In this document: positions 1 through 64,000 of the stretch, in pieces
How positions within the stretch are numbered: position 1 is the first letter of the stretch
Layout of the letters: every line of letters starts with the position of its first letter
NCBI GenBank assembly: GCA_022614955.1
Contig: JAKEHP010000027.1
Span: forward strand, 16,555 to 80,554
DNA from: Candidatus Methylomirabilota bacterium
Lineage (GTDB): Bacteria > Methylomirabilota > Methylomirabilia > Methylomirabilales > JACPAU01
Length of the DNA: 64,000 bases
Direction: 5' to 3'
Made by a program: the position numbers and the translations under genes
The notes under the pieces: generated by a model
The model's database searches: none
Told to the model about the DNA's origin: nothing
Seen by the model: only the letters and a program-made list of their open reading frames with translations

Positions 1-267
1 GCTTCACGGCAATCCAGAGGACGAGGGCGCCCCCGACCGCGCTCAGGTACGGGATGGCCAGGAGCTGGACGGCGACGATGGTGATGGCCACCCGCATCCC
101 TACGGCTGCCAGGGCCCCCCAGAAGATGCCCTGGCGCCGCTGCCGCTCGGGGAGGCTCCGGACCGCCATGGCGATGACGACGGCATTGTCGCCGGCGAGC
201 ACGATGTCAATGGCGACGATCCGGAGAAAGCGCCCGAGGAAGTCCAGGGTGAAGTACTCCGCCATGA
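1..267 (-). CDS. TerC/YjbE-family integral membrane protein (N-terminal part; gene runs off left edge)
   Basis: Reverse-strand ATG at 267 reads MAEYFTLDFLGRFLRIVAIDIVLAGDNAVVIAMAVRSLPERQRR... The DIVLAGDNAVVIA motif is typical of the TerC family. Absent from the ORF track because there is no stop inside the window. Confidence 0.7.
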
Positions 268-292
268 TCCCCCTGCCTCCGCGGATGGGAGC

Positions 293-1936
293 TCAGTAGC
301 CGGCCGCCGCGCCGTCCCCCCGGGGGTCCGCGCCGCCGAACCGGACGCCGGTCTCGGGATCTATCACGATGCCCTGGGCGTGCCCCATGCTCTCGCTCCA
401 GTCGGGCAGGACGTGGACCGGGTGCCCCCGCCGTGCGAGTTCGGCGGCGGTGGCGGGGGAGAACCGCCCCTCAAGGTAGAGAGCGCGGGTTGGGAGACCC
501 CAGGTCCGCCCGTAGAGCCATCGGGGGGCCTCGATGGCCGCCTGGATGTCGTAGCCGAAGTCCACGACCCGGGTGACGAGGGCGGCCTGGGTCTGGGGCT
601 GGCCCTCCCCCCCCATGGTCCCGTAGACCAGGTAGGGGCGGCGCTCCGCCAGCAGCATCGCGGGGATCAGGGTGTGGAAGGTCTGCTTCCGGGGGGCCAG
701 CGCGTTGACGTGGCCCGGGTCCAGGGAGAAGAACGAGCCCCGGTTCTGCATCAGGACCCCGGTGTCCCCGGCGACGATGCCGGAGCCGAAGTCGAAGTAG
801 ATGCTCTGGATGAGGGAGACGGCGTTGCCGGCGCCGTCCACCGCGGCCAACGCGACCGTGTCCCCCCCGGTGACCCCGGGGGCGTAGGCGCTCTCGGCGC
901 GCGTCATGGAGATCTGGGCCGCCCGCTCGGCAGCGTAGCCCTTGTCCAGGAGGCGGGCGAGGGGGGCCTTGAGCCAGTCGGGGTCCGTGACCCAGCGGTC
1001 CCGATCGGCGAAGGCCAGCTTGGTCGCCTCCACCATCAGTTGCAGGTAGTCGGGTGACCCATCCCCGTAGAGCGTCAGGTCGTGGGTCTCCAGGAGGTTG
1101 AGGAGACTCAGGGCCGCCACGCCCTGGGTGTTGGGCGGCAGGCTGACGGCGGTGTAGCCTCGGTACGTGGTGTGGATCGGCTCCACCCAGGTGGAGGTGT
1201 GGGTGGCAAAGTCCTCCGCGGTCAGGGGGCTGCCGTGCCGCTGCAGGAACTCGGCGATCCGCCGCGCCAGGCTCCCCCGGTAGAAGGCCTCCGCCCCTTC
1301 TCGGGCCATCTCTCGGATGGTGAGAGCCAACGCCCGCTGGCGCATCACCTGACCCTGACCGACCGGCTGTCCGTCGGAGCGGAGGTACGTCTGCCGGAAG
1401 CCTTCGAAGCGCTGCAGGTGCCGGATCCAGTCGTCGGAGGGATCGAGGTTCTTCGCCGTGCACTCCTCCTGGCTCCGGGTCACCGGGAAGCCGTCGCCCG
1501 CGTAGTGGATAGCGTCCGCGAGGAGGTCCCCCCAGGGAAGGCGCCCCCCGAGGGCCTCCCGGCTGTAGTCGTAGGCCTTTGCCCAGCCGTCCACGCACCC
1601 CGGGACCGTGTTGGCCGCCAAAAACCCCCGCGGCGGGATGGCATCCGTGATTCCCTGCTCCCGGTACCAGCCGATCGTGGCGGCCGCGGCCGACCGGCCG
1701 GTGGCGTTCAAGCCCCGCACCTGACGGGTGGTGGCGTCGTAGATAAGCCAGACGTTGTCCCCCCCGAGGCTGTTCATGTGGGGGTAGACCACGGCGATGG
1801 TGGTGGCGGCGGCGACGGTGGCCTCCACCGCATTGCCTCCCTGCCGCAGGACGCGGAGACCGCTCTGGGTCGCCAGGGTGTGGGGGGTAGCCACCATCCC
1901 TCGGAGGGCCATGCTGACGGAGCGCCCCGTGTGCAT
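293..1936 (-). CDS. ggt: gamma-glutamyltranspeptidase family protein
   Basis: 547-aa ORF. Has GMVATPHTLATQSG N-terminus, the GGDTVALAAVDGAGNAVSLIQSIY autoprocessing-type segment, and a C-terminal GGADPRGDG. Confidence 0.9.
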   Translation of the reverse strand: MHTGRSVSMALRGMVATPHTLATQSGLRVLRQGGNAVEATVAAATTIAVVYPHMNSLGGDNVWLIYDATTRQVRGLNATGRSAAAATIGWYREQGITDAIPPRGFLAANTVPGCVDGWAKAYDYSREALGGRLPWGDLLADAIHYAGDGFPVTRSQEECTAKNLDPSDDWIRHLQRFEGFRQTYLRSDGQPVGQGQVMRQRALALTIREMAREGAEAFYRGSLARRIAEFLQRHGSPLTAEDFATHTSTWVEPIHTTYRGYTAVSLPPNTQGVAALSLLNLLETHDLTLYGDGSPDYLQLMVEATKLAFADRDRWVTDPDWLKAPLARLLDKGYAAERAAQISMTRAESAYAPGVTGGDTVALAAVDGAGNAVSLIQSIYFDFGSGIVAGDTGVLMQNRGSFFSLDPGHVNALAPRKQTFHTLIPAMLLAERRPYLVYGTMGGEGQPQTQAALVTRVVDFGYDIQAAIEAPRWLYGRTWGLPTRALYLEGRFSPATAAELARRGHPVHVLPDWSESMGHAQGIVIDPETGVRFGGADPRGDGAAAGY

Positions 1937-2068
1937 GGGCGCGTCAAACCCTCTGCGGCACCACCCGGCCCCGGATCCGGGCGGGGAGAGGGAGGAGGGC
2001 AGGGAGGAAGAAGCGGGTAAGCGCCGTCACGGGGAAAAGGATGGCGACGGGGAGGGGGGCGGTCCCAC

Positions 2069-2536
2069 CTATTCTCCGCTCCCTGCGCCGGCGCGTCGGG
2101 AGGCGCCGGGCGGGACATAGTGGATGTAGGCGGTGAGCATCCGGATCTCCTCGTCCTTCAGGGTCACTTCGAGGAGCAGCAGGTCGGGGAGGGAGGCCAT
2201 GCCGATTAACTGGTTGCCCTCCACGACCGGGAGGTGGCGGACGTTTTTCTGCTTCATCTTGGCCAGCGCCGTCTCCACGGCCTCGTCCGCCTCGCCGACC
2301 AGGATCTCCTTCGTCATTACCTGGCCGATCGGCGTGGTCTTCGGGTCCAGGCCCCGGGCCACCACGCGGCTCATGAGGTCGCGCTCGCTGAACATCCCGA
2401 CGAGCAGGTCCCCCTCCAGGACGGGGACCGCCCCCAGGTGGCGCTCCGCCATGTACCGGGCCGCCTCGAGACACGATGTCCCGCGTGGGAGGCAGAAGAC
2501 ACTCTGCCCCGCGATGATATCGCGGAGGCGCTTCAT
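2069..2536 (-). CDS. CBS-domain pair protein
   Basis: 155 aa with two CBS-like repeats (HLGAVPVLEGDLLVGMFSERDL, VRHLPVVEGNQLIGMASLPDLL). Confidence 0.85.
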   Translation of the reverse strand: MKRLRDIIAGQSVFCLPRGTSCLEAARYMAERHLGAVPVLEGDLLVGMFSERDLMSRVVARGLDPKTTPIGQVMTKEILVGEADEAVETALAKMKQKNVRHLPVVEGNQLIGMASLPDLLLLEVTLKDEEIRMLTAYIHYVPPGASRRAGAGSGE

Positions 2537-2684
2537 GGATGTACCCTCCGGCTGCTATGGCACTCAAGAGCATAGACATTAGCATCGCCATCACGCTGGC
2601 GGCAAGGGCAATCGGATGGCGGGGGAGCCTTGGAGGTGGGGGAGGCCCCGGGCCGGGGCCCGGCCCGGGGTCCTCGTCGTCGGG

Positions 2685-3692
2685 TTACTGGACGGCCAGG
2701 CGCAGTGCGGTCTTCTCCTCGGGGGTGAAGGGGATGACCCCGGGGATGAGCCACTTCTCCCACATCTCGTCGGTCTTCCGCTGGAAGAACTCGATGTCTT
2801 CCTCGATGAAGTGCGCGAAGCGACCCTGCCGCTCCAGGTACTCTCGCACCGGCTTGCGCTTCCGGCCGGCCGCGATGGCCTTCGACTTGGAGTAGAAGCG
2901 GAGCTTCCCGTCCTCGACCTCGTAGAGGGGCCAGATGCCCGTCTCCACCGCCAGCTCCCCCAGCTCGTGGGAGAGCATGGGGTCGTAGTCCCAGCCCTTG
3001 GGGCAGGGGTCCAGGGAGTGGATGAACGTAGGGCCACCGATGGAGAGGCTTTTGCGCACCTTGTTCATCATGTCCACGGCGAAGGAGGCGCACACGGTGG
3101 CCACGTACCGGCAGGTGGGATGCCCGGCCGCCAGCATCGCCGCCATGTTCTTCTTCCACCGGCGGTTCATGATCCGGTACTTCTTTCCCGGGGGGGAGAA
3201 GGTGGTGTTGACCCCCCAGGGGGAGGAGCCGGAGACCTGGATGTCGGTGTTAGCGTAGGACTCGTTATCGTAGCAGAGGATCAGCAGGTTGTACCCCTCG
3301 TGCATGAGGGTGGCGGAGATGGCCGAGAGGCCCATGTCCACCCCGCCCCCGTCCCCGCAGAAGGCGATGACGTTGATGGGCTCCTGCGGGATCTTGCCCT
3401 TCCGCATGAGCACCTTCAAGGCCGCGGCGGTGCCGAGGCCGGCCGACCCCGAGGAGCCGAGCTGGGTGTGCATCCAGGGGACGACCCAGGAGGTGCTGTA
3501 GTAGGTGGTGTTCGCCACGTACATGCACCCCGTGCTTCCCAGGACGACGGTGCGGGGCCCCGCCGCCTTCACCATCAGCTTCATGACCAGGGCCGACTCG
3601 CACCCCTGGCAGGTCCGGTGGCCGGAGGTGAAGTACTCCTCCTGGGTCACCTTCTTGACGCCCTTAAAGGGCTCGAGCTGCAGTGTCTGCAT
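2685..3692 (-). CDS. 2-oxoacid:ferredoxin oxidoreductase, beta (TPP-binding) subunit
   Basis: CQGCESAL N-terminal Cys motif and TPP motif FCGDGGGVDMG...CYDNESYANT. Directly downstream of the alpha subunit. Confidence 0.9.
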   Translation of the reverse strand: MQTLQLEPFKGVKKVTQEEYFTSGHRTCQGCESALVMKLMVKAAGPRTVVLGSTGCMYVANTTYYSTSWVVPWMHTQLGSSGSAGLGTAAALKVLMRKGKIPQEPINVIAFCGDGGGVDMGLSAISATLMHEGYNLLILCYDNESYANTDIQVSGSSPWGVNTTFSPPGKKYRIMNRRWKKNMAAMLAAGHPTCRYVATVCASFAVDMMNKVRKSLSIGGPTFIHSLDPCPKGWDYDPMLSHELGELAVETGIWPLYEVEDGKLRFYSKSKAIAAGRKRKPVREYLERQGRFAHFIEEDIEFFQRKTDEMWEKWLIPGVIPFTPEEKTALRLAVQ

Positions 3693-3697
3693 GGTGG

Positions 3698-4912
3698 TTA
3701 CCCCCTGACCCCGACCCAGGTGGTCGGCTTGTCAACGCGCCCCGTCTTAGCCGTCTTGACCGTTGTCTCCACCATCTCCACCACGTCCGGAATCGTGACC
3801 TCCCGCCCGCCCAGGCCGCAGATGAAGCCCAGGATCGGAGGCCGCGTGTCGGCCCCGTAGAGGGCGGACCGGATCTCGTTGTAGAGGACGCCGCCGTCGT
3901 TCGGCGAGCCGAAGGAGTAGTCGCGATCCACCACCCCGACCGCCTTGAAGCGCGAGAGGGTCTGGGTGATCTCCTCCGTGGGGAAGGGCCGGAGCCACTT
4001 CAGCCGGACGAAGCCCACCTTCTGCCCCTGCTCCCGGAGCTTCCGGACCGTCACCTTCACCGGCAGCCCCAGCGTCCCCTGGCCGATCAGGACCACCTCC
4101 GCGTCCTCGGTCATGTACTCCTCGAGCCAGGGGTCACCGCCGCGGCCGAAGATCCGCTTGAAGTCGCGGTTGGCCTCCACGATGACGCCCCGGGCTCGCT
4201 TCATCGCCTCGCTGTTCTGCATCCGGATCTCCATCAGCCAGTCCTCATTCACCTGCGGGGCGATGGTGATGGGGTTGTCCGGGTGCAGGCGCTTGTCCCC
4301 CCGGTCATAGGGGGGGAGGAACTCGGTCACCTGCTCCTTGGTGGGGAGCCGGACCAGGTGCTGGGAGTGGGTCAGGAAGGCCCCGTCCATCCCCAGAGCG
4401 CAGGGGAGGAAGACCTTGGGGTTCTCCGCCACCCGGTAGGCCATCAGAGCGGTATCCAGCGCCTCCTGCGCGCCCTCGATCCAGGTGAGCATCCAGCCGA
4501 GGTCCCGGACCGCCAGGGCGTCGTTGTGCTCGCACCCGAAGGCCCCGGGGTCGTCGAGGGCCCGGTTTCCCACCAGGGCGACCATCGGGAGGCGCAGCCC
4601 GGCGGTGACGGCCAGCGCCTCCATGGCGTAGAACCAGCCCACGCCCGAGGAGCCGACGAACACCCGGGCGCCCACGGCTGAGGCGTGCTTCACGATCTCG
4701 AACTGGGAGTGCTCGCTCTCCGCCACGATGTACTCGGCGTCGAGATCGCCGTTGGAGATCATCTTCGCGACCATCTGCATGACGGTGTCGTAGGGCCGGA
4801 TAGGGTAGGCTGTCACCACGTCAATGTCGGCCAGCCGGCAGGCGTGGGCGATGGCCTCACACCCGCTGATGAGCTCCTCCCGCTCCCCGGCCTTCGCAGT
4901 CAGTGCGCTCAC
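3698..4912 (-). CDS. 2-oxoacid:ferredoxin oxidoreductase, alpha subunit
   Basis: GTG start at 4912 preceded by GGAGGG. Reads MSALTAKAGEREELISGCEAIAHACRLADIDVVTAYPIRPYD..., PorA/KorA-like. The longer 602-aa track ORF has a low-complexity upstream extension. Confidence 0.85.
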   Translation of the reverse strand: MSALTAKAGEREELISGCEAIAHACRLADIDVVTAYPIRPYDTVMQMVAKMISNGDLDAEYIVAESEHSQFEIVKHASAVGARVFVGSSGVGWFYAMEALAVTAGLRLPMVALVGNRALDDPGAFGCEHNDALAVRDLGWMLTWIEGAQEALDTALMAYRVAENPKVFLPCALGMDGAFLTHSQHLVRLPTKEQVTEFLPPYDRGDKRLHPDNPITIAPQVNEDWLMEIRMQNSEAMKRARGVIVEANRDFKRIFGRGGDPWLEEYMTEDAEVVLIGQGTLGLPVKVTVRKLREQGQKVGFVRLKWLRPFPTEEITQTLSRFKAVGVVDRDYSFGSPNDGGVLYNEIRSALYGADTRPPILGFICGLGGREVTIPDVVEMVETTVKTAKTGRVDKPTTWVGVRG

Positions 4913-4980
4913 GAGTATCCCTCCTGTTTCGCCAGCCGCTGCGACACCGCGGCACCCCGCGATGCCGGTGCGCGGGATCT

Positions 4981-6180
4981 CTAGCCCGGCCCTGCCCCCG
5001 GCTCCTCGTTGATGATCGCCACCTCGCCGGCCGGTTCCGTCTTCCGCATCTCGGCTAGCTCTTGCTTGTACTGGGTCACGTGGCTGAAGCCGTGGGAGCG
5101 GGCAGGCCGATTGGTGATGATCTGCTGCACCCAGGTCCGGTACCCGTCCTCGTCCTTCTGCCACGCTTCCCATTGGGACGCGTTGTCCGGGAAGGCGGTC
5201 TCGTTGACCATGGTGATGCAGTTCTCCACCGGGCAGACGGCCTCGCAGACCCCGCACCCGCAGCAGGCCTGCATGTTGGCATCGTAGAGACCGTCCGGCG
5301 TGATGTCGAAGCAGGAGTCGGGGCACTGGAGCCAGCAGAGGGTGCACTTGGTGCACTTCTCGAAATCCACCACCGGCCGCATCGTCCGGGTGCTGAACTT
5401 CTTGAAGGTGGGGTTCCGGCCGGGGCGGTAGCCCCCGTCCCACCCCTCCACCTGTTCCCGGACCGGGATGGCCGGGATCACCAGCCCCTCCCGCATCTCC
5501 TGCCACTTGGGCATCTCGAAGGTGTAGGGGGTCTCGGGGTTGCCGGTGCCAGGCGCCACGAGGTGCTTTTGGGCCCGGTCATAGGTCTTGCGGGCCGACT
5601 TGACCTTCAGCTCATCCCCCCACTCCTCCAGGATCGCCTTTTCCACCGAGCCGATGCGGACCAGGTGCGGCGCCACTTTGGCCACCGCCCCCAGGACTCG
5701 CACGTCGGTGTGGTCATCCTTGTAGACCCAGAGGCCCGAGAAGGAGACGGTCCCCTTCACCACGGCGATGTGGTAGGGGACCTCCTTGCTATGGGCCATC
5801 GTGAGGAGCGCATCCGGCTCCTCCATGGAGGTGACCAGGAGGGTCCCGTCCTTCTTGAGGAGCTTGTTGATGGGCTGCAGCCCGTACCAGGCCCAGGACT
5901 CCACCCCCTTGCAGAGGGTGTCGTCCACCGCGATGCTGACGTCGGTCTCCTTGGGCTCGTACTGGGCCATGCTGATCTGGAGCTCCTCCTCGGTATCGGC
6001 CACGATGGCAAACTGCTTGGCCGGAATCCCGTTTCGCTCCGGTGAGTCGCCGTAGCGTCCGAAGGCGATCCCGCGCTTCCCCTCCTTGACCGCGGCCAGC
6101 ACGATCCCCCGGCAGATTTTCTGCGCGAGGTGCTTCTGGAAAATGCCGCGGTACACAACCTCCACCGAGTGCGTGCTCAT
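4981..6180 (-). CDS. 2-oxoacid:ferredoxin oxidoreductase, fused gamma + delta (2x[4Fe-4S] ferredoxin) subunit
   Basis: ATG 6180 preceded by AGGAGGG. N-terminal gamma-like domain, C-terminal CTKCTLCWLQCP and CCGCGVCEAVCP ferredoxin motifs. Confidence 0.85.
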   Translation of the reverse strand: MSTHSVEVVYRGIFQKHLAQKICRGIVLAAVKEGKRGIAFGRYGDSPERNGIPAKQFAIVADTEEELQISMAQYEPKETDVSIAVDDTLCKGVESWAWYGLQPINKLLKKDGTLLVTSMEEPDALLTMAHSKEVPYHIAVVKGTVSFSGLWVYKDDHTDVRVLGAVAKVAPHLVRIGSVEKAILEEWGDELKVKSARKTYDRAQKHLVAPGTGNPETPYTFEMPKWQEMREGLVIPAIPVREQVEGWDGGYRPGRNPTFKKFSTRTMRPVVDFEKCTKCTLCWLQCPDSCFDITPDGLYDANMQACCGCGVCEAVCPVENCITMVNETAFPDNASQWEAWQKDEDGYRTWVQQIITNRPARSHGFSHVTQYKQELAEMRKTEPAGEVAIINEEPGAGPG

Positions 6181-6211
6181 GGATCCCTCCTGGGGGTGGG
6201 CGGTCTCGCCG

Positions 6212-6955
6212 CTACGGGCGCGCAGCGCCGCTGGCGGCCTCACGCGACGGAGAAAAGATATTCTCCTCGATGCCTTCGATGTGCTCCCGCATCAGCCGCT
6301 CCGCCTCCTCCGGGTCTCCCTTCTTCAGGGCCTCCAGGATGTCCCGGTGCTTGAGGTAAGAGAGGCGGGGGCGATTCTCGGTCTGCAGGGACTTCTCCCG
6401 GCTCTGGTGGAGCAGATCCACGATCGCGTTCACCAGCCGGAGGAGGACAGCATTGCGGGCGGCCTCGGCGATGGCGAAGTGGAAGGCCGAGTCGGCGTCC
6501 ACCCCCGAGCCCCCCCCGGCAATCGCCCGCTCCTGGTCCGCCAGGATGACTTCCATTCGCGCAAGGTCCTCGGGCGTGGCCCGTTCCGCCGCTAGGGCGG
6601 CGAGCTCCGGCTCGATTATGCGGCGGGTTTCGAACAGCTCCACCTGGCTGCGCTTCTCGTGGAAGAGGGCGGATGCCATCGGCTGGATCAGGGATTCAAT
6701 GGAGGGGGCGGAGACGAAGGTGCCGTCCCCCGCGCGGGACTGGACTAGGCCCATGGACTCCAGGGCGCGGATCGCCTCCCGGACGGAGGTGCGGCTCACC
6801 TTGAAGGTCTCCGAAAGCTCCCGCTCGGCGGGGAGCTGATCCCCCGACTTGAGCCGGCCCTGGCTGATGAGGTCGGAGATCTGTGTGACGATGTCCTCGT
6901 AGACGCGAGTCTTCTTGACTGCGCGGAGTGCCGGCGGGTGCGCAGGTCTGGCCAT
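6212..6955 (-). CDS. GntR-family transcriptional regulator, FadR/FCD subfamily
   Basis: wHTH segment LPAERELSETFKVSRTSVREAIRALESMGLV plus a helical FCD-like C-terminal domain. In-frame alternative starts at 6967 and 7006. Confidence 0.8.
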   Translation of the reverse strand: MARPAHPPALRAVKKTRVYEDIVTQISDLISQGRLKSGDQLPAERELSETFKVSRTSVREAIRALESMGLVQSRAGDGTFVSAPSIESLIQPMASALFHEKRSQVELFETRRIIEPELAALAAERATPEDLARMEVILADQERAIAGGGSGVDADSAFHFAIAEAARNAVLLRLVNAIVDLLHQSREKSLQTENRPRLSYLKHRDILEALKKGDPEEAERLMREHIEGIEENIFSPSREAASGAARP

Positions 6956-7024
6956 CGCCCCCTCCATGCCGGTCAGCCGCTCCCTTACCACGCGAGACAT
7001 GGGCATGATGGTTTGAAGGTCTAG

Positions 7025-7034
7025 TGGTCTGACC
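7025..7034. promoter_or_regulatory. candidate FadR-type operator (TGGTCTGACC)
   Basis: Palindromic core GGTC-T-GACC resembles the E. coli FadR half-site pattern TGGTCnGAC. Lies between the predicted -10 and the GntR gene start. Confidence 0.3.
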
Positions 7035-7044
7035 GGTGAGCCTC

Positions 7045-7073
7045 ACGTTAGCCCTCGATCCCCAACGTGTCAA
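7045..7073 (-). promoter_or_regulatory. candidate sigma70 promoter of the GntR/oxidoreductase operon
   Basis: Reverse strand reads TTGACA-17 nt-TAACGT, preceded by an A/T-rich (UP-like) tract. One of the few AT-rich spots in the window. Confidence 0.4.
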
Positions 7074-7139
7074 GAAAAAAATTCCTCCTCCATTCGGCCG
7101 ATAGATTCATTAAAAGTAAGCAGTTATATCTACCAAATT

Positions 7140-7250
7140 GACTACGGCATGTACCACGTCCCCGAGACCTTCTTTATTGACTGGGAGGGGAGGATCGCCC
7201 ACAAGCACGTGGGGGAGATCCCGGTGGAGACGCTCACCCGCGTGCTCTGA
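7140..7250 (+). pseudogene. C-terminal remnant of a TlpA/ResA-like thioredoxin-fold protein
   Basis: Frame reads DYGMYHVPETFFIDWEGRIAHKHVGEIPVETLTRVL*, the typical C-terminal beta-alpha of redoxins. No N-terminal CxxC part or credible start. Upstream DNA is an AT-rich junction. Confidence 0.5.
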
Positions 7251-7340
7251 TGGCGGGACGCGCGGAAGGGGATCGGGGGGATCCGCACCGACCACCCTGG
7301 ACCGGCCCGCTCCACGGGCAAGGCGGTCGAGGCCTCCCGG

Positions 7341-8093
7341 TCAGAGGGCGCCGGCCATGAGGATCGGCCCGGCCGGGCGGTGGGCGACCGGGATCCGCTC
7401 CCGGGTGACCGCGAGCCCCCGGGCCGTGCTGAGGTCCGGCAGGCCGGTGAGGGTCAGGCGTGCGCTGCCGCGGGCGTCTGGAGAGAAGGCGGCCGCGGGG
7501 ACCATGTCCGTAGCCGTCTTGACCCACAGCCAGTAGGATTCCCCCTCGGCCAGCGGGGGGAGGTTGACCGCGAAGAGGCGCATGCCCCGCTGCTGGTTCC
7601 AAAGGGCCTGCGCCTCGGGGGGGGGGACCGGCTCGGCCCCGACCATCCGGATGATCCGGGTGCAGGGGTCGGTCATGATGGCCATGAGATCCTCGTGCTC
7701 GGCCAGGCGAACGTGGAGCCCCCGGATGAGCGCGGCCTGCTCCCGGACCTGTCCCCGGAGGGTCAGGCCGTAGGTGAGGCCGGCTACCGCTACTAGGGCT
7801 GCGGCTGCCCACGCCGCGGCCAGGCCCCAGGTGGGACGCCGGCGCACCGCGGGGGCTGTTGCCTGCTGGCCGGGGGCGGCCCGAGCCAGGACCCTTTCCC
7901 GGAGGACCGGCGGCGGGACCTTCGCCGCTGCGTCGTAGGCGAGGAGCGAGGCCACCTGCTCGAAGGCGCCCACGCCCGCCGTGCAGGTGGGGCACCCGCG
8001 GGCCAGGTGCTCCTCGAGCGGCTCCCGCTCCTCGGGCGGCAGCGCCCCCACCGCGTACAGGGCATACCGGTCCCGCAGCTCCTCGCAGGTCAT
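7341..8093 (-). CDS. anti-sigma factor (zf-HC2 N-terminus, single TM, RskA-like C-terminal domain)
   Basis: HLARGCPTC (H-x3-C-x2-C) motif and central hydrophobic helix. ATGA overlap with the upstream ECF sigma gene. Confidence 0.75.
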   Translation of the reverse strand: MTCEELRDRYALYAVGALPPEEREPLEEHLARGCPTCTAGVGAFEQVASLLAYDAAAKVPPPVLRERVLARAAPGQQATAPAVRRRPTWGLAAAWAAAALVAVAGLTYGLTLRGQVREQAALIRGLHVRLAEHEDLMAIMTDPCTRIIRMVGAEPVPPPEAQALWNQQRGMRLFAVNLPPLAEGESYWLWVKTATDMVPAAAFSPDARGSARLTLTGLPDLSTARGLAVTRERIPVAHRPAGPILMAGAL

Positions 8094-8665
8094 TCCCGAC
8101 CCTCCCCGAGGACAGGCCTGAGGAGCGCCCGCAGCTTCTCCATCCCGAGCCGCAGGCGTCCCTTTACCGTCCCCACGGGGTTCCCCGTCTGCATCGCGAT
8201 CTCGACGTGGGTGAGGCCCTCGAAATAGGCCAGTGCGATGGCGGTTCGCTGCTCCGGCGGGAGGAGCATGAGCGCCTTCCGGACGGCATCCCGCCGCTCG
8301 CGCTCCTCCAGGTCCCCCCCGGGGCCATCCCCGGGCTCCAGCGCCTCCTCCCCGGTCGACCCCGCCGCCTCATCCCAGCGCCGCCGCCGCCGCCGGTCAA
8401 TCGCCCGGCTCCTGGCGATGGTCAGGAGCCAGGTGCGGGGGGTGCCCCGCCCCGGGGCGTAGAGGGCCGCCTGAGCCCAGGTCTGGGTGAAGACATCCTG
8501 CAGCACCTCCTCGGCGTCCGCGGCGTTCCCGGTTACCCGGGCGGCGAGTCCGAACACCAGGGGGGCGTAGCGGTCGTAGAAGTCCGCGAGGGCACACGAA
8601 TCCCCTTGCGCCATCGCCCGGATCAGGCGCCCGTCGTCCACGCGCTCCGCCCTCGCGGCTCCCAC
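8090..8665 (-). CDS. ECF (group IV) RNA polymerase sigma factor
   Basis: Region 2 (FYDRYAPLVFGLAARVTGN..AEEVLQDVF) and region 4 (LPPEQRTAIALAYFEGLTHVEIA) are recognisable. Confidence 0.9.
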   Translation of the reverse strand: MGAARAERVDDGRLIRAMAQGDSCALADFYDRYAPLVFGLAARVTGNAADAEEVLQDVFTQTWAQAALYAPGRGTPRTWLLTIARSRAIDRRRRRRWDEAAGSTGEEALEPGDGPGGDLEERERRDAVRKALMLLPPEQRTAIALAYFEGLTHVEIAMQTGNPVGTVKGRLRLGMEKLRALLRPVLGEGRE

Positions 8666-9071
8666 CTCTTCACGCCGATATACGAGGCGACCCGCCCGGA
8701 AGGATCAGTCCGCCCCGCTCGCCCGGCGCCCGAGCTTATTCCGGGCGGCAGGGCCGCGTCAATGGGGGGCCCTCCGGGTGATCCGTGCGGTTCCCCGGTC
8801 CGTATTGGACGTCGAGGGGGGCCGTGCGCCGGGGTGCGCCCCCGTTCAGGGCGAGGCCTGAGTCGGTGAAGGGATTCCGCCGAGACCGAACGGATGATTC
8901 AGGGACTTCTGGGGGAAACGTCACAGCCGATTGTCCCGGAATTTGCGGCTTCCCCATCAGCATCCCTGGAACCCAGCGGGGTAGACTCCAGCCTCATGCG
9001 GTGGGACGTCCATCCTCAAAGAAGTCAATGCCATTCTTCGTTGAAATTGCGAAGCGACCTCAGTCATAGCG

Positions 9072-9362
9072 CTACGCAGTCTGGTCTCCCACTGTGATCT
9101 CCTTCGTCCGGATGTCCCCGTGGAGAGCGGCCCGCAGGAGCGGGACGGCGCCGTACCCCTTGACGCGGGGCAGGCGCGGCGCAATGTCCAGGAGCGCCGC
9201 GGCGAGCCAGCGGTGCTTCTGGTCCGAGGTGCGCCAGCGCGTGACCTTGTCGGTTCGCTGGGCGACGGGGGCGTTGATGGACTCGAGGCAGTTGAGGACA
9301 AGTTGGGAGGCGCCGAAAGAGTGACCGGTCGAGACAACGAGACGATGTATATCGGAAGACAC
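9072..9362 (-). mobile_element. possible IS transposase C-terminal fragment (family not assignable by eye)
   Basis: Reads LESINAPVAQRTDKVTRWRTSDQKHRWLAAALLDIAPRLPRVKGYGAVPLLRAAL. This resembles the conserved tail of a transposase family I recall from actinobacterial annotations. The N-terminal catalytic part is absent. Confidence 0.35.
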
Positions 9363-9385
9363 ATGAGGGAGAAGAGAGGGAGCGA

Positions 9386-9880
9386 ATGAAGAGTCCCAGA
9401 GTGTTTCTGCTATGGGGATTGGCCCTCCTCTTGGCCGGGGTGTTCCTTGTCCTTCCGGCGCCTGCTGGCCAGTCCTTGCCGGCGACGCCGCTTCCGCTGC
9501 TTGAGGGAGGCACGCTAAACCTGCAGAGTTTGGAGGGGAGCGTCGTGGTGATCCGCTTCCTGGCTTCGTGGTGACCGCACTGCCAACGGGAGGCTCCCGT
9601 TTTCGAGGAAGTGTACCAGCGGTATAAGGGGAAAGGCGTGGCTTTCGTGGGGATCTTTGTCGGGGATACTGAGGCCAACGCGCGGGCGTTTGTCAGGACT
9701 CACCGCGTCAGCTTTCCGAACGGATATGACTGGAAGTTGGCCGTGGCCAAGCCGCTGGGTTACCGGGCGATGCCCTACACGGTGGTAATCTCAAGGCAGG
9801 GAGAGGTCGCTCACCGGTTTCACGGGCCAGTGTCCAAGGCTGACTTGATCACCGCCATTGAGCGCCTTCTCACAGGTTAG
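9386..9880 (+). CDS. exported TlpA-like thioredoxin/redoxin with in-frame UGA (predicted Sec) in a UxxC motif
   Basis: ORFs 9386..9574 and 9611..9880 share a frame across a single TGA (9572-9574). Read-through gives FLASW-U-PHCQREAPVF, the canonical WCxxC position. Signal peptide at the N-terminus. AGGGAG RBS. Confidence 0.75.
9585..9601 (+). promoter_or_regulatory. candidate bacterial SECIS hairpin
   Basis: Perfect 7-bp stem AACGGGA / UCCCGUU with loop GGC, starting 10 nt after the UGA. Confidence 0.5.
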
Positions 9881-10025
9881 CCGGTCCAGCGCCTCGCTCC
9901 GTGTGTGACCGCCGATCGCCGGCAGAGGAGCAGGCGACCTGGAGAAACTAAAACGTGCATCCCTTTGACCGGTCCGATTGAGCCGAAGCCACCCTTGGGC
10001 TCGTTGGACCAGGGGAGGTGAAGCC

Positions 10026-11402
10026 ATGAGGAGGAAGAGGGAGTTTGTCCTGCTCGTCTTCTTCTCGCTCGTAGCGGTGGTACTCTTACCCGCCCCATTA
10101 GGAGCGCAAGTGGCACAAAAGCCATCGGTCGACTCCCTGGTGGCCGACCTGACCCACCCCGATGGCGCCGTCCGCACGGAGGCCTTGAGCAGGCTGGGAC
10201 AGCTCGGCGATCGATCGGCCATTCCCGCCCTGATCGAGCTCTTGCGGTTTGATCGGGCCCTCGAGCTCAACGTCCCCCCGGTGCTTGAGCGCCTTTCGGG
10301 ACAGAAGTTTGGCGATGATTGGGCGAAGTGGGTGGAGTGGCTCGAGAGGCAGAAGAACCTTCGGCCGAATCCAGGGTTTGTCGCGTGGAAGGGGACCCTG
10401 TTTCAGCTCATCGATCCCGCCTTTGGGGAGTTCTTATACCCGGGCGTGAAACACCGGGTCCGCATCGAGGAGATCGTGTGGGGCGGGGTGATCAAGGACG
10501 GGATTCCGGCTCTCACCAACCCGCGCCACGTCAAGCCGAGCGAGGCCACCTACCTGACCCCCGATGAGCTGGTCCTCGGCCTCTCCATCAAGGGGGACCA
10601 TCGCGCCTATCCATTGAGGATCATGGACTGGCATGAGATGGCCAACGACGTCGTCGGAGGGACTCCCCTGACGATCTCCTACTGAACGCTGTGTGGATCG
10701 GCGATCCACTACGAGACCACCGTGAGTGGTACCACATACGTCTTCGGATCCTCAGGGTTTCTCTTCAGGAGCAACAAGCTCATGTACGATCAGAGCACCA
10801 AGAGCCTCTGGCACAACCTGACCGGGGAACCTGTCGTCGGCCCGCTGGCTGACAGCGGGATCAAGCTGAAGGTCGGGCCGGTCGTGACCACCACCTGGCG
10901 CGACTGGCTCCAGGCTCATCCCGATACCGTGGTGCTGGACATCAACACCGGCTATCTGAGGGACTACACCCCGGGCAGACCCTACGGCCAGTACTTCGCG
11001 AGTCCCGACACCATGTTTCCTTCCTCGCCCCGGAGCGATCGGCTGAAAACAAAAGAGCATGTGTTTGTGCTGAGGCTCGGGGGGAAGGCGAAGGCGTATC
11101 CCCTGGAGGTGCTCGCCAAGGAGCCGGTGGTGAACGACGTCTTGGCGGGGACGAACCTCGTCATCGTCGCTACTGCGGCCACCCGGACCGTCAGGGCCTT
11201 CGAGCGAGGGTCACACCGGTTCCGCCGGGGGCAGGGGGTGATGGAGCTGGTCGACACGGCGACCGGCGAGGTCTGGTCCGTCCAAGAAGAGGCATTAGTA
11301 AACCCCGCCAGCGGGCAGCGGCTCGCTCGGCTCGGTGGTCACCTGGCCTACTGGTTTGGCTGGTTCGCCTTTTATCCGCACACGGAGGTCTATGGGAAGT
11401 GA
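10026..11402 (+). CDS. DUF3179-family protein with N-terminal signal peptide and HEAT-like repeat, and in-frame UGA (predicted Sec) in the family CPLC motif
   Basis: ORFs 9978..10685 and 10722..11402 share a frame across TGA 10683-10685. Read-through gives [19 protein letters not shown] where DUF3179 proteins have (T/S)YCPLC. The rest ([42 protein letters not shown]) matches the family. Confidence 0.7.
10693..10709 (+). promoter_or_regulatory. candidate bacterial SECIS hairpin
   Basis: Perfect 7-bp stem GUGGAUC / GAUCCAC with loop GGC, starting 7 nt after the UGA. Confidence 0.5.
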
Positions 11403-11607
11403 GCGAGACGAGTGGGCCGACGGTCGTTGTGCGGGAGAAAACACCCTCGGCTGAATTTCGACATCATTAGGCATGTTCCCTTCTACTGACGCGGATCTAT
11501 CGTCTTCGACCCCAGCCCATCTCTGCCTTCATTCCTGGCAGGATGCCCAAGGCTAGCCATAGCCACTCACGGCTCGAACTGATTTTTCCCCTATTTGGCC
11601 GAAGATA

Positions 11608-14442
11608 ATGGGCCCCCTCATGAGCTCCCAGAATCGCTTATTAAGGACAGGCCCTCCGGCCGGGGCGCTGGCCCCTTCTGGGGTACCTTGGATTACTCTG
11701 TGGCTCCAACCTTTCGGCGCTCTTTTGGCTTTTGTGCTCGTCTCCCTCTTTACCGCCGTCCAGAGCGAGCTCGGGAACCATATCTCCTCAGGAGAAAGTC
11801 CCTCCTTCGAATGGATCAGAACCCATATAACCGAGCTCCTTTGGTTCGGGTTCGCGTATCTCTTGCTCGCCTCTGGGGTACAGTATCTGGGGATCCAGCT
11901 CCGTCGCCAGGATTATCCCCACGAGATGGCGGCCCTGGCCGGGGTAGAACTCATTGCCGTTGGGATGCTAGTCACGGGTCTTCTCCATCGATGGGATGAG
12001 CTATTACTCTGGGGACACGCCTTGCTTCAAGTTTCCATTCTGCTGCAGGTCTTCGTGACCTTAGGGCGCTCCAGCGTGTCAGAGCAGGATGAATCCATCC
12101 ATATTCTTGACTTGAGGGACAGAAGCCATGTCCTGTTCCTCTCATCTCTCTTCTTCCTCGCAGCAGTCCCAGCTTCCCTCGATCCTTCCTGGCAGCGAAT
12201 GCGGCATTACGTGCAGTTGGAATCCAGCTTTGAGATCATCTTAAGTCACGTGCTCCCTGCGGTGCTGTCTGGCGTAACCGGTCTTTGGTTTGGGATGGGA
12301 ACCTTGGCTCTCTTGGCAAGCTTCAAGGTATTCTGGGTTAGGCTGGGAGGCCAATCGTCGTTTAAGGGAGGTGTCTCGTTTTTGCTCTTCCTTTCGATCT
12401 CCGGGCTTTATGCGGCGATATGTCTCGCATCACTGGCTTATGCAATTGGTTGGGAGCTGAGCACACTCCGCCTCAGAGGCGCCATGCTGCCCCTTTTCAT
12501 TCTTCTTTGCGGGGGTGGAGGTGCCTTGAGTTATGTCGCCTTTCGACGGCTGGCGCCCCATGCACGCCGGGGAAGCGGACAAAGTCTGATCGGAATGACG
12601 GCCCTCTCCATGGGGGCTGTGCTTCTGTTTCCGATCACGTGGCTTCTGACCCGTCAAGGCCGCGGCCGGTGGTCCTGGCGGTTTCTCCTGGCCTCTTCCT
12701 TTTTGGGGAGCCTGTTGTTGGGGTACTACGTCGTTCGTGGTGACCTCTTCAATCCCTGGTTTACGGTGTTTTCCTATTTGAAGGGGGTTATTTTGAAGAT
12801 CACAGCGGTGATAGCAGCGGGAATCCTCGTCTTGATCTTTGAGGAGCTACGGTCAGTGAGCTCAAGGCGCTCCTCAAAGGCACGGAGGCGATGGATTGTT
12901 GTCGCGGCCATTGGCCTTGCTGGGTTTCTTCCCTTCGGGGCCCTCGAACGATACCGGGAAACCAAGGCAGCAATCTTACAGTTCAACGAGCTCAGTATGG
13001 TCGACGCCACTTATGCGAGAGTGCTTTCCGACTTCTTGGGAGTGGGAAGATGGGTTCGCCTGGGGCAGGTTCCGAAGCCCAACAACCATCAAGAACGATG
13101 GCCCCTACCCTGGACCCTGGAAAAGACAGGTCCTTCGCTCCTTCCGAGAGACTTCAATCTCGTGGTGATCGTGGTGGATGCCTTGCGTGGGGATGCCTTC
13201 CACTCTGCCGGGTATCATCGGGATCTCACCCCCTTTTTGGATACGTGGGCCAGGGAGGAAGCCATTTCGTTTCGTCGAGCTTACAGTCAGGGGGGTGGGA
13301 CTTTCGCCGCCTTTCCCTTCCTGGTTGCTGGAAGAAGCCGTCTTACCCTTTACGGGCCCAACCTGCACCACGAGAACCTCTATTTCAAGATCGCTCAGGC
13401 CGAGGGAATCCACCAGGTCATGGTGGTGAAAGAGTTCGGGCCGAGAGCCGTACTCCCCCCTGACTTTCCTGTCATCGAGTTGGGTGGATCAAGAGCTGGC
13501 ACAGATCGACGCTCTGTCCCTGCCGACGAGGTGTTCGGCTGGGCCCAAGGCGTCATTGCTAAACTTCGCAAGGGAGAACGGTTTCTAGCCTTTCTCCATC
13601 TCATGGATGTGCACAATGATCTATGGAAGAAAGCAGATGGGAGAGACTTTGGCGACAACCCGAGGGACCTCTACGACCACAACGTGTCTTATGTGGACAG
13701 AGCCTTTAGCAGGTTCGTGGCCTGGCTCAAACAACAAGGCATTTACCATCGAACCGTCATCTTGCTGACCTCGGACCATGGGGAGCAGTTCTGGGAACAT
13801 GGGGCCAGCCTTCACGGCCATACCCTGTACGAAGAGGAAATCCGAATTCCCCTGATCCTGCTGGCCCATGGCATTCGTGGACGGGTGGAGGACGTTCCGG
13901 TTGTGGCCGCGGATATGGCCCCCACCTTAGTCGAGCTGGCAGGTTACTCGGTCCATCCGCCTTACGACGATCCCCACATGGGGATCTCGCTTGTTCCCCT
14001 GCTGCTCGAAAAGGAACGGGACCGGTATCTCAAGAGGGATATTGTCGGCAGAGCGTCCTTTAAGCCCCGGTACTTCCTGTACCGAAATTGGGAATGGAAG
14101 TTGATCTATTCTGCTGACTTCGATCTGTTACAGCTATTCAATACAGTCAAGGACCCCAGGGAGAGGACGAGCCTGCTGCAGCAACAGCCGGAGCTAGCGG
14201 CTGAACTGGAAAGGGAACTGATCGGATATCTCGAACGCACGGAGCGAAAATCCCACCACCCGCTTCTTTCCAGCACTTCGTCGCAGCGCGACGATTGCCA
14301 TGCTAGGGTCGGAGGGGCAGAAGGTCAGCGGGAAGCGATGGCGGATGGCGGCGTGCGCGCGCTCGTAGCGGAAGGCGAAGGCTGGTGGGATGCAGTCACC
14401 GGAGCCGCGAAGCCCGGTTGCGTGCGCCACCTGTCCCCATGA
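11608..14442 (+). CDS. polytopic membrane protein with C-terminal sulfatase/alkaline-phosphatase-superfamily domain (LtaS/PEA-transferase-like)
   Basis: About 450 aa of TM helices, then VVIVVDALRGDAF...LLTSDHGEQFWEHGASLHGHTLYEEEIRIPL. Markedly lower GC than the flanks. The last ~50 codons are GC-rich and may be read-through into host DNA. Confidence 0.8.
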   Translation: MGPLMSSQNRLLRTGPPAGALAPSGVPWITLWLQPFGALLAFVLVSLFTAVQSELGNHISSGESPSFEWIRTHITELLWFGFAYLLLASGVQYLGIQLRRQDYPHEMAALAGVELIAVGMLVTGLLHRWDELLLWGHALLQVSILLQVFVTLGRSSVSEQDESIHILDLRDRSHVLFLSSLFFLAAVPASLDPSWQRMRHYVQLESSFEIILSHVLPAVLSGVTGLWFGMGTLALLASFKVFWVRLGGQSSFKGGVSFLLFLSISGLYAAICLASLAYAIGWELSTLRLRGAMLPLFILLCGGGGALSYVAFRRLAPHARRGSGQSLIGMTALSMGAVLLFPITWLLTRQGRGRWSWRFLLASSFLGSLLLGYYVVRGDLFNPWFTVFSYLKGVILKITAVIAAGILVLIFEELRSVSSRRSSKARRRWIVVAAIGLAGFLPFGALERYRETKAAILQFNELSMVDATYARVLSDFLGVGRWVRLGQVPKPNNHQERWPLPWTLEKTGPSLLPRDFNLVVIVVDALRGDAFHSAGYHRDLTPFLDTWAREEAISFRRAYSQGGGTFAAFPFLVAGRSRLTLYGPNLHHENLYFKIAQAEGIHQVMVVKEFGPRAVLPPDFPVIELGGSRAGTDRRSVPADEVFGWAQGVIAKLRKGERFLAFLHLMDVHNDLWKKADGRDFGDNPRDLYDHNVSYVDRAFSRFVAWLKQQGIYHRTVILLTSDHGEQFWEHGASLHGHTLYEEEIRIPLILLAHGIRGRVEDVPVVAADMAPTLVELAGYSVHPPYDDPHMGISLVPLLLEKERDRYLKRDIVGRASFKPRYFLYRNWEWKLIYSADFDLLQLFNTVKDPRERTSLLQQQPELAAELERELIGYLERTERKSHHPLLSSTSSQRDDCHARVGGAEGQREAMADGGVRALVAEGEGWWDAVTGAAKPGCVRHLSP

Positions 14443-14649
14443 CCCTACTGACACGCGGAGACGGCCGGCCAGGCGAGCGCGTAGCGCATAAGAGACATAA
14501 AGGCTCTTCTCGGACGCGGCGAGCACGGCCGCGGCCTGCGGTCCTGCCGGAAGGGAGCTGAAGTGGGCCACCATCTGGGTCACTCCCTGATACGAATGAC
14601 TCAGCGAGTTGGCTTGCGGAGGACACCCGACTGTGCTATGTCTTCATGT

Positions 14650-15040
14650 CTAGCGGCGAACCGGAAGTCGCGCCCAGCATTTTCCACATCAAACGGGACA
14701 CAACCTCGGCGACCGCCCAGGCGCTGGATCGAGCCGGCCCCATCCCCCTCCTGGCTGCCGGGGCATCACCTACTCCTGGCTGGGAGACGATCTGGGCGGC
14801 TACCGATCTGGGGGCTACGAGGCCTATTGCCGGACCCCAAGCTTCGCTCGGGGACTGCGCCGGCTGGAAGCCCTGGGCGCCGGGAGCCCCACCGCGATCC
14901 TGTGCGCCGAGCGACTCCCCTGGCGGTGCCATCGCCGGTTCATCGCGAGTGCCCTCCGGCTCCGGGGGTGGGAGGTGGTTCACACCGTCGAACGGGACCG
15001 GACCTGCGCTCCCGCTGGGGGCCAGGAAGGATACGGCTAG
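14650..15040 (+). pseudogene. DUF488-family gene, frameshifted/decayed
   Basis: Frame ending at TAG 15038-15040 reads GITYSWLGDDLGGYRSGGYEAYCRTPSFARGLRRLEALGAGSPTAILCAERLPWRCHRRFIASALRLRGWEVVHTV (DUF488 C-terminal hallmark CAE..PWRCHR). It has no start codon. Upstream DUF488-like pieces (RKSRPAFS, AQALDRAG) lie in other frames. One shift sits at a G-run near 14759-14762. Confidence 0.55.
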
Positions 15041-15126
15041 CCGCGCTTCGAATCCGGCCGCGCCCCCCTTGCATCGAACCCGGAGAAGGCGAGCGGCGCC
15101 GGCGACCTCCCCCGAAGGAGAGACCC

Positions 15127-15639
15127 ATGACCACGCACCTGCCCGGCTGGCCGCTCGCCCTCTTTCGGATCGCCTTCGGGTTCCTTTACCTGGACATGGC
15201 TTTGCAAAAAGCCCCCTGGGTGGTGACCGACGGGCACCGGTTCGGCTGGCTGTACGGGTACATCGAGAAGGAAATCGCCCACCCCACCTTTGGGTGGTAC
15301 AAGGCCCTCCTGACGAACGTCATACTCCCGAACTTCACTTTCTTCGGCACCCTGACATTTCTGACCGAGGTCGCCCTGGGGGTGAGCCTACTCCTGGGCA
15401 TCTTCACTAGGCTCGGCGGCATGGCCGGCTTCCTCTGGCAGGTCAATATCGCGCTCGGGTCCTACAGCCTGCCGGGCGAATGGTTCTGGATCTGGCCCCT
15501 GCTCACCCTCCCGCAGTTCTGCTTCGCCTTCTGCGGGGCCGGGCGGGTCTGGGGGCTCGATGCCTGGCTGGATCCCGCCCTCAGCCGCCGGGCGGAGGGT
15601 GCCCCCGCCTGGGCACGCCTGCTCCGGTACGCCGTCTGA
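15127..15639 (+). CDS. DoxX-family membrane protein
   Basis: 170 aa, 4 TM, LALFRIAFGFLYLDMALQK N-terminus. GAAGGAG RBS. Confidence 0.65.
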   Translation: MTTHLPGWPLALFRIAFGFLYLDMALQKAPWVVTDGHRFGWLYGYIEKEIAHPTFGWYKALLTNVILPNFTFFGTLTFLTEVALGVSLLLGIFTRLGGMAGFLWQVNIALGSYSLPGEWFWIWPLLTLPQFCFAFCGAGRVWGLDAWLDPALSRRAEGAPAWARLLRYAV

Positions 15640-15658
15640 GGGCCGAGGGGGAGGCAAC

Positions 15659-17023
15659 GTGGGCAGGCGGTGGGACATCCGGATCGGTCTCGGGGGGCTC
15701 GGCCTGCTCAGCCTGCTTGGCTATGGCGTCGCCTTTCCGGCGCTCGCCGGGTCGGGGGCCCGGGGGCTGGGAGGCTACGTTGGGCTCTCGCTCGGTCTCT
15801 TCGTCCTCTACCTGCTGGCGGCATGGCTGGTTCTCCGTCGCCCATCCGGTGAGCGCACGGGCCTCGCGATGATCCTCGGGTTTGGGCTATTGTTTCGCCT
15901 TGTTCTCCTCCCGACGCCGGTAATGCTGTCCACCGATCTGTACCGCTACCTGTGGGATGGGCGAGTCCAGTGGGCGGGGATCAATCCCTATCGGTACGCC
16001 CCTGCGGCGGAAGAACTGGCGCCCCTCCGCGAGCCGGGGATCGCTCCGCTCATCAACCGGCCCACGAAGCACACCGTCTATCCGCCGGGTGCCCAGGCCG
16101 CCTTCGCGCTGGTCGCGGCCATCGCGCCGAACAGCATTCTTGGCTGGCGCCTGTTCGTGCTGGGCTGTGAGGTGGGAACGGTGGTGCTGCTCCTCGGCCT
16201 CTTGCGCCGGACGGGAGTTTCCCCCGCCGCGATTCTCCTGTACGCGTGGGCGCCGCTGGTCATCTTCGAGGGAGTGCAAGCCGGCCATGTGGACGTCACG
16301 CTCCTGCCGGCGCTTCTCCTGGCGCTTTCCTGGCGGCAGGAGGGGAAGATGGCCCGGGCCGGGGCGGCCCTCGGGGCCGCGATTCTCATCAAGCTGTATC
16401 CGGCCGTCCTGCTGCCGGCCTGGTGGCGGCGCGGGGAATGGCGGTTCCCGGCGGCCTGTGTGGCCGTGGTGGCGGCGGGCTATCTGCCGTACTCCCTGGG
16501 CGTTGGACGGGGCGTCGTCGGCTTCCTCCCCGAGTATTTCGGGAGCGCCGAGGACTTCAACGTCGGGCTGCGCTTTTTCCTGACCGAAGGGATCAGGCTC
16601 GAGGGGGAGGTGGCCCGTGGCATCGCCATGCTCCTGCTCTTCGGGGTCTTGCTCCTCGTGCTTCTCCTGATTGCGCGCGGGCGAACCGAGGACTCCCCGG
16701 GCATCTTTCGGGCGGGGATGGCCGCGGTGGCGGCGTATCTGGTCCTGGTCCCCACTGCGATGCATCCGTGGTACGCGGTCTGGATCGTGCCGTTCCTGGC
16801 GGTCCGGCCCTCCCCCGCCTTCCTCTGGTTGACCGGGGCCCTTGTCCTGTCCTATCTCAAGTACTTCTGGGAGCCGGCGGGGCTCCCCCTCTGGGCGCGG
16901 GCCGTGGAGTTTCTTCCGCTCTACGGTCTCCTGGTCTGGGAGTGGCGCACGGGTCGCGCCGCCTTGGCGTCCTCGGGCCACCGGCGGGGGTGGCGGCCGG
17001 GCGTCGCGCCGAACGCGCCGTAG
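15659..17023 (+). CDS. GT-C fold glycosyltransferase (DUF2029/GT87/PIG-M-like mannosyltransferase)
   Basis: GTG start after GGGGGAGG. Polytopic. STDLYRYLWDGRVQWAGINPYRY and HTVYPPGAQ motifs are typical of DUF2029 enzymes. Confidence 0.75.
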   Translation: MGRRWDIRIGLGGLGLLSLLGYGVAFPALAGSGARGLGGYVGLSLGLFVLYLLAAWLVLRRPSGERTGLAMILGFGLLFRLVLLPTPVMLSTDLYRYLWDGRVQWAGINPYRYAPAAEELAPLREPGIAPLINRPTKHTVYPPGAQAAFALVAAIAPNSILGWRLFVLGCEVGTVVLLLGLLRRTGVSPAAILLYAWAPLVIFEGVQAGHVDVTLLPALLLALSWRQEGKMARAGAALGAAILIKLYPAVLLPAWWRRGEWRFPAACVAVVAAGYLPYSLGVGRGVVGFLPEYFGSAEDFNVGLRFFLTEGIRLEGEVARGIAMLLLFGVLLLVLLLIARGRTEDSPGIFRAGMAAVAAYLVLVPTAMHPWYAVWIVPFLAVRPSPAFLWLTGALVLSYLKYFWEPAGLPLWARAVEFLPLYGLLVWEWRTGRAALASSGHRRGWRPGVAPNAP

Positions 17024-17044
17024 CAGGCCCGTGGGACCATACCC

Positions 17045-18526
17045 ATGTCCATGACCATTCAAGTCATCGTCGGTCTGCTGTACCTGGTCGCTCTGGTCGG
17101 GCTGTTCCTGTACGGGATGAACGCCTACGTCATGCTGGCGGTTCACTGGTGGAATCGTCGCCGGGCCCAGGCGGCGCGGCCACCAGGACCTCCGACGGTC
17201 TGGCCGGCCGTCACGGTCCAGCTCCCGCTCTACAACGAGCGGTACGTGGCGCGACGCCTGCTCGAGGCGGCGGGCGGGCTCGACTACCCGGCCGACCGGC
17301 TCGAGATCCAGGTGCTGGACGACTCCACCGATGAGACCACGGACGTCCTTGCCGAAACCGTGACACGGCTCCGGGACCAGGGACTCACCGTCACGCATCT
17401 CCGCAGGGGAGAGCGGACCGGCTTCAAGGCCGGCGCGCTGGCGGCCGGCCTCCGGGAGGCGCGCGGCGATTTCGTGGCTGTCTTCGATGCCGACTTTGTC
17501 CCGCCGCCGGACTTTCTCCGGAGGAGCATCCCGCACTTCGCCGAGCCGAAGGTGGCCGTGGTCCAGGCCCGTTGGGGCCATCTGAACCGCGACTATTCCC
17601 TCGTCACTGTGGCCCAGTCCCTCGGGATCGACGGCCACTTCGGCGTGGAGCAGTCGGCGCGCTGCTGGGGGAACCTGCTCCTGAACTTTAACGGGACGGC
17701 CGGCGTGTGGCGCACGACGGCCATCGAGGACGCGGGCGGGTGGGCGCACGACACGCTGACCGAGGATCTCGACCTGAGCTACCGGGCCCAGCTTCGCGGC
17801 TGGCGCATCCTCTACCTCCCCGAGCTGGTCTGCCCGGCTGAGCTGCCGGTGCTGATCACGGGATTCAAGTCGCAGCAGCGCCGCTGGGCCAAGGGCTCCA
17901 TCCAGACCGCGCTGAAGCTCCTGCCCAGTGTCCTGCGGGCTCCCCTATCCGCCTGGACCAAGTACCAGGCGTTCATCCACCTGACCTATTACATGATCCA
18001 CCCGTTGATGCTGGCCACCGTGCTCCTGTCCGTCCCCCTGCTCGTCCTCCGGGATCTCACCCCCTCGACGGCGACCCTGGTCGCGGTGAGTCTGGGGATC
18101 GGCCTGGCCACCTTCGGGCCGGGGACCATGCTGGTGTATGCGCAGCGCGTTCTGGAGCCGGCGTGGTGGCAGCGGGTCTGGCGGTTGCCGACGATCATGG
18201 TCATCGGGGTCGGCGTGGCCTGGAGTACGAGCCTGGCCGTTCTGGGCGCCTTCTGGAGCAAGGACCGGGAGTTCATCCGCACGCCGAAGTTTGCCATCGG
18301 GCCCGGAGGCGGCACGTGGCGGGGGAAGGCGTACGGGGATCGCCGTCCTTGGGGCGGCGTGATGGAGATCGGGCTGGGCCTCTACTGTGCCTGGACCACC
18401 TGGCTCTTCTGGCACCATGGACAGTACGGCGTCCTGCCCTTCTTGACCCTCTACACTGCGGGCTTCCTCACGGTGGGCACCCTGACTATCTTCCAGGCGG
18501 CGGCTCGGGGCAGCCGACCCGCTTAG
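17045..18526 (+). CDS. processive family-2 glycosyltransferase (CslA/cellulose-synthase-like)
   Basis: Has DDSTD, FDADF, TEDLDLS and QQRRWAKG (QxxRW) motifs, with flanking TM helices. Confidence 0.9.
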   Translation: MSMTIQVIVGLLYLVALVGLFLYGMNAYVMLAVHWWNRRRAQAARPPGPPTVWPAVTVQLPLYNERYVARRLLEAAGGLDYPADRLEIQVLDDSTDETTDVLAETVTRLRDQGLTVTHLRRGERTGFKAGALAAGLREARGDFVAVFDADFVPPPDFLRRSIPHFAEPKVAVVQARWGHLNRDYSLVTVAQSLGIDGHFGVEQSARCWGNLLLNFNGTAGVWRTTAIEDAGGWAHDTLTEDLDLSYRAQLRGWRILYLPELVCPAELPVLITGFKSQQRRWAKGSIQTALKLLPSVLRAPLSAWTKYQAFIHLTYYMIHPLMLATVLLSVPLLVLRDLTPSTATLVAVSLGIGLATFGPGTMLVYAQRVLEPAWWQRVWRLPTIMVIGVGVAWSTSLAVLGAFWSKDREFIRTPKFAIGPGGGTWRGKAYGDRRPWGGVMEIGLGLYCAWTTWLFWHHGQYGVLPFLTLYTAGFLTVGTLTIFQAAARGSRPA

Positions 18527-18586
18527 GCGCACGAGCGTCATGCGCGTGCTTGGACCTGCCCGGCGCAGCCGGAAAGGAGCAGAGGA

Positions 18587-20209
18587 GTGATGACACGGTG
18601 GACCAAGGTAGGGACGGCCCTGGGTCTGGTCGGAATCCTCGGAGCAGGCGCGGCGCTGGCAGTCCGGGCGCAGAGCGCATCGGTCCCCCCGGCTGCGACG
18701 GTGCCCCTCGCCCAGAGCCACTGGCCAAAGTACCGCCACGACCTCTGGAACACCGGCCGGAGCGCCGTGAGCGGGCCTAAGACCAACGCGCTAAAGTGGA
18801 CCTTCTCCACGGGCCGCGCGGAGAAAGACGGCGGCATCGAGACCGACCCGGTCATCGGCCCCGACGGGACGGTGTACCTCGGGGCTAACAACGGCATCCT
18901 GTACGGGCTGGACCCCGAGACCGGGGATGTCCGGTGGGCCTTCCCGAGCGGCTTCGACACGTTCGGCATCTACTCCACGCCGGCCATCCTGAAGGACGGG
19001 ACGGTCGTCTTCGGTGCCAAGGACGGGAAGGTGTACGGGGTCCGGCCCCCCACAGCCGGCCTGCTGGGGGATCTCCGCTGGAGCGTAGATCTCAAGACCA
19101 CCATCCAGACCTCCCCGGGGATCGGTCCGGATGGGACGGTCTACGTCGGCGCCGACGACTGGAAACTCTACGCCATCGCCCCACCCCAGGGCCAGGTCCC
19201 GGCCCGGATCAAGTGGAGCTTCCAGACACAGGGGGACATGATCTCCTCGCCGGCCGTCGGCCCGGACGGCACGATCTACGTCGGCTCGATGGACGGCAAA
19301 GTGTATGCCCTGCAGGAGCCGGCCTCCGGTCAGCGCGAGCCCAAGGTCCGCTGGACATTTGCCAGCGGGAGCACGGGGAAGACCGGGGGGTTCGAAAACG
19401 CCCCGTCCCTGGACGAGACCGGGCGCCTGGTGATCGGCGGCAACGACGGGCTGGTCTATGCCTTGAACGCTGCCACGGGGGAAAAACTGTGGACCTTCAA
19501 GAGCCAGTTCACGGAGTACGCCATCTTCTCGTCCGCCGCGATCGGGACGGACGGTACCGTCTACATCGGGCCGAAGGATGGTTTCCTCTACGCGCTGCGG
19601 GAGTCCCGGGGCATCTTCGGCACGAGCGGGAAAGCCGGCTGGAAGTACAGGATCGGGACGACCATCGAGACGTCCCCGGCTCTGGCGCCGGACGGCACGG
19701 TCTATCTGGGGGCCGACAATGGGAAGCTCTACGCCATCGCTCCTCCCGCGTCCGGAGAGGCCGGCCGGCTGCTCTGGGAGTTCCAGACGAAGGGGACCCT
19801 GATCTCCTCGCCGGTGATCGGCTCGGACGGCTCGCTCTACAGCGGCTCCATGGATGGGAAGGTTTACGCCTTCCACGACAAGAAGCGGGGGCAATCGTCG
19901 CAGGGCCCACTGGCTGGGACCTGGTACGGCAGCGTGAGGCTGGGCGGCCAGGAGCAGAAGCTGACGCTGGTGCTGGCCCAGCGCCAGAGCCAGGTGGATG
20001 GCGTCCTGCGCCTCCAGTCCACCCTGGCCGGTGGCCTGCGCGGAACCCTCCAGGGGGAGCAGCTCAGCTACACGGCGTCACTGCTGGGAGACTGCCGGGC
20101 CGAGCACCAGGGGGAAGCCTCGGCAAAGGCGCAGGAGATCCGCGGCACCTTCCAGGTGAAGGATTGCCAGGGGCGGAGCATCCAGGGGACGTTCCGGGCC
20201 ACGCGATAG
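18587..20209 (+). CDS. secreted PQQ-like (BamB-type) beta-propeller repeat protein
   Basis: Signal peptide, then about 8 repeats of the GPDGTVYVG..DGKLYA type, plus a C-terminal ~110-aa extra domain. Confidence 0.8.
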   Translation: MMTRWTKVGTALGLVGILGAGAALAVRAQSASVPPAATVPLAQSHWPKYRHDLWNTGRSAVSGPKTNALKWTFSTGRAEKDGGIETDPVIGPDGTVYLGANNGILYGLDPETGDVRWAFPSGFDTFGIYSTPAILKDGTVVFGAKDGKVYGVRPPTAGLLGDLRWSVDLKTTIQTSPGIGPDGTVYVGADDWKLYAIAPPQGQVPARIKWSFQTQGDMISSPAVGPDGTIYVGSMDGKVYALQEPASGQREPKVRWTFASGSTGKTGGFENAPSLDETGRLVIGGNDGLVYALNAATGEKLWTFKSQFTEYAIFSSAAIGTDGTVYIGPKDGFLYALRESRGIFGTSGKAGWKYRIGTTIETSPALAPDGTVYLGADNGKLYAIAPPASGEAGRLLWEFQTKGTLISSPVIGSDGSLYSGSMDGKVYAFHDKKRGQSSQGPLAGTWYGSVRLGGQEQKLTLVLAQRQSQVDGVLRLQSTLAGGLRGTLQGEQLSYTASLLGDCRAEHQGEASAKAQEIRGTFQVKDCQGRSIQGTFRATR

Positions 20210-21231
20210 GAGAGCATTCCAGCGGGAAGAGCCTTCGCTACCCGTCAAACCCGGCGAGCAGCGCCAGGAGGAGGACCCCCGGGAGAGGCCCCCGGTACCT
20301 GCTGGCCCTGGTCCTTGCCCTTGGCGGATGCCTGGGGAGCCGAGAGATTCCCAGGGTGGCAACGGTCCCCGTCGGGCAGTGGCCCGAGGATGTGGCCTTC
20401 GATCCCGGATCGGATCAACTCTTTGTCGCCGATGAGGGGAGCGCGACGGTCACTGTTTTGAGATCGAACGGGCAGCCGGTCAGCACGATCCGACTTGCGA
20501 CGAGGGCCCGGCATCTGGCCGTGGATCCGGGACTCAGCCATCTCTATGCGCCGAATGAGGGGAGTGCCTTCGTCGCCGCCTTCAACACCCGGGATCTCAC
20601 GGAGCGCTTCCGGGTTCCCGTGGGGCGGCAGCCCCATGGGATCGCGGTGGATGGCTCCTCGCATCGCGTCTTCATCGGCAATGAGGGGGAGGGCTCCCTC
20701 ACCGCCTTTGAAGGCCGGACGGGCCAGGTCCTCTTTACGGTCCCGGTGGGAGAGGGTCCCGGCGGGGTTGCCGTGGATCCTGCGACGGGGCGAGTGTTCG
20801 TGGTGAGCGTAAAAGAAGACCGCGTGATCGTGGTGGATGGAAGAACGGGGCTCGGTCTTGCTAAGATCCCGGTCGGGCGAGGCCCCACGCACCTGCGGGT
20901 CAATGGGGAGACGGGGGTCGTCTATGTTTTGAACACCGAGGCCGGCAGTGTGAGCGTTCTGGATGGCCGCCGGGCGCGTCCCCTCGTCACGCTCCCCGTC
21001 GGGAGCTACCCCATCGGCATTGCGCTGGATGAGCGAGCAGGTCGGGCCTACGTGGTGAACAACCGGGGCAACACCCTCTCCATCGTCGAGGAGGCCACTC
21101 TGACGGTCGTGGCGACACGGCGGATTCCTCGGAACGTCTCCAGCGTGGCGCTGAACCCCCGCGCCGGACTGCTCTATCTCGCCCTGAAGAGCGATGATCG
21201 AGCCGTCCTGGTCCGGATGCGTGACCTCTGA
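20164..21231 (+). CDS. YVTN-type beta-propeller repeat lipoprotein (start uncertain)
   Basis: Lipobox LALVLALGGC followed by repeated P.GIAVDP..GRVYV.N...SVSVID-type blades. No ATG/GTG between the upstream stop and the lipobox; TTG 20164 is the only candidate. Confidence 0.65.
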   Translation: MPGAEHPGDVPGHAIGEHSSGKSLRYPSNPASSARRRTPGRGPRYLLALVLALGGCLGSREIPRVATVPVGQWPEDVAFDPGSDQLFVADEGSATVTVLRSNGQPVSTIRLATRARHLAVDPGLSHLYAPNEGSAFVAAFNTRDLTERFRVPVGRQPHGIAVDGSSHRVFIGNEGEGSLTAFEGRTGQVLFTVPVGEGPGGVAVDPATGRVFVVSVKEDRVIVVDGRTGLGLAKIPVGRGPTHLRVNGETGVVYVLNTEAGSVSVLDGRRARPLVTLPVGSYPIGIALDERAGRAYVVNNRGNTLSIVEEATLTVVATRRIPRNVSSVALNPRAGLLYLALKSDDRAVLVRMRDL

Positions 21232-21914
21232 TGGGAAGCCGCGAGGTTGCGCCCGTCGCGGTCTCGATCATGGCCAAGGCGCCCCGCGCGGGCGAGGTCA
21301 AGACCAGACTCTGTCCTCCCCTCTCCGCCACGGAGGCGGCCGAGCTGTACCGCTGCTTTTTGCTCGACAAGATCGAGCAGGTGCGGGCGCTCGAAGCGGC
21401 AAGCCCGGCCATCGCCTACGCGCCGGACGAGGGACGAATCCTGTTCGAAGAGCTGGCACCGGGCTTCGCCCTTGTCCCTCAGCGGGGGGCCGATCTAGGG
21501 AGCAGGCTGGCAGACAGCTTCGATCAGTTCTTTGCGAAAGGCTATGCGGGGGCGTTGGCCATTGATAGCGACACACCCACGCTGCCCAGGGATTTTTTGC
21601 AGCGGGCCCTCGACCTCATTGCGGCGCCGCACATTGATGTGGTGTTGGGGCCGACCGAGGACGGTGGCTACTACCTGATCGGGCTGCGGAAGCTTTACCG
21701 GGAGTTGTTCGAGGGGATTGCGTGGAGTACTTCCAAGGTCTTTCCGGAGACCGTCCGGCGGGCTGAGGCGAAGGGGCTGAGGATCGCATGTCTTCCCCCC
21801 TGGTTCGACGTTGACACCCCCGACGATCTGGACCGCCTGAAGGCCTCGCTGGCGGGGATCGAGGGGGGAGGACCCCGGCATACGCGGCGATTTTTCAGGG
21901 AGCGTGCGCGGTGA
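21231..21914 (+). CDS. DUF2064 / CofC-like nucleotidyltransferase-fold protein (resembles TIGR04282-type transferase)
   Basis: MAKAPRAGEVKTRLCPPLS...ALAIDSDTPTL...GPTEDGGYYLIG are DUF2064 hallmarks. Confidence 0.8.
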   Translation: MGSREVAPVAVSIMAKAPRAGEVKTRLCPPLSATEAAELYRCFLLDKIEQVRALEAASPAIAYAPDEGRILFEELAPGFALVPQRGADLGSRLADSFDQFFAKGYAGALAIDSDTPTLPRDFLQRALDLIAAPHIDVVLGPTEDGGYYLIGLRKLYRELFEGIAWSTSKVFPETVRRAEAKGLRIACLPPWFDVDTPDDLDRLKASLAGIEGGGPRHTRRFFRERAR

Positions 21915-22474
21915 AGAAGCTCTCGGAGATTCCCTGGAAGACCCTGTCCACGAAGTCCATGTACGCCAACCGATGGCTCTCCCTCCGGGAGGACCTGGTG
22001 GAGCTGCCTGACGGGCGCACCACCATCTATGGCGTGGTCACCTGCGGGCAGTGCGTGGGCATTCTTCCTTTCCTCGATCCCGACACGGTCCTTCTGATCC
22101 AGCAATACCGGTACGTGGCCCACCGCATGACGTGGGAGATGCCCACGGGTGGGGTGCATGCCGGGGAGTCAATCGAGGAGGCGGCCCAACGGGAGCTCGC
22201 TGAGGAAATTGGCTATCGGGCTTGCCGACTCACCCACGCGAGCACCTACCACACCAGCAAGAGCGTCGTGGACGAAACGGCCCACCTGTTTCTGGGGGAG
22301 GCAATGGTCAAGCTGGAACTTCCGCCCGATGAGACGGAGTTCATCGAAGTCCGCCCCTTCCCCTTTCACGAAGTCCTTCAGATGGTCCTCTCGGGCGAAA
22401 TCGTGGACAGCATGACGATCATCGCCGTCCTTCACGCCGCCCGCCGAGCGCGTGGAGGAGCGGGGGACACCTGA
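21911..22474 (+). CDS. NUDIX hydrolase (ADP-ribose pyrophosphatase-like)
   Basis: Nudix box GGVHAGESIEEAAQRELAEEIGY. GTGA overlap with the upstream gene. Confidence 0.85.
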   Translation: MKKLSEIPWKTLSTKSMYANRWLSLREDLVELPDGRTTIYGVVTCGQCVGILPFLDPDTVLLIQQYRYVAHRMTWEMPTGGVHAGESIEEAAQRELAEEIGYRACRLTHASTYHTSKSVVDETAHLFLGEAMVKLELPPDETEFIEVRPFPFHEVLQMVLSGEIVDSMTIIAVLHAARRARGGAGDT

Positions 22475-22787
22475 ACGGGGAGGCTTTGCCGTCCGCCTCT
22501 CCGCGAGGGCGGGCCCGAATCTTCAGAAGCTCCCCGCGCATCTGACGAGCACCTGGAAAGGGGAGGGTGGTGGTACTCCGTGGGGGTTGCGAGGTGGCGA
22601 GACCCCGAGCAGGAGGCGACTGCGATGGAACGGATCAGTGCGATCGAACGGCCAGGATTCGCGATGCGCTCGGAGCCTTGCTGATTTTCCCCCGGCCCTC
22701 TCCGGTAACCGTTCACAGAACCGGACTGGCAAGCACTCCAGCAGGGAGATCCCGTCGTCAAGACCCGTTCGGTGGTACCCCTGGCCT

Positions 22788-23034
22788 GAAGTCAGAGTGT
22801 ACCGACGGATCGCTGCCTCCCCTGAAGAGGTGATGGCCGCCTATGCCGACTTCGAAAGCCAGGCTGGTTATCTCCCCAACCTGGTTGAAAGTCGCATCGT
22901 GAGGCCCCACGCGCAGGCAAATCCAAGAAACGGTTCAGGCCTTGGCAGCCCGTGTGGAGCGGCTCCGGACCGCGCAGCAGGAAAAGCTCAAGACGCTGAC
23001 CGACACCTTGCAGTTCATGCTTGACGAACCCTAG
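22788..23034 (+). pseudogene. remnant of an SRPBCC (cyclase/dehydrase-like) gene
   Basis: About 43 codons read EVRVYRRIAASPEEVMAAYADFESQAGYLPNLVESRIVR. The frame then degenerates. A different frame carries a helical tail to TAG 23032-23034. No start codon. Confidence 0.3.
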
Positions 23035-23090
23035 GACCTCGGGAGGCTTGACGACCCACCCGCCCCCTTCGTATCAATCGGGGTGTCGCG

Positions 23091-23942
23091 TTGCAGAAAA
23101 AGAAGGCCCCACCATCCTCAACACTGAGCTCACTCGTGTCCACTCCGATCTCGATTGCCTTTGCGAGAGGTGCCGCTGCGTATAAGGCGTACCTCGAAAG
23201 CCCTCATGGGCGCCTCCGGCTGGAGCTGATCTGGCATCAACTGTCGGGCTTCATGGGGAAGGCATGGGGAGCGGACCGGCGCCCGCTGCAGGTTCTCGAC
23301 ATCGGCTGCGGGACCGGAGAACTCTCCCTCCGGCTCGCTGCGCGGGGTCACGCGGTGGTCCTCCTCGATCCGGTGGAGGAGATGCTTCGCCTGGCCGAGG
23401 AGACCGCCCGGGCTCTGGAGTCTCCTCCGGTGATTCCACCGCGCTTCGTGCACGGATCGCTGGAGGTGGCGCCCGCTCTCTTCGGGAAAAGCACCTTCGA
23501 CCTCGTGCTCTGCCACACCCTTCTGGAATACCTCCCGGACCCCCGCAGTGTGCTGGCTCTCCTCCGAACCTTGCTGACCCCAGGAGGATTCCTCTCCCTC
23601 GTTGCCTTGAACCGCGGGCAGGAGCCTCTCCGCCTGGCCATCCGGGATGGCAAATTCGAAGAGGCGAGGAGGGCCCTCGCCGGGGACGTGCCGATGGATT
23701 CCCTCTTTGGTCTTCCGCGAAATGGGATGCTGAAGGACCAACTGCAAGCGCAACTGGAGGCGGCTGGGATCAACAGCGTCGCCCACGCGGGGATCTTCGT
23801 GTTCGCCGACTATCTCCCGGCGGGGAGGCTGGAGGATCCCGCCTCCTTTGCTCCTCTCCTCCGCCTGGAACTGGAAGCCGGAGGCCTCTCGCCCCTCCGA
23901 GAGATCGCTCGCTATCTTCACCTGTGGGGAAGGCGGGCATGA
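23091..23942 (+). CDS. class I SAM-dependent methyltransferase (SmtA/CmoM-like)
   Basis: Motif I VLDIGCGTGELSL, post-I LLDPVEEML, and LTPGGFLSLV. TTG start as in the track; start uncertain. Confidence 0.85.
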   Translation: MQKKKAPPSSTLSSLVSTPISIAFARGAAAYKAYLESPHGRLRLELIWHQLSGFMGKAWGADRRPLQVLDIGCGTGELSLRLAARGHAVVLLDPVEEMLRLAEETARALESPPVIPPRFVHGSLEVAPALFGKSTFDLVLCHTLLEYLPDPRSVLALLRTLLTPGGFLSLVALNRGQEPLRLAIRDGKFEEARRALAGDVPMDSLFGLPRNGMLKDQLQAQLEAAGINSVAHAGIFVFADYLPAGRLEDPASFAPLLRLELEAGGLSPLREIARYLHLWGRRA

Positions 23943-23960
23943 TGGCCAGAGGGGAAGCTC

Positions 23961-24641
23961 ATGCGAATCGCGGTCGTTATTCCCGCCTTGGATGAGGAGG
24001 CGGCCATCGGTGAGGTAGTCAGGGGGGTCCCCAGGGACCTGGCGGGGGAGATCATCGTGGTGGATAACGGCAGCATGGATCGCACGGCGGAGGTGGCCCG
24101 CGCTGCCGGCGCCCGGGTGATCCCGGAGCCGATGCGGGGCTACGGGGCGGCCTGTCTGGCCGGAGCGATGGCAGCCCGCGATGCCGACATTCTCGTGTTC
24201 CTGGACGGCGACCGGAGCGATGATCCCGCCGAGATGCCGCTCCTCCTCCGACCGATTCTGAGTGGTCAGGCCGATCTGGTAGTCGGCTCACGCATTGCCG
24301 GCTTCGTTGAAGACGGAGCGTTGACCTCCCACCAGCGGTTCGGCAATCGGCTGGTCACCTGGATGCTTCGGGTGCTCTACGGCCTCACGCTGACCGACAT
24401 CGGACCCTTTCGGGCCATCCCGGCGCGCGTTCTCCGTGATCTCGGGATGGAGCACAAGACCTATGGCTGGCCTGTCGAGATGATCGTCAAGGCGGCCAAG
24501 AAGGGCTACCGGGTTGTGGGGGTCCCTGTGAGTTGTCGCAAGCGGGTCGGGCGTTCGAAGGTGGCGGGAACGCTGAAAGGGAGCCTCCTGGCGGGCTATC
24601 ACTTGCTCTTCACCACGTTGCGGTATGCCTGGAGGAGGTAG
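23961..24641 (+). CDS. family-2 glycosyltransferase (DPM1-like; resembles TIGR04283-type transferase)
   Basis: VVIPALDEE...VVDNGSMDRT...FLDGDRSDDP motifs. C-terminal amphipathic/TM tail. Confidence 0.85.
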   Translation: MRIAVVIPALDEEAAIGEVVRGVPRDLAGEIIVVDNGSMDRTAEVARAAGARVIPEPMRGYGAACLAGAMAARDADILVFLDGDRSDDPAEMPLLLRPILSGQADLVVGSRIAGFVEDGALTSHQRFGNRLVTWMLRVLYGLTLTDIGPFRAIPARVLRDLGMEHKTYGWPVEMIVKAAKKGYRVVGVPVSCRKRVGRSKVAGTLKGSLLAGYHLLFTTLRYAWRR

Positions 24642-24645
24642 CGCG

Positions 24646-25638
24646 ATGGCATTCTCCGTTGGCATCGGCCTCACCAACGAATGCAATCTCCGGTGTCCCC
24701 ATTGCTACCGCCCGGATATGGTGATTGACCGCCTGACCTTCCAGGACGTGAAGCAGGTCTGCGAGAGCATTCCCGTGAGGTCAATGAACCTCGGCGTCGG
24801 GGAGAATGGTCTCCACCCCGAATACCAGGCCATCCTGGCGTACCTCGGCGCCCGGGAAATCAAGACGAGCATCACCTCCAACGGCCTGAGCATTCAGGTG
24901 CTCGCAGACGAGGCGCTCAAACGGTTCCACAGCGTGGAGTTCTCCCTGGATTTCCCCACGGAGCGGGAACATGACGCTTTCCGGGGGCAAGGAAACTGGC
25001 GGGCGGTGATGGCAGCCTTGGAGCGGTGCGCCGCCCTCGGCCTCCGGGTCACGGTGACCTCAGTGATGATGAGCATCAACTCCGACAGGTTGGCGGACCT
25101 CGCCCGGGTGGCTTCCGCGCGCGGCGCCAACCTCCGGGTCAATATCTATCAACCCGCGAAGACCGATCGGTTCACCCTGACGTACGCGCAATTCTGGGAT
25201 GGGTTCAGGCAGCTCTCGGCCTGCACGCGCCTGGTGGCCACCACCGAGCCCGTCCTGGCAGCGGTGCTGGGGCTGGAGGGGTTCGCGGGGCCGGGGTGTG
25301 GCCGCTCCACGGTCCGGGTTGCCCCGGACGGCCGGGTTCTCCCCTGTACCTACTGGCCGAAAAGTCGCCTGACCCTTGCCGACCTCAACGCGCTGGGAGA
25401 GGGGATCCTCCAGACACCGGAATTCCTCGAGGCCAGGCGGGTGCCTGCGGCGTGCGACGGGTGCCCCTGTCGGGGAGGCTGCGCGGGCAGGCGGGCCTTG
25501 GTAGGGAGTCTGGAGGACCCCGATCCGTACTGCCCCTTTGTGAGGAGAGAGAGAATCGTCATGGACTGGGAGCAGGCGATGGGGGAAGACCTCCCGAAGG
25601 TGGGGAGCGCCTGTACCACCGTGGTCTCGGCGAGGTAG
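24646..25638 (+). CDS. radical SAM protein with C-terminal SPASM-like Cys-rich domain
   Basis: CNLRCPHC (Cx3Cx2C) at residues ~12-19. C-terminal CGRS...C...CDGCPCRGGCAG...YCPF. GGAGGAGG RBS. Confidence 0.85.
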   Translation: MAFSVGIGLTNECNLRCPHCYRPDMVIDRLTFQDVKQVCESIPVRSMNLGVGENGLHPEYQAILAYLGAREIKTSITSNGLSIQVLADEALKRFHSVEFSLDFPTEREHDAFRGQGNWRAVMAALERCAALGLRVTVTSVMMSINSDRLADLARVASARGANLRVNIYQPAKTDRFTLTYAQFWDGFRQLSACTRLVATTEPVLAAVLGLEGFAGPGCGRSTVRVAPDGRVLPCTYWPKSRLTLADLNALGEGILQTPEFLEARRVPAACDGCPCRGGCAGRRALVGSLEDPDPYCPFVRRERIVMDWEQAMGEDLPKVGSACTTVVSAR

Positions 25639-25659
25639 GCCTTCGCCCGGAGGAGCGAG

Positions 25660-26667
25660 ATGGAAGAACCGACGCGTCCCCCCGTTGTTGCGACGTTACC
25701 CCGGACCCTCTATCTCGAGACGACCAATCGCTGTGACTCGAAATGTCAGACGTGCATTCGCACCTTTCAGACCCTGGAGCCTCCCAAGGACCTCACCCTG
25801 GCTGAGCTGAAAGGGATCGTGGAGCAGTTTCCCGTCCTGGACAGGGTTATTCTGCATGGAATCGGCGAGCCGCTCCTCAACCGGGAGCTGTTCGAGATGA
25901 TCGCGTACCTGAAGGCCAGGGGCGCGACGGTCCTCTTCAACTCCGATGCCATCACGCTCACCCCGAAGCGGGCAGGCCAGCTCATCGAGAGCGGCCTGGA
26001 TGAGTTCCGGGTCTCGATGGATGCGGCAACCAGAGAAATGTTTGCGAAAGTCCGGGGGGTGGATCAGTTTGATCGGGTGGTGGGAAACGTGGAGCACCTG
26101 GTAGAACTGCAGCGGAGGCTGGAGCGACAGACCCCTCGGGTCTCCCTCTGGTTTACCGCCATGAAAGCCAACCTCGACGAGCTGCCTGCCTTCGTGCGCC
26201 TCGCCGCCAGGGTCGGGGTGCCGGAGGTCTATGTCCAGCGCCTCGTCTTCTACGGCCAAGGGTTGGCCGTGCAGGAGCAGTCGCTTCACGGAGCGGTCCG
26301 AGAGCGGGAACAGTGCCTGATCGAAGAGGCGGAGGGGCTGGCCCGGGCCTCTGGCATCGCCTTCAAGGCCTCGGGCCTGACCGCGCCCCTGGCGAGCCTC
26401 AAGGGCACGGAGCTGGGCAGACGGCCCTGGTCTGGCTGCCAGCGCCCGTGGACCTTGAGCTACGTCACGGCCAACGGCAACGTCCTTCCCTGCTGCATCT
26501 CCCCCTGGACGGCGAAGGACTATCGGGGGGCCGTTCTGGGCAATGCCTTCACACAGGATTTTTCGGCCATCTGGAACGGGGAGCGGTACCAGCAGTTCCG
26601 AAAGGACTTCGAGACGGACATCCCTCCCGATCCCTGCCGGGGGTGCGGACTGCTCTGGAGCATCTGA
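25660..26667 (+). CDS. radical SAM/SPASM domain protein (MoaA/NifB/PqqE superfamily)
   Basis: CDSKCQTC cluster motif, GIGEPLL, and C-terminal CQRPW...VLPCCISPW...CRGCGLLW. Confidence 0.85.
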   Translation: MEEPTRPPVVATLPRTLYLETTNRCDSKCQTCIRTFQTLEPPKDLTLAELKGIVEQFPVLDRVILHGIGEPLLNRELFEMIAYLKARGATVLFNSDAITLTPKRAGQLIESGLDEFRVSMDAATREMFAKVRGVDQFDRVVGNVEHLVELQRRLERQTPRVSLWFTAMKANLDELPAFVRLAARVGVPEVYVQRLVFYGQGLAVQEQSLHGAVREREQCLIEEAEGLARASGIAFKASGLTAPLASLKGTELGRRPWSGCQRPWTLSYVTANGNVLPCCISPWTAKDYRGAVLGNAFTQDFSAIWNGERYQQFRKDFETDIPPDPCRGCGLLWSI

Positions 26668-26753
26668 CGAGCAGGCGTTGGGCGTCGCTCGACGTGGCCT
26701 CGGAAAAGGCTCCCGTGGCCGTGCAAGAAGAGCGAGCGCCCCCTCGGGTAGCC

Positions 26754-28586
26754 ATGCCCACACGCAGTCCCCGTCCCTGGCAGCGCCTCAGCGTTCGGGT
26801 GGCGGCGTTCTTCGTGGCCGTCACCCTGCTCGGGATCGGTCTCGTCGGGTCGCTCATCTACCAGCAACTGAAGCGGGAGGTGGAGGAGACCCTCGGGACC
26901 TTCCTCCTGAACATCGCGCGCACCGGGGTGCTGCTGATTGATCCGGCGCTCCACGACGAGGTCGAGGCCACTTTGGCCCAGGACTCGGACGCGTACCGTC
27001 GCCTCCGCACCACCCTCGCGGCGATTCAGGACGAGAACGGCGTCGAGACGCCCATTTACACCCTCACCGGCTTCGATGCCGGGGCGCGCATGGCTCGCTT
27101 CATGGTGACGAGCCGGGGGCCGGGGCTCCCGGGTGAAGCCTACGCGCTTGTCCCCGCACTCCTCGACCCGATCGGGCGGACCTTCCGCGAGGGGATCGCC
27201 TCTCGCACGCACGTCTATTCCAACGAGCACGGCACCTGGATCACGGCCTTCGCCCCGATCCGGGGGGCCGGCGGGGGCGTCCGGGCCGTCCTCGATGTAG
27301 ACTATCGGGTTGACGTCTATCAGGAGCGGCTGGCGGGACTTCGCCAGACGGTTGTCGGGACTTCCCTGTTCGGGGGACTCGTCGCGCTCCTCGCCGGAGT
27401 GCTCTTCGCCCGTCGGGTCACCGGACCGGTCAGTGCTCTCACCCGCGGTGTGGCCCGAGTGGCAGAGGGAGACCTCTCGCAGTCGCTCCCGGTCCGCTCG
27501 CAGGATGAGGTGGGACACCTGACGCGCGCCTTCAACGAGATGCTGGAAGGCCTCCGCCAGCGGGACTTCATCCGGGATACCTTGGGCCGCTACGTCTCGC
27601 CCGAGGTCGCCCGGACTCTCCTGGAGTCGCCCGAGGGGCTCAGCCTGGGCGGTGAGAAGCGGGAGGTCACGATCCTGATGTCGGACCTGCGTGGCTACAC
27701 GCGGTTCGCGGAGGAGGGCGACCCGGCCGTCGTGATGCAGGTTCTCAATGGGTATCTGGCGCGGATGACCGAGATCATCATCGAGCACGGCGGCACCGTC
27801 AACGAGTTCATCGGCGACGCGATCTTTGCCATCTTCGGCGCGCCGCTGGCCCACCCGGACCACGCCGAGCGCGCCGCCGCGTGCGCCATCGCCATGCAGT
27901 GCGCGATGGAGGAGGTGAACCGGCTCCACGTGTCCCGCGGCCTGCCACGGCTCGAGATGGGGATCGGCGTCAACACCGGCGAGGCGGTCGTGGGAAACAT
28001 CGGCTCCGAGAAACGCGCCAAGTACGGCGTGGTGGGAAGCGCCGTGAACCTCGCGGCTCGCGTGGAGGGCTGCACGGTCGGTGGCCAGGTCCTCTTGAGC
28101 CCGTACACCTACGATCGGATTCGCACAATTGCTGAGGTTGGCCCGCCCCTCCCTATCGAAGTCAAGGGGATCCGCGAGCCCCTCCTCCTCTACGAGCTCC
28201 GGGCGCTGGCCGGGCTCCATGCCCAACGCCTCCCTGAAGCCGCCACAGACGCTGGCCCCGATGTGCCCGCAGTCCTGCCGCTTTTCTGCTGGGTAATCGA
28301 GGGCAAGGCCGTCCATCCGGACCGCGTGAGCGGGGAGGTGCTTCGGCTCGGTTCGCGGCGGCTCGAGGCGCGGCTCGATCGCCACCTCCCCCCGCTGACA
28401 AACGTCCGCCTCCGCCTCCACTATCCAGCGCTCGCACAGGACTCCGCCGACCTCTACGGGAAGGTGCTGGCCATTGACGAGCAGGCCGGCGCGTGGGTTG
28501 CTCGGATCGGGCTGACGTCGGTGGATGCCGCCGACCAGCAGATCCTGGAGACGTTTCTCAGGGCGGGTGGCCCCCTTCCTCTCTGA
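26754..28586 (+). CDS. membrane class-III adenylate/guanylate cyclase with periplasmic sensor, HAMP domain and C-terminal PilZ-like extension
   Basis: TM, ~150-aa extracytoplasmic region, TM, HAMP (PVSALTRGVARVAEGDLSQ). Cyclase core VTILMSDLRGYT...GDAIFAIFGAP...GVNTGEAVVGNIGS..R.KYGVVGSAVNLAAR. About 110 extra C-terminal residues. Confidence 0.85.
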   Translation: MPTRSPRPWQRLSVRVAAFFVAVTLLGIGLVGSLIYQQLKREVEETLGTFLLNIARTGVLLIDPALHDEVEATLAQDSDAYRRLRTTLAAIQDENGVETPIYTLTGFDAGARMARFMVTSRGPGLPGEAYALVPALLDPIGRTFREGIASRTHVYSNEHGTWITAFAPIRGAGGGVRAVLDVDYRVDVYQERLAGLRQTVVGTSLFGGLVALLAGVLFARRVTGPVSALTRGVARVAEGDLSQSLPVRSQDEVGHLTRAFNEMLEGLRQRDFIRDTLGRYVSPEVARTLLESPEGLSLGGEKREVTILMSDLRGYTRFAEEGDPAVVMQVLNGYLARMTEIIIEHGGTVNEFIGDAIFAIFGAPLAHPDHAERAAACAIAMQCAMEEVNRLHVSRGLPRLEMGIGVNTGEAVVGNIGSEKRAKYGVVGSAVNLAARVEGCTVGGQVLLSPYTYDRIRTIAEVGPPLPIEVKGIREPLLLYELRALAGLHAQRLPEAATDAGPDVPAVLPLFCWVIEGKAVHPDRVSGEVLRLGSRRLEARLDRHLPPLTNVRLRLHYPALAQDSADLYGKVLAIDEQAGAWVARIGLTSVDAADQQILETFLRAGGPLPL

Positions 28587-28674
28587 CTCGCCGTGTGCCC
28601 GCGCCCCCGCCCCGCCCGGAAGACTGGGGGGTGACCGCAGAGGGTGAAGACGAGGGAAACAGGGAGGGGGTGGC

Positions 28675-29286
28675 GTGAGGGAGACGCTCCGCCGTCTCAG
28701 CCGGATGCAGGGCCTGCTTCAGGTGATGGCGGTGGCCTACCTGGTGCCGATGCTGCTCGCAGCGAGCCTGGTGGTCGCCGGCGCCCCGGGCTTCCGTGAG
28801 CTCCAGGGCGAGGCCGAGGCTCGCGTTGTCCAGGCGGAGCCGATTGCGACCATCGCCCGTCTCCTCGGCGAGAGACGCCTGCTGGCCGCCATCGCCGTCA
28901 CTTTCGCCTGGAACTTTGGCGTGGCCGCCTGCCTGGGCTCCACGGCGGTCGGGGTGCTCTTTCCGCTCCCCCCGCTCCTCGGGGCCCTGAGGGGTTTCCT
29001 CATCGGGGTCGTCTTCGCGGGGCGAGTCCGGCTCTTCTCTTTCCACGGCCTGGTGATGGGCGGGACCTTCCTTCTCGAGATCGGCGCGTACATCCTGGCC
29101 GGGGCCCTCGGGATGCGGGTCGGTCTCGCTCTCTTGCCGCGCCGGGGGGAGGCGCCTCCTCTGCGGGCGCGCGTGGCCGAGCCCCTCGCGGATCTCCGCC
29201 GCCTGCTCCCTGTGGTGGCCCTCCTCCTGCTGCTCGGGGCCGTCTGGGAGAATGCCGGGCTCTTCCTGCTGGCGCGGCCTCCCTAA
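28675..29286 (+). CDS. SpoIIM-like (DUF95) membrane protein
   Basis: 203 aa, 5-6 TM helices. Pattern resembles stage II sporulation protein M family. Weak call. Confidence 0.5.
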   Translation: MRETLRRLSRMQGLLQVMAVAYLVPMLLAASLVVAGAPGFRELQGEAEARVVQAEPIATIARLLGERRLLAAIAVTFAWNFGVAACLGSTAVGVLFPLPPLLGALRGFLIGVVFAGRVRLFSFHGLVMGGTFLLEIGAYILAGALGMRVGLALLPRRGEAPPLRARVAEPLADLRRLLPVVALLLLLGAVWENAGLFLLARPP

Positions 29287-30254
29287 GGAGGAAGGCGGAC
29301 CGGCTGGCCCTCCGCCGCCGATCGGGCACAGGCCGCCGCCACGGCCACGGCTCGGTATCCTTCCTCGGCCGTCACCGGGACCGGCTTTCCCTCCTGGAGC
29401 GCCTGGACGAAGGCCCGCAACACCTCCCGCACCGTCGGGGCGGAGGGAGGGAGCGGGACCGGCGTCCGTTCCCGGCCCCGGATCAGGGTGAGCGTCCCCG
29501 CGGCAAAGTCCCCCGCCAGTTGGCCCGCCTGACCCACCGCCACGATGCGGCCCGACCGCCCGCCGGCGGCGCGGCTGTCCACTACCACGGCGAGGCCGGG
29601 CGGTCCGGAGAGCGTCAGGACCGCGGCGAAGGTGTCTTCCATCTCCAGGGACTGGGCGCGGGCGGTCCGGCAGACCACCTCCACCACCTCCTGTCCCGTC
29701 AGGAACCGGACGAGGTCGAAGCCGTGGACCCCGATGTTGAGCAGGGCCCCTCCGACCCCGGAGGCATCTCCCCACGCTTGACCGGAAGGCTCGGCCATCT
29801 GGTCGAGGGTGAGGAGGGTGAGGGGACCGATTGCGGAAAGGCTGGCGCGGAGAGCCTGGATGACGGTGTCGAACCGGAGAGTGTGGGCGACCATGAGCGG
29901 GCTGGAGGCCCCGCGCGCGGCCGCCACAATGGTCCGGGCCCCTTCCGCGTCGGTGGCAAGCGGCTTCTCCACCAGGACCGGCTTGCCAGCGGCGAGCGCG
30001 GCCGGTACTAGAGCAGGGTGGAGGTTGGGAGGGACAGCCAGCACGATGGCGTCCACGCCGGGGTCGGCGAAGAGGAGGCCCGGGTCGGCGTGGGTGGTGA
30101 TCCCCCGCGGTGCGGCGAACGCCCGAGCTGCCGCCGCATCCCTGCGGCACACGGCGCCGAGGCAGGCGTCGGGCACGTCTCCGGCCACGAGGTGTGTGGC
30201 ATACCGCGTGCCGTGGCGCCCCAGTCCAACCAGGCCGAAGCGGAGGGGGGGCAC
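29283..30254 (-). CDS. Gfo/Idh/MocA-family NAD(P)-dependent oxidoreductase
   Basis: N-terminal Rossmann motif LRFGLVGLGRHG and EKPLA motif (VLVEKPLATD). Confidence 0.8.
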   Translation of the reverse strand: MPPLRFGLVGLGRHGTRYATHLVAGDVPDACLGAVCRRDAAAARAFAAPRGITTHADPGLLFADPGVDAIVLAVPPNLHPALVPAALAAGKPVLVEKPLATDAEGARTIVAAARGASSPLMVAHTLRFDTVIQALRASLSAIGPLTLLTLDQMAEPSGQAWGDASGVGGALLNIGVHGFDLVRFLTGQEVVEVVCRTARAQSLEMEDTFAAVLTLSGPPGLAVVVDSRAAGGRSGRIVAVGQAGQLAGDFAAGTLTLIRGRERTPVPLPPSAPTVREVLRAFVQALQEGKPVPVTAEEGYRAVAVAAACARSAAEGQPVRLPP

Positions 30255-30264
30255 GGGTGTGCTC

Positions 30265-31380
30265 TCAGCGGGCCAGGAAGGCCCGCAGGGTGTCGGCGGC
30301 TTTCTCGATCTCCAGCACGCCGGCCAGGTGTCCCCCGTCGCTGGCCAGCTGCGCGAGGGTGACGGTCACGCCGGCCCGCTCGAGGGCAGCCGCCAGCCTG
30401 ACCGTCTCGGTGGGGGGGAGGAAGAGGTCACTCCGGCAGGGGAGGAGGAGGCACCGGGCCCGGATCCGCCGGAACGCCTCCTCCACGGGGAAAAGGCCGG
30501 AGCCCGGCTCGTAGGCGGCGTTGGCACGGGCCAGGTACAGGTAGTGGTTGGCATCCATGAGTGCTGCCCGTGTCCGGGCCAGCGCGTCCAGCTCCGCCTC
30601 GATCAGGAAGCGGCCGGTCGGCGAGGAGTCGGGAGGCGCTGCGGGGTCCGCCGGGCGGCGACCGTAGGTCGCGTCAGCCCAGGCAGGGCAGCGGGCGATT
30701 GCGGAGACGATCTTCAGGGCCAGCACGAGCCCCTCGGTCGGCTCGGCCTTGCCGTAGTAGTCCCCGCCGTTCCAGCGGGGGTCGAGCCGGATCGCCTCGG
30801 TGGCGGCGTGTCCCGGCATCATGAGGGTCCAGGGGCCTAGGCTTGCTACGCTGGTCACCGAGAGCATCCGCGCGACCCGCTCGGGGTAGGCGATGGCCCA
30901 CTCGAGCGCCTGGAGGCCCCCCATTGACGGCCCGGCGACCGCCACGACCCGCTGGATCCCCAGGGCGTCGAGGAGGAGCCGCTGGACCTCCACGAAGTCC
31001 CGGATCGCCACCGGCGGAAAGGTCATCCCGTAGGGGGTGCCCGTCGCCGGATTCACCGTGGCCGGGCCTGTTGTCACGACGCGGGGGTCCTTCACGTTGA
31101 GGTTGCAGAGGCTGTCCACGCTCAGGACGAAGCAGTGCGTCGTGTCGAAGGGCTTCCCGGGGCCGATGACCGCGTCCCAGTAGCCGGGCAGCGCCTCTTC
31201 GGGGCTGTAGCGACCGGCGGCGTGCGAGGTCCCGGAGAAGTAGTGGCATATGAGGACGGCGTTGTCCCGGGCCGGGCTGAGCGTCCCGTAGCTCTCGTAT
31301 CCGACCGCGACCTCCGGAAGGGTGACGCCGCAGTGGAGACGAAACTCGCGCACCCGGAAGGTCTCTTTTCTCACCAGCAT
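30265..31380 (-). CDS. metX: homoserine O-acetyltransferase
   Basis: NAVLICHYFSGTSHAAG, GPSMGGLQALEW nucleophile elbow, and overall MetX/MetXA length (371 aa). Confidence 0.9.
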   Translation of the reverse strand: MLVRKETFRVREFRLHCGVTLPEVAVGYESYGTLSPARDNAVLICHYFSGTSHAAGRYSPEEALPGYWDAVIGPGKPFDTTHCFVLSVDSLCNLNVKDPRVVTTGPATVNPATGTPYGMTFPPVAIRDFVEVQRLLLDALGIQRVVAVAGPSMGGLQALEWAIAYPERVARMLSVTSVASLGPWTLMMPGHAATEAIRLDPRWNGGDYYGKAEPTEGLVLALKIVSAIARCPAWADATYGRRPADPAAPPDSSPTGRFLIEAELDALARTRAALMDANHYLYLARANAAYEPGSGLFPVEEAFRRIRARCLLLPCRSDLFLPPTETVRLAAALERAGVTVTLAQLASDGGHLAGVLEIEKAADTLRAFLAR

Positions 31381-31565
31381 GGGGCGGGCTTTGGAAGGGC
31401 TGTGCTCATGGTGTTACAAAAGGCCTCGCTATGCGGGTGAGGGGAGAAGAGGGAAGGCGGGCGGCACGAAAGCGGGGGAATTCCGGCTCTTGAGGGCGGG
31501 CTGGCATGGAATCTGCTAAGCCAGCCAAGGGATCGCGTGTCCGGCGTCACGGGAAGGCAAGCCGC

Positions 31566-31916
31566 ATGGAGAGCATGGTCCAGAACGACAAGCGCGCCCC
31601 CGTCCGGATTCAGATCGAATACGGGAGCGGGGGACCCTTCTTCTCGGCCCAGTCCCTGAACCTCAGCCGAGGGGGAGTCTTCCTTCAGACCGAGTTCCTC
31701 CTCCCGCCCGGCCGCGCCGTCCAGCTCATCTTCAACATCCCGGCCAAGCCCCGCCTCTCGCTCCTGGGTCGGGTTGTCTGGACACGGGGCCCCGGGGACC
31801 CGCGGGGGCCGGCCGGCATTGGCATCCAGTTCGAGACGGTCGCCCCGGAGGTGCTCCGGGTGATCGAGGAATTACTCCAGAATCACAACAGGACCAACGT
31901 CCCCGCTCCCTCCTAG
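31566..31916 (+). CDS. single-domain PilZ protein
   Basis: RAPVR (RxxxR) followed by NLSRGG (D/NxSxxG) and a beta-rich remainder. Confidence 0.75.
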   Translation: MESMVQNDKRAPVRIQIEYGSGGPFFSAQSLNLSRGGVFLQTEFLLPPGRAVQLIFNIPAKPRLSLLGRVVWTRGPGDPRGPAGIGIQFETVAPEVLRVIEELLQNHNRTNVPAPS

Positions 31917-31917
31917 C

Positions 31918-32976
31918 TCAGGGGACCACCTGGATCTTCCCCGCCGGCCCCGCCGTCACCTCGCCGATCCGCGCCGCAGCCAGCACCCCTTTGGTGTTGC
32001 TCAAGCGCCGGAGCATCTCCTGACTCTTCGCCTTCCCCACGGCCATGAGGAGGCCCCCCGAGGTCTGGGCGTCGGAGAGGACGAGGCGGACGTCCTCGCC
32101 CATCCCGGGAGCCCATTCCACGTTCCCCTCCAGCGATTTCAGGTTCCGGCGTGTCCCGCCGGGGCAGATCCCCTCGCGGACCAACTTCCAGGCCTCGGGG
32201 AGGACGGGCACAGCCCGAAGCGAGATCGTCGCCCCCACCCGGCTGGCGGCGGCGACCTCGCGCAGATGACCCAGGAGGCCGAACCCGGTGATGTCCGTGC
32301 AGGCGTGAACACCCCCGACCGCCTCCATGACCTCGGCGGCATAGCGGTTCAGCGTGCTCATCGTGGCCACCGCCAAATCCACCGTGGCCGCCTCCACCTT
32401 CTGGCGCTTGATCCCGGTGGTGATGATCCCCATGCCGAGTGGCTTCGTCAGGATGAGATCGTCCCCGACCCGGGCCCCAGCGTTTGTCAAGATCTTTTCG
32501 GGATGCACGACCCCCGTTACCACCAGGCCGTACTTCGGCTCGGGGTCGTCAATGCTGTGCCCGCCGACGATGGACGCCCCTGCCTCCACCACCTTGTCTG
32601 CCCCTCCCTTCATGATGGCCTCCAGGACCGACAGGGGGAGGGTGCCGGTGGGAAAGCCGACCACGTTCAGGGCGAACAGTGGGCGCGCCCCCATGGCGTA
32701 GATGTCGCTCAGGGAGTTGGCCGCCGCCACCGCCCCGCAGGCGTAGGCATCGTCCACGACGGGGGTGATGTAGTCCACCGACTGGACGATGGCCAGCTCG
32801 GGTGTCAGGCGGTACACCGCCGCGTCGTCGGAGGTCTCCGGCCCCACGAGGACGTTCGGATCGGTGATCTTGGGCAGCTGGCCCAGGACCTGGGCCAGGT
32901 CCGACGGACTGATTTTGCAGGCTCACCCCGCCCCGTGGGAGAGACTGGTGAGCCGGACGGGCTCCTCGGTGGGCAT
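31918..32976 (-). CDS. selD: selenide, water dikinase (selenophosphate synthetase) with in-frame UGA (Sec) in the N-terminal glycine-rich loop
   Basis: Track ORF 31918..32847 starts inside the gene. Extending upstream in frame across TGA (32925-32923) to ATG 32976 (AGGAGA RBS) gives MPTEEPVRLTSLSHGAG-U-ACKISPSDLAQVL...GPETSDDAAVYRL, the SelD GxG(C/U)xxK motif. Confidence 0.85.
32886..32902 (-). promoter_or_regulatory. candidate SECIS hairpin in selD
   Basis: 7-bp stem GGACCUG / CAGGUCC with loop GCC, starting 20 nt after the UGA. Confidence 0.4.
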
Positions 32977-33036
32977 TTCCGTATCTCCTGAGCGGGCCGC
33001 CGCGGAAGAGGCCTGACCTGCCTTTTCGATGCGCCC

Positions 33037-33549
33037 TCAGCGGCGCCGTTTCTCCTGGAGGGCCTTATCCGCCGCCTGGACCTTCTCTGCCAGAACCTGA
33101 CGGGCAGCCTCCAGCCGCCCGCGGAGAGCCGGGTCCGCCGTGGCCAGGATGGCCAGGGCGAGCAGCGCGGCGTTTCGGGCTCCGGCCTTCCCGATCGCCA
33201 CGGTCGCCACGGGGACCCCCGCCGGCATCTGGACCGTCGCGAGGAGGGCATCGAGGCCCTGCAAGGGGGAGGAGTCGAGGGGAACGCCGATCACCGGAAG
33301 GACGGTCCCGGCCGCCAGGGCGCCGGCCAGGTGAGCCGCGCCGCCGGCCCCGGCGATGAGCACCTTCAGCCCGCGCCCCGCTGCTTTCCGGGCGTAGGCG
33401 GCGGCCTGCTCCGGGGTCCGGTGGGCGGAACAGATCCGGACCTCGTGGGGGATCCCGTTCTCCTCCAGGACCCTCGCCGCCTCCTCCATCACCGGGAGGT
33501 CCGACTCGCTCCCCATCAGGATCCCGACCAACGGTGTCTCTCCGGCCAC
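33037..33549 (-). CDS. purE: N5-carboxyaminoimidazole ribonucleotide mutase
   Basis: GTG 33549 after [20 protein letters not shown]...ICSAHRTP...AGGAAHLAG...GVP motifs. Confidence 0.9.
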
Positions 33550-33560
33550 AGAGGTTTCTC

Positions 33561-34838
33561 CTATCGAGGATACCGAAGCGCCTTGGCCCCGATGTCGCTC
33601 CGGAAGTGGGCCCCCTCCCAGGTGATCCGTCGAACCGCCTCGTAGGTCCGCGCGATCGCCTCCCGCACGTCCCGGCCCCGCCCGGTGACCCCCAGGACGC
33701 GCCCGCCGTCGGTCACGAGGTGGGCCCCCCGCCGAGCCGTCCCGGCATGGAAGATCACAACCCCGTCCACCTTCGCCGCCTCCTCGAGACCGTGGATGAC
33801 CTTTCCCTTCTGGTAGGTGCCGGGGTAGCCGCCCGAGGCCATCGCCACGCAGACGGCAGCGTCTTCCTTCCATTGAAGGGTGACCTCGTGGAGGCGGCCG
33901 TCGAGCACCGCCTCCAGGACCGGCACCAGGTCGTTGTCCATCCGGAGAAGCAGGGGTTGGGCCTCCGGGTCGCCGAAGCGCGCGTTGAACTCCAGAACCT
34001 TCGCCTCCCCGTCCTTGATCATGACGCCGGCGTAGAGCACGCCCCGGTAGGGCCGGCCCTCGGCCGCCATGGCCCGGACGGTGGGGACCATGACCCGGTC
34101 CATGATCTGGCGATGGAGCGCTGCGCTCACCACGGGGGCGGGGGAGTAGGCCCCCATCCCCCCGGTGTTAGGCCCCTCGTCATTGTCGTAGATCGGCTTG
34201 TGATCCTGAGCCGAGGCGAGCGGTAGCACTGTCTTCCCGTCGGTGAAGGCCAGGAAAGACGCCTCCTCCCCCTCCAGGCACTCCTCCACGACGACCCGGT
34301 CTCCCGCCTCCCCGAAGGCCCGTTGCTCCATGATGAGACGGACGGCGGCCACAGCGTCCGCCAGCGTCCGGCAGACCAGGGCCCCCTTTCCGGCGGCGAG
34401 CCCGTCCGCCTTGACCACGATCGGGACGCGCCGTTCCCGGACGTAGGCGAGGGCGGCGTCCGGCTCGCTGAACTCCCGAAAGGCGGCCGTGGGGATGCCG
34501 TACTTGACCATCAGAGCCTTGGCGAAGGCCTTGCTCCCCTCGATCTGGGCGGCAGCCCGGGAGGCGCCGAAGGCCCGGAGGCCCCGGCGGTGAAGCTCGT
34601 CCACCAGGCCTAACGTGAGGGGCACCTCCGGCCCGACCACCGTGAGGTCAATCCTTTCCTTCTCGGCGAAGAGCGCCAGGGCGGGCACGTCCGTGGCTCC
34701 CACCGGGACGCACTCGGCCTGCTCAGCGATGCCGGCGTTGCCGGGGGCGGCGTAGAGCAGCTTCACGCGGGGACTCTGGGCCAGTTTCCAAACGAGCGCG
34801 TGCTCCCGGCCCCCCGAGCCGACCACCAAGATCTTCAT
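33561..34838 (-). CDS. purD: phosphoribosylamine--glycine ligase
   Basis: [19 protein letters not shown]...; ATP-grasp core; 425 aa. Confidence 0.95.
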
Positions 34839-34856
34839 CGCCGGTCCCCCCTGCTC

Positions 34857-36398
34857 CTAGTGACGGAAGTGCCGCATTCCCGTGAAGACCATCGCCATCC
34901 CATGCTCGTCGGCCGCCTGGATGACCTCGGTGTCCCGGACGGAGCCGCCCGGCTGGATGACGGCCGTGGCCCCGGCCTCTGCGGCCGCGTCCAGGGCGTC
35001 CCGGAACGGGATAAAGGCGTCGGAGGCGACAACGCTCCCTTTGGTCGGGAAACAGGCTTTTATCACCGCGAGGCGACAGGCGTCCACCCGGCTCATCTGC
35101 CCGGCCCCCACCCCCACCGTGGCTCCGTCATGGGCGAAGACGATGGCGTTCGACTTCACGTGCTTGACCACGATCCACGCGAAGCGCAGGTCGGCCATCT
35201 CTTGCGTCGTGGGGGCACGCCGCGTCACGGCCCTGAGCGCCTGCTCCTCAAGGGTCGCCCGGTCAGCCTCCTGGAGCAGGAGGCCGCCCCCCACGCTCCG
35301 GAGCTCCTGGCGCGTCAGTTCTCCTTCCGGCACCACCAGGAGGCGGAGGTTCTTGCGGCCCTTGAGCGCGGTCAGGGCGCCTTCGGTATAGCCCGGCGCC
35401 ACCACCACCTCCACGAACGTCTGGGCGATCTCAACGGCTGCGGGCGCCTCGAGCGGCCGATTGAACCCCAGGATCCCACCGTAGGCGGAGGTGGGGTCGG
35501 TGTCCCGCCCCCGACGGTAGGCCTCGACCTGAGACGGCCGCAGCGCGGCGCCGCAGGGGTTCGTGTGCTTCACGACGACACACCCGGCGCCTGGCAGGTC
35601 GTGGGCGGCCGCCCACGCTGCGTCGCAGTCCAGGAGGTTGTTGTAGGAGAGCTCCTTGCCCTGGAGCTGCCGGGCTTGCCCCAGACCCCCGAGCCCTGGC
35701 ACGCGGTAGAAGGCGCCCGCCTGGTGCGGGTTTTCGCCGTACCGCAGGTCCTGGACTTTCTCGGCGGCCAGCGCCAGGACCGAGGGAAACGGTGAAGCTT
35801 CCTCCTGCGCCAGGTGAGTGGCGATGGCGGCATCGTAGAGCGCGGTGTGCCGGAAGGCCTCGGCAGCCAGCGCCGCCCGGGTGGGATCGGAGAGAGCCCC
35901 GCCGCTCGCCGTGAGCTCGGCCAGGATGGCGGCGTAGCGCTCCGGGTTCACCACGACGGCGACGGCTGGATGGTTCTTGGCCGCCGACCGGAGGAGGGCG
36001 GGGCCGCCGATGTCAATCTGCTCCAGGGCCTCCGCGGTACTCACACCAGGGTGAGCCACCGTCTCGCGGAACGGGTACAGGTTCACGCAGACCAGGTCAA
36101 TGGGGACGATGCCGGCCGCCTCAAGCTCTCGCTGGTGTGCCGGCAGGTCACGGCGGGCCAGGATAGCCCCGTGGATGGCGGGGTGGAGGGTCTTGACGCG
36201 GCCATCCAGCATCTCGGGAGAGCGGGTGACCTCGCTGACCTCGGTCACCGGCACCCCGGCCTCCCTGAGCGCCCTCGCTGTGCCGCCGGTGGAGAGGAGC
36301 GTGATCCCCCAGGCGGCTAAGGCCCGGGCGAACTCGGCCAGGCCCCGCTTGTCGGAGACACTCAGGAGCGCGCGGCGGACTTTCACGAGCTCTCCCAT
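34857..36398 (-). CDS. purH: bifunctional AICAR formyltransferase / IMP cyclohydrolase
   Basis: [12 protein letters not shown]...GGTA...[11 protein letters not shown]-type N-terminus and C-terminal FTGMRHFRH. Confidence 0.95.
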
Positions 36399-36400
36399 GG

Positions 36401-37066
36401 TCAGGGGTTGAGGCCGCCGAAGTCCGGCGGCGTCCCGCCGTCGGGGGCGGGCGCGCAGATGACTCGTCGCCCCCGGACCTGAAGGCGACCTTCCGCGAAG
36501 AGCTGGATTGCCCGCGCATATATATGATGCTCGTAGCGGAGGATCCGCACGGAGAGGGCCTCCTCCGTGTCGTCGTTGAGCACCGGGACGACCGCCTGGA
36601 TGATGATGGGGCCGGTGTCGGTCCCTTCGTCCACGAAGTGGACGGTGCAGCCGGTGAACTTGACCCCGTGCTGCAGGGCCTTCCGCTGGACGTGCAATCC
36701 CGGGAAGGCCGGGAGGAGGGCGGGGTGGATGTTCATGATCCGGTGCCGGTAATGGGCCACGAAGGCGGGAGTCAGGAGACGCATGAACCCGGCCAGGCAG
36801 ACCAGATCCACCCGGTGCTGCTCGAGGTGGCCGATGAGGGCCTTGTCAAAGGCCTCCCGGGTGGGATGGGCCTTCGGGTCCTCGAAGAGGGCCGGGATGT
36901 TGCGCTGGCGCGCGCGCTCGAGGGCGTAGGCGTCGGCCACGTCGGACAGGACCACCACCACGTCGGCGCTGAGGCGCCCGGCAGCGCTGGTGTCCAGGAT
37001 CGCCTGCAGGTTGGACCCGCGCCCCGAGACCAGGACCCCCACGCGCAGGCGCCGGGCGACCGTCAT
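36401..37066 (-). CDS. purN: phosphoribosylglycinamide formyltransferase
   Basis: ATG 37066. VLVSGRGSNLQAIL, NIHPALLPAF, GCTVHFVDEGTDTGPII motifs. The track's 476-aa version is an upstream shadow extension. Confidence 0.9.
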   Translation of the reverse strand: MTVARRLRVGVLVSGRGSNLQAILDTSAAGRLSADVVVVLSDVADAYALERARQRNIPALFEDPKAHPTREAFDKALIGHLEQHRVDLVCLAGFMRLLTPAFVAHYRHRIMNIHPALLPAFPGLHVQRKALQHGVKFTGCTVHFVDEGTDTGPIIIQAVVPVLNDDTEEALSVRILRYEHHIYARAIQLFAEGRLQVRGRRVICAPAPDGGTPPDFGGLNP

Positions 37067-38112
37067 CCCCGCGCCCCCTGCCGGTGACGCACGTCCACGC
37101 CGCGCTCTCCGGCCACGATGCGGCCGATGCGGGCCGCGACCTCTCCGGCACCTGCCAGCAGGCTCAGCGCCCGCCCGGCGTCCGCTTCCGCCACGACCAG
37201 AACGAAGCCGATCCCCAGGTTGAAGACCCGCAGCATCTCCTCGGCCGGCACATCCCCGGCCCGCTCGATGAGGCCAAAGACGGGCGGCTCCGGCCAGGCG
37301 GAGGCGTCCAGGACCGCGCGGCAGCCGGCGGGCAGGACGCGCGGGAGGTTGCCCACCAGGCCGCCTCCCGTGATGTGGGCCATCGCCTTCACCGGGAGCG
37401 CCTCCAGCAAGTGGCGGATGGCGCGGACGTAGATCCGGGTGGGCGTCAGCAACTCGTCTACCAGCGGGCGCGCCAGGGGGGCAAGGACGGCGTCCAGCGC
37501 GTAGCCGGCCCGCTCCAGGAGGGCGCGGCGGGCGAGGCTGAACCCGTTGCTGTGCAGGCCGCTGCTCGGCAGACCTAGGACCACGTCCCCGGGAACGACC
37601 GTTCGCCCATCCACGACCCGCTCCCGCTCCACCACCCCCACCAGGAAGCCGGCCAGGTCGTACTCTCCAGCACCGTAGCAGTCGGGCATCTCGGCCGTCT
37701 CGCCCCCCAGGAGGGCGCACCCGGCCTCGCAGCACCCCTCGGCGACCCCGGCCAGGATCTCCTCGGCAACGGACGGCTCCAACTGACCGGTGGCGAGATA
37801 GTCCAGGAAGAAGAGAGGCTCGGCGCCGCACACCAGGACATCGTTGGCTGACATCGCCACCAGGTCAATCCCGATTGTCCGGTGCCGGCCGGCCTGCTGG
37901 GCGATCTTCAGCTTGGTGCCGACGCCGTCTGTGGAGGCGACCAGGACGGGGCTCCGGTATCGGGAGGGGAGAGCGAAGAGGCCGGCGAAGCTCCCGATGT
38001 CGGCCAGGACCTCGGGTCGCCGGGTTTTCGCGGCCAGTCCCTTGATCCGCTGGACGAACGCCTCCGCGCCGGCGAGATCCACACCAGCCTGTTTGTAGGT
38101 GAGGGGCCCCAT
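37063..38112 (-). CDS. purM: phosphoribosylformylglycinamidine cyclo-ligase (AIR synthetase)
   Basis: ATG 38112. LTYKQAGVDLAGAE...STDGVGTKL...GGETAEMP...HSNGFSL motifs. Confidence 0.95.
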   Translation of the reverse strand: MGPLTYKQAGVDLAGAEAFVQRIKGLAAKTRRPEVLADIGSFAGLFALPSRYRSPVLVASTDGVGTKLKIAQQAGRHRTIGIDLVAMSANDVLVCGAEPLFFLDYLATGQLEPSVAEEILAGVAEGCCEAGCALLGGETAEMPDCYGAGEYDLAGFLVGVVERERVVDGRTVVPGDVVLGLPSSGLHSNGFSLARRALLERAGYALDAVLAPLARPLVDELLTPTRIYVRAIRHLLEALPVKAMAHITGGGLVGNLPRVLPAGCRAVLDASAWPEPPVFGLIERAGDVPAEEMLRVFNLGIGFVLVVAEADAGRALSLLAGAGEVAARIGRIVAGERGVDVRHRQGARG

Positions 38113-38122
38113 TGGCGTCGGG

Positions 38123-38776
38123 TCAGGCCGGCGTGGCACGGGGGGGTTCCGCTTCGCCGAAAACCTCGGCCGTGAAGATGTGGAGCTCGGCTCCCTGCCG
38201 CCAGGCATCCGCGGCGAGCAGGGCCTTCCGGCAGGCAAAGTCCAGGAATGTCTCCCGGTCCCACCCCTGCTCGGTGGCCACCTGCGGGAGGAGGACCCCC
38301 CGTTGCTCGCCGGCGTTCACGCAGACCCCATGGGTCCCGGGGATCAACTGCACCACGTTCTCCAGGGGCTGCAAGGCGGAGAGGATCGAGATCTCGATGG
38401 TGAGCCGGCCCAGCTCGTCAGGGACGACAGGGGGAAAGCGGGGGTCGGAGGTGGCGGCGGAGACCACGCAGTGCGCAATCGTGGCGGCCAGGGTTTTCGT
38501 GGGCTCCAGAGACCCGACGCAGCCGCGCAGATCGCCCCCCGAGCGGAGGGTCACAAAGGCTGCCCCGGGCTGGTCCAGGGAGGGCGAAATCTCCGGCAGC
38601 CCGCCGGAAACGCTCCCGAGCAGGTGCTCTTCCAGGGCCCGCCGGGCCATCGTGAGCAATGCCGCCCGCTCATCCGGCGTCAACGGCGCATGCCCCTCCC
38701 CGCCCCGGCTGCGGCCCCGGAGGCCCGGGGGGCCGGTGCTGGCCAGAGTATACGGAGCGCTCCGGAGACCTGTCAA
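38123..38776 (-). CDS. AMMECR1-domain protein
   Basis: GAAFVTL...LRGCVGSLEP...DPRFPPV...GVLLPQV motifs. Confidence 0.8.
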   Translation of the reverse strand: MTGLRSAPYTLASTGPPGLRGRSRGGEGHAPLTPDERAALLTMARRALEEHLLGSVSGGLPEISPSLDQPGAAFVTLRSGGDLRGCVGSLEPTKTLAATIAHCVVSAATSDPRFPPVVPDELGRLTIEISILSALQPLENVVQLIPGTHGVCVNAGEQRGVLLPQVATEQGWDRETFLDFACRKALLAADAWRQGAELHIFTAEVFGEAEPPRATPA

Positions 38777-38844
38777 TTGGAAAGGCCGGCGCGTGAAGGG
38801 GTTCGGTCGTCCAGGATGTCGCAGGTTGGCCGAGAAAAAGCCGC

Positions 38845-38890
38845 TTGACAGGGATCAAGAGCCAATGCTAATTGTTGATCAAATCAATAG
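38845..38890 (+). promoter_or_regulatory. candidate promoter plus AT-rich palindromic operator upstream of the Rrf2 gene
   Basis: TTGACA (38845-38850), 18 nt, TGcTAATTG-type extended -10. This is followed by ATTGTTGATCAAATCAAT, which contains the perfect palindrome TTGATCAA. It is an AT-rich island in GC-rich DNA. Confidence 0.35.
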
Positions 38891-38943
38891 GGAAGGTCGT
38901 GTTCTGAGTTTTGGATCTCGCCCACAGGGCGAGGGGGAAGGTC

Positions 38944-39393
38944 ATGAGGATCTCGGCGAAAGGGGATTACGCCACCCGGGCCATGCAGGAACTGGCGATG
39001 AACTATAACCGGGGACCCCTCCCGATCGAGGCAATTGCCAAGCGCCGGCATATCCCCGTCCGCTACCTGGAGCAGCTCCTCCTGATCCTGAAGCGGGCCG
39101 GCTTCCTGGAGAGTAAGCGCGGCGTGAAGGGCGGCTACTACCTGGCCAAGCCGCCGGGCCAGATCACGGTCGGGGAGATCGTCCGGCTGATGGACGGCTC
39201 TCCGGCCCCGATCTTCTGTGTGGACCCCACCAGCCATGACAAGTGCCCGGTGGAGCCGATCTGCGGCTTCCAGAGCGTCTGGGACGAGGTCTACCAGGCG
39301 ATCGCCAACATCATTGACAAGACCACGCTCGAGGACATCTGCCACCGCGCCATGCTGAAGATCGCACCGGGCGCCGTCAGCTACCGGATCTAG
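38944..39393 (+). CDS. Rrf2-family transcriptional regulator (IscR/CymR-like, three C-terminal Cys)
   Basis: MRISAKGDYATRAM...IPVRYLEQLLLILKRAGFLESKRGVKGGY wHTH. C-x8-C-x5-C cluster (FCVDPTSHDKCPVEPIC). Confidence 0.85.
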   Translation: MRISAKGDYATRAMQELAMNYNRGPLPIEAIAKRRHIPVRYLEQLLLILKRAGFLESKRGVKGGYYLAKPPGQITVGEIVRLMDGSPAPIFCVDPTSHDKCPVEPICGFQSVWDEVYQAIANIIDKTTLEDICHRAMLKIAPGAVSYRI

Positions 39394-39424
39394 CCGGATC
39401 TAGCCGGACCGACGGAGGGAACGC

Positions 39425-40339
39425 ATGGCTCGGGTTGCCCGGAACGCGCTAGATCTCATCGGCGGGACACCTCTGGTCGCCCTCCCTCGGCTGAGCCCTC
39501 GAGGCGGGGCCCGCATCCTCGGGAAGCTGGAGTCGGTCAACCCGGGGGGCAGCGTGAAGGACCGGATCGCCCTGTCCATGGTGGAGGCGGCGGAGCGGGA
39601 CGGGCTTCTCAAACCCGGCGCGACGATCGTGGAGCCCACGTCGGGCAACACCGGGATCGGCTTGGCTCTGGTCTGCTCCGTGAAGGGGTATCAGCTCATC
39701 CTCACAATGCCGGACGACATGAGCGTGGAGCGGCGAACGCTCTTGGCCCGTTTCGGGGCGGAGGTGATCCTGACGCCGGCCATCGAGGGGATGACGGGGG
39801 CGGTGTACGCCGCGGAGGAGCTCTGCCGGGAGCACCCGGACTACTTCATGCCCCAGCAGTTTGAGAACCCCGCAAACCCGGAGATCCACCGCCAGACCAC
39901 GGCGCGGGAGATTCTGGAGGCCACCGGGGGCGACCTGCACGCGTTCGTGGCTGGCGTCGGGACCGGGGGGACCATCACCGGGGTGGGGGAGGTCCTCAAG
40001 CGAGAGGTCCCGGGGGTCCGGGTAGTGGCCGTGGAGCCGGCCCGGTCCCCGGTCCTGCAAGGGGGGAAGGCCCGTCCCCACGCCATCCAGGGGATCGGCG
40101 CCTCCTTCGTCCCCGGGGTCCTGAACCGTGCCGTCCTGGACGAGATCATCGCGGTGGCCGACGACGATGCCCTGAAGATGACGGGGCGCCTGACCCGGGA
40201 GGAAGGGCTGTTGCTGGGGGTCTCGGCGGGGGCGAATGTCTTCGCCTCCGTGAAGGTGGCCCGAGAGCTGGGCGCCGGCAAGGTAGTGGTCACGGTGCTC
40301 CCCGACACGGGCGAGCGCTACCTGAGCGTCCCCCTGTAA
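39425..40339 (+). CDS. cysK: cysteine synthase (O-acetylserine sulfhydrylase family)
   Basis: IGGTPLV, PLP-lysine motif GGSVKDR, TSGNTGIGLA, GVGTGGTITG. Confidence 0.9.
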   Translation: MARVARNALDLIGGTPLVALPRLSPRGGARILGKLESVNPGGSVKDRIALSMVEAAERDGLLKPGATIVEPTSGNTGIGLALVCSVKGYQLILTMPDDMSVERRTLLARFGAEVILTPAIEGMTGAVYAAEELCREHPDYFMPQQFENPANPEIHRQTTAREILEATGGDLHAFVAGVGTGGTITGVGEVLKREVPGVRVVAVEPARSPVLQGGKARPHAIQGIGASFVPGVLNRAVLDEIIAVADDDALKMTGRLTREEGLLLGVSAGANVFASVKVARELGAGKVVVTVLPDTGERYLSVPL

Positions 40340-40383
40340 GGCGCGGCGCGCCTGGAGACAGGTCGAACGAGGAGAGGCAAGGC

Positions 40384-41475
40384 ATGCCCGTGACGGTGTA
40401 CATCCCCACCCCATTCCGGAAGCTGACGGGGAACATCGCCCAGGTGGAGGCGGAGGCGGCCGACCTGGCCGGTCTCCTCGCCGTCCTGGAGGACCGTTTC
40501 CCCGGCCTCCGGGAACGGGTCGTGGACGAGCTGGGGGCCATCCACCGCCACGTGAACGTCTACGTCAACGACCGGGCGGTGGAGGACCTGGGGGGGGCCC
40601 GGACCCCCTTGCGAGACGGGGACGAGGTAGCCCTGATCCCGGCCATCGCCGGCGGTGCTTTGCCATTCAGCGAGGAGCAGATCCGGCGGTACAGCCGCCA
40701 CATTATTCTCCCGGAGATGGGCGGGAAGGGGCAGCGGAAGCTCTTGAACAGCAGCGTCCTCCTGGTCGGGGCGGGGGGACTGGGCTCCCCGGCCGGCCTG
40801 TACCTGGCGGCTGCGGGGGTAGGACGGATCGGGATCGTGGACTTCGACCGGGTGGACCTGAGTAACCTGCAGCGGCAGCTCCTCCACCGGACGAAGGACG
40901 TGGGGCGGCTCAAGGTGGACTCGGCGGCGGACACCATTGCCGAGATCAATCCGGACGTGAAGGTGGAGGCCCATCCGGTCCAGCTCTCGAGTGCCAACGT
41001 GAAGGAGATCCTGCAGGCCTACGACGTGGTGGTGAACGGCTGCGATAACTTCCCCACCCGCTACCTGCTGAACGACGCCTGCGTTTTCCTGAAGAAGCCT
41101 CTCGTGGACGGGAGCCTCTTCCGGTTCGAAGGGCAGGCCGCGGTCTTTCTCCCCGGTCAGGGCTGTTACCGGTGCCTCTATCCCTCCCCGCCGCCGCCAG
41201 GCCTCGTCCCCTCCTGCCAGGAGGCCGGGATCCTCGGGGTCCTGTGCGGGATCATCGGGTGCATCCAGGGAATCGAGGCGATCAAAGTCCTGCTCGGGAT
41301 CGGAGAGTCGCTGGCCGGACGCATGCTCTTCTTTGACGCGATGACCATGGAGTTCCGCCAGGTCCAGTTCCGCCGGGATAAGGCCTGCCCGGTCTGCGGC
41401 GATGCCCCGACGATCACGGACTTGCTTGACTACCACGAGTTCTGCGGGGTCCCCGCGGGGCAGAGGGTGAGCTAG
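40384..41475 (+). CDS. fusion protein: N-terminal MoaD/ThiS-like ubiquitin-fold sulfur carrier (ending ...PAIAGG) joined directly to a MoeB/ThiF-type E1 adenylyltransferase
   Basis: Residues 1-92 are paralogous to the two free MoaD-like genes in this window and end in AIAGG. The E1 domain follows after a two-residue (Ala-Leu) linker (ALPFSEEQIRRYSRHIILPEMG, VGAGGLGS, CYRC...CPVC zinc site). No stop or frameshift at the junction. Confidence 0.85.
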   Translation: MPVTVYIPTPFRKLTGNIAQVEAEAADLAGLLAVLEDRFPGLRERVVDELGAIHRHVNVYVNDRAVEDLGGARTPLRDGDEVALIPAIAGGALPFSEEQIRRYSRHIILPEMGGKGQRKLLNSSVLLVGAGGLGSPAGLYLAAAGVGRIGIVDFDRVDLSNLQRQLLHRTKDVGRLKVDSAADTIAEINPDVKVEAHPVQLSSANVKEILQAYDVVVNGCDNFPTRYLLNDACVFLKKPLVDGSLFRFEGQAAVFLPGQGCYRCLYPSPPPPGLVPSCQEAGILGVLCGIIGCIQGIEAIKVLLGIGESLAGRMLFFDAMTMEFRQVQFRRDKACPVCGDAPTITDLLDYHEFCGVPAGQRVS

Positions 41476-41808
41476 ATGACGTTCGGCTTTCTCCTGACCA
41501 CCTCGCCCGAGCGGGCCGATGCCCGGACGGTCATCCGGCTCGCAGAGGCGGCGCTCGAGACCGGCCACCGCGTGGAGCTGTTCCTGATGAACGACGGGGT
41601 CTACAACGTCGTGGCGGCGCCCAAGCACCCGGTGAGCGGCGACTTCGTCCGCCTGATGGAGTTCGGTGCGGCGATCACCCTGTGCGCGACGAGCGCGGGA
41701 CCCCGGGGAGTGACGAAGGAGAACGCCCTCCCGGGCGTGCGCTTCGGCAGCCAGCATGACCACGCCCAGATGGTCGCCCGGGCCGACCGGGTGCTGACCT
41801 TCTGCTGA
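41476..41808 (+). CDS. DsrE/TusD-family sulfur-relay protein
   Basis: 110 aa with FLMNDGVY and active-site-type LCATSAGPRG. Confidence 0.8.
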   Translation: MTFGFLLTTSPERADARTVIRLAEAALETGHRVELFLMNDGVYNVVAAPKHPVSGDFVRLMEFGAAITLCATSAGPRGVTKENALPGVRFGSQHDHAQMVARADRVLTFC

Positions 41809-41812
41809 GGGG

Positions 41813-42166
41813 ATGATGGGTAAGCAGGTGACGGTCCTCATCCGGCGGCCGCCGCTCACCTCGGAGAAGACGGCCGAGGCGTTGCGGGTTGCCGTGGGCT
41901 ATACGCTGGCCGGGGGGCAGCGCGTAACCGCGTGCTTCGTCGGGGACGGGGTCTATGCCGTCGGTACCTTGCGGCCCGCTGTGGCCGGCGCTCCGGACCT
42001 GGAGAAGCACCTCGTAGCCCTCAAAGCGCTCGGCCAGCGCCTGGTGGCCGACGCCGCCGCCGTGCGCCAGCGACCGGGCCTCACCCTGCGGCCTGATGTC
42101 GAGGCCCTGGAGCTCGGAGAGATTCTGAACCTGCTCACCGACGCGGACATGGTCGTCCCGTTCTAG
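41813..42166 (+). CDS. DsrF/TusC-family sulfur-relay protein
   Basis: 117 aa; FVGDGVYAV...DADMVVPF pattern; position between the DsrE- and DsrH-like genes. Confidence 0.7.
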   Translation: MMGKQVTVLIRRPPLTSEKTAEALRVAVGYTLAGGQRVTACFVGDGVYAVGTLRPAVAGAPDLEKHLVALKALGQRLVADAAAVRQRPGLTLRPDVEALELGEILNLLTDADMVVPF

Positions 42167-42181
42167 GCCGGAAGAAAGCCG

Positions 42182-42439
42182 ATGCGGATCCTCCACATCA
42201 TCCGGCACCCGAGGGAGGAGATGGGCTGGCAGGTGGCCGAGGCTCAGGCCGGGCGCCACGAGGTGGCGGTCCTGCTCCTGCAGGACGGCGTGCTCTCCCG
42301 GCGCGAGACGGCCCTGCCCCTGTACGCCTCGGCGGTGGACCTCGAGGCCCGCGGGCTTCCCGCGGACCGGGGCAAGCCCCTGAGTGACGCCGAGATCGTG
42401 GAGGTGCTCGCCGCCCACGACCGGCTCGTCACCTGGTAG
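42182..42439 (+). CDS. DsrH/TusB-family sulfur-relay protein
   Basis: 85 aa; LLLQDGV...YASAVDLEARGL...LVTW terminal pattern. Confidence 0.65.
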   Translation: MRILHIIRHPREEMGWQVAEAQAGRHEVAVLLLQDGVLSRRETALPLYASAVDLEARGLPADRGKPLSDAEIVEVLAAHDRLVTW

Positions 42440-42448
42440 GAGAGACGC

Positions 42449-43465
42449 GTGCTCAAGGCGCTCATCCTGGGACTGCCGGTGGGGCTGGCCTTCGGCTACG
42501 CCCTGCAGCGGGGACGCTTCTGCCTGAACACCGCCTTCCGGGATGTCTTCCTCATTCGCGACTCGACGCTGGTCCGGGCGTGGGCGCTGGCGCTGCTCAT
42601 CCAGATGGCCGGGGTCCATGCCCTGGCGGGACTCGGCTGGTTCCAGATGGGGATGGCCCCCTTCTGGTGGCAGGCCGCGCTCCTGGGCGGCCTCGTCTTC
42701 GGCTGGGGGATGGTCCTCTCGGGCGGGTGAACGACGGGCGTCTCCTACCGGTCGGGTGAGGGGATGGTGGCCTCGTGGATCAGCCTGGTGGGATTTGGCC
42801 TCGGGATCATGATGACGAGCGGCGGCCTCCTCGAGCCCCTGCAGCATCGGCTGCGAACCGCGGTCATCGGCGAAGGCCCACCGGCCACGGCGGCCAGCCT
42901 GCTCGGTCTCAGCCCGTGGATCGTCATCGCGGCCTTCGCCCTCCTGGTCGGCTTCTGGTTCCTCCGGAGGCCGGCCAGGGTGGCGTACCAGGGAGGCTGG
43001 ACCTGGCCTGTGACCGGACTCGCCATCGGCCTCATCGCGCTTGCCGCCTGGCCGCTCTCCGCGCTAACCGGCCGGCAGTTCGGGCTTTCGGTCACGGAGC
43101 CCGTCTATTCCTATATGCGGGTGGCCCTCCTGGGCCAGGTGGAGGCCCTGAACTGGGCGAGCGTCATGTGGCTGGGGATCCCCCTGGGCTCGTACGTCTC
43201 GGCCCGCTGGCACGGCGAGTTCAAGTGGCGGAGCCCTGGGCCCCAGCGCCTCCTCCAGGCCCTCGGGGGCGGGGTGGTGATGGGAATCGGCGCCGCGATC
43301 GGCGGCGGTTGTACCGTGGGACACAGCCTGACCGGGTTTTCCACCCTGGCTATGTCGAGCATCGCGGCGACGGCCGGGATCGTAGCGGGGGTCTGGTCCG
43401 CGACCCTCATTCTCTTTGGTGACGTGCTGGTCGGAAGGAGCGTGCGACATGCGGAGCGAGCGTAG
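42449..43465 (+). CDS. YeeE/YedE-family (TsuA-like) sulfur/selenium transporter with in-frame UGA (predicted Sec) replacing a conserved Cys
   Basis: ORFs 42449..42730 and 42764..43465 share a frame across TGA 42728-42730. Read-through gives VLSGG-U-TTGVSYRSGEG (family motif GGCxxG). The second-half motif GGGCTVGHSL retains Cys. About 9 TM in total. Confidence 0.7.
42742..42763 (+). promoter_or_regulatory. candidate SECIS stem-loop in the YeeE-like gene
   Basis: CUCCUACC / GGU(G)AGGGG stem with one bulged G and loop GGUCG, starting 11 nt after the UGA. Confidence 0.35.
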
Positions 43466-44396
43466 CAGACGGGCCAGCGTGGCTGTGGTGGCGGTGGCCC
43501 TCCTCCTGGCGTGGCCAGCCGGTGTGCTGGCGCAGTGCTGGGGACAGGAGGCGGCCAAGGAGAGGTTCGCCAATCCCCGTCTTCTGGCGGAGACGAAAGA
43601 AGTCGCCGACCATGTGGGGGACCTCCAGCAGCGGCTGGTGGACCTCCGGCTCAAGGCCGACCCGGAGGGCCGGGAGGCATACCGGAAGGGGCACGTCCCC
43701 GGAGCCGTCTATGTGGCCTGGCGGGAGCTGGACGATGTCCCGTCCAACCGGCAGGGCTTCCCGATGCCGCCGGCGAAGGCCGAGGCTCTCTTCAGCCGGC
43801 TCGGGATTGATGGCTCGGTACACGTGGTCGCCTACGATGATGCCGGCGGGCTTTTGGCGGCCCGGCTCGTCTACGTCCTGGACTTCTTCGGCCACACCAA
43901 GGCCTCCGTCCTGAACGGCGGCCTCACGAAGTGGACGAAGGAGGGACGGGCGCTCACGACCGACGAGCCCAAGGTGGCTCCCCGGAAATTCGTGGCCAGG
44001 CCGAACCCGGACCTGATCGTGACGGCCGACTGGCTGAAGAAGAACCTGAAGGAAAAATCGTTTGCCCTGGTGGACTCCCGGAGCACGGCGGAGTACGCGG
44101 GCACGAACGAGGACCCCGACATCAAGGCCAAGGGGCATATCCCGGGGGCGGCGCACCTCGACTGGGCGAGCACGATCACCGAGGAGAAGACCTTCAAGTC
44201 GCCGGAGGAACTGAAGAAGCTCTTCGCCGGGGCCGGGGCCAAGCCCGGGACGCCCGTCATCACCTACTGCCGGACCGGCGTGCGGTCGGCCCATAACTGG
44301 TTCGTGGCCAAGCTCCTGGGCTACGCCGACGTGAAGAATTACGACGGCTCCTGGATTGACTGGGGCAACGACCCCACGGCACCCGTGGAGCGGTAG
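43449..44396 (+). CDS. exported two-domain rhodanese (thiosulfate sulfurtransferase)
   Basis: Signal peptide MRSERSRRASVAVVAVALLLAWPAGVLAQ. Active-site loop YCRTGVRSAH. C-terminal DGSWIDWG. Confidence 0.85.
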   Translation: MRSERSRRASVAVVAVALLLAWPAGVLAQCWGQEAAKERFANPRLLAETKEVADHVGDLQQRLVDLRLKADPEGREAYRKGHVPGAVYVAWRELDDVPSNRQGFPMPPAKAEALFSRLGIDGSVHVVAYDDAGGLLAARLVYVLDFFGHTKASVLNGGLTKWTKEGRALTTDEPKVAPRKFVARPNPDLIVTADWLKKNLKEKSFALVDSRSTAEYAGTNEDPDIKAKGHIPGAAHLDWASTITEEKTFKSPEELKKLFAGAGAKPGTPVITYCRTGVRSAHNWFVAKLLGYADVKNYDGSWIDWGNDPTAPVER

Positions 44397-44406
44397 GGGG
44401 GGCTGC

Positions 44407-44655
44407 ATGACGGAGAAGGCCGAGACGGCCCCTGCCACGGTACTGGATACCCGGGGAGAGATTTGCCCGTACCCGCTCATCATGGCCCAACGGGCCATGA
44501 CGGCGCGGGCTCCGGGAGAGCGGCTACGGGTGCTGGTGGACTACCCGATGTCGGTGGAGGACATCCCCCGCTGGGCGGAGGGAGCTGGGCACCGGGTGCT
44601 CCGGGTCGAAAAAACGGGAAATGCGCTGTGGGAGATCGAGATCGAGAAGCGGTGA
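44407..44655 (+). CDS. TusA/SirA-family sulfur carrier
   Basis: LDTRGEICPYPL (CPxP motif); 82 aa. Confidence 0.8.
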   Translation: MTEKAETAPATVLDTRGEICPYPLIMAQRAMTARAPGERLRVLVDYPMSVEDIPRWAEGAGHRVLRVEKTGNALWEIEIEKR

Positions 44656-44681
44656 ATGGGTCGGTGAAATGGGGAGGGCCT

Positions 44682-45719
44682 ATGCGCGCGCCAATGACGA
44701 GCCAGGGATGGGCAGCGATGTTCCTCGGGGTGCTTGTGGTGACGGCCGGCTGCGGGACGCTGGCCGGGGCGGGAGGCTCCGGCTACGAGGTCTGGGTGGC
44801 GAACCAGGCGATCAACAAGGTCCAGATCCTGGACGGGAAGACCCTCGAAGTCATCGCCGAGGTCCCTGCCGGGACAAAGCCGCACAACGTGACCTTCACC
44901 GCCGATGGGAAATCCGCCTGGGTGGCCAACGTCGGCTCCAGCAATGTGACGGTCATTGACACGGCGAGCCGGAAGACGGTGGCAATTATCCCAGCCGGGA
45001 AGACCGCCCACGCCGTCACCTTCTCGCCGGACGGGAAGCGGGCCTACGTGGCCAATCCGGGGGATGGGACGGTCAGTGTTGTTGACGCCCTCAAGCACGA
45101 CCTGGTTAAGACCATCTCGGTCGGCAAGGCCCCGGCCCTGGTCGTCTTCTCCCAGGACGGCAAGAAGGCATACGTCTCCAACGGCGGGGATGCGACGCTC
45201 TCCGTGATTAATACGGCCACGCTCGAGGTGACCAAGACGGTCCCGAACGTCGGCAAGGGGGCGATGGGGATGGTCCGCAGCACCGATGGGGGGCGTCTCG
45301 TCGTCACCGGGGGTGGGGAGAACAAGGTCTCCATCGTGGACACCCGAGAGGACGCGGTGATCAAGGATCTGGTTCACGGGAAGGAGGCCCACGGGATAGC
45401 CCTCACGGCCGACGGGAGGCAGGCGTGGGTCCCGAACCGCCAGTCCGGGGACATCTCCATCATTGACGTGGCGACCGGCGGTCTCGTCGCCACGATCCCG
45501 AACGTGGGGGACAAGACGGACATCATCGCCTTCTCCCCGGACGGGACGCGCGCCTTCGTCACGACGCGCGGGCAGGCGCAGACCGGCGATCCCCAGCTTG
45601 TCACCGGGAAGGAGCCGGGCATTTCCGTCATTGACGTCGCCTCGCGCAGCGTGATCAAGAAGGTGCCCCTGGTAGGCGGCGATCCCCACGGGGTGGCAAC
45701 CCGTCGCGTGGGCCCGTAG
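44682..45719 (+). CDS. YVTN-type beta-propeller repeat lipoprotein
   Basis: Lipobox LVVTAGC. Seven or so repeats of the P..VTFSPDGK.AYVAN...VSVID type. Confidence 0.8.
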   Translation: MRAPMTSQGWAAMFLGVLVVTAGCGTLAGAGGSGYEVWVANQAINKVQILDGKTLEVIAEVPAGTKPHNVTFTADGKSAWVANVGSSNVTVIDTASRKTVAIIPAGKTAHAVTFSPDGKRAYVANPGDGTVSVVDALKHDLVKTISVGKAPALVVFSQDGKKAYVSNGGDATLSVINTATLEVTKTVPNVGKGAMGMVRSTDGGRLVVTGGGENKVSIVDTREDAVIKDLVHGKEAHGIALTADGRQAWVPNRQSGDISIIDVATGGLVATIPNVGDKTDIIAFSPDGTRAFVTTRGQAQTGDPQLVTGKEPGISVIDVASRSVIKKVPLVGGDPHGVATRRVGP

Positions 45720-45764
45720 GTGGCGTTGCCCGAGCGGGAGCCCCCGGGTCCTGAGGAGTGCGGG

Positions 45765-46007
45765 ATGTGCGAGTCCGTGCAAGTGGACGGGGAGCTGAAC
45801 CTCCGGGGGGAGGTCTGCCCCTACACCTTTGTCAAGTCGAAGCTGGCCCTGGAGGACCTGGAGCCGGGCAAGGTCCTCCGGGTGATCGTGGACAACCCCG
45901 AGTCGGCGGAGAACGTCCCGGCGAGCCTGGTCAGCGAGGGGAACGAGGTGTTAGCCGTGGGCCCGCTCGGGGGGGAGGCCTGGAGCATCCTGGTCAAGAA
46001 GCGCTGA
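45765..46007 (+). CDS. TusA/SirA-family sulfur carrier (second copy)
   Basis: LNLRGEVCPYTF motif; 80 aa; GAGGAG RBS. Confidence 0.8.
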   Translation: MCESVQVDGELNLRGEVCPYTFVKSKLALEDLEPGKVLRVIVDNPESAENVPASLVSEGNEVLAVGPLGGEAWSILVKKR

Positions 46008-46106
46008 GGGCGGAAAATGGAATCCGGTTGACTTCTGGAAGTCGCTGCGCTACGTGTCAGCGTCGCACCCTTCTTGGGGCGCGCCGGGATAATGAGGAGC
46101 GGCAGG

Positions 46107-46391
46107 ATGGCGACCATTGAGGTCCACGTCCCTCAGATTTTGCGGAAGCACACGGCCGGCGCCAAGACCCTGAGGGCGTCCGGGCGGACCGTCCGGGAGG
46201 CGCTGGAGGACCTGGAGCGGCAGCATCCGGGCTTCCGGGAGCGGGTGCTGGAGGACGGCGGCCGTCTGCACCGCTTCGTGAACATCTACGTGAACGACGA
46301 GGACGTCCGCTTCATCCAGGCCCTGGACACGCCGCTGAAGGATGGGGACGTTCTCTCCATCCTGCCGGCCGTGGCTGGCGGATGGGCCTGA
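46107..46391 (+). CDS. MoaD/ThiS/CysO-like ubiquitin-fold sulfur carrier (ends ...AVAGG-WA)
   Basis: 94 aa, paralogous to the N-domain of the 40384 fusion and to 62370..62711. Directly upstream of a CysM-like gene. Confidence 0.8.
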   Translation: MATIEVHVPQILRKHTAGAKTLRASGRTVREALEDLERQHPGFRERVLEDGGRLHRFVNIYVNDEDVRFIQALDTPLKDGDVLSILPAVAGGWA

Positions 46392-46437
46392 GCAGCGCCG
46401 GCCGGCCGGGCGGAAGCCCCTCCGGCGCGGGGGAGTA

Positions 46438-47373
46438 ATGTCCGAGCGGGACATCGTCAGTGCCATCGGGAACACGCCTCTGGTGGAGCTCCCGCGGATG
46501 AGCCCGAAGCCATCCGTCCGGATTTTCGCCAAGCTGGAGGGGCACAATCCCACCGGGAGCCTGAAGGACCGGATCGCCAAGTACATGATCGAGGAAGCAG
46601 AGCGGACCGAGGGTCTGACACCGGCGAAGACGCTCCTCGAGCCGACCAGCGGGAACACCGGGATCGCCCTGGCGATGATCGGGCGGCTGAAGGGCTACAA
46701 GGTCCGGGTGGTCACGCCCGAGAATATCACCGAGGAGCGGAAGCAGCTCCTCGCCCTCTACGGGGCCGAGATGATCTTCTCGGAGGCAAAGCGGGGGACG
46801 AACGGCTCGATCGAAATGGCCAAAGCGCTGGCCGCCGCGGACGCGACGTACCATCTCCTCTACCAGTATGGCAATCAGGCGAACCCGAAGGCGCACTATG
46901 AGACCACCGGTGCGGAGATCCTCCGCGACATGCCGGAGGTGGACGTGCTCGTAGCGGGCCTGGGCACCGGCGGGACCCTGATGGGGGTCGGCCGGCGACT
47001 CCGGGAGGCAAACCCGCGGGTAAAGATCATCGCCACGGAGCCGCACCCCGGAGACACGGTCCAGGGACTTCGGAGCCTGGACGAGGGGTTCATCCCGCCG
47101 ATCCTCGACCAGAGCCTGCTCGACGGAAAGATCATAGTGGACTCCCGGACAGCCTTCACCATGACCAAGGAGCTGACCCTAAAAGAGGCGATCTTTGCGG
47201 GGGTCTCCTCAGGGGCCGTGCTCTATGGCGCGATCCGGACGGCCCTCAAGATGGACCGGGGCACCATCGTGTGCGTGTTCTGCGATGGGGGGTGGAAGTA
47301 CATGAGCCTCGGCATCTGGCAGAAGGAGGTCGCGGAGTACGAGGAGGGGGTCCAGGCTCATGTGTGGTGGTAG
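46438..47373 (+). CDS. cysM: cysteine synthase B-like (CysM-type; likely carrier-thiocarboxylate dependent)
   Basis: IGNTPLV, TGSLKDR, TSGNTGIALA, GLGTGGTLMG. Gene order carrier-then-CysM as in CysO/CysM systems. Confidence 0.85.
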   Translation: MSERDIVSAIGNTPLVELPRMSPKPSVRIFAKLEGHNPTGSLKDRIAKYMIEEAERTEGLTPAKTLLEPTSGNTGIALAMIGRLKGYKVRVVTPENITEERKQLLALYGAEMIFSEAKRGTNGSIEMAKALAAADATYHLLYQYGNQANPKAHYETTGAEILRDMPEVDVLVAGLGTGGTLMGVGRRLREANPRVKIIATEPHPGDTVQGLRSLDEGFIPPILDQSLLDGKIIVDSRTAFTMTKELTLKEAIFAGVSSGAVLYGAIRTALKMDRGTIVCVFCDGGWKYMSLGIWQKEVAEYEEGVQAHVWW

Positions 47374-47502
47374 GCGGGAGCCTCGGAGGGGATCAGTGGG
47401 GAGGCGCCCGGTGGTTTGGACGGGGCAGGGTGCAGCGTTAAGGGATTTTTTTGTGGGGCAATGTTGAGTACTCCGATTGACATTCTCAAGAGGAGGTCCA
47501 GG

Positions 47503-48576
47503 ATGAGACAGCACCGGAGAACGTCAGCGGTCCTGGCGGTTTGCATCCTTCTTCTGGGTCTGGCCGGCCCGTCGGCCCCTGCGGCGGCGGCCGAGAAAGA
47601 CAAGATCTCCGTCGGCGTCGCGCTTCCTCCGCACGCCGCCAGCGGTCACGGCCACCACAAGTTAGACCTGGCCTTCTGCAGCCAACTGCTCTGCGTCATC
47701 CCCTTCGAGGTGGCCCGGGCAAAGGGCTTCTTTGCCGAGGAGGGGCTGGACGTCCAGCTCATCTACATGAAGGGGGGTCCGCCGGCGGTGGGGGCCCTGC
47801 AGGCCAAGAGCGTGGACTTTATCGGGACGACGATGGATCTGGTCGTCAAGAGCACCGCGGGGGGGAAGCCGATCGTGATGGTGGCCTCGACCGCCCGCCT
47901 GCCCTTCTTCGCCCTGGTGGTCGCGCCGGGGGAGGCTGGCCGGATCACCGGCCCGGAGCACCTGGTCGGGAAGAAGGTCGGCGTGGGAAACCTGGGAGCA
48001 ACGGATCACCTCCTGGTGCAGCTCCTTCTCCGGAAAAGCGGGATCGATCCGGAGAAGGTCTCCTTCGTCTCCCTAGGCCCGAACATCCTTCAGACGCTCC
48101 TGGTCGGACAGGTTGAGGCCGCCATGGTTCAGGAGCCGGCCCTCACCCTGGCGTCCCGGAAGGGCGCACGCATCCTGGTGAACTTCATGGACCAGCACCA
48201 GGCGCAGACCGTCCTCGGGGGCCAGTACCAGTTCATGGGACTCATCACCCGCCCGGACGTTATCGCCGGCAACCCATCCCTCGTCCAGCGGATGAGCAAC
48301 GCGATCGTGAAAGCCAATCGCTTTATCAGTAAGGAGCCGGGTCCCACCATCGCGGGGTTGATCCCCGAGTCCCTCCTGGTGGGGGGCGACCCGGCCCTGC
48401 TGGGCGAGATCCTGGACCAGTTCAAGGGGCACCTCTACCCCGCGGACGGGAGGATCCAGTCGGAAGACGTGACCCGGGTCATCGAGGCCCAGCGGAGCTC
48501 CGGGCTGCTGCCGGCGGCGGGCGGGCCCGATCTCTCCCTGCTCTTCACCAACGAGTTCGTCGAACGGAGCCGATGA
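47503..48576 (+). CDS. ABC transporter substrate-binding protein (NitT/TauT, NMT1-like)
   Basis: Signal peptide, then an SsuA/NMT1-like fold pattern. Adjacent to the cognate ATPase and permease. Confidence 0.75.
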   Translation: MRQHRRTSAVLAVCILLLGLAGPSAPAAAAEKDKISVGVALPPHAASGHGHHKLDLAFCSQLLCVIPFEVARAKGFFAEEGLDVQLIYMKGGPPAVGALQAKSVDFIGTTMDLVVKSTAGGKPIVMVASTARLPFFALVVAPGEAGRITGPEHLVGKKVGVGNLGATDHLLVQLLLRKSGIDPEKVSFVSLGPNILQTLLVGQVEAAMVQEPALTLASRKGARILVNFMDQHQAQTVLGGQYQFMGLITRPDVIAGNPSLVQRMSNAIVKANRFISKEPGPTIAGLIPESLLVGGDPALLGEILDQFKGHLYPADGRIQSEDVTRVIEAQRSSGLLPAAGGPDLSLLFTNEFVERSR

Positions 48577-49385
48577 CAGCGGTCTCTCTACAGCGGGTCT
48601 CCAAGGTCTTCCCCGGGACGGATGGTTCTCCCTTCCCGGTCCTGGAGGAGACCAGCCTCGAGGTCCCATCCGGGAGCTTCACCGCCATCGTGGGGCCCAG
48701 CGGGTGCGGAAAGTCCACCCTGCTGCGGCTGGTGGCGGGCCTGGCCCCGGTCTCGGCCGGGACGGTCACCATCAACGGGGCACTCGTCCGCGGGGTCCAG
48801 AACACGATCGGGTTTCTCTTTCAACACGATGCTCTGCTGCCCTGGAAGACGACCTTCGACAGCGTGGCCCTGGGGCTGCGGTTCCGTGGGGTCCGGGAGG
48901 AGGAGGTGCGGGAGCGCTGCCAGGACTGGATCGCCCGGGTCGGGCTGAAGGGCTTCGAGCGCCACTACCCCGCGCAGCTCTCCGGGGGCATGCGGAAGCG
49001 GGCCGCCCTGGCGCAGATGCTGGTGTGCGACCCGGACCTTCTGCTCATGGACGAGCCCTTCGCCTCCCTCGACGCGCAAACCCGGGTCCTCCTCCAGCAG
49101 GACCTCCTCCTGCTGTGCGGCGGCGGGACCAAGACCATCCTCTTCGTCACCCACGACCTGGAGGAGGCCGTGGCCCTAGCGGACACCATCGTGGTGATGC
49201 GGGCAGGCCCCCGGAGCGGCGTGAAGGCGACGTACCCCACGGGCCTACCGCGGCCCCGGGATGTGCTGCAGGTCAAGAGTCACCCCCGCTTCGCGGCGCT
49301 CTGCCGGATGGTGTGGCGCGACCTGGCTGAGGAGGTCACGAAGATCTATGGGGACCGAGACGCTATCCCATCCTGGAACATCTAG
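48573..49385 (+). CDS. ABC transporter ATP-binding protein (NitT/TauT family)
   Basis: Walker A GPSGCGKST, signature LSGGMRKR, Walker B LLLMDEPF. Confidence 0.9.
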   Translation: MTAVSLQRVSKVFPGTDGSPFPVLEETSLEVPSGSFTAIVGPSGCGKSTLLRLVAGLAPVSAGTVTINGALVRGVQNTIGFLFQHDALLPWKTTFDSVALGLRFRGVREEEVRERCQDWIARVGLKGFERHYPAQLSGGMRKRAALAQMLVCDPDLLLMDEPFASLDAQTRVLLQQDLLLLCGGGTKTILFVTHDLEEAVALADTIVVMRAGPRSGVKATYPTGLPRPRDVLQVKSHPRFAALCRMVWRDLAEEVTKIYGDRDAIPSWNI

Positions 49386-50151
49386 GGCTCCGTCGGCCCG
49401 GCTCCTGGCTGCCCTGCGCCTCCTCCTGGCCATGGCCGCCCTGGGTCTTTGGGAGGTGAGCGCCCGTCAGGGGTGGGTGGACCGCTTTTTCTTCAGCGCT
49501 CCCTCCGATGTGGGCCGGACCCTCTGGACCCTGGTGGCCACCCAAGCCCTGTACCCGCACCTCCTGACCACGATCCAGGAGGCCCTCAGCGGGCTCATCC
49601 TGGGCTTCATCGCGGGAGCCGCCCTCGGCTGGGGGCTCGCCCAGCACCGGCTCCTAGGAGAGCTCATCGAGCCGGTCATGGTCCTCCTCAATGCTATCCC
49701 CCGGATCATCCTGGCCCCCCTCTTCATCATGTGGTTCGGCATCGGGGTGGGCTCGAAGGTGGCCCTCAGTTTCGTCCTGGTCTTTGTCGTGGTTTTCTTC
49801 GCGGTGTACAGCGGCATCCGGGAGGTGGATGGCCGTCTCGTGGACGGGGTGCTGATCCTCGGCGCGACCCGGCGGGACCTCCTGGTCCATGTCCATATCC
49901 CGGCCATTGCCGCCTGGGTCTTCGGCAGCCTGCGGGTGACGGTCGGCTTTGCCTTCACCGGTGCGGTGGTCGGGGAGTTCATCGCCGCGAGCCGGGGGTT
50001 GGGCTACCTCCTGAACTTTGCGCAGAACACCTTCAACGCCAGCCTGATGATGGCGAGCCTGGTTATCATCGTGGGATTCATTCTGCTGATTTTCAGTGGC
50101 CTCAAGGTGGTGGAGGAGAAGCTCACACCCTGGAAGGTCCCGGCGACGTAG
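49348..50151 (+). CDS. ABC transporter permease (NitT/TauT family)
   Basis: 6 TM with an EAA-like loop (GATRRDLLVHVHIPA). Start uncertain (49348 or 49432). Confidence 0.8.
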   Translation: MGTETLSHPGTSRAPSARLLAALRLLLAMAALGLWEVSARQGWVDRFFFSAPSDVGRTLWTLVATQALYPHLLTTIQEALSGLILGFIAGAALGWGLAQHRLLGELIEPVMVLLNAIPRIILAPLFIMWFGIGVGSKVALSFVLVFVVVFFAVYSGIREVDGRLVDGVLILGATRRDLLVHVHIPAIAAWVFGSLRVTVGFAFTGAVVGEFIAASRGLGYLLNFAQNTFNASLMMASLVIIVGFILLIFSGLKVVEEKLTPWKVPAT

Positions 50152-50259
50152 GCGCTGTCATGCCCCTCATCATCGGATCGTCTTCGGACCCCTGGAACCC
50201 CGGCGTTTGCCATTCGGCTGCCCACGCGGGCGCGGCCTCCAGGGGGAGAGGAGAGGAGC

Positions 50260-51963
50260 ATGAGCGAGCAGACTAAGGAAACCAAGGCGCAGCGCGTGGA
50301 GCGCCTCAAGCGGGAGAAGAATCCCTGGGAGTGCCTGGAGGAGATCCAGCGGTTCGCCCGCGAAGGCCACGAGTCCATCCCGCCGGAGTGGTTGGGCACC
50401 TACTTCCGGTGGTGGGGGGTCTATACGCAGGGCGACGGTATCGGCGCGGTGGGGGGCAAGGGGGGCGAAGGGAAGGCGGTCCCCTACTTCATGGTGCGCA
50501 TCCGCATCCCCAACGGCTTCCTCCTCTCCCACCAGCTCCGCACCATCGCGGACGTGACCGCCAAATACGCCAGGGGAATCGGCGACATCAGCGTCCGCCA
50601 GAACATCCAGCTCCACTGGGTCACCATTGAAGATTTGCCCATGATCCTCGCCAGCCTCTGGCGGTGTGGGCTCACGAGCATGGGCTCCTGCGGGGACGAC
50701 ACCCGCAACATCACCGGCTGCCCCCTGGCCGGGGTGGATCCCGACGAGATCGTGGATGCTTCCCCCCTCAACCACGCCGCGACCCGGATGCTGAACGGGA
50801 ACCCGGCATTCTACAACCTGCCCCGCAAGTACAAGATCTGCATCACCGGCTGCCGGGTCTGGTGCTCCTACCCGGAGATCAATGACGTTGGCCTGACCGC
50901 CATCACCCGGACCCAGAACGGGGAGCCGGAGGTCGGCTTTTCGGTCCGCGTCGGCGGGGGGCTCTCCACGGACCCGCATCTGGGGGTGCGCCTTAACGCC
51001 TTCGTGCGCTGGAACCAGGTCCTCCCCGTCGTCCGGGGCATCACGGAGATCTTCCGAGACTCCGATGTCCTGCGGCAGAACCGCGAGCGGGCGCGCCTCA
51101 AGTTCCTGTTCAAGCGCGAGGGCTGGACGGCGGAGCGCTTCCAGAAGGAGCTGGAGGAGCGGATCGGCTTCCCCCTCGACCCCGCCGCGCCCGAGGAGCC
51201 GCCGGATGACGTCTACCGCGACCATGTCGGCATCCACCCGCAGCGCCAGGAGGGCTACTCCTACGCGGGCATCGCGGTGATGCGCGGGCGGATCACCGCG
51301 GAGCAGATGGCCCGCGTTGCCGACCTCGCTGACCGATATGGGACCGGTGAACTGCGGACGACCACCATGCAGAACCTCCTCATCCTCAACATCCCGACGC
51401 GTCACGTGGACGCGCTCTCCAAAGACATCGAGGCTGCCGGGTTGCGTCTGGCCGCCTCCCCCTTCTGGCGGGGGGCTGTCGCCTGCACCGGGACCGAGTT
51501 CTGCAAGCTGGCCATCACTGAGACCAAGAGCTATGCCCGCTGGCTGGTTGAAGAGCTGGAAGAACGCCTGCCCGGCTTCGCGCAGCACCTCAAGATTCAC
51601 ATCACCGGGTGCCCGAATAGCTGCGGGCAGCACTGGATCGCGGACCTGGGGATCGAGGGCAAAAAGATGAAGGTGGACGGGAAGCTGGTGGAGGCTTATT
51701 ACTTCTGCGTGGGCGGAGCGGTCGGGAAGCATCAGGCCATCGCCCGCCCCGTCGGGTACCGCTGCCCCGCGACCGACGTGCCCGAGGCCATTGCGCGGCT
51801 GCTCGGAGGCTACCTCCGGGACCGGGCGGATGGCGAGAGCTTTCGCCAGTTCTCCGCCCGCCACAGCGAAGAGGCGTTGCGGGCCCTCTTGGCGGGGGCC
51901 GAGGTCGCCCCAGTGGCGCGGGACCCCTCCCCGGGCAGGTCGCCTCATGGCATCGAGGGGTAA
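50260..51963 (+). CDS. sir: ferredoxin-dependent assimilatory sulfite reductase (siroheme/[4Fe-4S])
   Basis: Two NIR_SIR repeats. Cluster/siroheme Cys motifs CTGTEFCKLA and TGCPNSCGQH. Confidence 0.9.
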   Translation: MSEQTKETKAQRVERLKREKNPWECLEEIQRFAREGHESIPPEWLGTYFRWWGVYTQGDGIGAVGGKGGEGKAVPYFMVRIRIPNGFLLSHQLRTIADVTAKYARGIGDISVRQNIQLHWVTIEDLPMILASLWRCGLTSMGSCGDDTRNITGCPLAGVDPDEIVDASPLNHAATRMLNGNPAFYNLPRKYKICITGCRVWCSYPEINDVGLTAITRTQNGEPEVGFSVRVGGGLSTDPHLGVRLNAFVRWNQVLPVVRGITEIFRDSDVLRQNRERARLKFLFKREGWTAERFQKELEERIGFPLDPAAPEEPPDDVYRDHVGIHPQRQEGYSYAGIAVMRGRITAEQMARVADLADRYGTGELRTTTMQNLLILNIPTRHVDALSKDIEAAGLRLAASPFWRGAVACTGTEFCKLAITETKSYARWLVEELEERLPGFAQHLKIHITGCPNSCGQHWIADLGIEGKKMKVDGKLVEAYYFCVGGAVGKHQAIARPVGYRCPATDVPEAIARLLGGYLRDRADGESFRQFSARHSEEALRALLAGAEVAPVARDPSPGRSPHGIEG

Positions 51964-52101
51964 AAACGGGAGAGGAAAGCGGGGCGTGAGCCTGCGGCTC
52001 CACGAGCGGCTGTGACCGCCCGGGCCGATGCGCTCCGGCGAGCCAAGGCGGAGGGAGCGCTGATCACCAAGCTGGGGGCAACCCCGTGAAAGGAGGAGGC
52101 G

Positions 52102-52944
52102 ATGGCAGCGTATGCAAATCCTGAGGTTCTGGTTTCGACGCAGTGGGCGGATGATCATCGAGGCGATCCGAAAGTCAGGATCGTCGAGGTGGATGTGGAC
52201 ACGAAGGCATACGAGGAGGGACATATCCCTGGAGCCATCGGGTGGTCCTGGAATACGCAACTGTGCGACACGGTCCAGCGGGACATCATTCCCAAGGGTC
52301 CCTTCGAGAAACTCATGGCCGCGTCTGGAATCGGCAACGCCACCACCGTGGTCCTCTATGGAGACAACAACAACTGGTTCGCCGCATGGGCCGTCTGGCA
52401 GATGAAGATCTACGGCCACGCGGATGTGCGCCTGATAAACGGGGGGCGCAAGAAGTGGATCGAGGAGAAGCGGGAGCTGACGAAGGACGTGCCCAAGCCG
52501 CCGACCAAGACCTACCGGGCGAAGGAAGCAGACTTCTCGATCCGATCCTTTCTCCCTGACGTCCAGAAGGCTGTGGCGCAGAAAAAGGTCGAGCTAGTTG
52601 ACGTGCGCAGCCTGCAGGAGTTCACGGGGGAACTGTTATCGCCGCCCGGCCTCCCCGAGACCTGCCAGCGGGGCGGACACATCCCCGGGGCGAAGAGCAT
52701 TACTTGGTCCAAAGCCTGCAACGAGGATGGGACCTTCAAGAGCCGCGACGACCTGGCCAAGCTCTACCGGGATGCGGGGATCACCGGGGCCAAGCCCGTC
52801 ATCGCCTACTGCCGGATCGGCGAGCGCTCCAGCCACTCTTGGTTCGTCCTGAAGTACCTGCTGGGATTCAAAGAGGTCAGGAACTACGACGGAAGCTGGA
52901 CGGAGTGGGGCAACCTGGTCGGAGCGCCGGTCGAAAAACCGTAA
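52102..52944 (+). CDS. cytoplasmic two-domain rhodanese (thiosulfate/3-mercaptopyruvate sulfurtransferase)
   Basis: Active-site loop YCRIGERSSH; DGSWTEWG. Confidence 0.9.
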   Translation: MAAYANPEVLVSTQWADDHRGDPKVRIVEVDVDTKAYEEGHIPGAIGWSWNTQLCDTVQRDIIPKGPFEKLMAASGIGNATTVVLYGDNNNWFAAWAVWQMKIYGHADVRLINGGRKKWIEEKRELTKDVPKPPTKTYRAKEADFSIRSFLPDVQKAVAQKKVELVDVRSLQEFTGELLSPPGLPETCQRGGHIPGAKSITWSKACNEDGTFKSRDDLAKLYRDAGITGAKPVIAYCRIGERSSHSWFVLKYLLGFKEVRNYDGSWTEWGNLVGAPVEKP

Positions 52945-53028
52945 CGGGGCAGTGCCTGGAGCCGGGCGCCGATGGGGGACACCGGACCGTCCGAAGCGGC
53001 CGGAGATGGGCATGCTGGGGAAACGCCG

Positions 53029-53247
53029 ATGAAGCCGGAAGAGTACTCGCGCAGACAGCAGGAGGTCGGCCGCTGGAAGATCAATATTATTAGCTTCAAG
53101 CTGGGCGACCGGTACTACTGCACGGTGGATAACGTGGAGCCGGGAGCCTGGCTTGCTCGGGCGGAGGGCGGGACGCGGGCGGAGGCGGAGAGGACCGCCA
53201 TCGAGAAGGCCACCGCGAAGCTCTCCCGAACCCGCGTCACGGGCTGA
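53029..53247 (+). CDS. small hypothetical protein
   Basis: 72 aa with non-repetitive composition (WKINIISFKLGDRYYCTVDNVEPGAW). No family recognised. Confidence 0.4.
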   Translation: MKPEEYSRRQQEVGRWKINIISFKLGDRYYCTVDNVEPGAWLARAEGGTRAEAERTAIEKATAKLSRTRVTG

Positions 53248-53318
53248 GGAGCCCTATGGTCGCCAGGCCATCGAGCCGGGGGGGCTCCCCGGGCCGGGGG
53301 GTAGCCCACAGAGAACGC

Positions 53319-54377
53319 CTAGCGCTGGAGGAGGGCCCCGAGCGACGGCCGGAGGATTCCCCGCTCCCAGGCCGCCAGGTTCTGTGGGTCGGATTTCCCC
53401 CACACGAAGAAGAGCGCCATCGCCCCGTAGAAGGGCAGGTGCCCCACCAGCTCCTCTGCACCGAAGATGCCCAGGGTCAGGTTGAAGGGGAACCAGGCGA
53501 TGACGATGATGTCCCGGAGGAAGGTCCCGCTCAGGATGCAGAGGCCGACCAGGAGTTCCACCGCACCGATCATCAGCACGAACTGGGCATCCGTGAGGGG
53601 GATGCCGAGTGCGGGGAGGAAATTCAGGGGGTACTCCGCCAGGAAGTCCACGGCCATCGGGACGTTGAGAAGCTTCTCGGTGAAGGCGACGACGATCAGG
53701 CTCAGGCCGATCCCCACGCGCAGCATCGGGACGGCCCGCACGACGAGGGCCGGGCTCGGCTCCCACTTCGGGAAGAGCGCCCGGTCCACGGCAAGGGGTC
53801 CCCGCCCTGCACAGACGAAAAAGGCGCTGAAGCCCAGGATGTGGATCGCCTCCAGCATCGGTTCGACCCCAATCACGAAGAGACCGGCCCCCCACATCAG
53901 GGCCAGGAGGAGGGCGCAGAGGCGGGTGCCCGAGCCATACAAGAGGCCGAGCATCACCCCGATCTGCCCCAGGGTGAACAGATGGGCCCACATCCCCCCC
54001 AGGCCGTTGTTGGGGCTGAAGAGGGTGTGGTCCAGACCGTTTACCATCAGGGGGACGCCGAGATGAACGGCAAGGACGAGAGGCATAAAGGCGTACAGCG
54101 CATCTCGTGTCCCGGGCGTGCCGCCGAGGTCGTGGGGGCCGGGGATGACCGAGCGCTGCCCCCGCCATCGCCAAAGGAGCAGCCCCACCGCCCAGAGCGC
54201 GATCGGTCCCCCGATCGCCAGCCACGTCCAGGGGTCCGCGAGCGCCTCGGCGCGAAGCGGGTAGGCCTCGGCGTCGAGGAACCACTTTTCGTGCGCTTCG
54301 GCAGGGTGCCCCAGGGCAAACACAATTCCCGGCCCCCCGAGGAGCATTGCGCAAAGGACCTTCCGATCAGCTCTCAT
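53319..54377 (-). CDS. polytopic membrane protein of unknown function (DoxX-like C-terminal half)
   Basis: 352 aa, about 9 TM, signal-like N-terminus. Coding-like hydrophobic periodicity. Confidence 0.6.
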   Translation of the reverse strand: MRADRKVLCAMLLGGPGIVFALGHPAEAHEKWFLDAEAYPLRAEALADPWTWLAIGGPIALWAVGLLLWRWRGQRSVIPGPHDLGGTPGTRDALYAFMPLVLAVHLGVPLMVNGLDHTLFSPNNGLGGMWAHLFTLGQIGVMLGLLYGSGTRLCALLLALMWGAGLFVIGVEPMLEAIHILGFSAFFVCAGRGPLAVDRALFPKWEPSPALVVRAVPMLRVGIGLSLIVVAFTEKLLNVPMAVDFLAEYPLNFLPALGIPLTDAQFVLMIGAVELLVGLCILSGTFLRDIIVIAWFPFNLTLGIFGAEELVGHLPFYGAMALFFVWGKSDPQNLAAWERGILRPSLGALLQR

Positions 54378-54610
54378 GACGGTACCCCCGTGGCGAACGT
54401 GTTGGGCCCCAGCCGGCGCGGCTCTCTCTGGGCGGCACCGGTGTCGCTGGCCAACCGTGTACCGGGCTTTGGTCCAGCGGGGACATCTCAGCCGCTCCGC
54501 CGGGCCACCATGCTACCACTGCCGGTGCATGGTGGGAACCGAGGCCGCCCGGGACCCCTCGCCGGGCGGGCCGCCGCACAGGCTGGAGGGGTGGGAAAGC
54601 GGGGTCTCCG

Positions 54611-55546
54611 TTGACGCGGCTCCTGGGTCTGACCGTGGCAATCACCGGCAGCCGGAGAGCGTCGGAGCTCGCCCATCTCATCGCGAATTTCGGCGGCGTC
54701 CCGTATGTGGCCCCGACGGTGGGAATTGATGTGCAGGAGGAGCTGGGCCCCCAGGTGGACGGGTTGGTGCAGCGGATCGTCGGCGGCGAATGTGATTATG
54801 CGGTCTTCATGACGGGCCCGGGCGTGTATCTGCTGATGGCGCAGGCGGAGAAACTCGCGGTGCAACGCGAGGTGGTGGACAGGCTGAACTGTCTCTCCGT
54901 CGTTGCCAGGAGCCAGAAGCCGCAGAAGGTGTTGGAGAAGTACGGCGTGCGGGTGAGCCTGGTGCCATCGGACAATACGGCGGAAGGGATCGCCGCGGAG
55001 ATGGGGAAGCTCGATCTTCAGGGGAAGCGCGTGGCCGTCCTCTGGCATGGGGCCCCTGCGGCGATCCTCCGCCAGGAGCTGGAGAGAAGGGGAGCGGACG
55101 TCTTCGAGGCCCAGGCGTACCACTATTCGCCGGAGCTCGAGAGGAGCGGCGCAGAGGTGCTTGGAGCCCTGGGCTTTCAGTACGTAGCGCCCGAACACCG
55201 GAAGGTCCTCCAACTTATCCACGATGTCCTGGAGAGGAAAATTCACATCGTGACCTTCACCAGCCCGCCCTCCGCCAGGAATCTCTTTCAAATGGCAGAG
55301 GAGCACGGCCTGCACGCGGAGTTGTGCAGACAGATGGACGCGAACGTGCTGGTCGTCGCGGTTGGCCCCCCGACGAGGCGGGCCATCGAGGAACACGGTG
55401 TCAGCGTGGATGTCATGCCAGCGGTCTACAAGCTCGGGCCGATGGTGCGGGTGATCGCGGACTATTTCGCTCTCCCGCTCCCCTCGCAGAAGAAACGGTT
55501 CCTCGCGGGGACTGCCCCCGGGAAAGAGGGTGACGGTCGTGGCTAG
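54611..55546 (+). CDS. hemD: uroporphyrinogen-III synthase
   Basis: HemD-like two-lobe pattern (GLTVAITGSR...; TFTSPPSARN). TTG start as in the track. Sits with cobA and cbiX. Confidence 0.75.
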   Translation: MTRLLGLTVAITGSRRASELAHLIANFGGVPYVAPTVGIDVQEELGPQVDGLVQRIVGGECDYAVFMTGPGVYLLMAQAEKLAVQREVVDRLNCLSVVARSQKPQKVLEKYGVRVSLVPSDNTAEGIAAEMGKLDLQGKRVAVLWHGAPAAILRQELERRGADVFEAQAYHYSPELERSGAEVLGALGFQYVAPEHRKVLQLIHDVLERKIHIVTFTSPPSARNLFQMAEEHGLHAELCRQMDANVLVVAVGPPTRRAIEEHGVSVDVMPAVYKLGPMVRVIADYFALPLPSQKKRFLAGTAPGKEGDGRG

Positions 55547-55943
55547 CCCAAAGACAACCGATATGGATGTCCTCCTGCAACTCTATCAGATCTATGACCG
55601 GAACCGCGAAGCGCTTCTCTGGTTCCTGCACGACCTCGCGGCAAAGGACTACTCCGAGTACAAGGCCAAGTACGCAGGCACTTCAAAAGAACGCGTCTCC
55701 TTCACCTCGGTGTGCGGCTTCTTCGAGCTGTCCGGTGTCCTGGTCAACAGGAAACTGCTCAGCGCCGACCTGTTCTTCGATGTCTTCAACCCCACGCCCT
55801 ACTGGGAGCGTGCGAAGCCCATCGTGGAGGGCATGCGCAAGGCGAGGCCCCACATCTACGAGAATTTCGAACGCCTCGATGCAGAGCGAAGGCAGTGGGC
55901 AGAAAAGCGTCCGCCGAAGATCAGGCCGAAGACGCGGAAGTAG
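55530..55943 (+). CDS. hypothetical protein (no family recognised)
   Basis: 137 aa, lower GC than its neighbours, balanced composition. Alternative start 55563. Confidence 0.5.
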
Positions 55944-56023
55944 CTCGTCCCTATGCCGGCAGATCATCACACGAACTCCGGCCGCGCCGCGCGGTGGCGC
56001 GGCCCGGGGCGCAGGGCTCGCTG

Positions 56024-56809
56024 ATGCAAACGAAGGGGAAGGTCTACCTGATCGGGGCGGGGCCGGGGGACCCGGGCCTGCTCACGCTGAAGGGGGCCCG
56101 GTGCCTGGGCGAGGCGGATGTCGTTCTGTACGACTACCTGGCCAACCCTGCCCTCCTGGGGCACACCCGGCCCGAGGCGGAGGTCGTGTACGTGGGCAAG
56201 CAGGGAGACGGAGAGCACACTCCCCAGGAGTGGATCACCCGCCTCCTCGTCCAGCGCGCGCGGGCCGGGCAGGTCGTGGCCCGCCTGAAAGGGGGCGACC
56301 CCTTCGTTTTCGGGCGGGGGGGAGAGGAGGCGGAGGCCCTGGCGAAGGCGGGCATCCCGTTCGAGGTCGTCCCGGGGGTGACGGCGGCGGTGGCGGTTCC
56401 AGCCTACGCCGGCATCCCCCTCACCCATCGGGACTGCGCGTCCAGCGTGGCGATCGTCACGGGGACGGCGGCGGCCGATCGGGAGGCACCCGGGATCGCC
56501 TGGGACAAACTCGCCACGGCTGTTGGCACGCTGGTCGTCCTGATGCCGGTCCGACGGCTTCCCGAGATCGCCCGCCGTCTGCTCGCGCACGGCCAGCCAG
56601 CCAGCACCCCGGCGGCCCTGATTCGATGGGGTACCAAACCCGAGCAGCGGACGCTGGTAGGCACCCTCGGAGATATCGCGCAGCGGGCGGCGGCGGCCCG
56701 CATTCAGCCGCCGGCCACACTGGTCGTCGGCGAAGTCGTCCGGCTGCGCGAGATGCTGAGGTGGTTCGAGGAGGGAGCGGACTATGAAGACGGTCCTGCT
56801 TCTGGTTGA
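56024..56809 (+). CDS. cobA: uroporphyrin-III C-methyltransferase
   Basis: [41 protein letters not shown] motifs. Confidence 0.9.
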
Positions 56810-56823
56810 CCGGGGGTGACGGG

Positions 56824-57591
56824 ATGGACCTGGGGATTTCCCTGCTGGGTTTCGTCGTGGGCATCCTGGTCGGCATGACGGGTGTCGGGAGCGGGTCAGT
56901 CATGACCCCCGTGCTCATCCTGGCCGGCGTCCGGCCGACGGTGGCCGTGGCCAGCGACCTCCTCTACGCCGCGATCACCAAGGGCGTCGGCGCCATCCAG
57001 CACCTCCGGCAGGGGACGGTGAACCTGTCCGTGGTTTTCTACCTGAGCCTGGGGAGCGTCCCGGCAGGCCTGTTGGGGGCGAAGCTCTTCACCGATCTGG
57101 AGCAGGGGCTTGGCCCCACGCTGGATGTGTGGGTCACCAGGATGGTGGCGGTTCTTCTGATTCTTCTCTCGGCCCTGACCCTGGTGGGTCTCCTGCGGCC
57201 CCGAAGCGACGGGCCGCGGAAGCCGCCCCTCCCCCGGACGGGTTCCGTGAAACTGCTGACGGTCCTCGCGGGCGCAGGGGTCGGCTTCCTCGTGAGCATT
57301 ACCTCCATCGGGAGCGGCTCCATTGTGGCGGCCCTCCTCCTGTACCTGTACCGGCTTCCCGCTGGCCAGGTTGTGGGCTCGGATATCGTCCAGGCTTTCT
57401 TCTTGGCCGGCGCGGCCGGGCTGGCCCACGCGGCCGGCGGACGGGTGGACCCCTGGCTTGTCGGGAACTTGCTGCTCGGCTCCATCCCCGGCGTGCTGGT
57501 GGGGAGTACCCTCTGCCCCAGGATGCCTCAGCGGGCCCTGCGGGGGGCCGTGGCGATGGCGATCCTGTACGCAGGTGTCAGGCTTCTCTAA
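56824..57591 (+). CDS. TauE/SafE (TSUP) family anion transporter
   Basis: 8 TM; G.L.G..G.GGG-type motifs (GILVGMTGVGSGSV; SITSIGSGSI). Confidence 0.85.
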   Translation: MDLGISLLGFVVGILVGMTGVGSGSVMTPVLILAGVRPTVAVASDLLYAAITKGVGAIQHLRQGTVNLSVVFYLSLGSVPAGLLGAKLFTDLEQGLGPTLDVWVTRMVAVLLILLSALTLVGLLRPRSDGPRKPPLPRTGSVKLLTVLAGAGVGFLVSITSIGSGSIVAALLLYLYRLPAGQVVGSDIVQAFFLAGAAGLAHAAGGRVDPWLVGNLLLGSIPGVLVGSTLCPRMPQRALRGAVAMAILYAGVRLL

Positions 57592-57609
57592 CCGGTGGGA
57601 GGATATTTG

Positions 57610-58413
57610 ATGACTGAGGCTGCGGAGGGCCGCGAGACGGCCGGCCGGGGTGTGCGTGAATCCGAGGGGGCGGCGGCGGAGGCGACGGGGGAAGTGGGAG
57701 GCATGCCAGAGCGGCTGCGGGCATACCCCGAGGAACGCCCGGCCGCGGAGGTCCTCGACTGGGCCATCCGGGCCTTCCAGCCCCGAATCGCTCTCGCCTC
57801 GAGCTTTGGCGCAGAGGACGTCGTCCTCATTGACATGTGGTGGCGGGCTGACCGGGAGGTTCGGGTCTTCACCCTGGACACAGGGCGCCTGCCGGAGGAG
57901 ACGTACGAGGTGATGGACCGGATCCGCGAGCGGTACGCGATCGCCATTGCGTCGTACTTTCCGGAGAGGGCGGCGGTGGAGGTGCTGGAGCGGGAGCGGG
58001 GGTTCTACTCCTTCCGCCGGAGCGTGGCGGATCGGAAACACTGCTGCGGCATCCGGAAGGTGGAGCCGCTCGGCCGCGCCCTGGCCGGCCTGGAGGCCTG
58101 GGTGACGGGGCTTCGCCGCGAGCAGGCCGAGACCCGATCGGCCGTCCAGCAGGTGGAGCGTGACCCGGCCCTCGGGGGGATCCTGAAGGTCAATCCGCTG
58201 GCCGATTGGACCACTGAGGATGTGTGGCGGTACGTCCGGACCCACGACGTCCCGTACAACCGCCTCCACGACCGGGGCTATCCCAGCATTGGCTGCGCGC
58301 CCTGCACCCGCGCTGTCCTGCCCGGGGAGGACCTTCGCGCGGGGCGGTGGTGCTGGGAGCGACCGCAGACCAAGGAGTGCGGCCTCCACCCGGTGCCTGG
58401 AAAGGGGGCCTGA
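57610..58413 (+). CDS. cysH: assimilatory adenylylsulfate (APS)/PAPS reductase, Fe-S type
   Basis: [27 protein letters not shown] and C-terminal ECGLH. The CC...CxxC set suggests the APS-reducing [4Fe-4S] subtype. Confidence 0.9.
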
Positions 58414-58414
58414 G

Positions 58415-59596
58415 ATGGGCGAGGCGGTCACGCCTCACGGGGGATCCCTCGTGGACCGGGTTGCGCCGCCCGAGGCGCGGGCGGCCCTCCGGGAGCGGGC
58501 CCGCCACCTGCCGGCGCTCCCGCTCAATGTGCGCAGCCGGGCTGATCTGATCCTGCTAGCGACCGGGGCCTACAGCCCGCTGTCCGGCTTCCTGGGGGAG
58601 GCCGATTACCGCCGGGTTGTGTCGGAGATGCGCCTGGCGAGCGGCCTTCCCTGGTCCCTCCCCATCACGCTCGCCGTGGCCCGGGAGCGGGGAACAGTCT
58701 TGCGCGCCGGAAGGGAGGTGGTCCTCCTCGACGAGGGCGGGGAGTCGCTGGGGCTTCTCGAGGTGGCCGAGGTCTACCACTACGACCGGGAGGGAGAGGC
58801 GAAGGAGGTTTTCCGGACCACCGACCCGACCCATCCAGGCGTGGCTGCCCTGAACCGCCAGGGGGAGCTGCTCGTCGGCGGCCGGGTCACGCTCCTCCGT
58901 GATCCCCCGGCCGACCCGCCCGGCCCCTTTCCCCGCTACCCGGCGGAGACGCGTCGGGCCGTCCAGGAGCGGGGGTGGCAGACAGTCGTGGGGTTCCAGA
59001 CCCGCAACCCCGTCCACCGTGCCCACGAGTACCTCCAGAAGTGCGCCCTCGAGATGGTGGACGGCCTCCTGCTGCACCCGCTAGTCGGGGAGACGAAGGG
59101 GGATGACATTCCCGGGCCGGTCCGGCTCGCCTGCTACCAGGTCCTCCTGGAGGGCTACTTCCCCAAGGACCGGGTCCTGCTGGGGCTCTTGCCGGCGGCC
59201 ATGCGGTACGCGGGGCCCCGGGAGGCGATCTTCCACGCGCTCGTGCGCAAGAACTACGGCTGCACCCACTTCATCGTGGGGCGGGACCACGCGGGGGTCG
59301 GGAACTACTATGGGAGCTACGACGCCCACCGGATCTTCGCGGCCTTCACGCCGGAGGAGCTGGGCATCATCCCCCTCTTCTTCGAGCACGCCTTCTATTG
59401 CCGGCGCTGTGGCGGCATGGCGACGGCGAAAACCTGCCCGCACGAGGGCGCCGAACACGTCGCCCTCTCCGGGACCCGGGTCCGGGAGATGCTCACCCGG
59501 GTCGAGCTCCCCCCGCCGGAGTACACCCGCCCCGAGGTGGCCCAGGTGCTCATCCAGTGGGCGACCGAGGGGGGGTACCAACGCTACGAGATCTAG
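58415..59596 (+). CDS. sat: sulfate adenylyltransferase (ATP sulfurylase)
   Basis: [26 protein letters not shown]-terminus; 393 aa. Confidence 0.95.
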
Positions 59597-59816
59597 TGTG
59601 ACTCCAACGAATTGTGCTTAACGCTCACGCGACAGGGGGGGTGCCGGGCCAAATGACGAGCATCACGAGGCCCGAGGGAGGAGGCGGCCGGAGGCGTACG
59701 CTCTGGTACGTTGAGGACCGCCGACGATCGAGAACAAAGTGAGGCGAAGTGAGGTGGACCGGCACTAGCAGGCTCAGGCGGGCGCTGCCTTTGACAGGGG
59801 GAGGAAGGAGCGAACC

Positions 59817-60215
59817 ATGAAGACGGCCCTGCTTCTGATTGACCACGGGAGCGCCCGCGCGAAGGCGAACGAGCTACTGGCGGAAGTCGCCCTCCTGGTT
59901 CGCGCCCTGTCAGGTCTCGAAGTGGTCGAATACGCCCACATGGAGCTCGCCGAGCCCACCATTGCCCAGGCGTTTGAGGCCTGCGCGCGGGCCGGGGCGG
60001 ATCTGGTCATCGTTCACCCGTATTTCCTGGCACCCGGGAACCACTCGACGCAGGACATCCCGCGCCTGGCGGGCGAAGCGGCGGCCCGCCACCCCCGCCT
60101 TCGGTACCGCGTGACGGAACCCCTTGGGCTGCATGCCAAGATCGCCGAGGTCGTTCTCGAGCGTACCGGCCTCCCGTCGGTGCGCGACCAGCCGAAAGTG
60201 ACGCCGGCGGCATGA
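59817..60215 (+). CDS. cbiX: short CbiX-type sirohydrochlorin chelatase
   Basis: LLLIDHGSAR...IVHPYFLAPGNH pattern; 132 aa. Confidence 0.8.
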   Translation: MKTALLLIDHGSARAKANELLAEVALLVRALSGLEVVEYAHMELAEPTIAQAFEACARAGADLVIVHPYFLAPGNHSTQDIPRLAGEAAARHPRLRYRVTEPLGLHAKIAEVVLERTGLPSVRDQPKVTPAA

Positions 60216-60239
60216 GGGGCAGCAGGCGAGCCCCGCCCT

Positions 60240-60268
60240 TTGACAGGGGGAGCAGGCAGGGGTATACT
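60240..60268 (+). promoter_or_regulatory. candidate sigma70 promoter
   Basis: TTGACA-17 nt-TATACT, about 48 nt upstream of the NIL gene start. Confidence 0.5.
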
Positions 60269-60316
60269 CCCCGGCATACGACGGCGGCCTGGAGTCGGCG
60301 GCCGCGCGAGGGAGCC

Positions 60317-60556
60317 ATGGCGAAGCGGCGCGTGCACCTGACGTTCCCGGGGAAGCTGGCCGACGAGCCCATCCTCTGGCAGCTCAGCCAGACGTTCGAC
60401 CTGATCTTCAACATCCGCCAGGCGGATTACACCGAGGGCCTCGGCTGGATGATGACCGAGCTGGAGGGGACCGCGGCCAACCTGGAGGCGGGGCTCCGGT
60501 GGCTGGAGGGGCAGGGGGTGCGTGTGGCTCCGATCGAGCAGGACGTGCTCCACTGA
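60317..60556 (+). CDS. stand-alone NIL-domain protein
   Basis: 79 aa. VHLTFPGKLADEPILWQLSQTFDLIFNIRQA resembles the MetN C-terminal NIL fold. Confidence 0.7.
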   Translation: MAKRRVHLTFPGKLADEPILWQLSQTFDLIFNIRQADYTEGLGWMMTELEGTAANLEAGLRWLEGQGVRVAPIEQDVLH

Positions 60557-60569
60557 CCCGCTTTTCCAC

Positions 60570-60598
60570 TTGACAAGGCGGGGGCCCTCTGCTCTACT
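60570..60598 (+). promoter_or_regulatory. candidate promoter of the riboswitch-led transcript
   Basis: TTGACA-17 nt-TCTACT, about 40 nt upstream of the aptamer P1. Confidence 0.35.
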
Positions 60599-60637
60599 AC
60601 GCGAAATTCGCTCTCTGACAATCGACCGATTGCCCGC

Positions 60638-60753
60638 TTCTCATCTAGAGTGGCTGAGGGACTGGCCCTGTGAAGCCACGGCAACGGGCGGCCGCTGTGT
60701 GAGCCGCCGACGTGCCAACTCCTGCAGTCGGGGGACCGGCTGAGAGATGAGAA
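60638..60753 (+). promoter_or_regulatory. SAM-I (S-box) riboswitch aptamer
   Basis: UUCUCAUC-UAGAG-UGGCUGAGGGACUGGCCCUGUGAAGCCACGGCAAC...GUGCCAACUCCUGCAG...GAGAUGAGAA matches the S-box consensus (AUCnAGAG, GAGGGAcUGGCCC, UGAAnCC, GCAAC, GUGCnAAnUCC). P1 closes as UUCUCAUC/GAUGAGAA. Confidence 0.9.
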
Positions 60754-60781
60754 GGGGAGACGCGCCTGCTGCCAGTGTGCT

Positions 60782-60820
60782 GAGCCCCTTCTCAAACGAT
60801 GAGAAGGGGCTTCGATTTTT
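60782..60820 (+). terminator. intrinsic terminator (riboswitch expression platform)
   Basis: 11-bp stem AGCCCCUUCUC / GAGAAGGGGCU, 7-nt loop, then UCGAUUUUU. The P1 3' strand plus downstream GAGAAGGGG can alternatively pair with the terminator 5' arm (antiterminator). Confidence 0.8.
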
Positions 60821-60831
60821 CCGGAGGGAGA

Positions 60832-61050
60832 ATGCCGACGCGGCGGGTGACGCTCACTTTCCCCAAGACGCTGGTGACGGAGCCGGTAATCTGGCGGGTG
60901 TCGAAGGAGTTCGGCCTGGTCCCGAACATCCGGAAAGCCAGGGTGACGGTGGAGGCGGGGGAGGTGGTCCTGGAGTTAACCGGGACCGCCGACGCCCTGG
61001 ATCGAGGGATGGCCTACCTCAGGACGCTGGGCATCCAGGTCACGACGTGA
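60832..61050 (+). CDS. stand-alone NIL-domain protein (second copy)
   Basis: 72 aa. VTLTFPKTLVTEPVIWRVSKEFGLVPNIRKA, paralogous to 60317..60556. GGAGGGAG RBS. Confidence 0.7.
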   Translation: MPTRRVTLTFPKTLVTEPVIWRVSKEFGLVPNIRKARVTVEAGEVVLELTGTADALDRGMAYLRTLGIQVTT

Positions 61051-61087
61051 GAGGGGGCCGCGCCGCGCGGAGCCCCAGGAGGGACGG

Positions 61088-62338
61088 ATGGCGCACGTGA
61101 AGGGCCTGAAGTGCCGGGAGTGTCACCGGCCCTACCCCGCGAAGCCGCTCCACGTCTGCGAGTTCTGCTTCGGGCCGCTCGAGGTGGACTACGACTACGC
61201 GGCGCTGCGCCGCGTGGCGACCCGCCGGGCGATCGAGGCCGGTCCCCCCAGCATCTGGCGCTACCAGGCCCTCCTCCCGGTGGAGGGGGAGGCCGCCGTC
61301 GGGCACGCCTGCGGGATGACCCCCCTCCTCCCGGCCAAAAACCTCGGGGCGGCACTGGGGGTGCGCGAGTGCTACCTGAAGAACGACGCCGTCTGCCATC
61401 CCACCCTCTCCTTCAAGGACCGGGTGGTGGCGGTCGCCGTGACCAAGGCGCTGGAGTTCGGCTTCCCGGTGGTGGCCTGCGCCTCGACGGGCAACCTGGC
61501 TAACTCGGTGGCCGCGCACGCCGCCGAGGCCTCCCTCCGGAGCGTGATCTTCGTCCCCGCCGACCTGGAGCAGGGGAAGATCGTGGGGACGCTGGTCTAC
61601 CGCCCGACCCTGGTGGCGGTGGACGGCAACTACGACGAGGTGAACCGCCTCTGCAGCGAGGTGGCGGACAAGTACGGCTGGGCCTTCGTGAACATCAATA
61701 TCCGCCCCTACTATGCAGAGGGCTCCAAGACCTTCGGCTTCGAGATCGCTGAGCAGCTCGGCTGGCGGGCGCCCCGGCACATCGTGGTCCCGGCGGCGGG
61801 GGGCTCCCTGGTGACCAAGATCTGGAAGGGGCTCAAGGAACTCCAGGCCCTGGACCTGATCCCGGAGGTTTCCACCCGGATGTACGTGGCGCAGGCGTCG
61901 GGGTGCGGGCCCATCGTCAACGCCATCAAGGCCGACTCGGAGACCATCCGGCCGGTGAAGCCGAAGACCATCGCCAAGTCGCTCGCTATCGGCAACCCGG
62001 CGGACGGCTACTACGCCTTCAAAGCGGTCAAGGAGAGCGGGGGGGGCGCCGAGCACGCCACCGACGAGGAAATCCTCGAGGGGATCCAGCTCCTCGCTGC
62101 CACTGAGGGGATCTTTACCGAGACGGCAGGGGGTGTGACCGTGGCGGCGGCCCAGAAGCTCATTGCGCAAGGGGTGATCCCGCGGGACGAGAGCCTGGTG
62201 ATCTCCATTACTGGTAACGGCCTGAAGACGCAAGAGGCGCTCACCGGGGTGCTGCCCGCCGGGTTGACCATCAAACCGACACTTAAGGCCTTCGACGAGG
62301 CGCTGGCCGCCCACGAAGCGGAAACAAGTGGTGCCTGA
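61088..62338 (+). CDS. threonine-synthase-family PLP enzyme with N-terminal zinc-ribbon (candidate MetM-type homocysteine synthase)
   Basis: CRECHRPY...CEFC ribbon, PLP lysine motif TLSFKDR, ASTGNLANS. Context: SAM riboswitch upstream, MoaD-like carrier downstream. Confidence 0.8.
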   Translation: MAHVKGLKCRECHRPYPAKPLHVCEFCFGPLEVDYDYAALRRVATRRAIEAGPPSIWRYQALLPVEGEAAVGHACGMTPLLPAKNLGAALGVRECYLKNDAVCHPTLSFKDRVVAVAVTKALEFGFPVVACASTGNLANSVAAHAAEASLRSVIFVPADLEQGKIVGTLVYRPTLVAVDGNYDEVNRLCSEVADKYGWAFVNINIRPYYAEGSKTFGFEIAEQLGWRAPRHIVVPAAGGSLVTKIWKGLKELQALDLIPEVSTRMYVAQASGCGPIVNAIKADSETIRPVKPKTIAKSLAIGNPADGYYAFKAVKESGGGAEHATDEEILEGIQLLAATEGIFTETAGGVTVAAAQKLIAQGVIPRDESLVISITGNGLKTQEALTGVLPAGLTIKPTLKAFDEALAAHEAETSGA

Positions 62339-62369
62339 GCGACGGCGAGCCGGGGAGGGAAAGACAGGG

Positions 62370-62711
62370 ATGAGCGTGCTCGTGCGGATCCCGACCCCCC
62401 TGCGGAATCTTACGCAAGGGCAGGCGGAGGTGAAGGTCGAGGGGACCTCCATCGGGGAGCTGATCGAGCGGCTGGACGCCAAGTACGCCGGGCTGAAGGA
62501 CCGCCTCTGCGAGGGCAACGGCGCAATCCGCCGGTTCATCAATATCTACGTGAACGAGGAGGACATCCGATTCCTCCAGGGCCCGGCGACGCCCCTGAAG
62601 GCGGGGGATGCGGTCTCCATTGTCCCCGCTATTGCGGGCGGGGGACCAGAGACCGGCACCACCTTCGCGAGGCCGTCCCGCAGAAGGCCCGTGAAGGAAG
62701 CCGTCCATTAA
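62370..62711 (+). CDS. MoaD/ThiS-like sulfur carrier with 23-residue extension after the Gly-Gly (candidate MetO-type carrier)
   Basis: MSVLVRIPTPLRNLT...FINIYVNEEDIRF...VSIVPAIAGG, then GPETGTTFARPSRRRPVKEAVH. Confidence 0.75.
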   Translation: MSVLVRIPTPLRNLTQGQAEVKVEGTSIGELIERLDAKYAGLKDRLCEGNGAIRRFINIYVNEEDIRFLQGPATPLKAGDAVSIVPAIAGGGPETGTTFARPSRRRPVKEAVH

Positions 62712-62976
62712 TCAGGCTTCGCCAGGCCCGCCACCCGCACACCTTGCTCCACTCGTTCGCGACCCCCTTGCTCGAAGACGGCTCCCGTGAGTGCTCTCTT
62801 CAGAGCCGCTCTTGGGGTGGACACCGCCGGTGTCGCGGAATGAGGCCCGGCAGGCACGGCAACAGTGTCTTTGTGGTGGGATGGCGCGGCCGAACAAGGC
62901 ACTGAAGCTGACGGGGCTCCGTCACCCGCAGGTTCGCGCCATCGCGTCAGGCGGCGTGACGTCGCGGGAGGATCCT

Positions 62977-63513
62977 GTGAAGTGGCAGGCCCTTCTTCTT
63001 TGCCTCGTTCTCACCGGTTCCGCAGGAGGCGTTTCCGCTCAGGAGCATGGTGACCCGAAATGGGTCGGGGCAGCGCTTACTTTGATTGCTCGGCTGTCCA
63101 AGCATGCACCACGGGACCAGCACGGTTTCCTCGAGAGGCGCTATCACCTCAGCGATCTCAACCAAGACGGCATCATGGAGGTGCTCGAAATCATCCCGTA
63201 TTACGAGGGGAGGCTCGAGTTTATGAATGCAGAACTCGGTCCTGCATTCGAATGGATCAACATCTACCAGTATCAGGACCGGGACTACCGCGAAGCTACA
63301 GTGCAGTACCCGTTCTTCCTCACGAAAAGGCGGATTGGATACGAGTTCTGGCTAAGGCTCATCGACAACCCCGTCAACCTCACCCCGGATAGCCGTGGCG
63401 TGATTCGTGCGAACCGAGATGAATTTCTCGGTATCCTGAACGGATACCTCGCCAAGATCGACAGGCTCAGGTCCACTCCGCTGCCCAAGAAGAGCATGGA
63501 GCCGCCCCGGTAG
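62977..63513 (+). CDS. secreted hypothetical protein
   Basis: GTG after GGGAGGA. Signal peptide WQALLLCLVLTGSAGGVSAQ. Lower GC. No family recognised. Confidence 0.5.
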   Translation: MKWQALLLCLVLTGSAGGVSAQEHGDPKWVGAALTLIARLSKHAPRDQHGFLERRYHLSDLNQDGIMEVLEIIPYYEGRLEFMNAELGPAFEWINIYQYQDRDYREATVQYPFFLTKRRIGYEFWLRLIDNPVNLTPDSRGVIRANRDEFLGILNGYLAKIDRLRSTPLPKKSMEPPR

Positions 63514-63538
63514 AGCGCGCGGCTCAGGCCTGACCATT

Positions 63539-64000
63539 ATGACACGTTCAACTGCGGATGTGGTGATCTGTGGCGCCGGGATGGCCGGCGTTGCCGCAGC
63601 CTATCACCTGGCGGTCAGGCACGACGTCACCAACGTGGTCCTGGTGGATGAGCGGCCGCCCCTCACGCTCACCAGCGATAAGGGCACGGAGGCCTATCGC
63701 AACTGGTGGCCCGGCCCCGGCGACACGATGGTCCGGTTCATGAACCGCAGCATTGACCTGCTGGAGGAATTGGCGGGCGAGAGCAACAACTGTTTCCAGT
63801 TGAACCGGCGGGGGTACGTCTTTCTCACAGCCAGACCCGAGCAGATCGCCAGGATGAGAGACACTGCCACCGCGATCTCCGCGCTCGGCGCCGGACCGCT
63901 GCGCGAGCACCCTTGCCCGTCCCCCTACGTTCCCTCCAAACCTCAGGGCTTTGACGATCTCCCGACCGGCGCCGACCTTGTCTTGGATCGCGCGCGCATC
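63539..64000 (+). CDS. FAD-dependent oxidoreductase (DAO-like), N-terminal part; runs off right edge
   Basis: ATG 63539. ADVVICGAGMAGVAAAYHL dinucleotide-binding motif followed by VLVDE. Confidence 0.7.
   Translation, partial: MTRSTADVVICGAGMAGVAAAYHLAVRHDVTNVVLVDERPPLTLTSDKGTEAYRNWWPGPGDTMVRFMNRSIDLLEELAGESNNCFQLNRRGYVFLTARPEQIARMRDTATAISALGAGPLREHPCPSPYVPSKPQGFDDLPTGADLVLDRARI

Follow-up and report, generated by a model that had tools for sequence, protein, structure and literature searches.

We propose that the locus described here very probably works as a transcription-attenuation OFF switch placed ahead of a MetM/MetO-type homocysteine operon. The operon lies in a window of 64,000 nucleotides from a Methylomirabilota genome, which is the whole stretch of DNA that was analysed, and consists of three genes encoding the NIL-domain protein NIL2, a metM-type ThrC homologue and a MetO-type sulfur carrier. 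As such it belongs to a pathway already known, that of MetM and MetO; the part with no description in the searchable literature is NIL, which travels with the sulfur carrier in many phyla. In Streptomyces albulus, MetM and MetO together with Mec and MoeZ convert O-phosphohomoserine into homocysteine, a pathway described in PMC13759103 and in a preprint (10.1101/2024.10.14.618325), both of which cite Hasebe et al. 2024 (Appl Environ Microbiol 90:e0124724), a study used here as it is reported in PMC13759103 and PMC12172450. The first-pass annotation of this DNA had pointed to such work in Streptomyces, and rightly, as it is the study of Hasebe et al. 2024 cited in these two papers. A SAM riboswitch is also on record upstream of S. 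albulus metM (PMC12172450), so that SAM control of metM is not new, having been reported by Hasebe et al. 2024 according to the citing literature. The features on which the model is built are collected in Table 1.

Table 1. Features of the riboswitch leader, the operon behind it and associated sulfur genes, in window coordinates
Feature	Position	Strand	Evidence
ThiS-ThiF fusion (carrier and E1 adenylyltransferase, no rhodanese domain)	40384-41475	+	PF00899 4.7e-85, PF02597 5.4e-15
NIL1, stand-alone NIL-domain protein, 79 aa, GW subtype	60317-60556	+	PF09383 4.5e-16
Candidate sigma-70-type promoter	-35 TTGACA 60570-60575, 17-nt spacer, -10 TCTACT 60593-60598	+	inferred
SAM-I (S-box) aptamer, full length, P1-P4	60638-60753	+	RF00162 match
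Antiterminator	60748-60757 (UGAGAAGGGG) paired with 60785-60794 (CCCCUUCUCA)	+	ViennaRNA fold
Intrinsic terminator	60782-60820 (13-bp stem 60782-60812, T-run 60816-60820)	+	terminator scan, fold
Ribosome-binding site of NIL2, GGAGGGAG	60823-60830	+	
NIL2, stand-alone NIL-domain protein, 72 aa, GE subtype, first operon gene	60832-61050	+	PF09383 5.4e-16
MetM-type homocysteine synthase candidate, ThrC-fold PLP enzyme, 416 aa	61088-62338	+	PALP 1.9e-64, TIGR00260 272.8 bits
MetO-type sulfur-carrier protein (CysO/MoaD fold)	62370-62711	+	PF02597 2e-16

The aptamer in the window scores 92.8 bits with the RF00162 covariance model, whose gathering score is 44.4 (E 6e-21), and the match spans model positions 1-108 of 108, which corresponds to the full four-helix structure; in a scan of the whole genome it is the sole match. 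The S-box aptamer that had been read from the letters in the first-pass annotation has identical coordinates. The terminator and U-tract claimed behind it are there as well, with a fold energy of -23.3 kcal/mol, and only the stem length of 11 bp was wrong. The antiterminator with its enclosed hairpin reaches -26.8 kcal/mol in ViennaRNA, and the minimum-energy fold of the whole leader contains the same helix. Its 3' strand is the 5' arm of the terminator, and six bases of its 5' strand (60748-60753) are part of the P1 3' strand (60746-60753); the alternative pairing between terminator and P1 that had been suggested for this leader is thus recovered, and the shared bases make P1 and the antiterminator mutually exclusive. 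At low SAM, the nascent leader would form the antiterminator and RNA polymerase would continue into NIL2-metM-metO. At high SAM, the aptamer would close P1 and sequester the 5' strand of the antiterminator, so that the terminator stem and its U-run would form and transcription would stop. A candidate sigma-70-type promoter precedes the aptamer. A promoter scan of the leader made no call at 60570-60598, because the -10 element has no A at position 2; CTTGACAA and the TACT core of the -10 element are invariant in four genomes of the same genus, and part of the spacer varies. No leader peptide rich in methionine codons is encoded here, as the few short frames of the leader begin within P1 or within the terminator and show no enrichment in Met.

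How far does this arrangement extend beyond one genome? The SAM-I riboswitch is present in 27 of 31 related genomes, and of 29 riboswitch loci retrieved from such genomes, 24 show the layout NIL1, SAM-I, NIL2-MetM. Of 80 related loci, 14 have a SAM-I element immediately ahead of the MetM homologue or of a NIL gene that precedes this homologue, and one more has it 2.2 kb upstream. SAM-I also precedes metM in Nonomuraea, and together with the related loci this makes seven phyla. Behind the aptamer, a hairpin and then a U-run are found in all 15 riboswitch loci examined outside Actinomycetota, whereas in Nonomuraea only 13 nt separate the end of the aptamer from the start codon, an arrangement suggestive of translational control there as opposed to terminator control here. 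The Nonomuraea locus also lacks NIL, whereas in the present locus two small NIL genes flank the riboswitch and a NIL gene is the first of the operon.

The gene trio named from the letters alone was borne out by profile searches, with PF09383 (5e-16) for the NIL protein, TIGR00260 (272.8 bits) and a zinc ribbon for the PALP/ThrC protein and PF02597 for the ThiS/MoaD protein. NIL2 starts at the ATG at 60832, behind GGAGGGAG; a start at 60799 was rejected, as this position is inside the terminator. MetO starts at the ATG at 62370, matching the start in homologues, and metO begins 32 nt downstream of metM. NIL1 closes the sulfate-assimilation block sat-cbiX-NIL1 and, being upstream of the riboswitch, is outside its control. 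NIL1 and NIL2 are the two NIL domains of the whole genome.

What might NIL contribute to the pathway? A NIL domain is encoded within the MetM cluster in 53 of the 80 loci, in 13 of which it is fused behind the Gly-Gly of the carrier, and where MetO and MetM are unlinked it accompanies MetO and not MetM. The NIL component that had been added to the pathway at first pass appears to be real, and its most likely role is to assist the carrier step. Some genomes with MetM and MetO have no NIL. NIL1 clusters with the NIL that is encoded behind MetO in Rokubacteria, and in Methylomirabilales the NIL subtypes are split, one being associated with sulfate-reduction genes and the other standing under the riboswitch. 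Among the works listed for the NIL domain, none links NIL to MetM/MetO. The AlphaFold2 model of NIL2 (pLDDT 93.2) displays a ferredoxin-like beta-alpha-beta-beta-alpha-beta fold whose best PDB matches are MetN C2 domains (3TUZ, TM 0.93, rmsd 1.0 A), and a profile search of the PDB with NIL retrieved MetN C2 domains only. The NIL asparagine aligned with N295 of MetN is nearly invariant, and the N295A change abolishes methionine binding by MetN (PMC6233128). The reading that we prefer, though tentatively, is that NIL might be an ACT-like methionine/homocysteine sensor modulating the maturation or charging of MetO. Rather doubtful is the version in which NIL would be a true third component outside Actinomycetota, a free-standing, MetN-C2-like methionine/homocysteine-binding sensor acting on the carrier; as such, it could act at the JAB-dependent exposure of Gly-Gly or at E1 charging, and where NIL and MetO are fused, as in 13 loci, the release of active MetO would be governed by NIL in its ligand-bound state.

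It is also unlikely that NIL is only a passive partner of the carrier step, one that senses no ligand and instead, for instance, helps MetO, the E1 or the protease to dock or to stay soluble, or acts as a 'pro-domain' blocking Gly-Gly until cleavage. Such a role would fit the direct fusions behind Gly-Gly, which arose independently and involve at least two NIL subtypes, as well as the tracking of MetO rather than MetM in unlinked genomes. It would also agree with the lack of a conserved cysteine and with the model of the MetO-NIL fusion, in which two well-folded domains are joined by a Gly-Gly linker of low confidence (pLDDT <50, pTM 0.53). However, fold and profile lead to the methionine-binding C2 domain of MetN and to nothing else, the asparagine required by MetN for methionine binding is kept almost without exception (PMC6233128), and stand-alone NIL genes are far commoner than fusions, all of which counts against the passive role. 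The same fusion model does not support a fixed docking of NIL on MetO. Any cysteine at all is found in only 2 of 56 NIL sequences and none is conserved, so NIL itself is no sulfur carrier, and a function as persulfide carrier was rejected. The DUF39 route was likewise rejected as a partner of NIL, since PF01837 had no match in the genome in a search in which the controls matched.

The MetO-type carrier has its Gly-Gly at residues 90-91, followed by a non-conserved tail of 22 residues, and shares 48-73% identity with the carriers adjoining MetM in other loci. Its orthologues in the same genus end in GG or GGRR and the 22-residue tail is not kept within the genus; short tails after Gly-Gly are common in the MetO carrier family. 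A copy with the tail left on could be inactive. MetO would first have to lose its tail, and the likely agent of this removal is a JAB/Mec-type protease, whose gene is on contig C321 of an assembly with 8% estimated contamination. Adenylation and sulfuration of the trimmed carrier by an E1 would follow. The best candidate for this E1 is the ThiS-ThiF protein, which is encoded 21 kb upstream of the operon on the same strand, in the same co-directional sulfur gene block, and is likely to be a MoeZ-like activator of MetO. ThrB, whose gene is found in the same genome, would supply O-phosphohomoserine to MetM; MetM would replace the phosphate with the sulfur of the C-terminal thiocarboxylate of MetO, and the resulting homocysteine would be methylated to methionine by MetH. 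Two MetH-type homocysteine-methyltransferase domains are present in the genome, in which no MetE was found. Elsewhere in the same window, a CysO-like gene is followed by a PALP gene at 46107-47373.

Could the enzyme instead combine O-phosphohomoserine with free sulfide, the carrier and NIL serving another purpose such as protein modification or the provision of cofactor sulfur? A full sulfate-to-sulfide gene set directly upstream of the locus, E1 proteins without a rhodanese domain in the MetM/MetO clusters and the unprocessed tail of MetO in this genome would all be in keeping with this explanation. We nevertheless judge it very improbable, as MetM and the carrier are linked almost universally in the phyla concerned: in 72 of the 80 loci, a gene for a CysO-type Gly-Gly protein follows MetM on the same strand within 3.5 kb. 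E1 genes are embedded in 37 and JAB genes in 28 of the 80 MetM clusters, and carrier, Mec and MoeZ are listed as pathway steps with experimental evidence in Streptomyces (PMC13759103).

The identity of the MetM candidate itself is approached by motifs, phylogeny and profile scores. Its N-terminal zinc ribbon of CxxC...CxxC type (C9, C12, C24 and C27) is kept in the Streptomyces, Kitasatospora and Nonomuraea orthologues, with which it shares 50-53% identity. K110 sits in an SFKDR motif and is, as we presume from what is known of the ThrC family, the candidate Schiff-base lysine for PLP. In a tree with eight actinomycete orthologues, three of them from Streptomyces species, the candidate and these orthologues form one clade (SH-aLRT 100, stem length 1.53) and canonical ThrC falls outside; S. 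albulus MetM (A0A059WBP2) is absent from the tree and is represented by the other Streptomyces orthologues. The ThrC homologue therefore groups with Streptomyces-type MetM, apart from the canonical thrC of its own genome, a separate gene on contig C414 that scores 320 bits. Five other genomes were checked, and all five have both a metM-type gene and a canonical thrC. The candidate passes the NCBIfam thrC model TIGR00260 (cut-off 167.1 bits), a score compatible with threonine synthase activity, which the protein may have to judge by its sequence. A PDB search returned ThrC structures only, with identities of about 40%, and no MetM structure; the candidate can be aligned with these ThrC structures along its length. 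An identity as cysteate synthase was rejected, with 56 bits for TIGR03844 against a cut-off of 325. The relatives of the candidate are named 'threonine synthase' in databases, and the preprint version of the MetM literature states that MetM is often misannotated in this way (10.1101/2024.10.14.618325). A cyanobacterial homologue, 51.6% identical to MetM, is reported to act as threonine synthase and deaminase in vitro (PMC12172450). At least 560 relatives of the candidate are distributed over Methylomirabilota, Nitrospirota, Planctomycetota, Omnitrophota, Desulfobacterota-type bacteria, Chloroflexota and other phyla. Despite the TIGR00260 score, the database names and the cyanobacterial activity, the least probable explanation of all is that the enzyme is a second genuine threonine synthase, the riboswitch merely tuning the O-phosphohomoserine branch point, as a higher-scoring canonical thrC is already present, the enzyme belongs to a long-stemmed clade with MetM orthologues and not with ThrC, a Gly-Gly sulfur carrier is so regularly linked to it, MetM, MetO, NIL and canonical ThrC stand side by side in Nitrospirota loci, and the shut-off of a threonine synthase at high SAM would be the reverse of the known branch-point logic, SAM being an activator of threonine synthase in plants.

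SAM-repressed homocysteine synthesis of the MetM/MetO type, the interpretation offered at first pass, is hence supported by phylogeny, carrier synteny, recurrence of the riboswitch and partner genes. The second route via metX that went with it is not. The gene in question (30265-31380) is on the minus strand and obtains 268-282 bits where true MetX cut-offs are 331-500; its best model is NF005262, 'E22 family MetX-like putative esterase', for which it has 435.8 bits where 450 are required. No true MetX passing the curated models was found. One unassigned Cys/Met-family PLP enzyme is encoded on contig C597, which makes a second homocysteine route possible.

What are the implications of such an operon? 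The first description of the MetM/MetO route dates from as late as 2024 and concerns Streptomyces; the relatives reported here indicate that it is widely spread. As nearly all of them carry the annotation threonine synthase, their hosts may appear to be methionine auxotrophs, or the real pathway may be hidden. The metM operon is the only SAM-I target of the genome and no bona fide MetX was found, so that this is probably the main methionine route in the lineage. The recurrent presence of NIL, often fused to the carrier, may point to a component or regulator that has so far been overlooked in the transfer of sulfur from protein thiocarboxylates. If NIL were indeed a third component of the kind considered above, feedback at the protein level would be added to SAM control at the RNA level.

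How does the system compare with those already characterised? With the S. albulus MetM/MetO system it has in common a ThrC-fold enzyme with an N-terminal zinc ribbon, here in the same clade as the orthologues of the genus Streptomyces. In both, a CysO-type Gly-Gly carrier is encoded beside the enzyme, a SAM riboswitch lies upstream, and the genome contains an E1, a JAB/Mec protease and a separate canonical thrC. The present system differs in that identity to MetM of Streptomyces, the characterised genus, is only about 51%, in that the carrier has a 22-residue tail whereas Streptomyces-type carriers end in GG or GGC, and in that its E1 joins ThiS to ThiF and has no rhodanese domain. The same logic underlies cysteine synthesis by CysO, CysM, MoeZ and Mec+ in Mycobacterium tuberculosis, where a PLP enzyme exchanges the phosphate of an O-phospho amino acid for the sulfur of a carrier thiocarboxylate. 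A CysO-type carrier is common to both, but the mycobacterial system employs O-phosphoserine and the CysM fold, whereas O-phosphohomoserine and the ThrC fold would be used here. In Wolinella succinogenes, the carrier studied by Krishnamoorthy and Begley in 2011 reportedly has a C-terminal extension that is cut off by a JAMM-type protease, and its partners are said to be O-acetylhomoserine and a MetY-type sulfhydrylase, as opposed to O-phosphohomoserine and a ThrC-fold enzyme here. This HcyS/HcyD/HcyF/MetY pathway likewise draws the sulfur of homocysteine from a sulfur-carrier thiocarboxylate, according to its citation in PMC5764234. As for NIL, the C2 domain of MetN (PDB 3DHX and 3TUZ) has the same fold, and the asparagine aligned with the methionine-binding N295 is kept in the NIL proteins described here; the MetN domain is attached to an ABC ATPase, whereas the present NIL proteins either stand alone or are joined to a sulfur carrier, and identity is about 20%. 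In methanogens and Desulfovibrio, DUF39 (MA1821) and a NIL/ferredoxin protein (MA1822) similarly place NIL beside a non-canonical incorporation of sulfur into homocysteine; that route uses aspartate semialdehyde and a NIL with ferredoxin, whereas NIL here has no ferredoxin domain (PMC5764234).

The operon is headed by a SAM-I riboswitch whose aptamer, recognised in the first-pass annotation, was recovered over its full length by an Rfam scan and is the single Rfam match in the whole window. An 11-bp terminator with a T-tract had also been described; hairpin and tract are present, but the stem measures 13 bp. The proposed alternative pairing of the terminator 5' arm was likewise found: 60748-60757 (UGAGAAGGGG) pairs with 60785-60794, and this antiterminator, folded with the small hairpin it encloses, reaches -26.8 kcal/mol. 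Because six bases of its 5' strand form the end of the P1 3' strand (60746-60753), the antiterminator cannot coexist with P1 and the terminator, as in the classical S-box design. Binding of SAM would close P1 and so bring about termination. We infer a promoter upstream of the riboswitch, where the scan made no call at 60570; across four genomes of the same genus part of the spacer differs, but CTTGACAA and the -10 core TACT are invariant.

Features of the riboswitch-controlled operon and its upstream flank (window positions)
Feature	Position	Strand	Details
NIL1, second NIL gene	60317-60556	+	just upstream of promoter
Candidate promoter	perfect -35 TTGACA at 60570, 17 nt, then -10 candidate TCTACT	+	predicted
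SAM-I aptamer (RF00162)	60638-60753	+	92.8 bits vs gathering score 44.4; 108/108 model positions
Terminator	13-bp G+C-rich hairpin 60782-60812; T-run 60816-60820	+	terminator scan; hairpin -23.3 kcal/mol
NIL2	60832-61050; ATG at 60832 behind GGAGGGAG	+	PF09383, 5e-16
MetM-type PLP enzyme	61088-62338	+	PALP 2e-64; TIGR00260 272.8 bits
Carrier (MetO-type)	62370-62711	+	ThiS family, 2e-16

The regulated genes encode, as first annotated, a NIL protein, a zinc-ribbon ThrC homologue and a ThiS/MoaD-type carrier; the ribbon of the enzyme is an N-terminal CxxC...CxxC motif, and K110, within SFKDR, is the candidate PLP lysine. They close a series of sulfur genes, all read in the same direction between about 38.9 and 62.7 kb, that runs from an Rrf2 regulator, a PALP enzyme, a ThiS-ThiF fusion (E1) and two DsrE-like proteins plus TusA, through a CysO-like carrier followed by a PALP enzyme, an ABC transporter and sulfite reductase, to rhodanese, HemD, TauE, PAPS/APS reductase, ATP sulfurylase, CbiX and NIL1. 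Inside the sulfate-assimilation block, two long + strand open frames (53256-54614 and 55567-56787) gave no Pfam match at E 1e-4.

Is the ThrC homologue a threonine synthase? That is the database name of its relatives, which number at least 560 matches. GapMind 2026 (PMC13759103; preprint 10.1101/2024.10.14.618325) lists a pathway for which it cites Hasebe et al. 2024 on Streptomyces albulus, the work to which the first-pass annotation refers; the pathway comprises the carrier protein MetO, Mec as hydrolase, MoeZ as ligase and MetM as thiocarboxylate-dependent homocysteine synthase. The preprint describes MetM as frequently misannotated as threonine synthase, and PMC12172450 places a SAM riboswitch upstream of S. 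albulus metM. A maximum-likelihood tree of 48 sequences unites the window protein with 28 homologues from other phyla and eight actinomycete orthologues, which stand in for S. albulus MetM, in one clade (SH-aLRT 100, stem 1.53 substitutions per site). The genome's canonical ThrC, encoded separately on contig C414 (TIGR00260, 320 bits), and other ThrC paralogues lie outside it, and all five other genomes checked carry both a MetM-type gene and a canonical thrC. Among the matches listed, the closest homologues (70-80% identity) come from Methylomirabilota metagenome bins of NC10 and Rokubacteria type; 80 loci from many phyla, with enzymes 60-80% identical, were retained for comparison. A search of a plasmid collection returned a match at 52% identity on the Nonomuraea gerenzanensis chromosome, and this protein as query retrieved orthologues 76-78% identical from dozens of Streptomyces and Kitasatospora species. 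The window enzyme is 50-53% identical to the orthologues of these three genera.

Further ThrC-type genes were encountered. In nine Nitrospirota loci (L058, L061, L062, L067, L072, L073, L075, L076, L080) a second ThrC-type gene, with 34-37% identity to MetM, stands in one same-strand array with MetM, MetO and NIL, which brings both users of O-phosphohomoserine together; the second copy of L058 falls with canonical ThrC in the enzyme tree. The window's own genome encodes a third ThrC-like protein on contig C293 (L003:515-2374; 619 residues, zinc ribbon and PALP domain), which scores above the cut-off of NF006050 'threonine synthase' (321.6 bits against 303) and carries a LeuA-type regulatory domain as a C-terminal fusion (residues 430-616); a Methylomirabilis genome (L179) has a 618-residue orthologue.

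The genome holds thrB, the supplier of O-phosphohomoserine, a Prok-JAB protease gene (contig C321) and two MetH-type homocysteine-binding domains; MetE and DUF39 were not found in it. In the proposed scheme the ThiS-ThiF E1 would charge MetO, the JAB protease would trim it, MetM would exchange the phosphate of O-phosphohomoserine for the sulfur of the MetO thiocarboxylate, and MetH would complete methionine synthesis. The metX initially assigned to 30265-31380 is not supported: for this minus-strand gene the top model is NF005262 'E22 family MetX-like putative esterase', at 435.8 bits against a cut-off of 450, and it lies far below the cut-offs of all true MetX models. A second homocysteine route may or may not exist, since one Cys/Met-family PLP enzyme, on contig C597, matches no curated equivalog above cut-off.

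In 72 of the 80 loci a CysO-type carrier is encoded on the MetM strand no more than 3.5 kb downstream of MetM, usually immediately after it. Its C-terminus is GG, with or without a further 1 to about 40 residues. Among the actinomycete loci GG is the usual ending, GGC is frequent in Streptomyces and Kitasatospora, and longer tails are occasional. The window MetO, one of three CysO-type carriers of the genome, all within the window, continues for 22 residues after GG. Judged by same-genus orthologues, which end in GG or GGRR, this tail (62640-62711) is not conserved; a stop codon may have been lost recently, and the tail would have to be cut off for the carrier to function. JAB and E1 genes occur in 28 and 37 of the 80 loci, respectively, counting those on the MetM strand and no more than 4 kb from MetM. 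Two carrier-E1 fusions with an internal Gly-Gly were also seen, MetO with a ThiF-type E1 (L027:5253-6335, 360 aa) and ThiS with ThiF (window 40384-41475, 363 aa).

The NIL gene lies upstream of MetM in the four NC10-type loci, stands separately downstream of MetO in 36 of the 80 and is fused directly behind the carrier Gly-Gly in 13, ten of which have a JAB gene; the 12 complete fusions span 171-190 residues and one runs off its contig. In all five loci checked among those with a gap of about 1 kb between MetO and NIL (four Omnitrophota-/Nitrospirota-type bins and Candidatus Geothermocultor), the intervening gene encodes a ThiF-type E1 of 270-290 residues. One Latescibacterota locus has the order MetM, PALP, JAB, MetO, NIL, and in two loci a small sulfite-reductase-like iron-sulfur protein precedes a MetO-NIL fusion. 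NIL follows the carrier rather than the enzyme, because in two Poribacteria genomes, where MetM has no neighbouring carrier, the single NIL gene adjoins an unlinked MetO. NIL is not obligatory for the route, since three genomes with MetM and MetO (a Brocadia, a Nitrospinales and one other uncultured bacterium) have no NIL domain anywhere and the Streptomyces genome checked has it only inside an open frame of 371 residues, a length that suits MetN. In a tree, 56 NIL sequences divide with moderate support (94) into a 'GE' subtype (NIL2, Omnitrophota, Nitrospirota, Planctomycetia fusions) and a 'GW/GL' subtype (NIL1, Rokubacteria, Dehalococcoidia, deltaproteobacterial fusions); as fusions occur in both, they arose more than once.

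What might NIL do? Against the PDB, the family profile matches only MetN C2 domains. The AlphaFold2 model of NIL2 (pLDDT 93) can be superposed on 3TUZ, a MetNI structure soaked with selenomethionine (TM 0.93, rmsd 1.0 A), and N32, a nearly invariant Asn of the family, aligns with MetN N295, whose replacement in N295A lowers L-methionine binding to undetectable levels (PMC6233128). Our preferred reading, held tentatively, is that NIL senses methionine or homocysteine and acts on the carrier step. A somewhat less likely alternative is that it is a passive partner or pro-domain. In the model of a MetO-NIL fusion (overall pTM 0.53) both domains are confident and the Gly-Gly linker between them has pLDDT <50; this fits an exposed cleavage site and gives no evidence of fixed NIL-MetO docking; the NIL family has no conserved cysteine. 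Our literature searches found no paper linking NIL to the MetM/MetO pathway.

The riboswitch is the only SAM-I element in the 2.8-Mb assembly. Of 31 same-order genomes (30 relatives plus that of the window), 27 carry one or more, mostly a single copy, and 24 of the 29 riboswitch loci fetched from relatives share the layout NIL1, riboswitch, NIL2, MetM. Genomes of another family in this order (L197, L215) contain two to four, with an extra one preceding a gene that by eye resembles sulfite reductase; at L223 a SAM-I element precedes one resembling an ABC-transporter permease (by eye). Across phyla, SAM-I lies directly upstream of MetM, or of a NIL gene preceding it, in 14 of the 80 loci, and 2.2 kb upstream in one more, L048, where the element (1649-1761) heads a longer operon that opens with a small ThiS-like frame (by eye) and includes an E1 (3115-3918). 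Counting Nonomuraea, seven groups have SAM-I before MetM: Methylomirabilota, Planctomycetota of Brocadia type, deltaproteobacteria-type bins, Latescibacterota, Dehalococcoidia, Sumerlaeota and Actinomycetota.

The operon belongs to a pathway that is already known, from recent work, and its type of control is known as well; we did not find described the variant with a NIL partner, in this case two NIL paralogues, one on each side of the riboswitch. The Nonomuraea locus shares with it, in the same order, the SAM-I aptamer, an enzyme with the same zinc ribbon and a carrier, of 91 residues and ending in GG, but has no NIL gene. Its expression platform also differs: all non-actinomycete examples have a hairpin and U-run behind the aptamer, and that of the window is a terminator, whereas the Nonomuraea aptamer stops 13 nt short of the start codon, suggesting control of translation.
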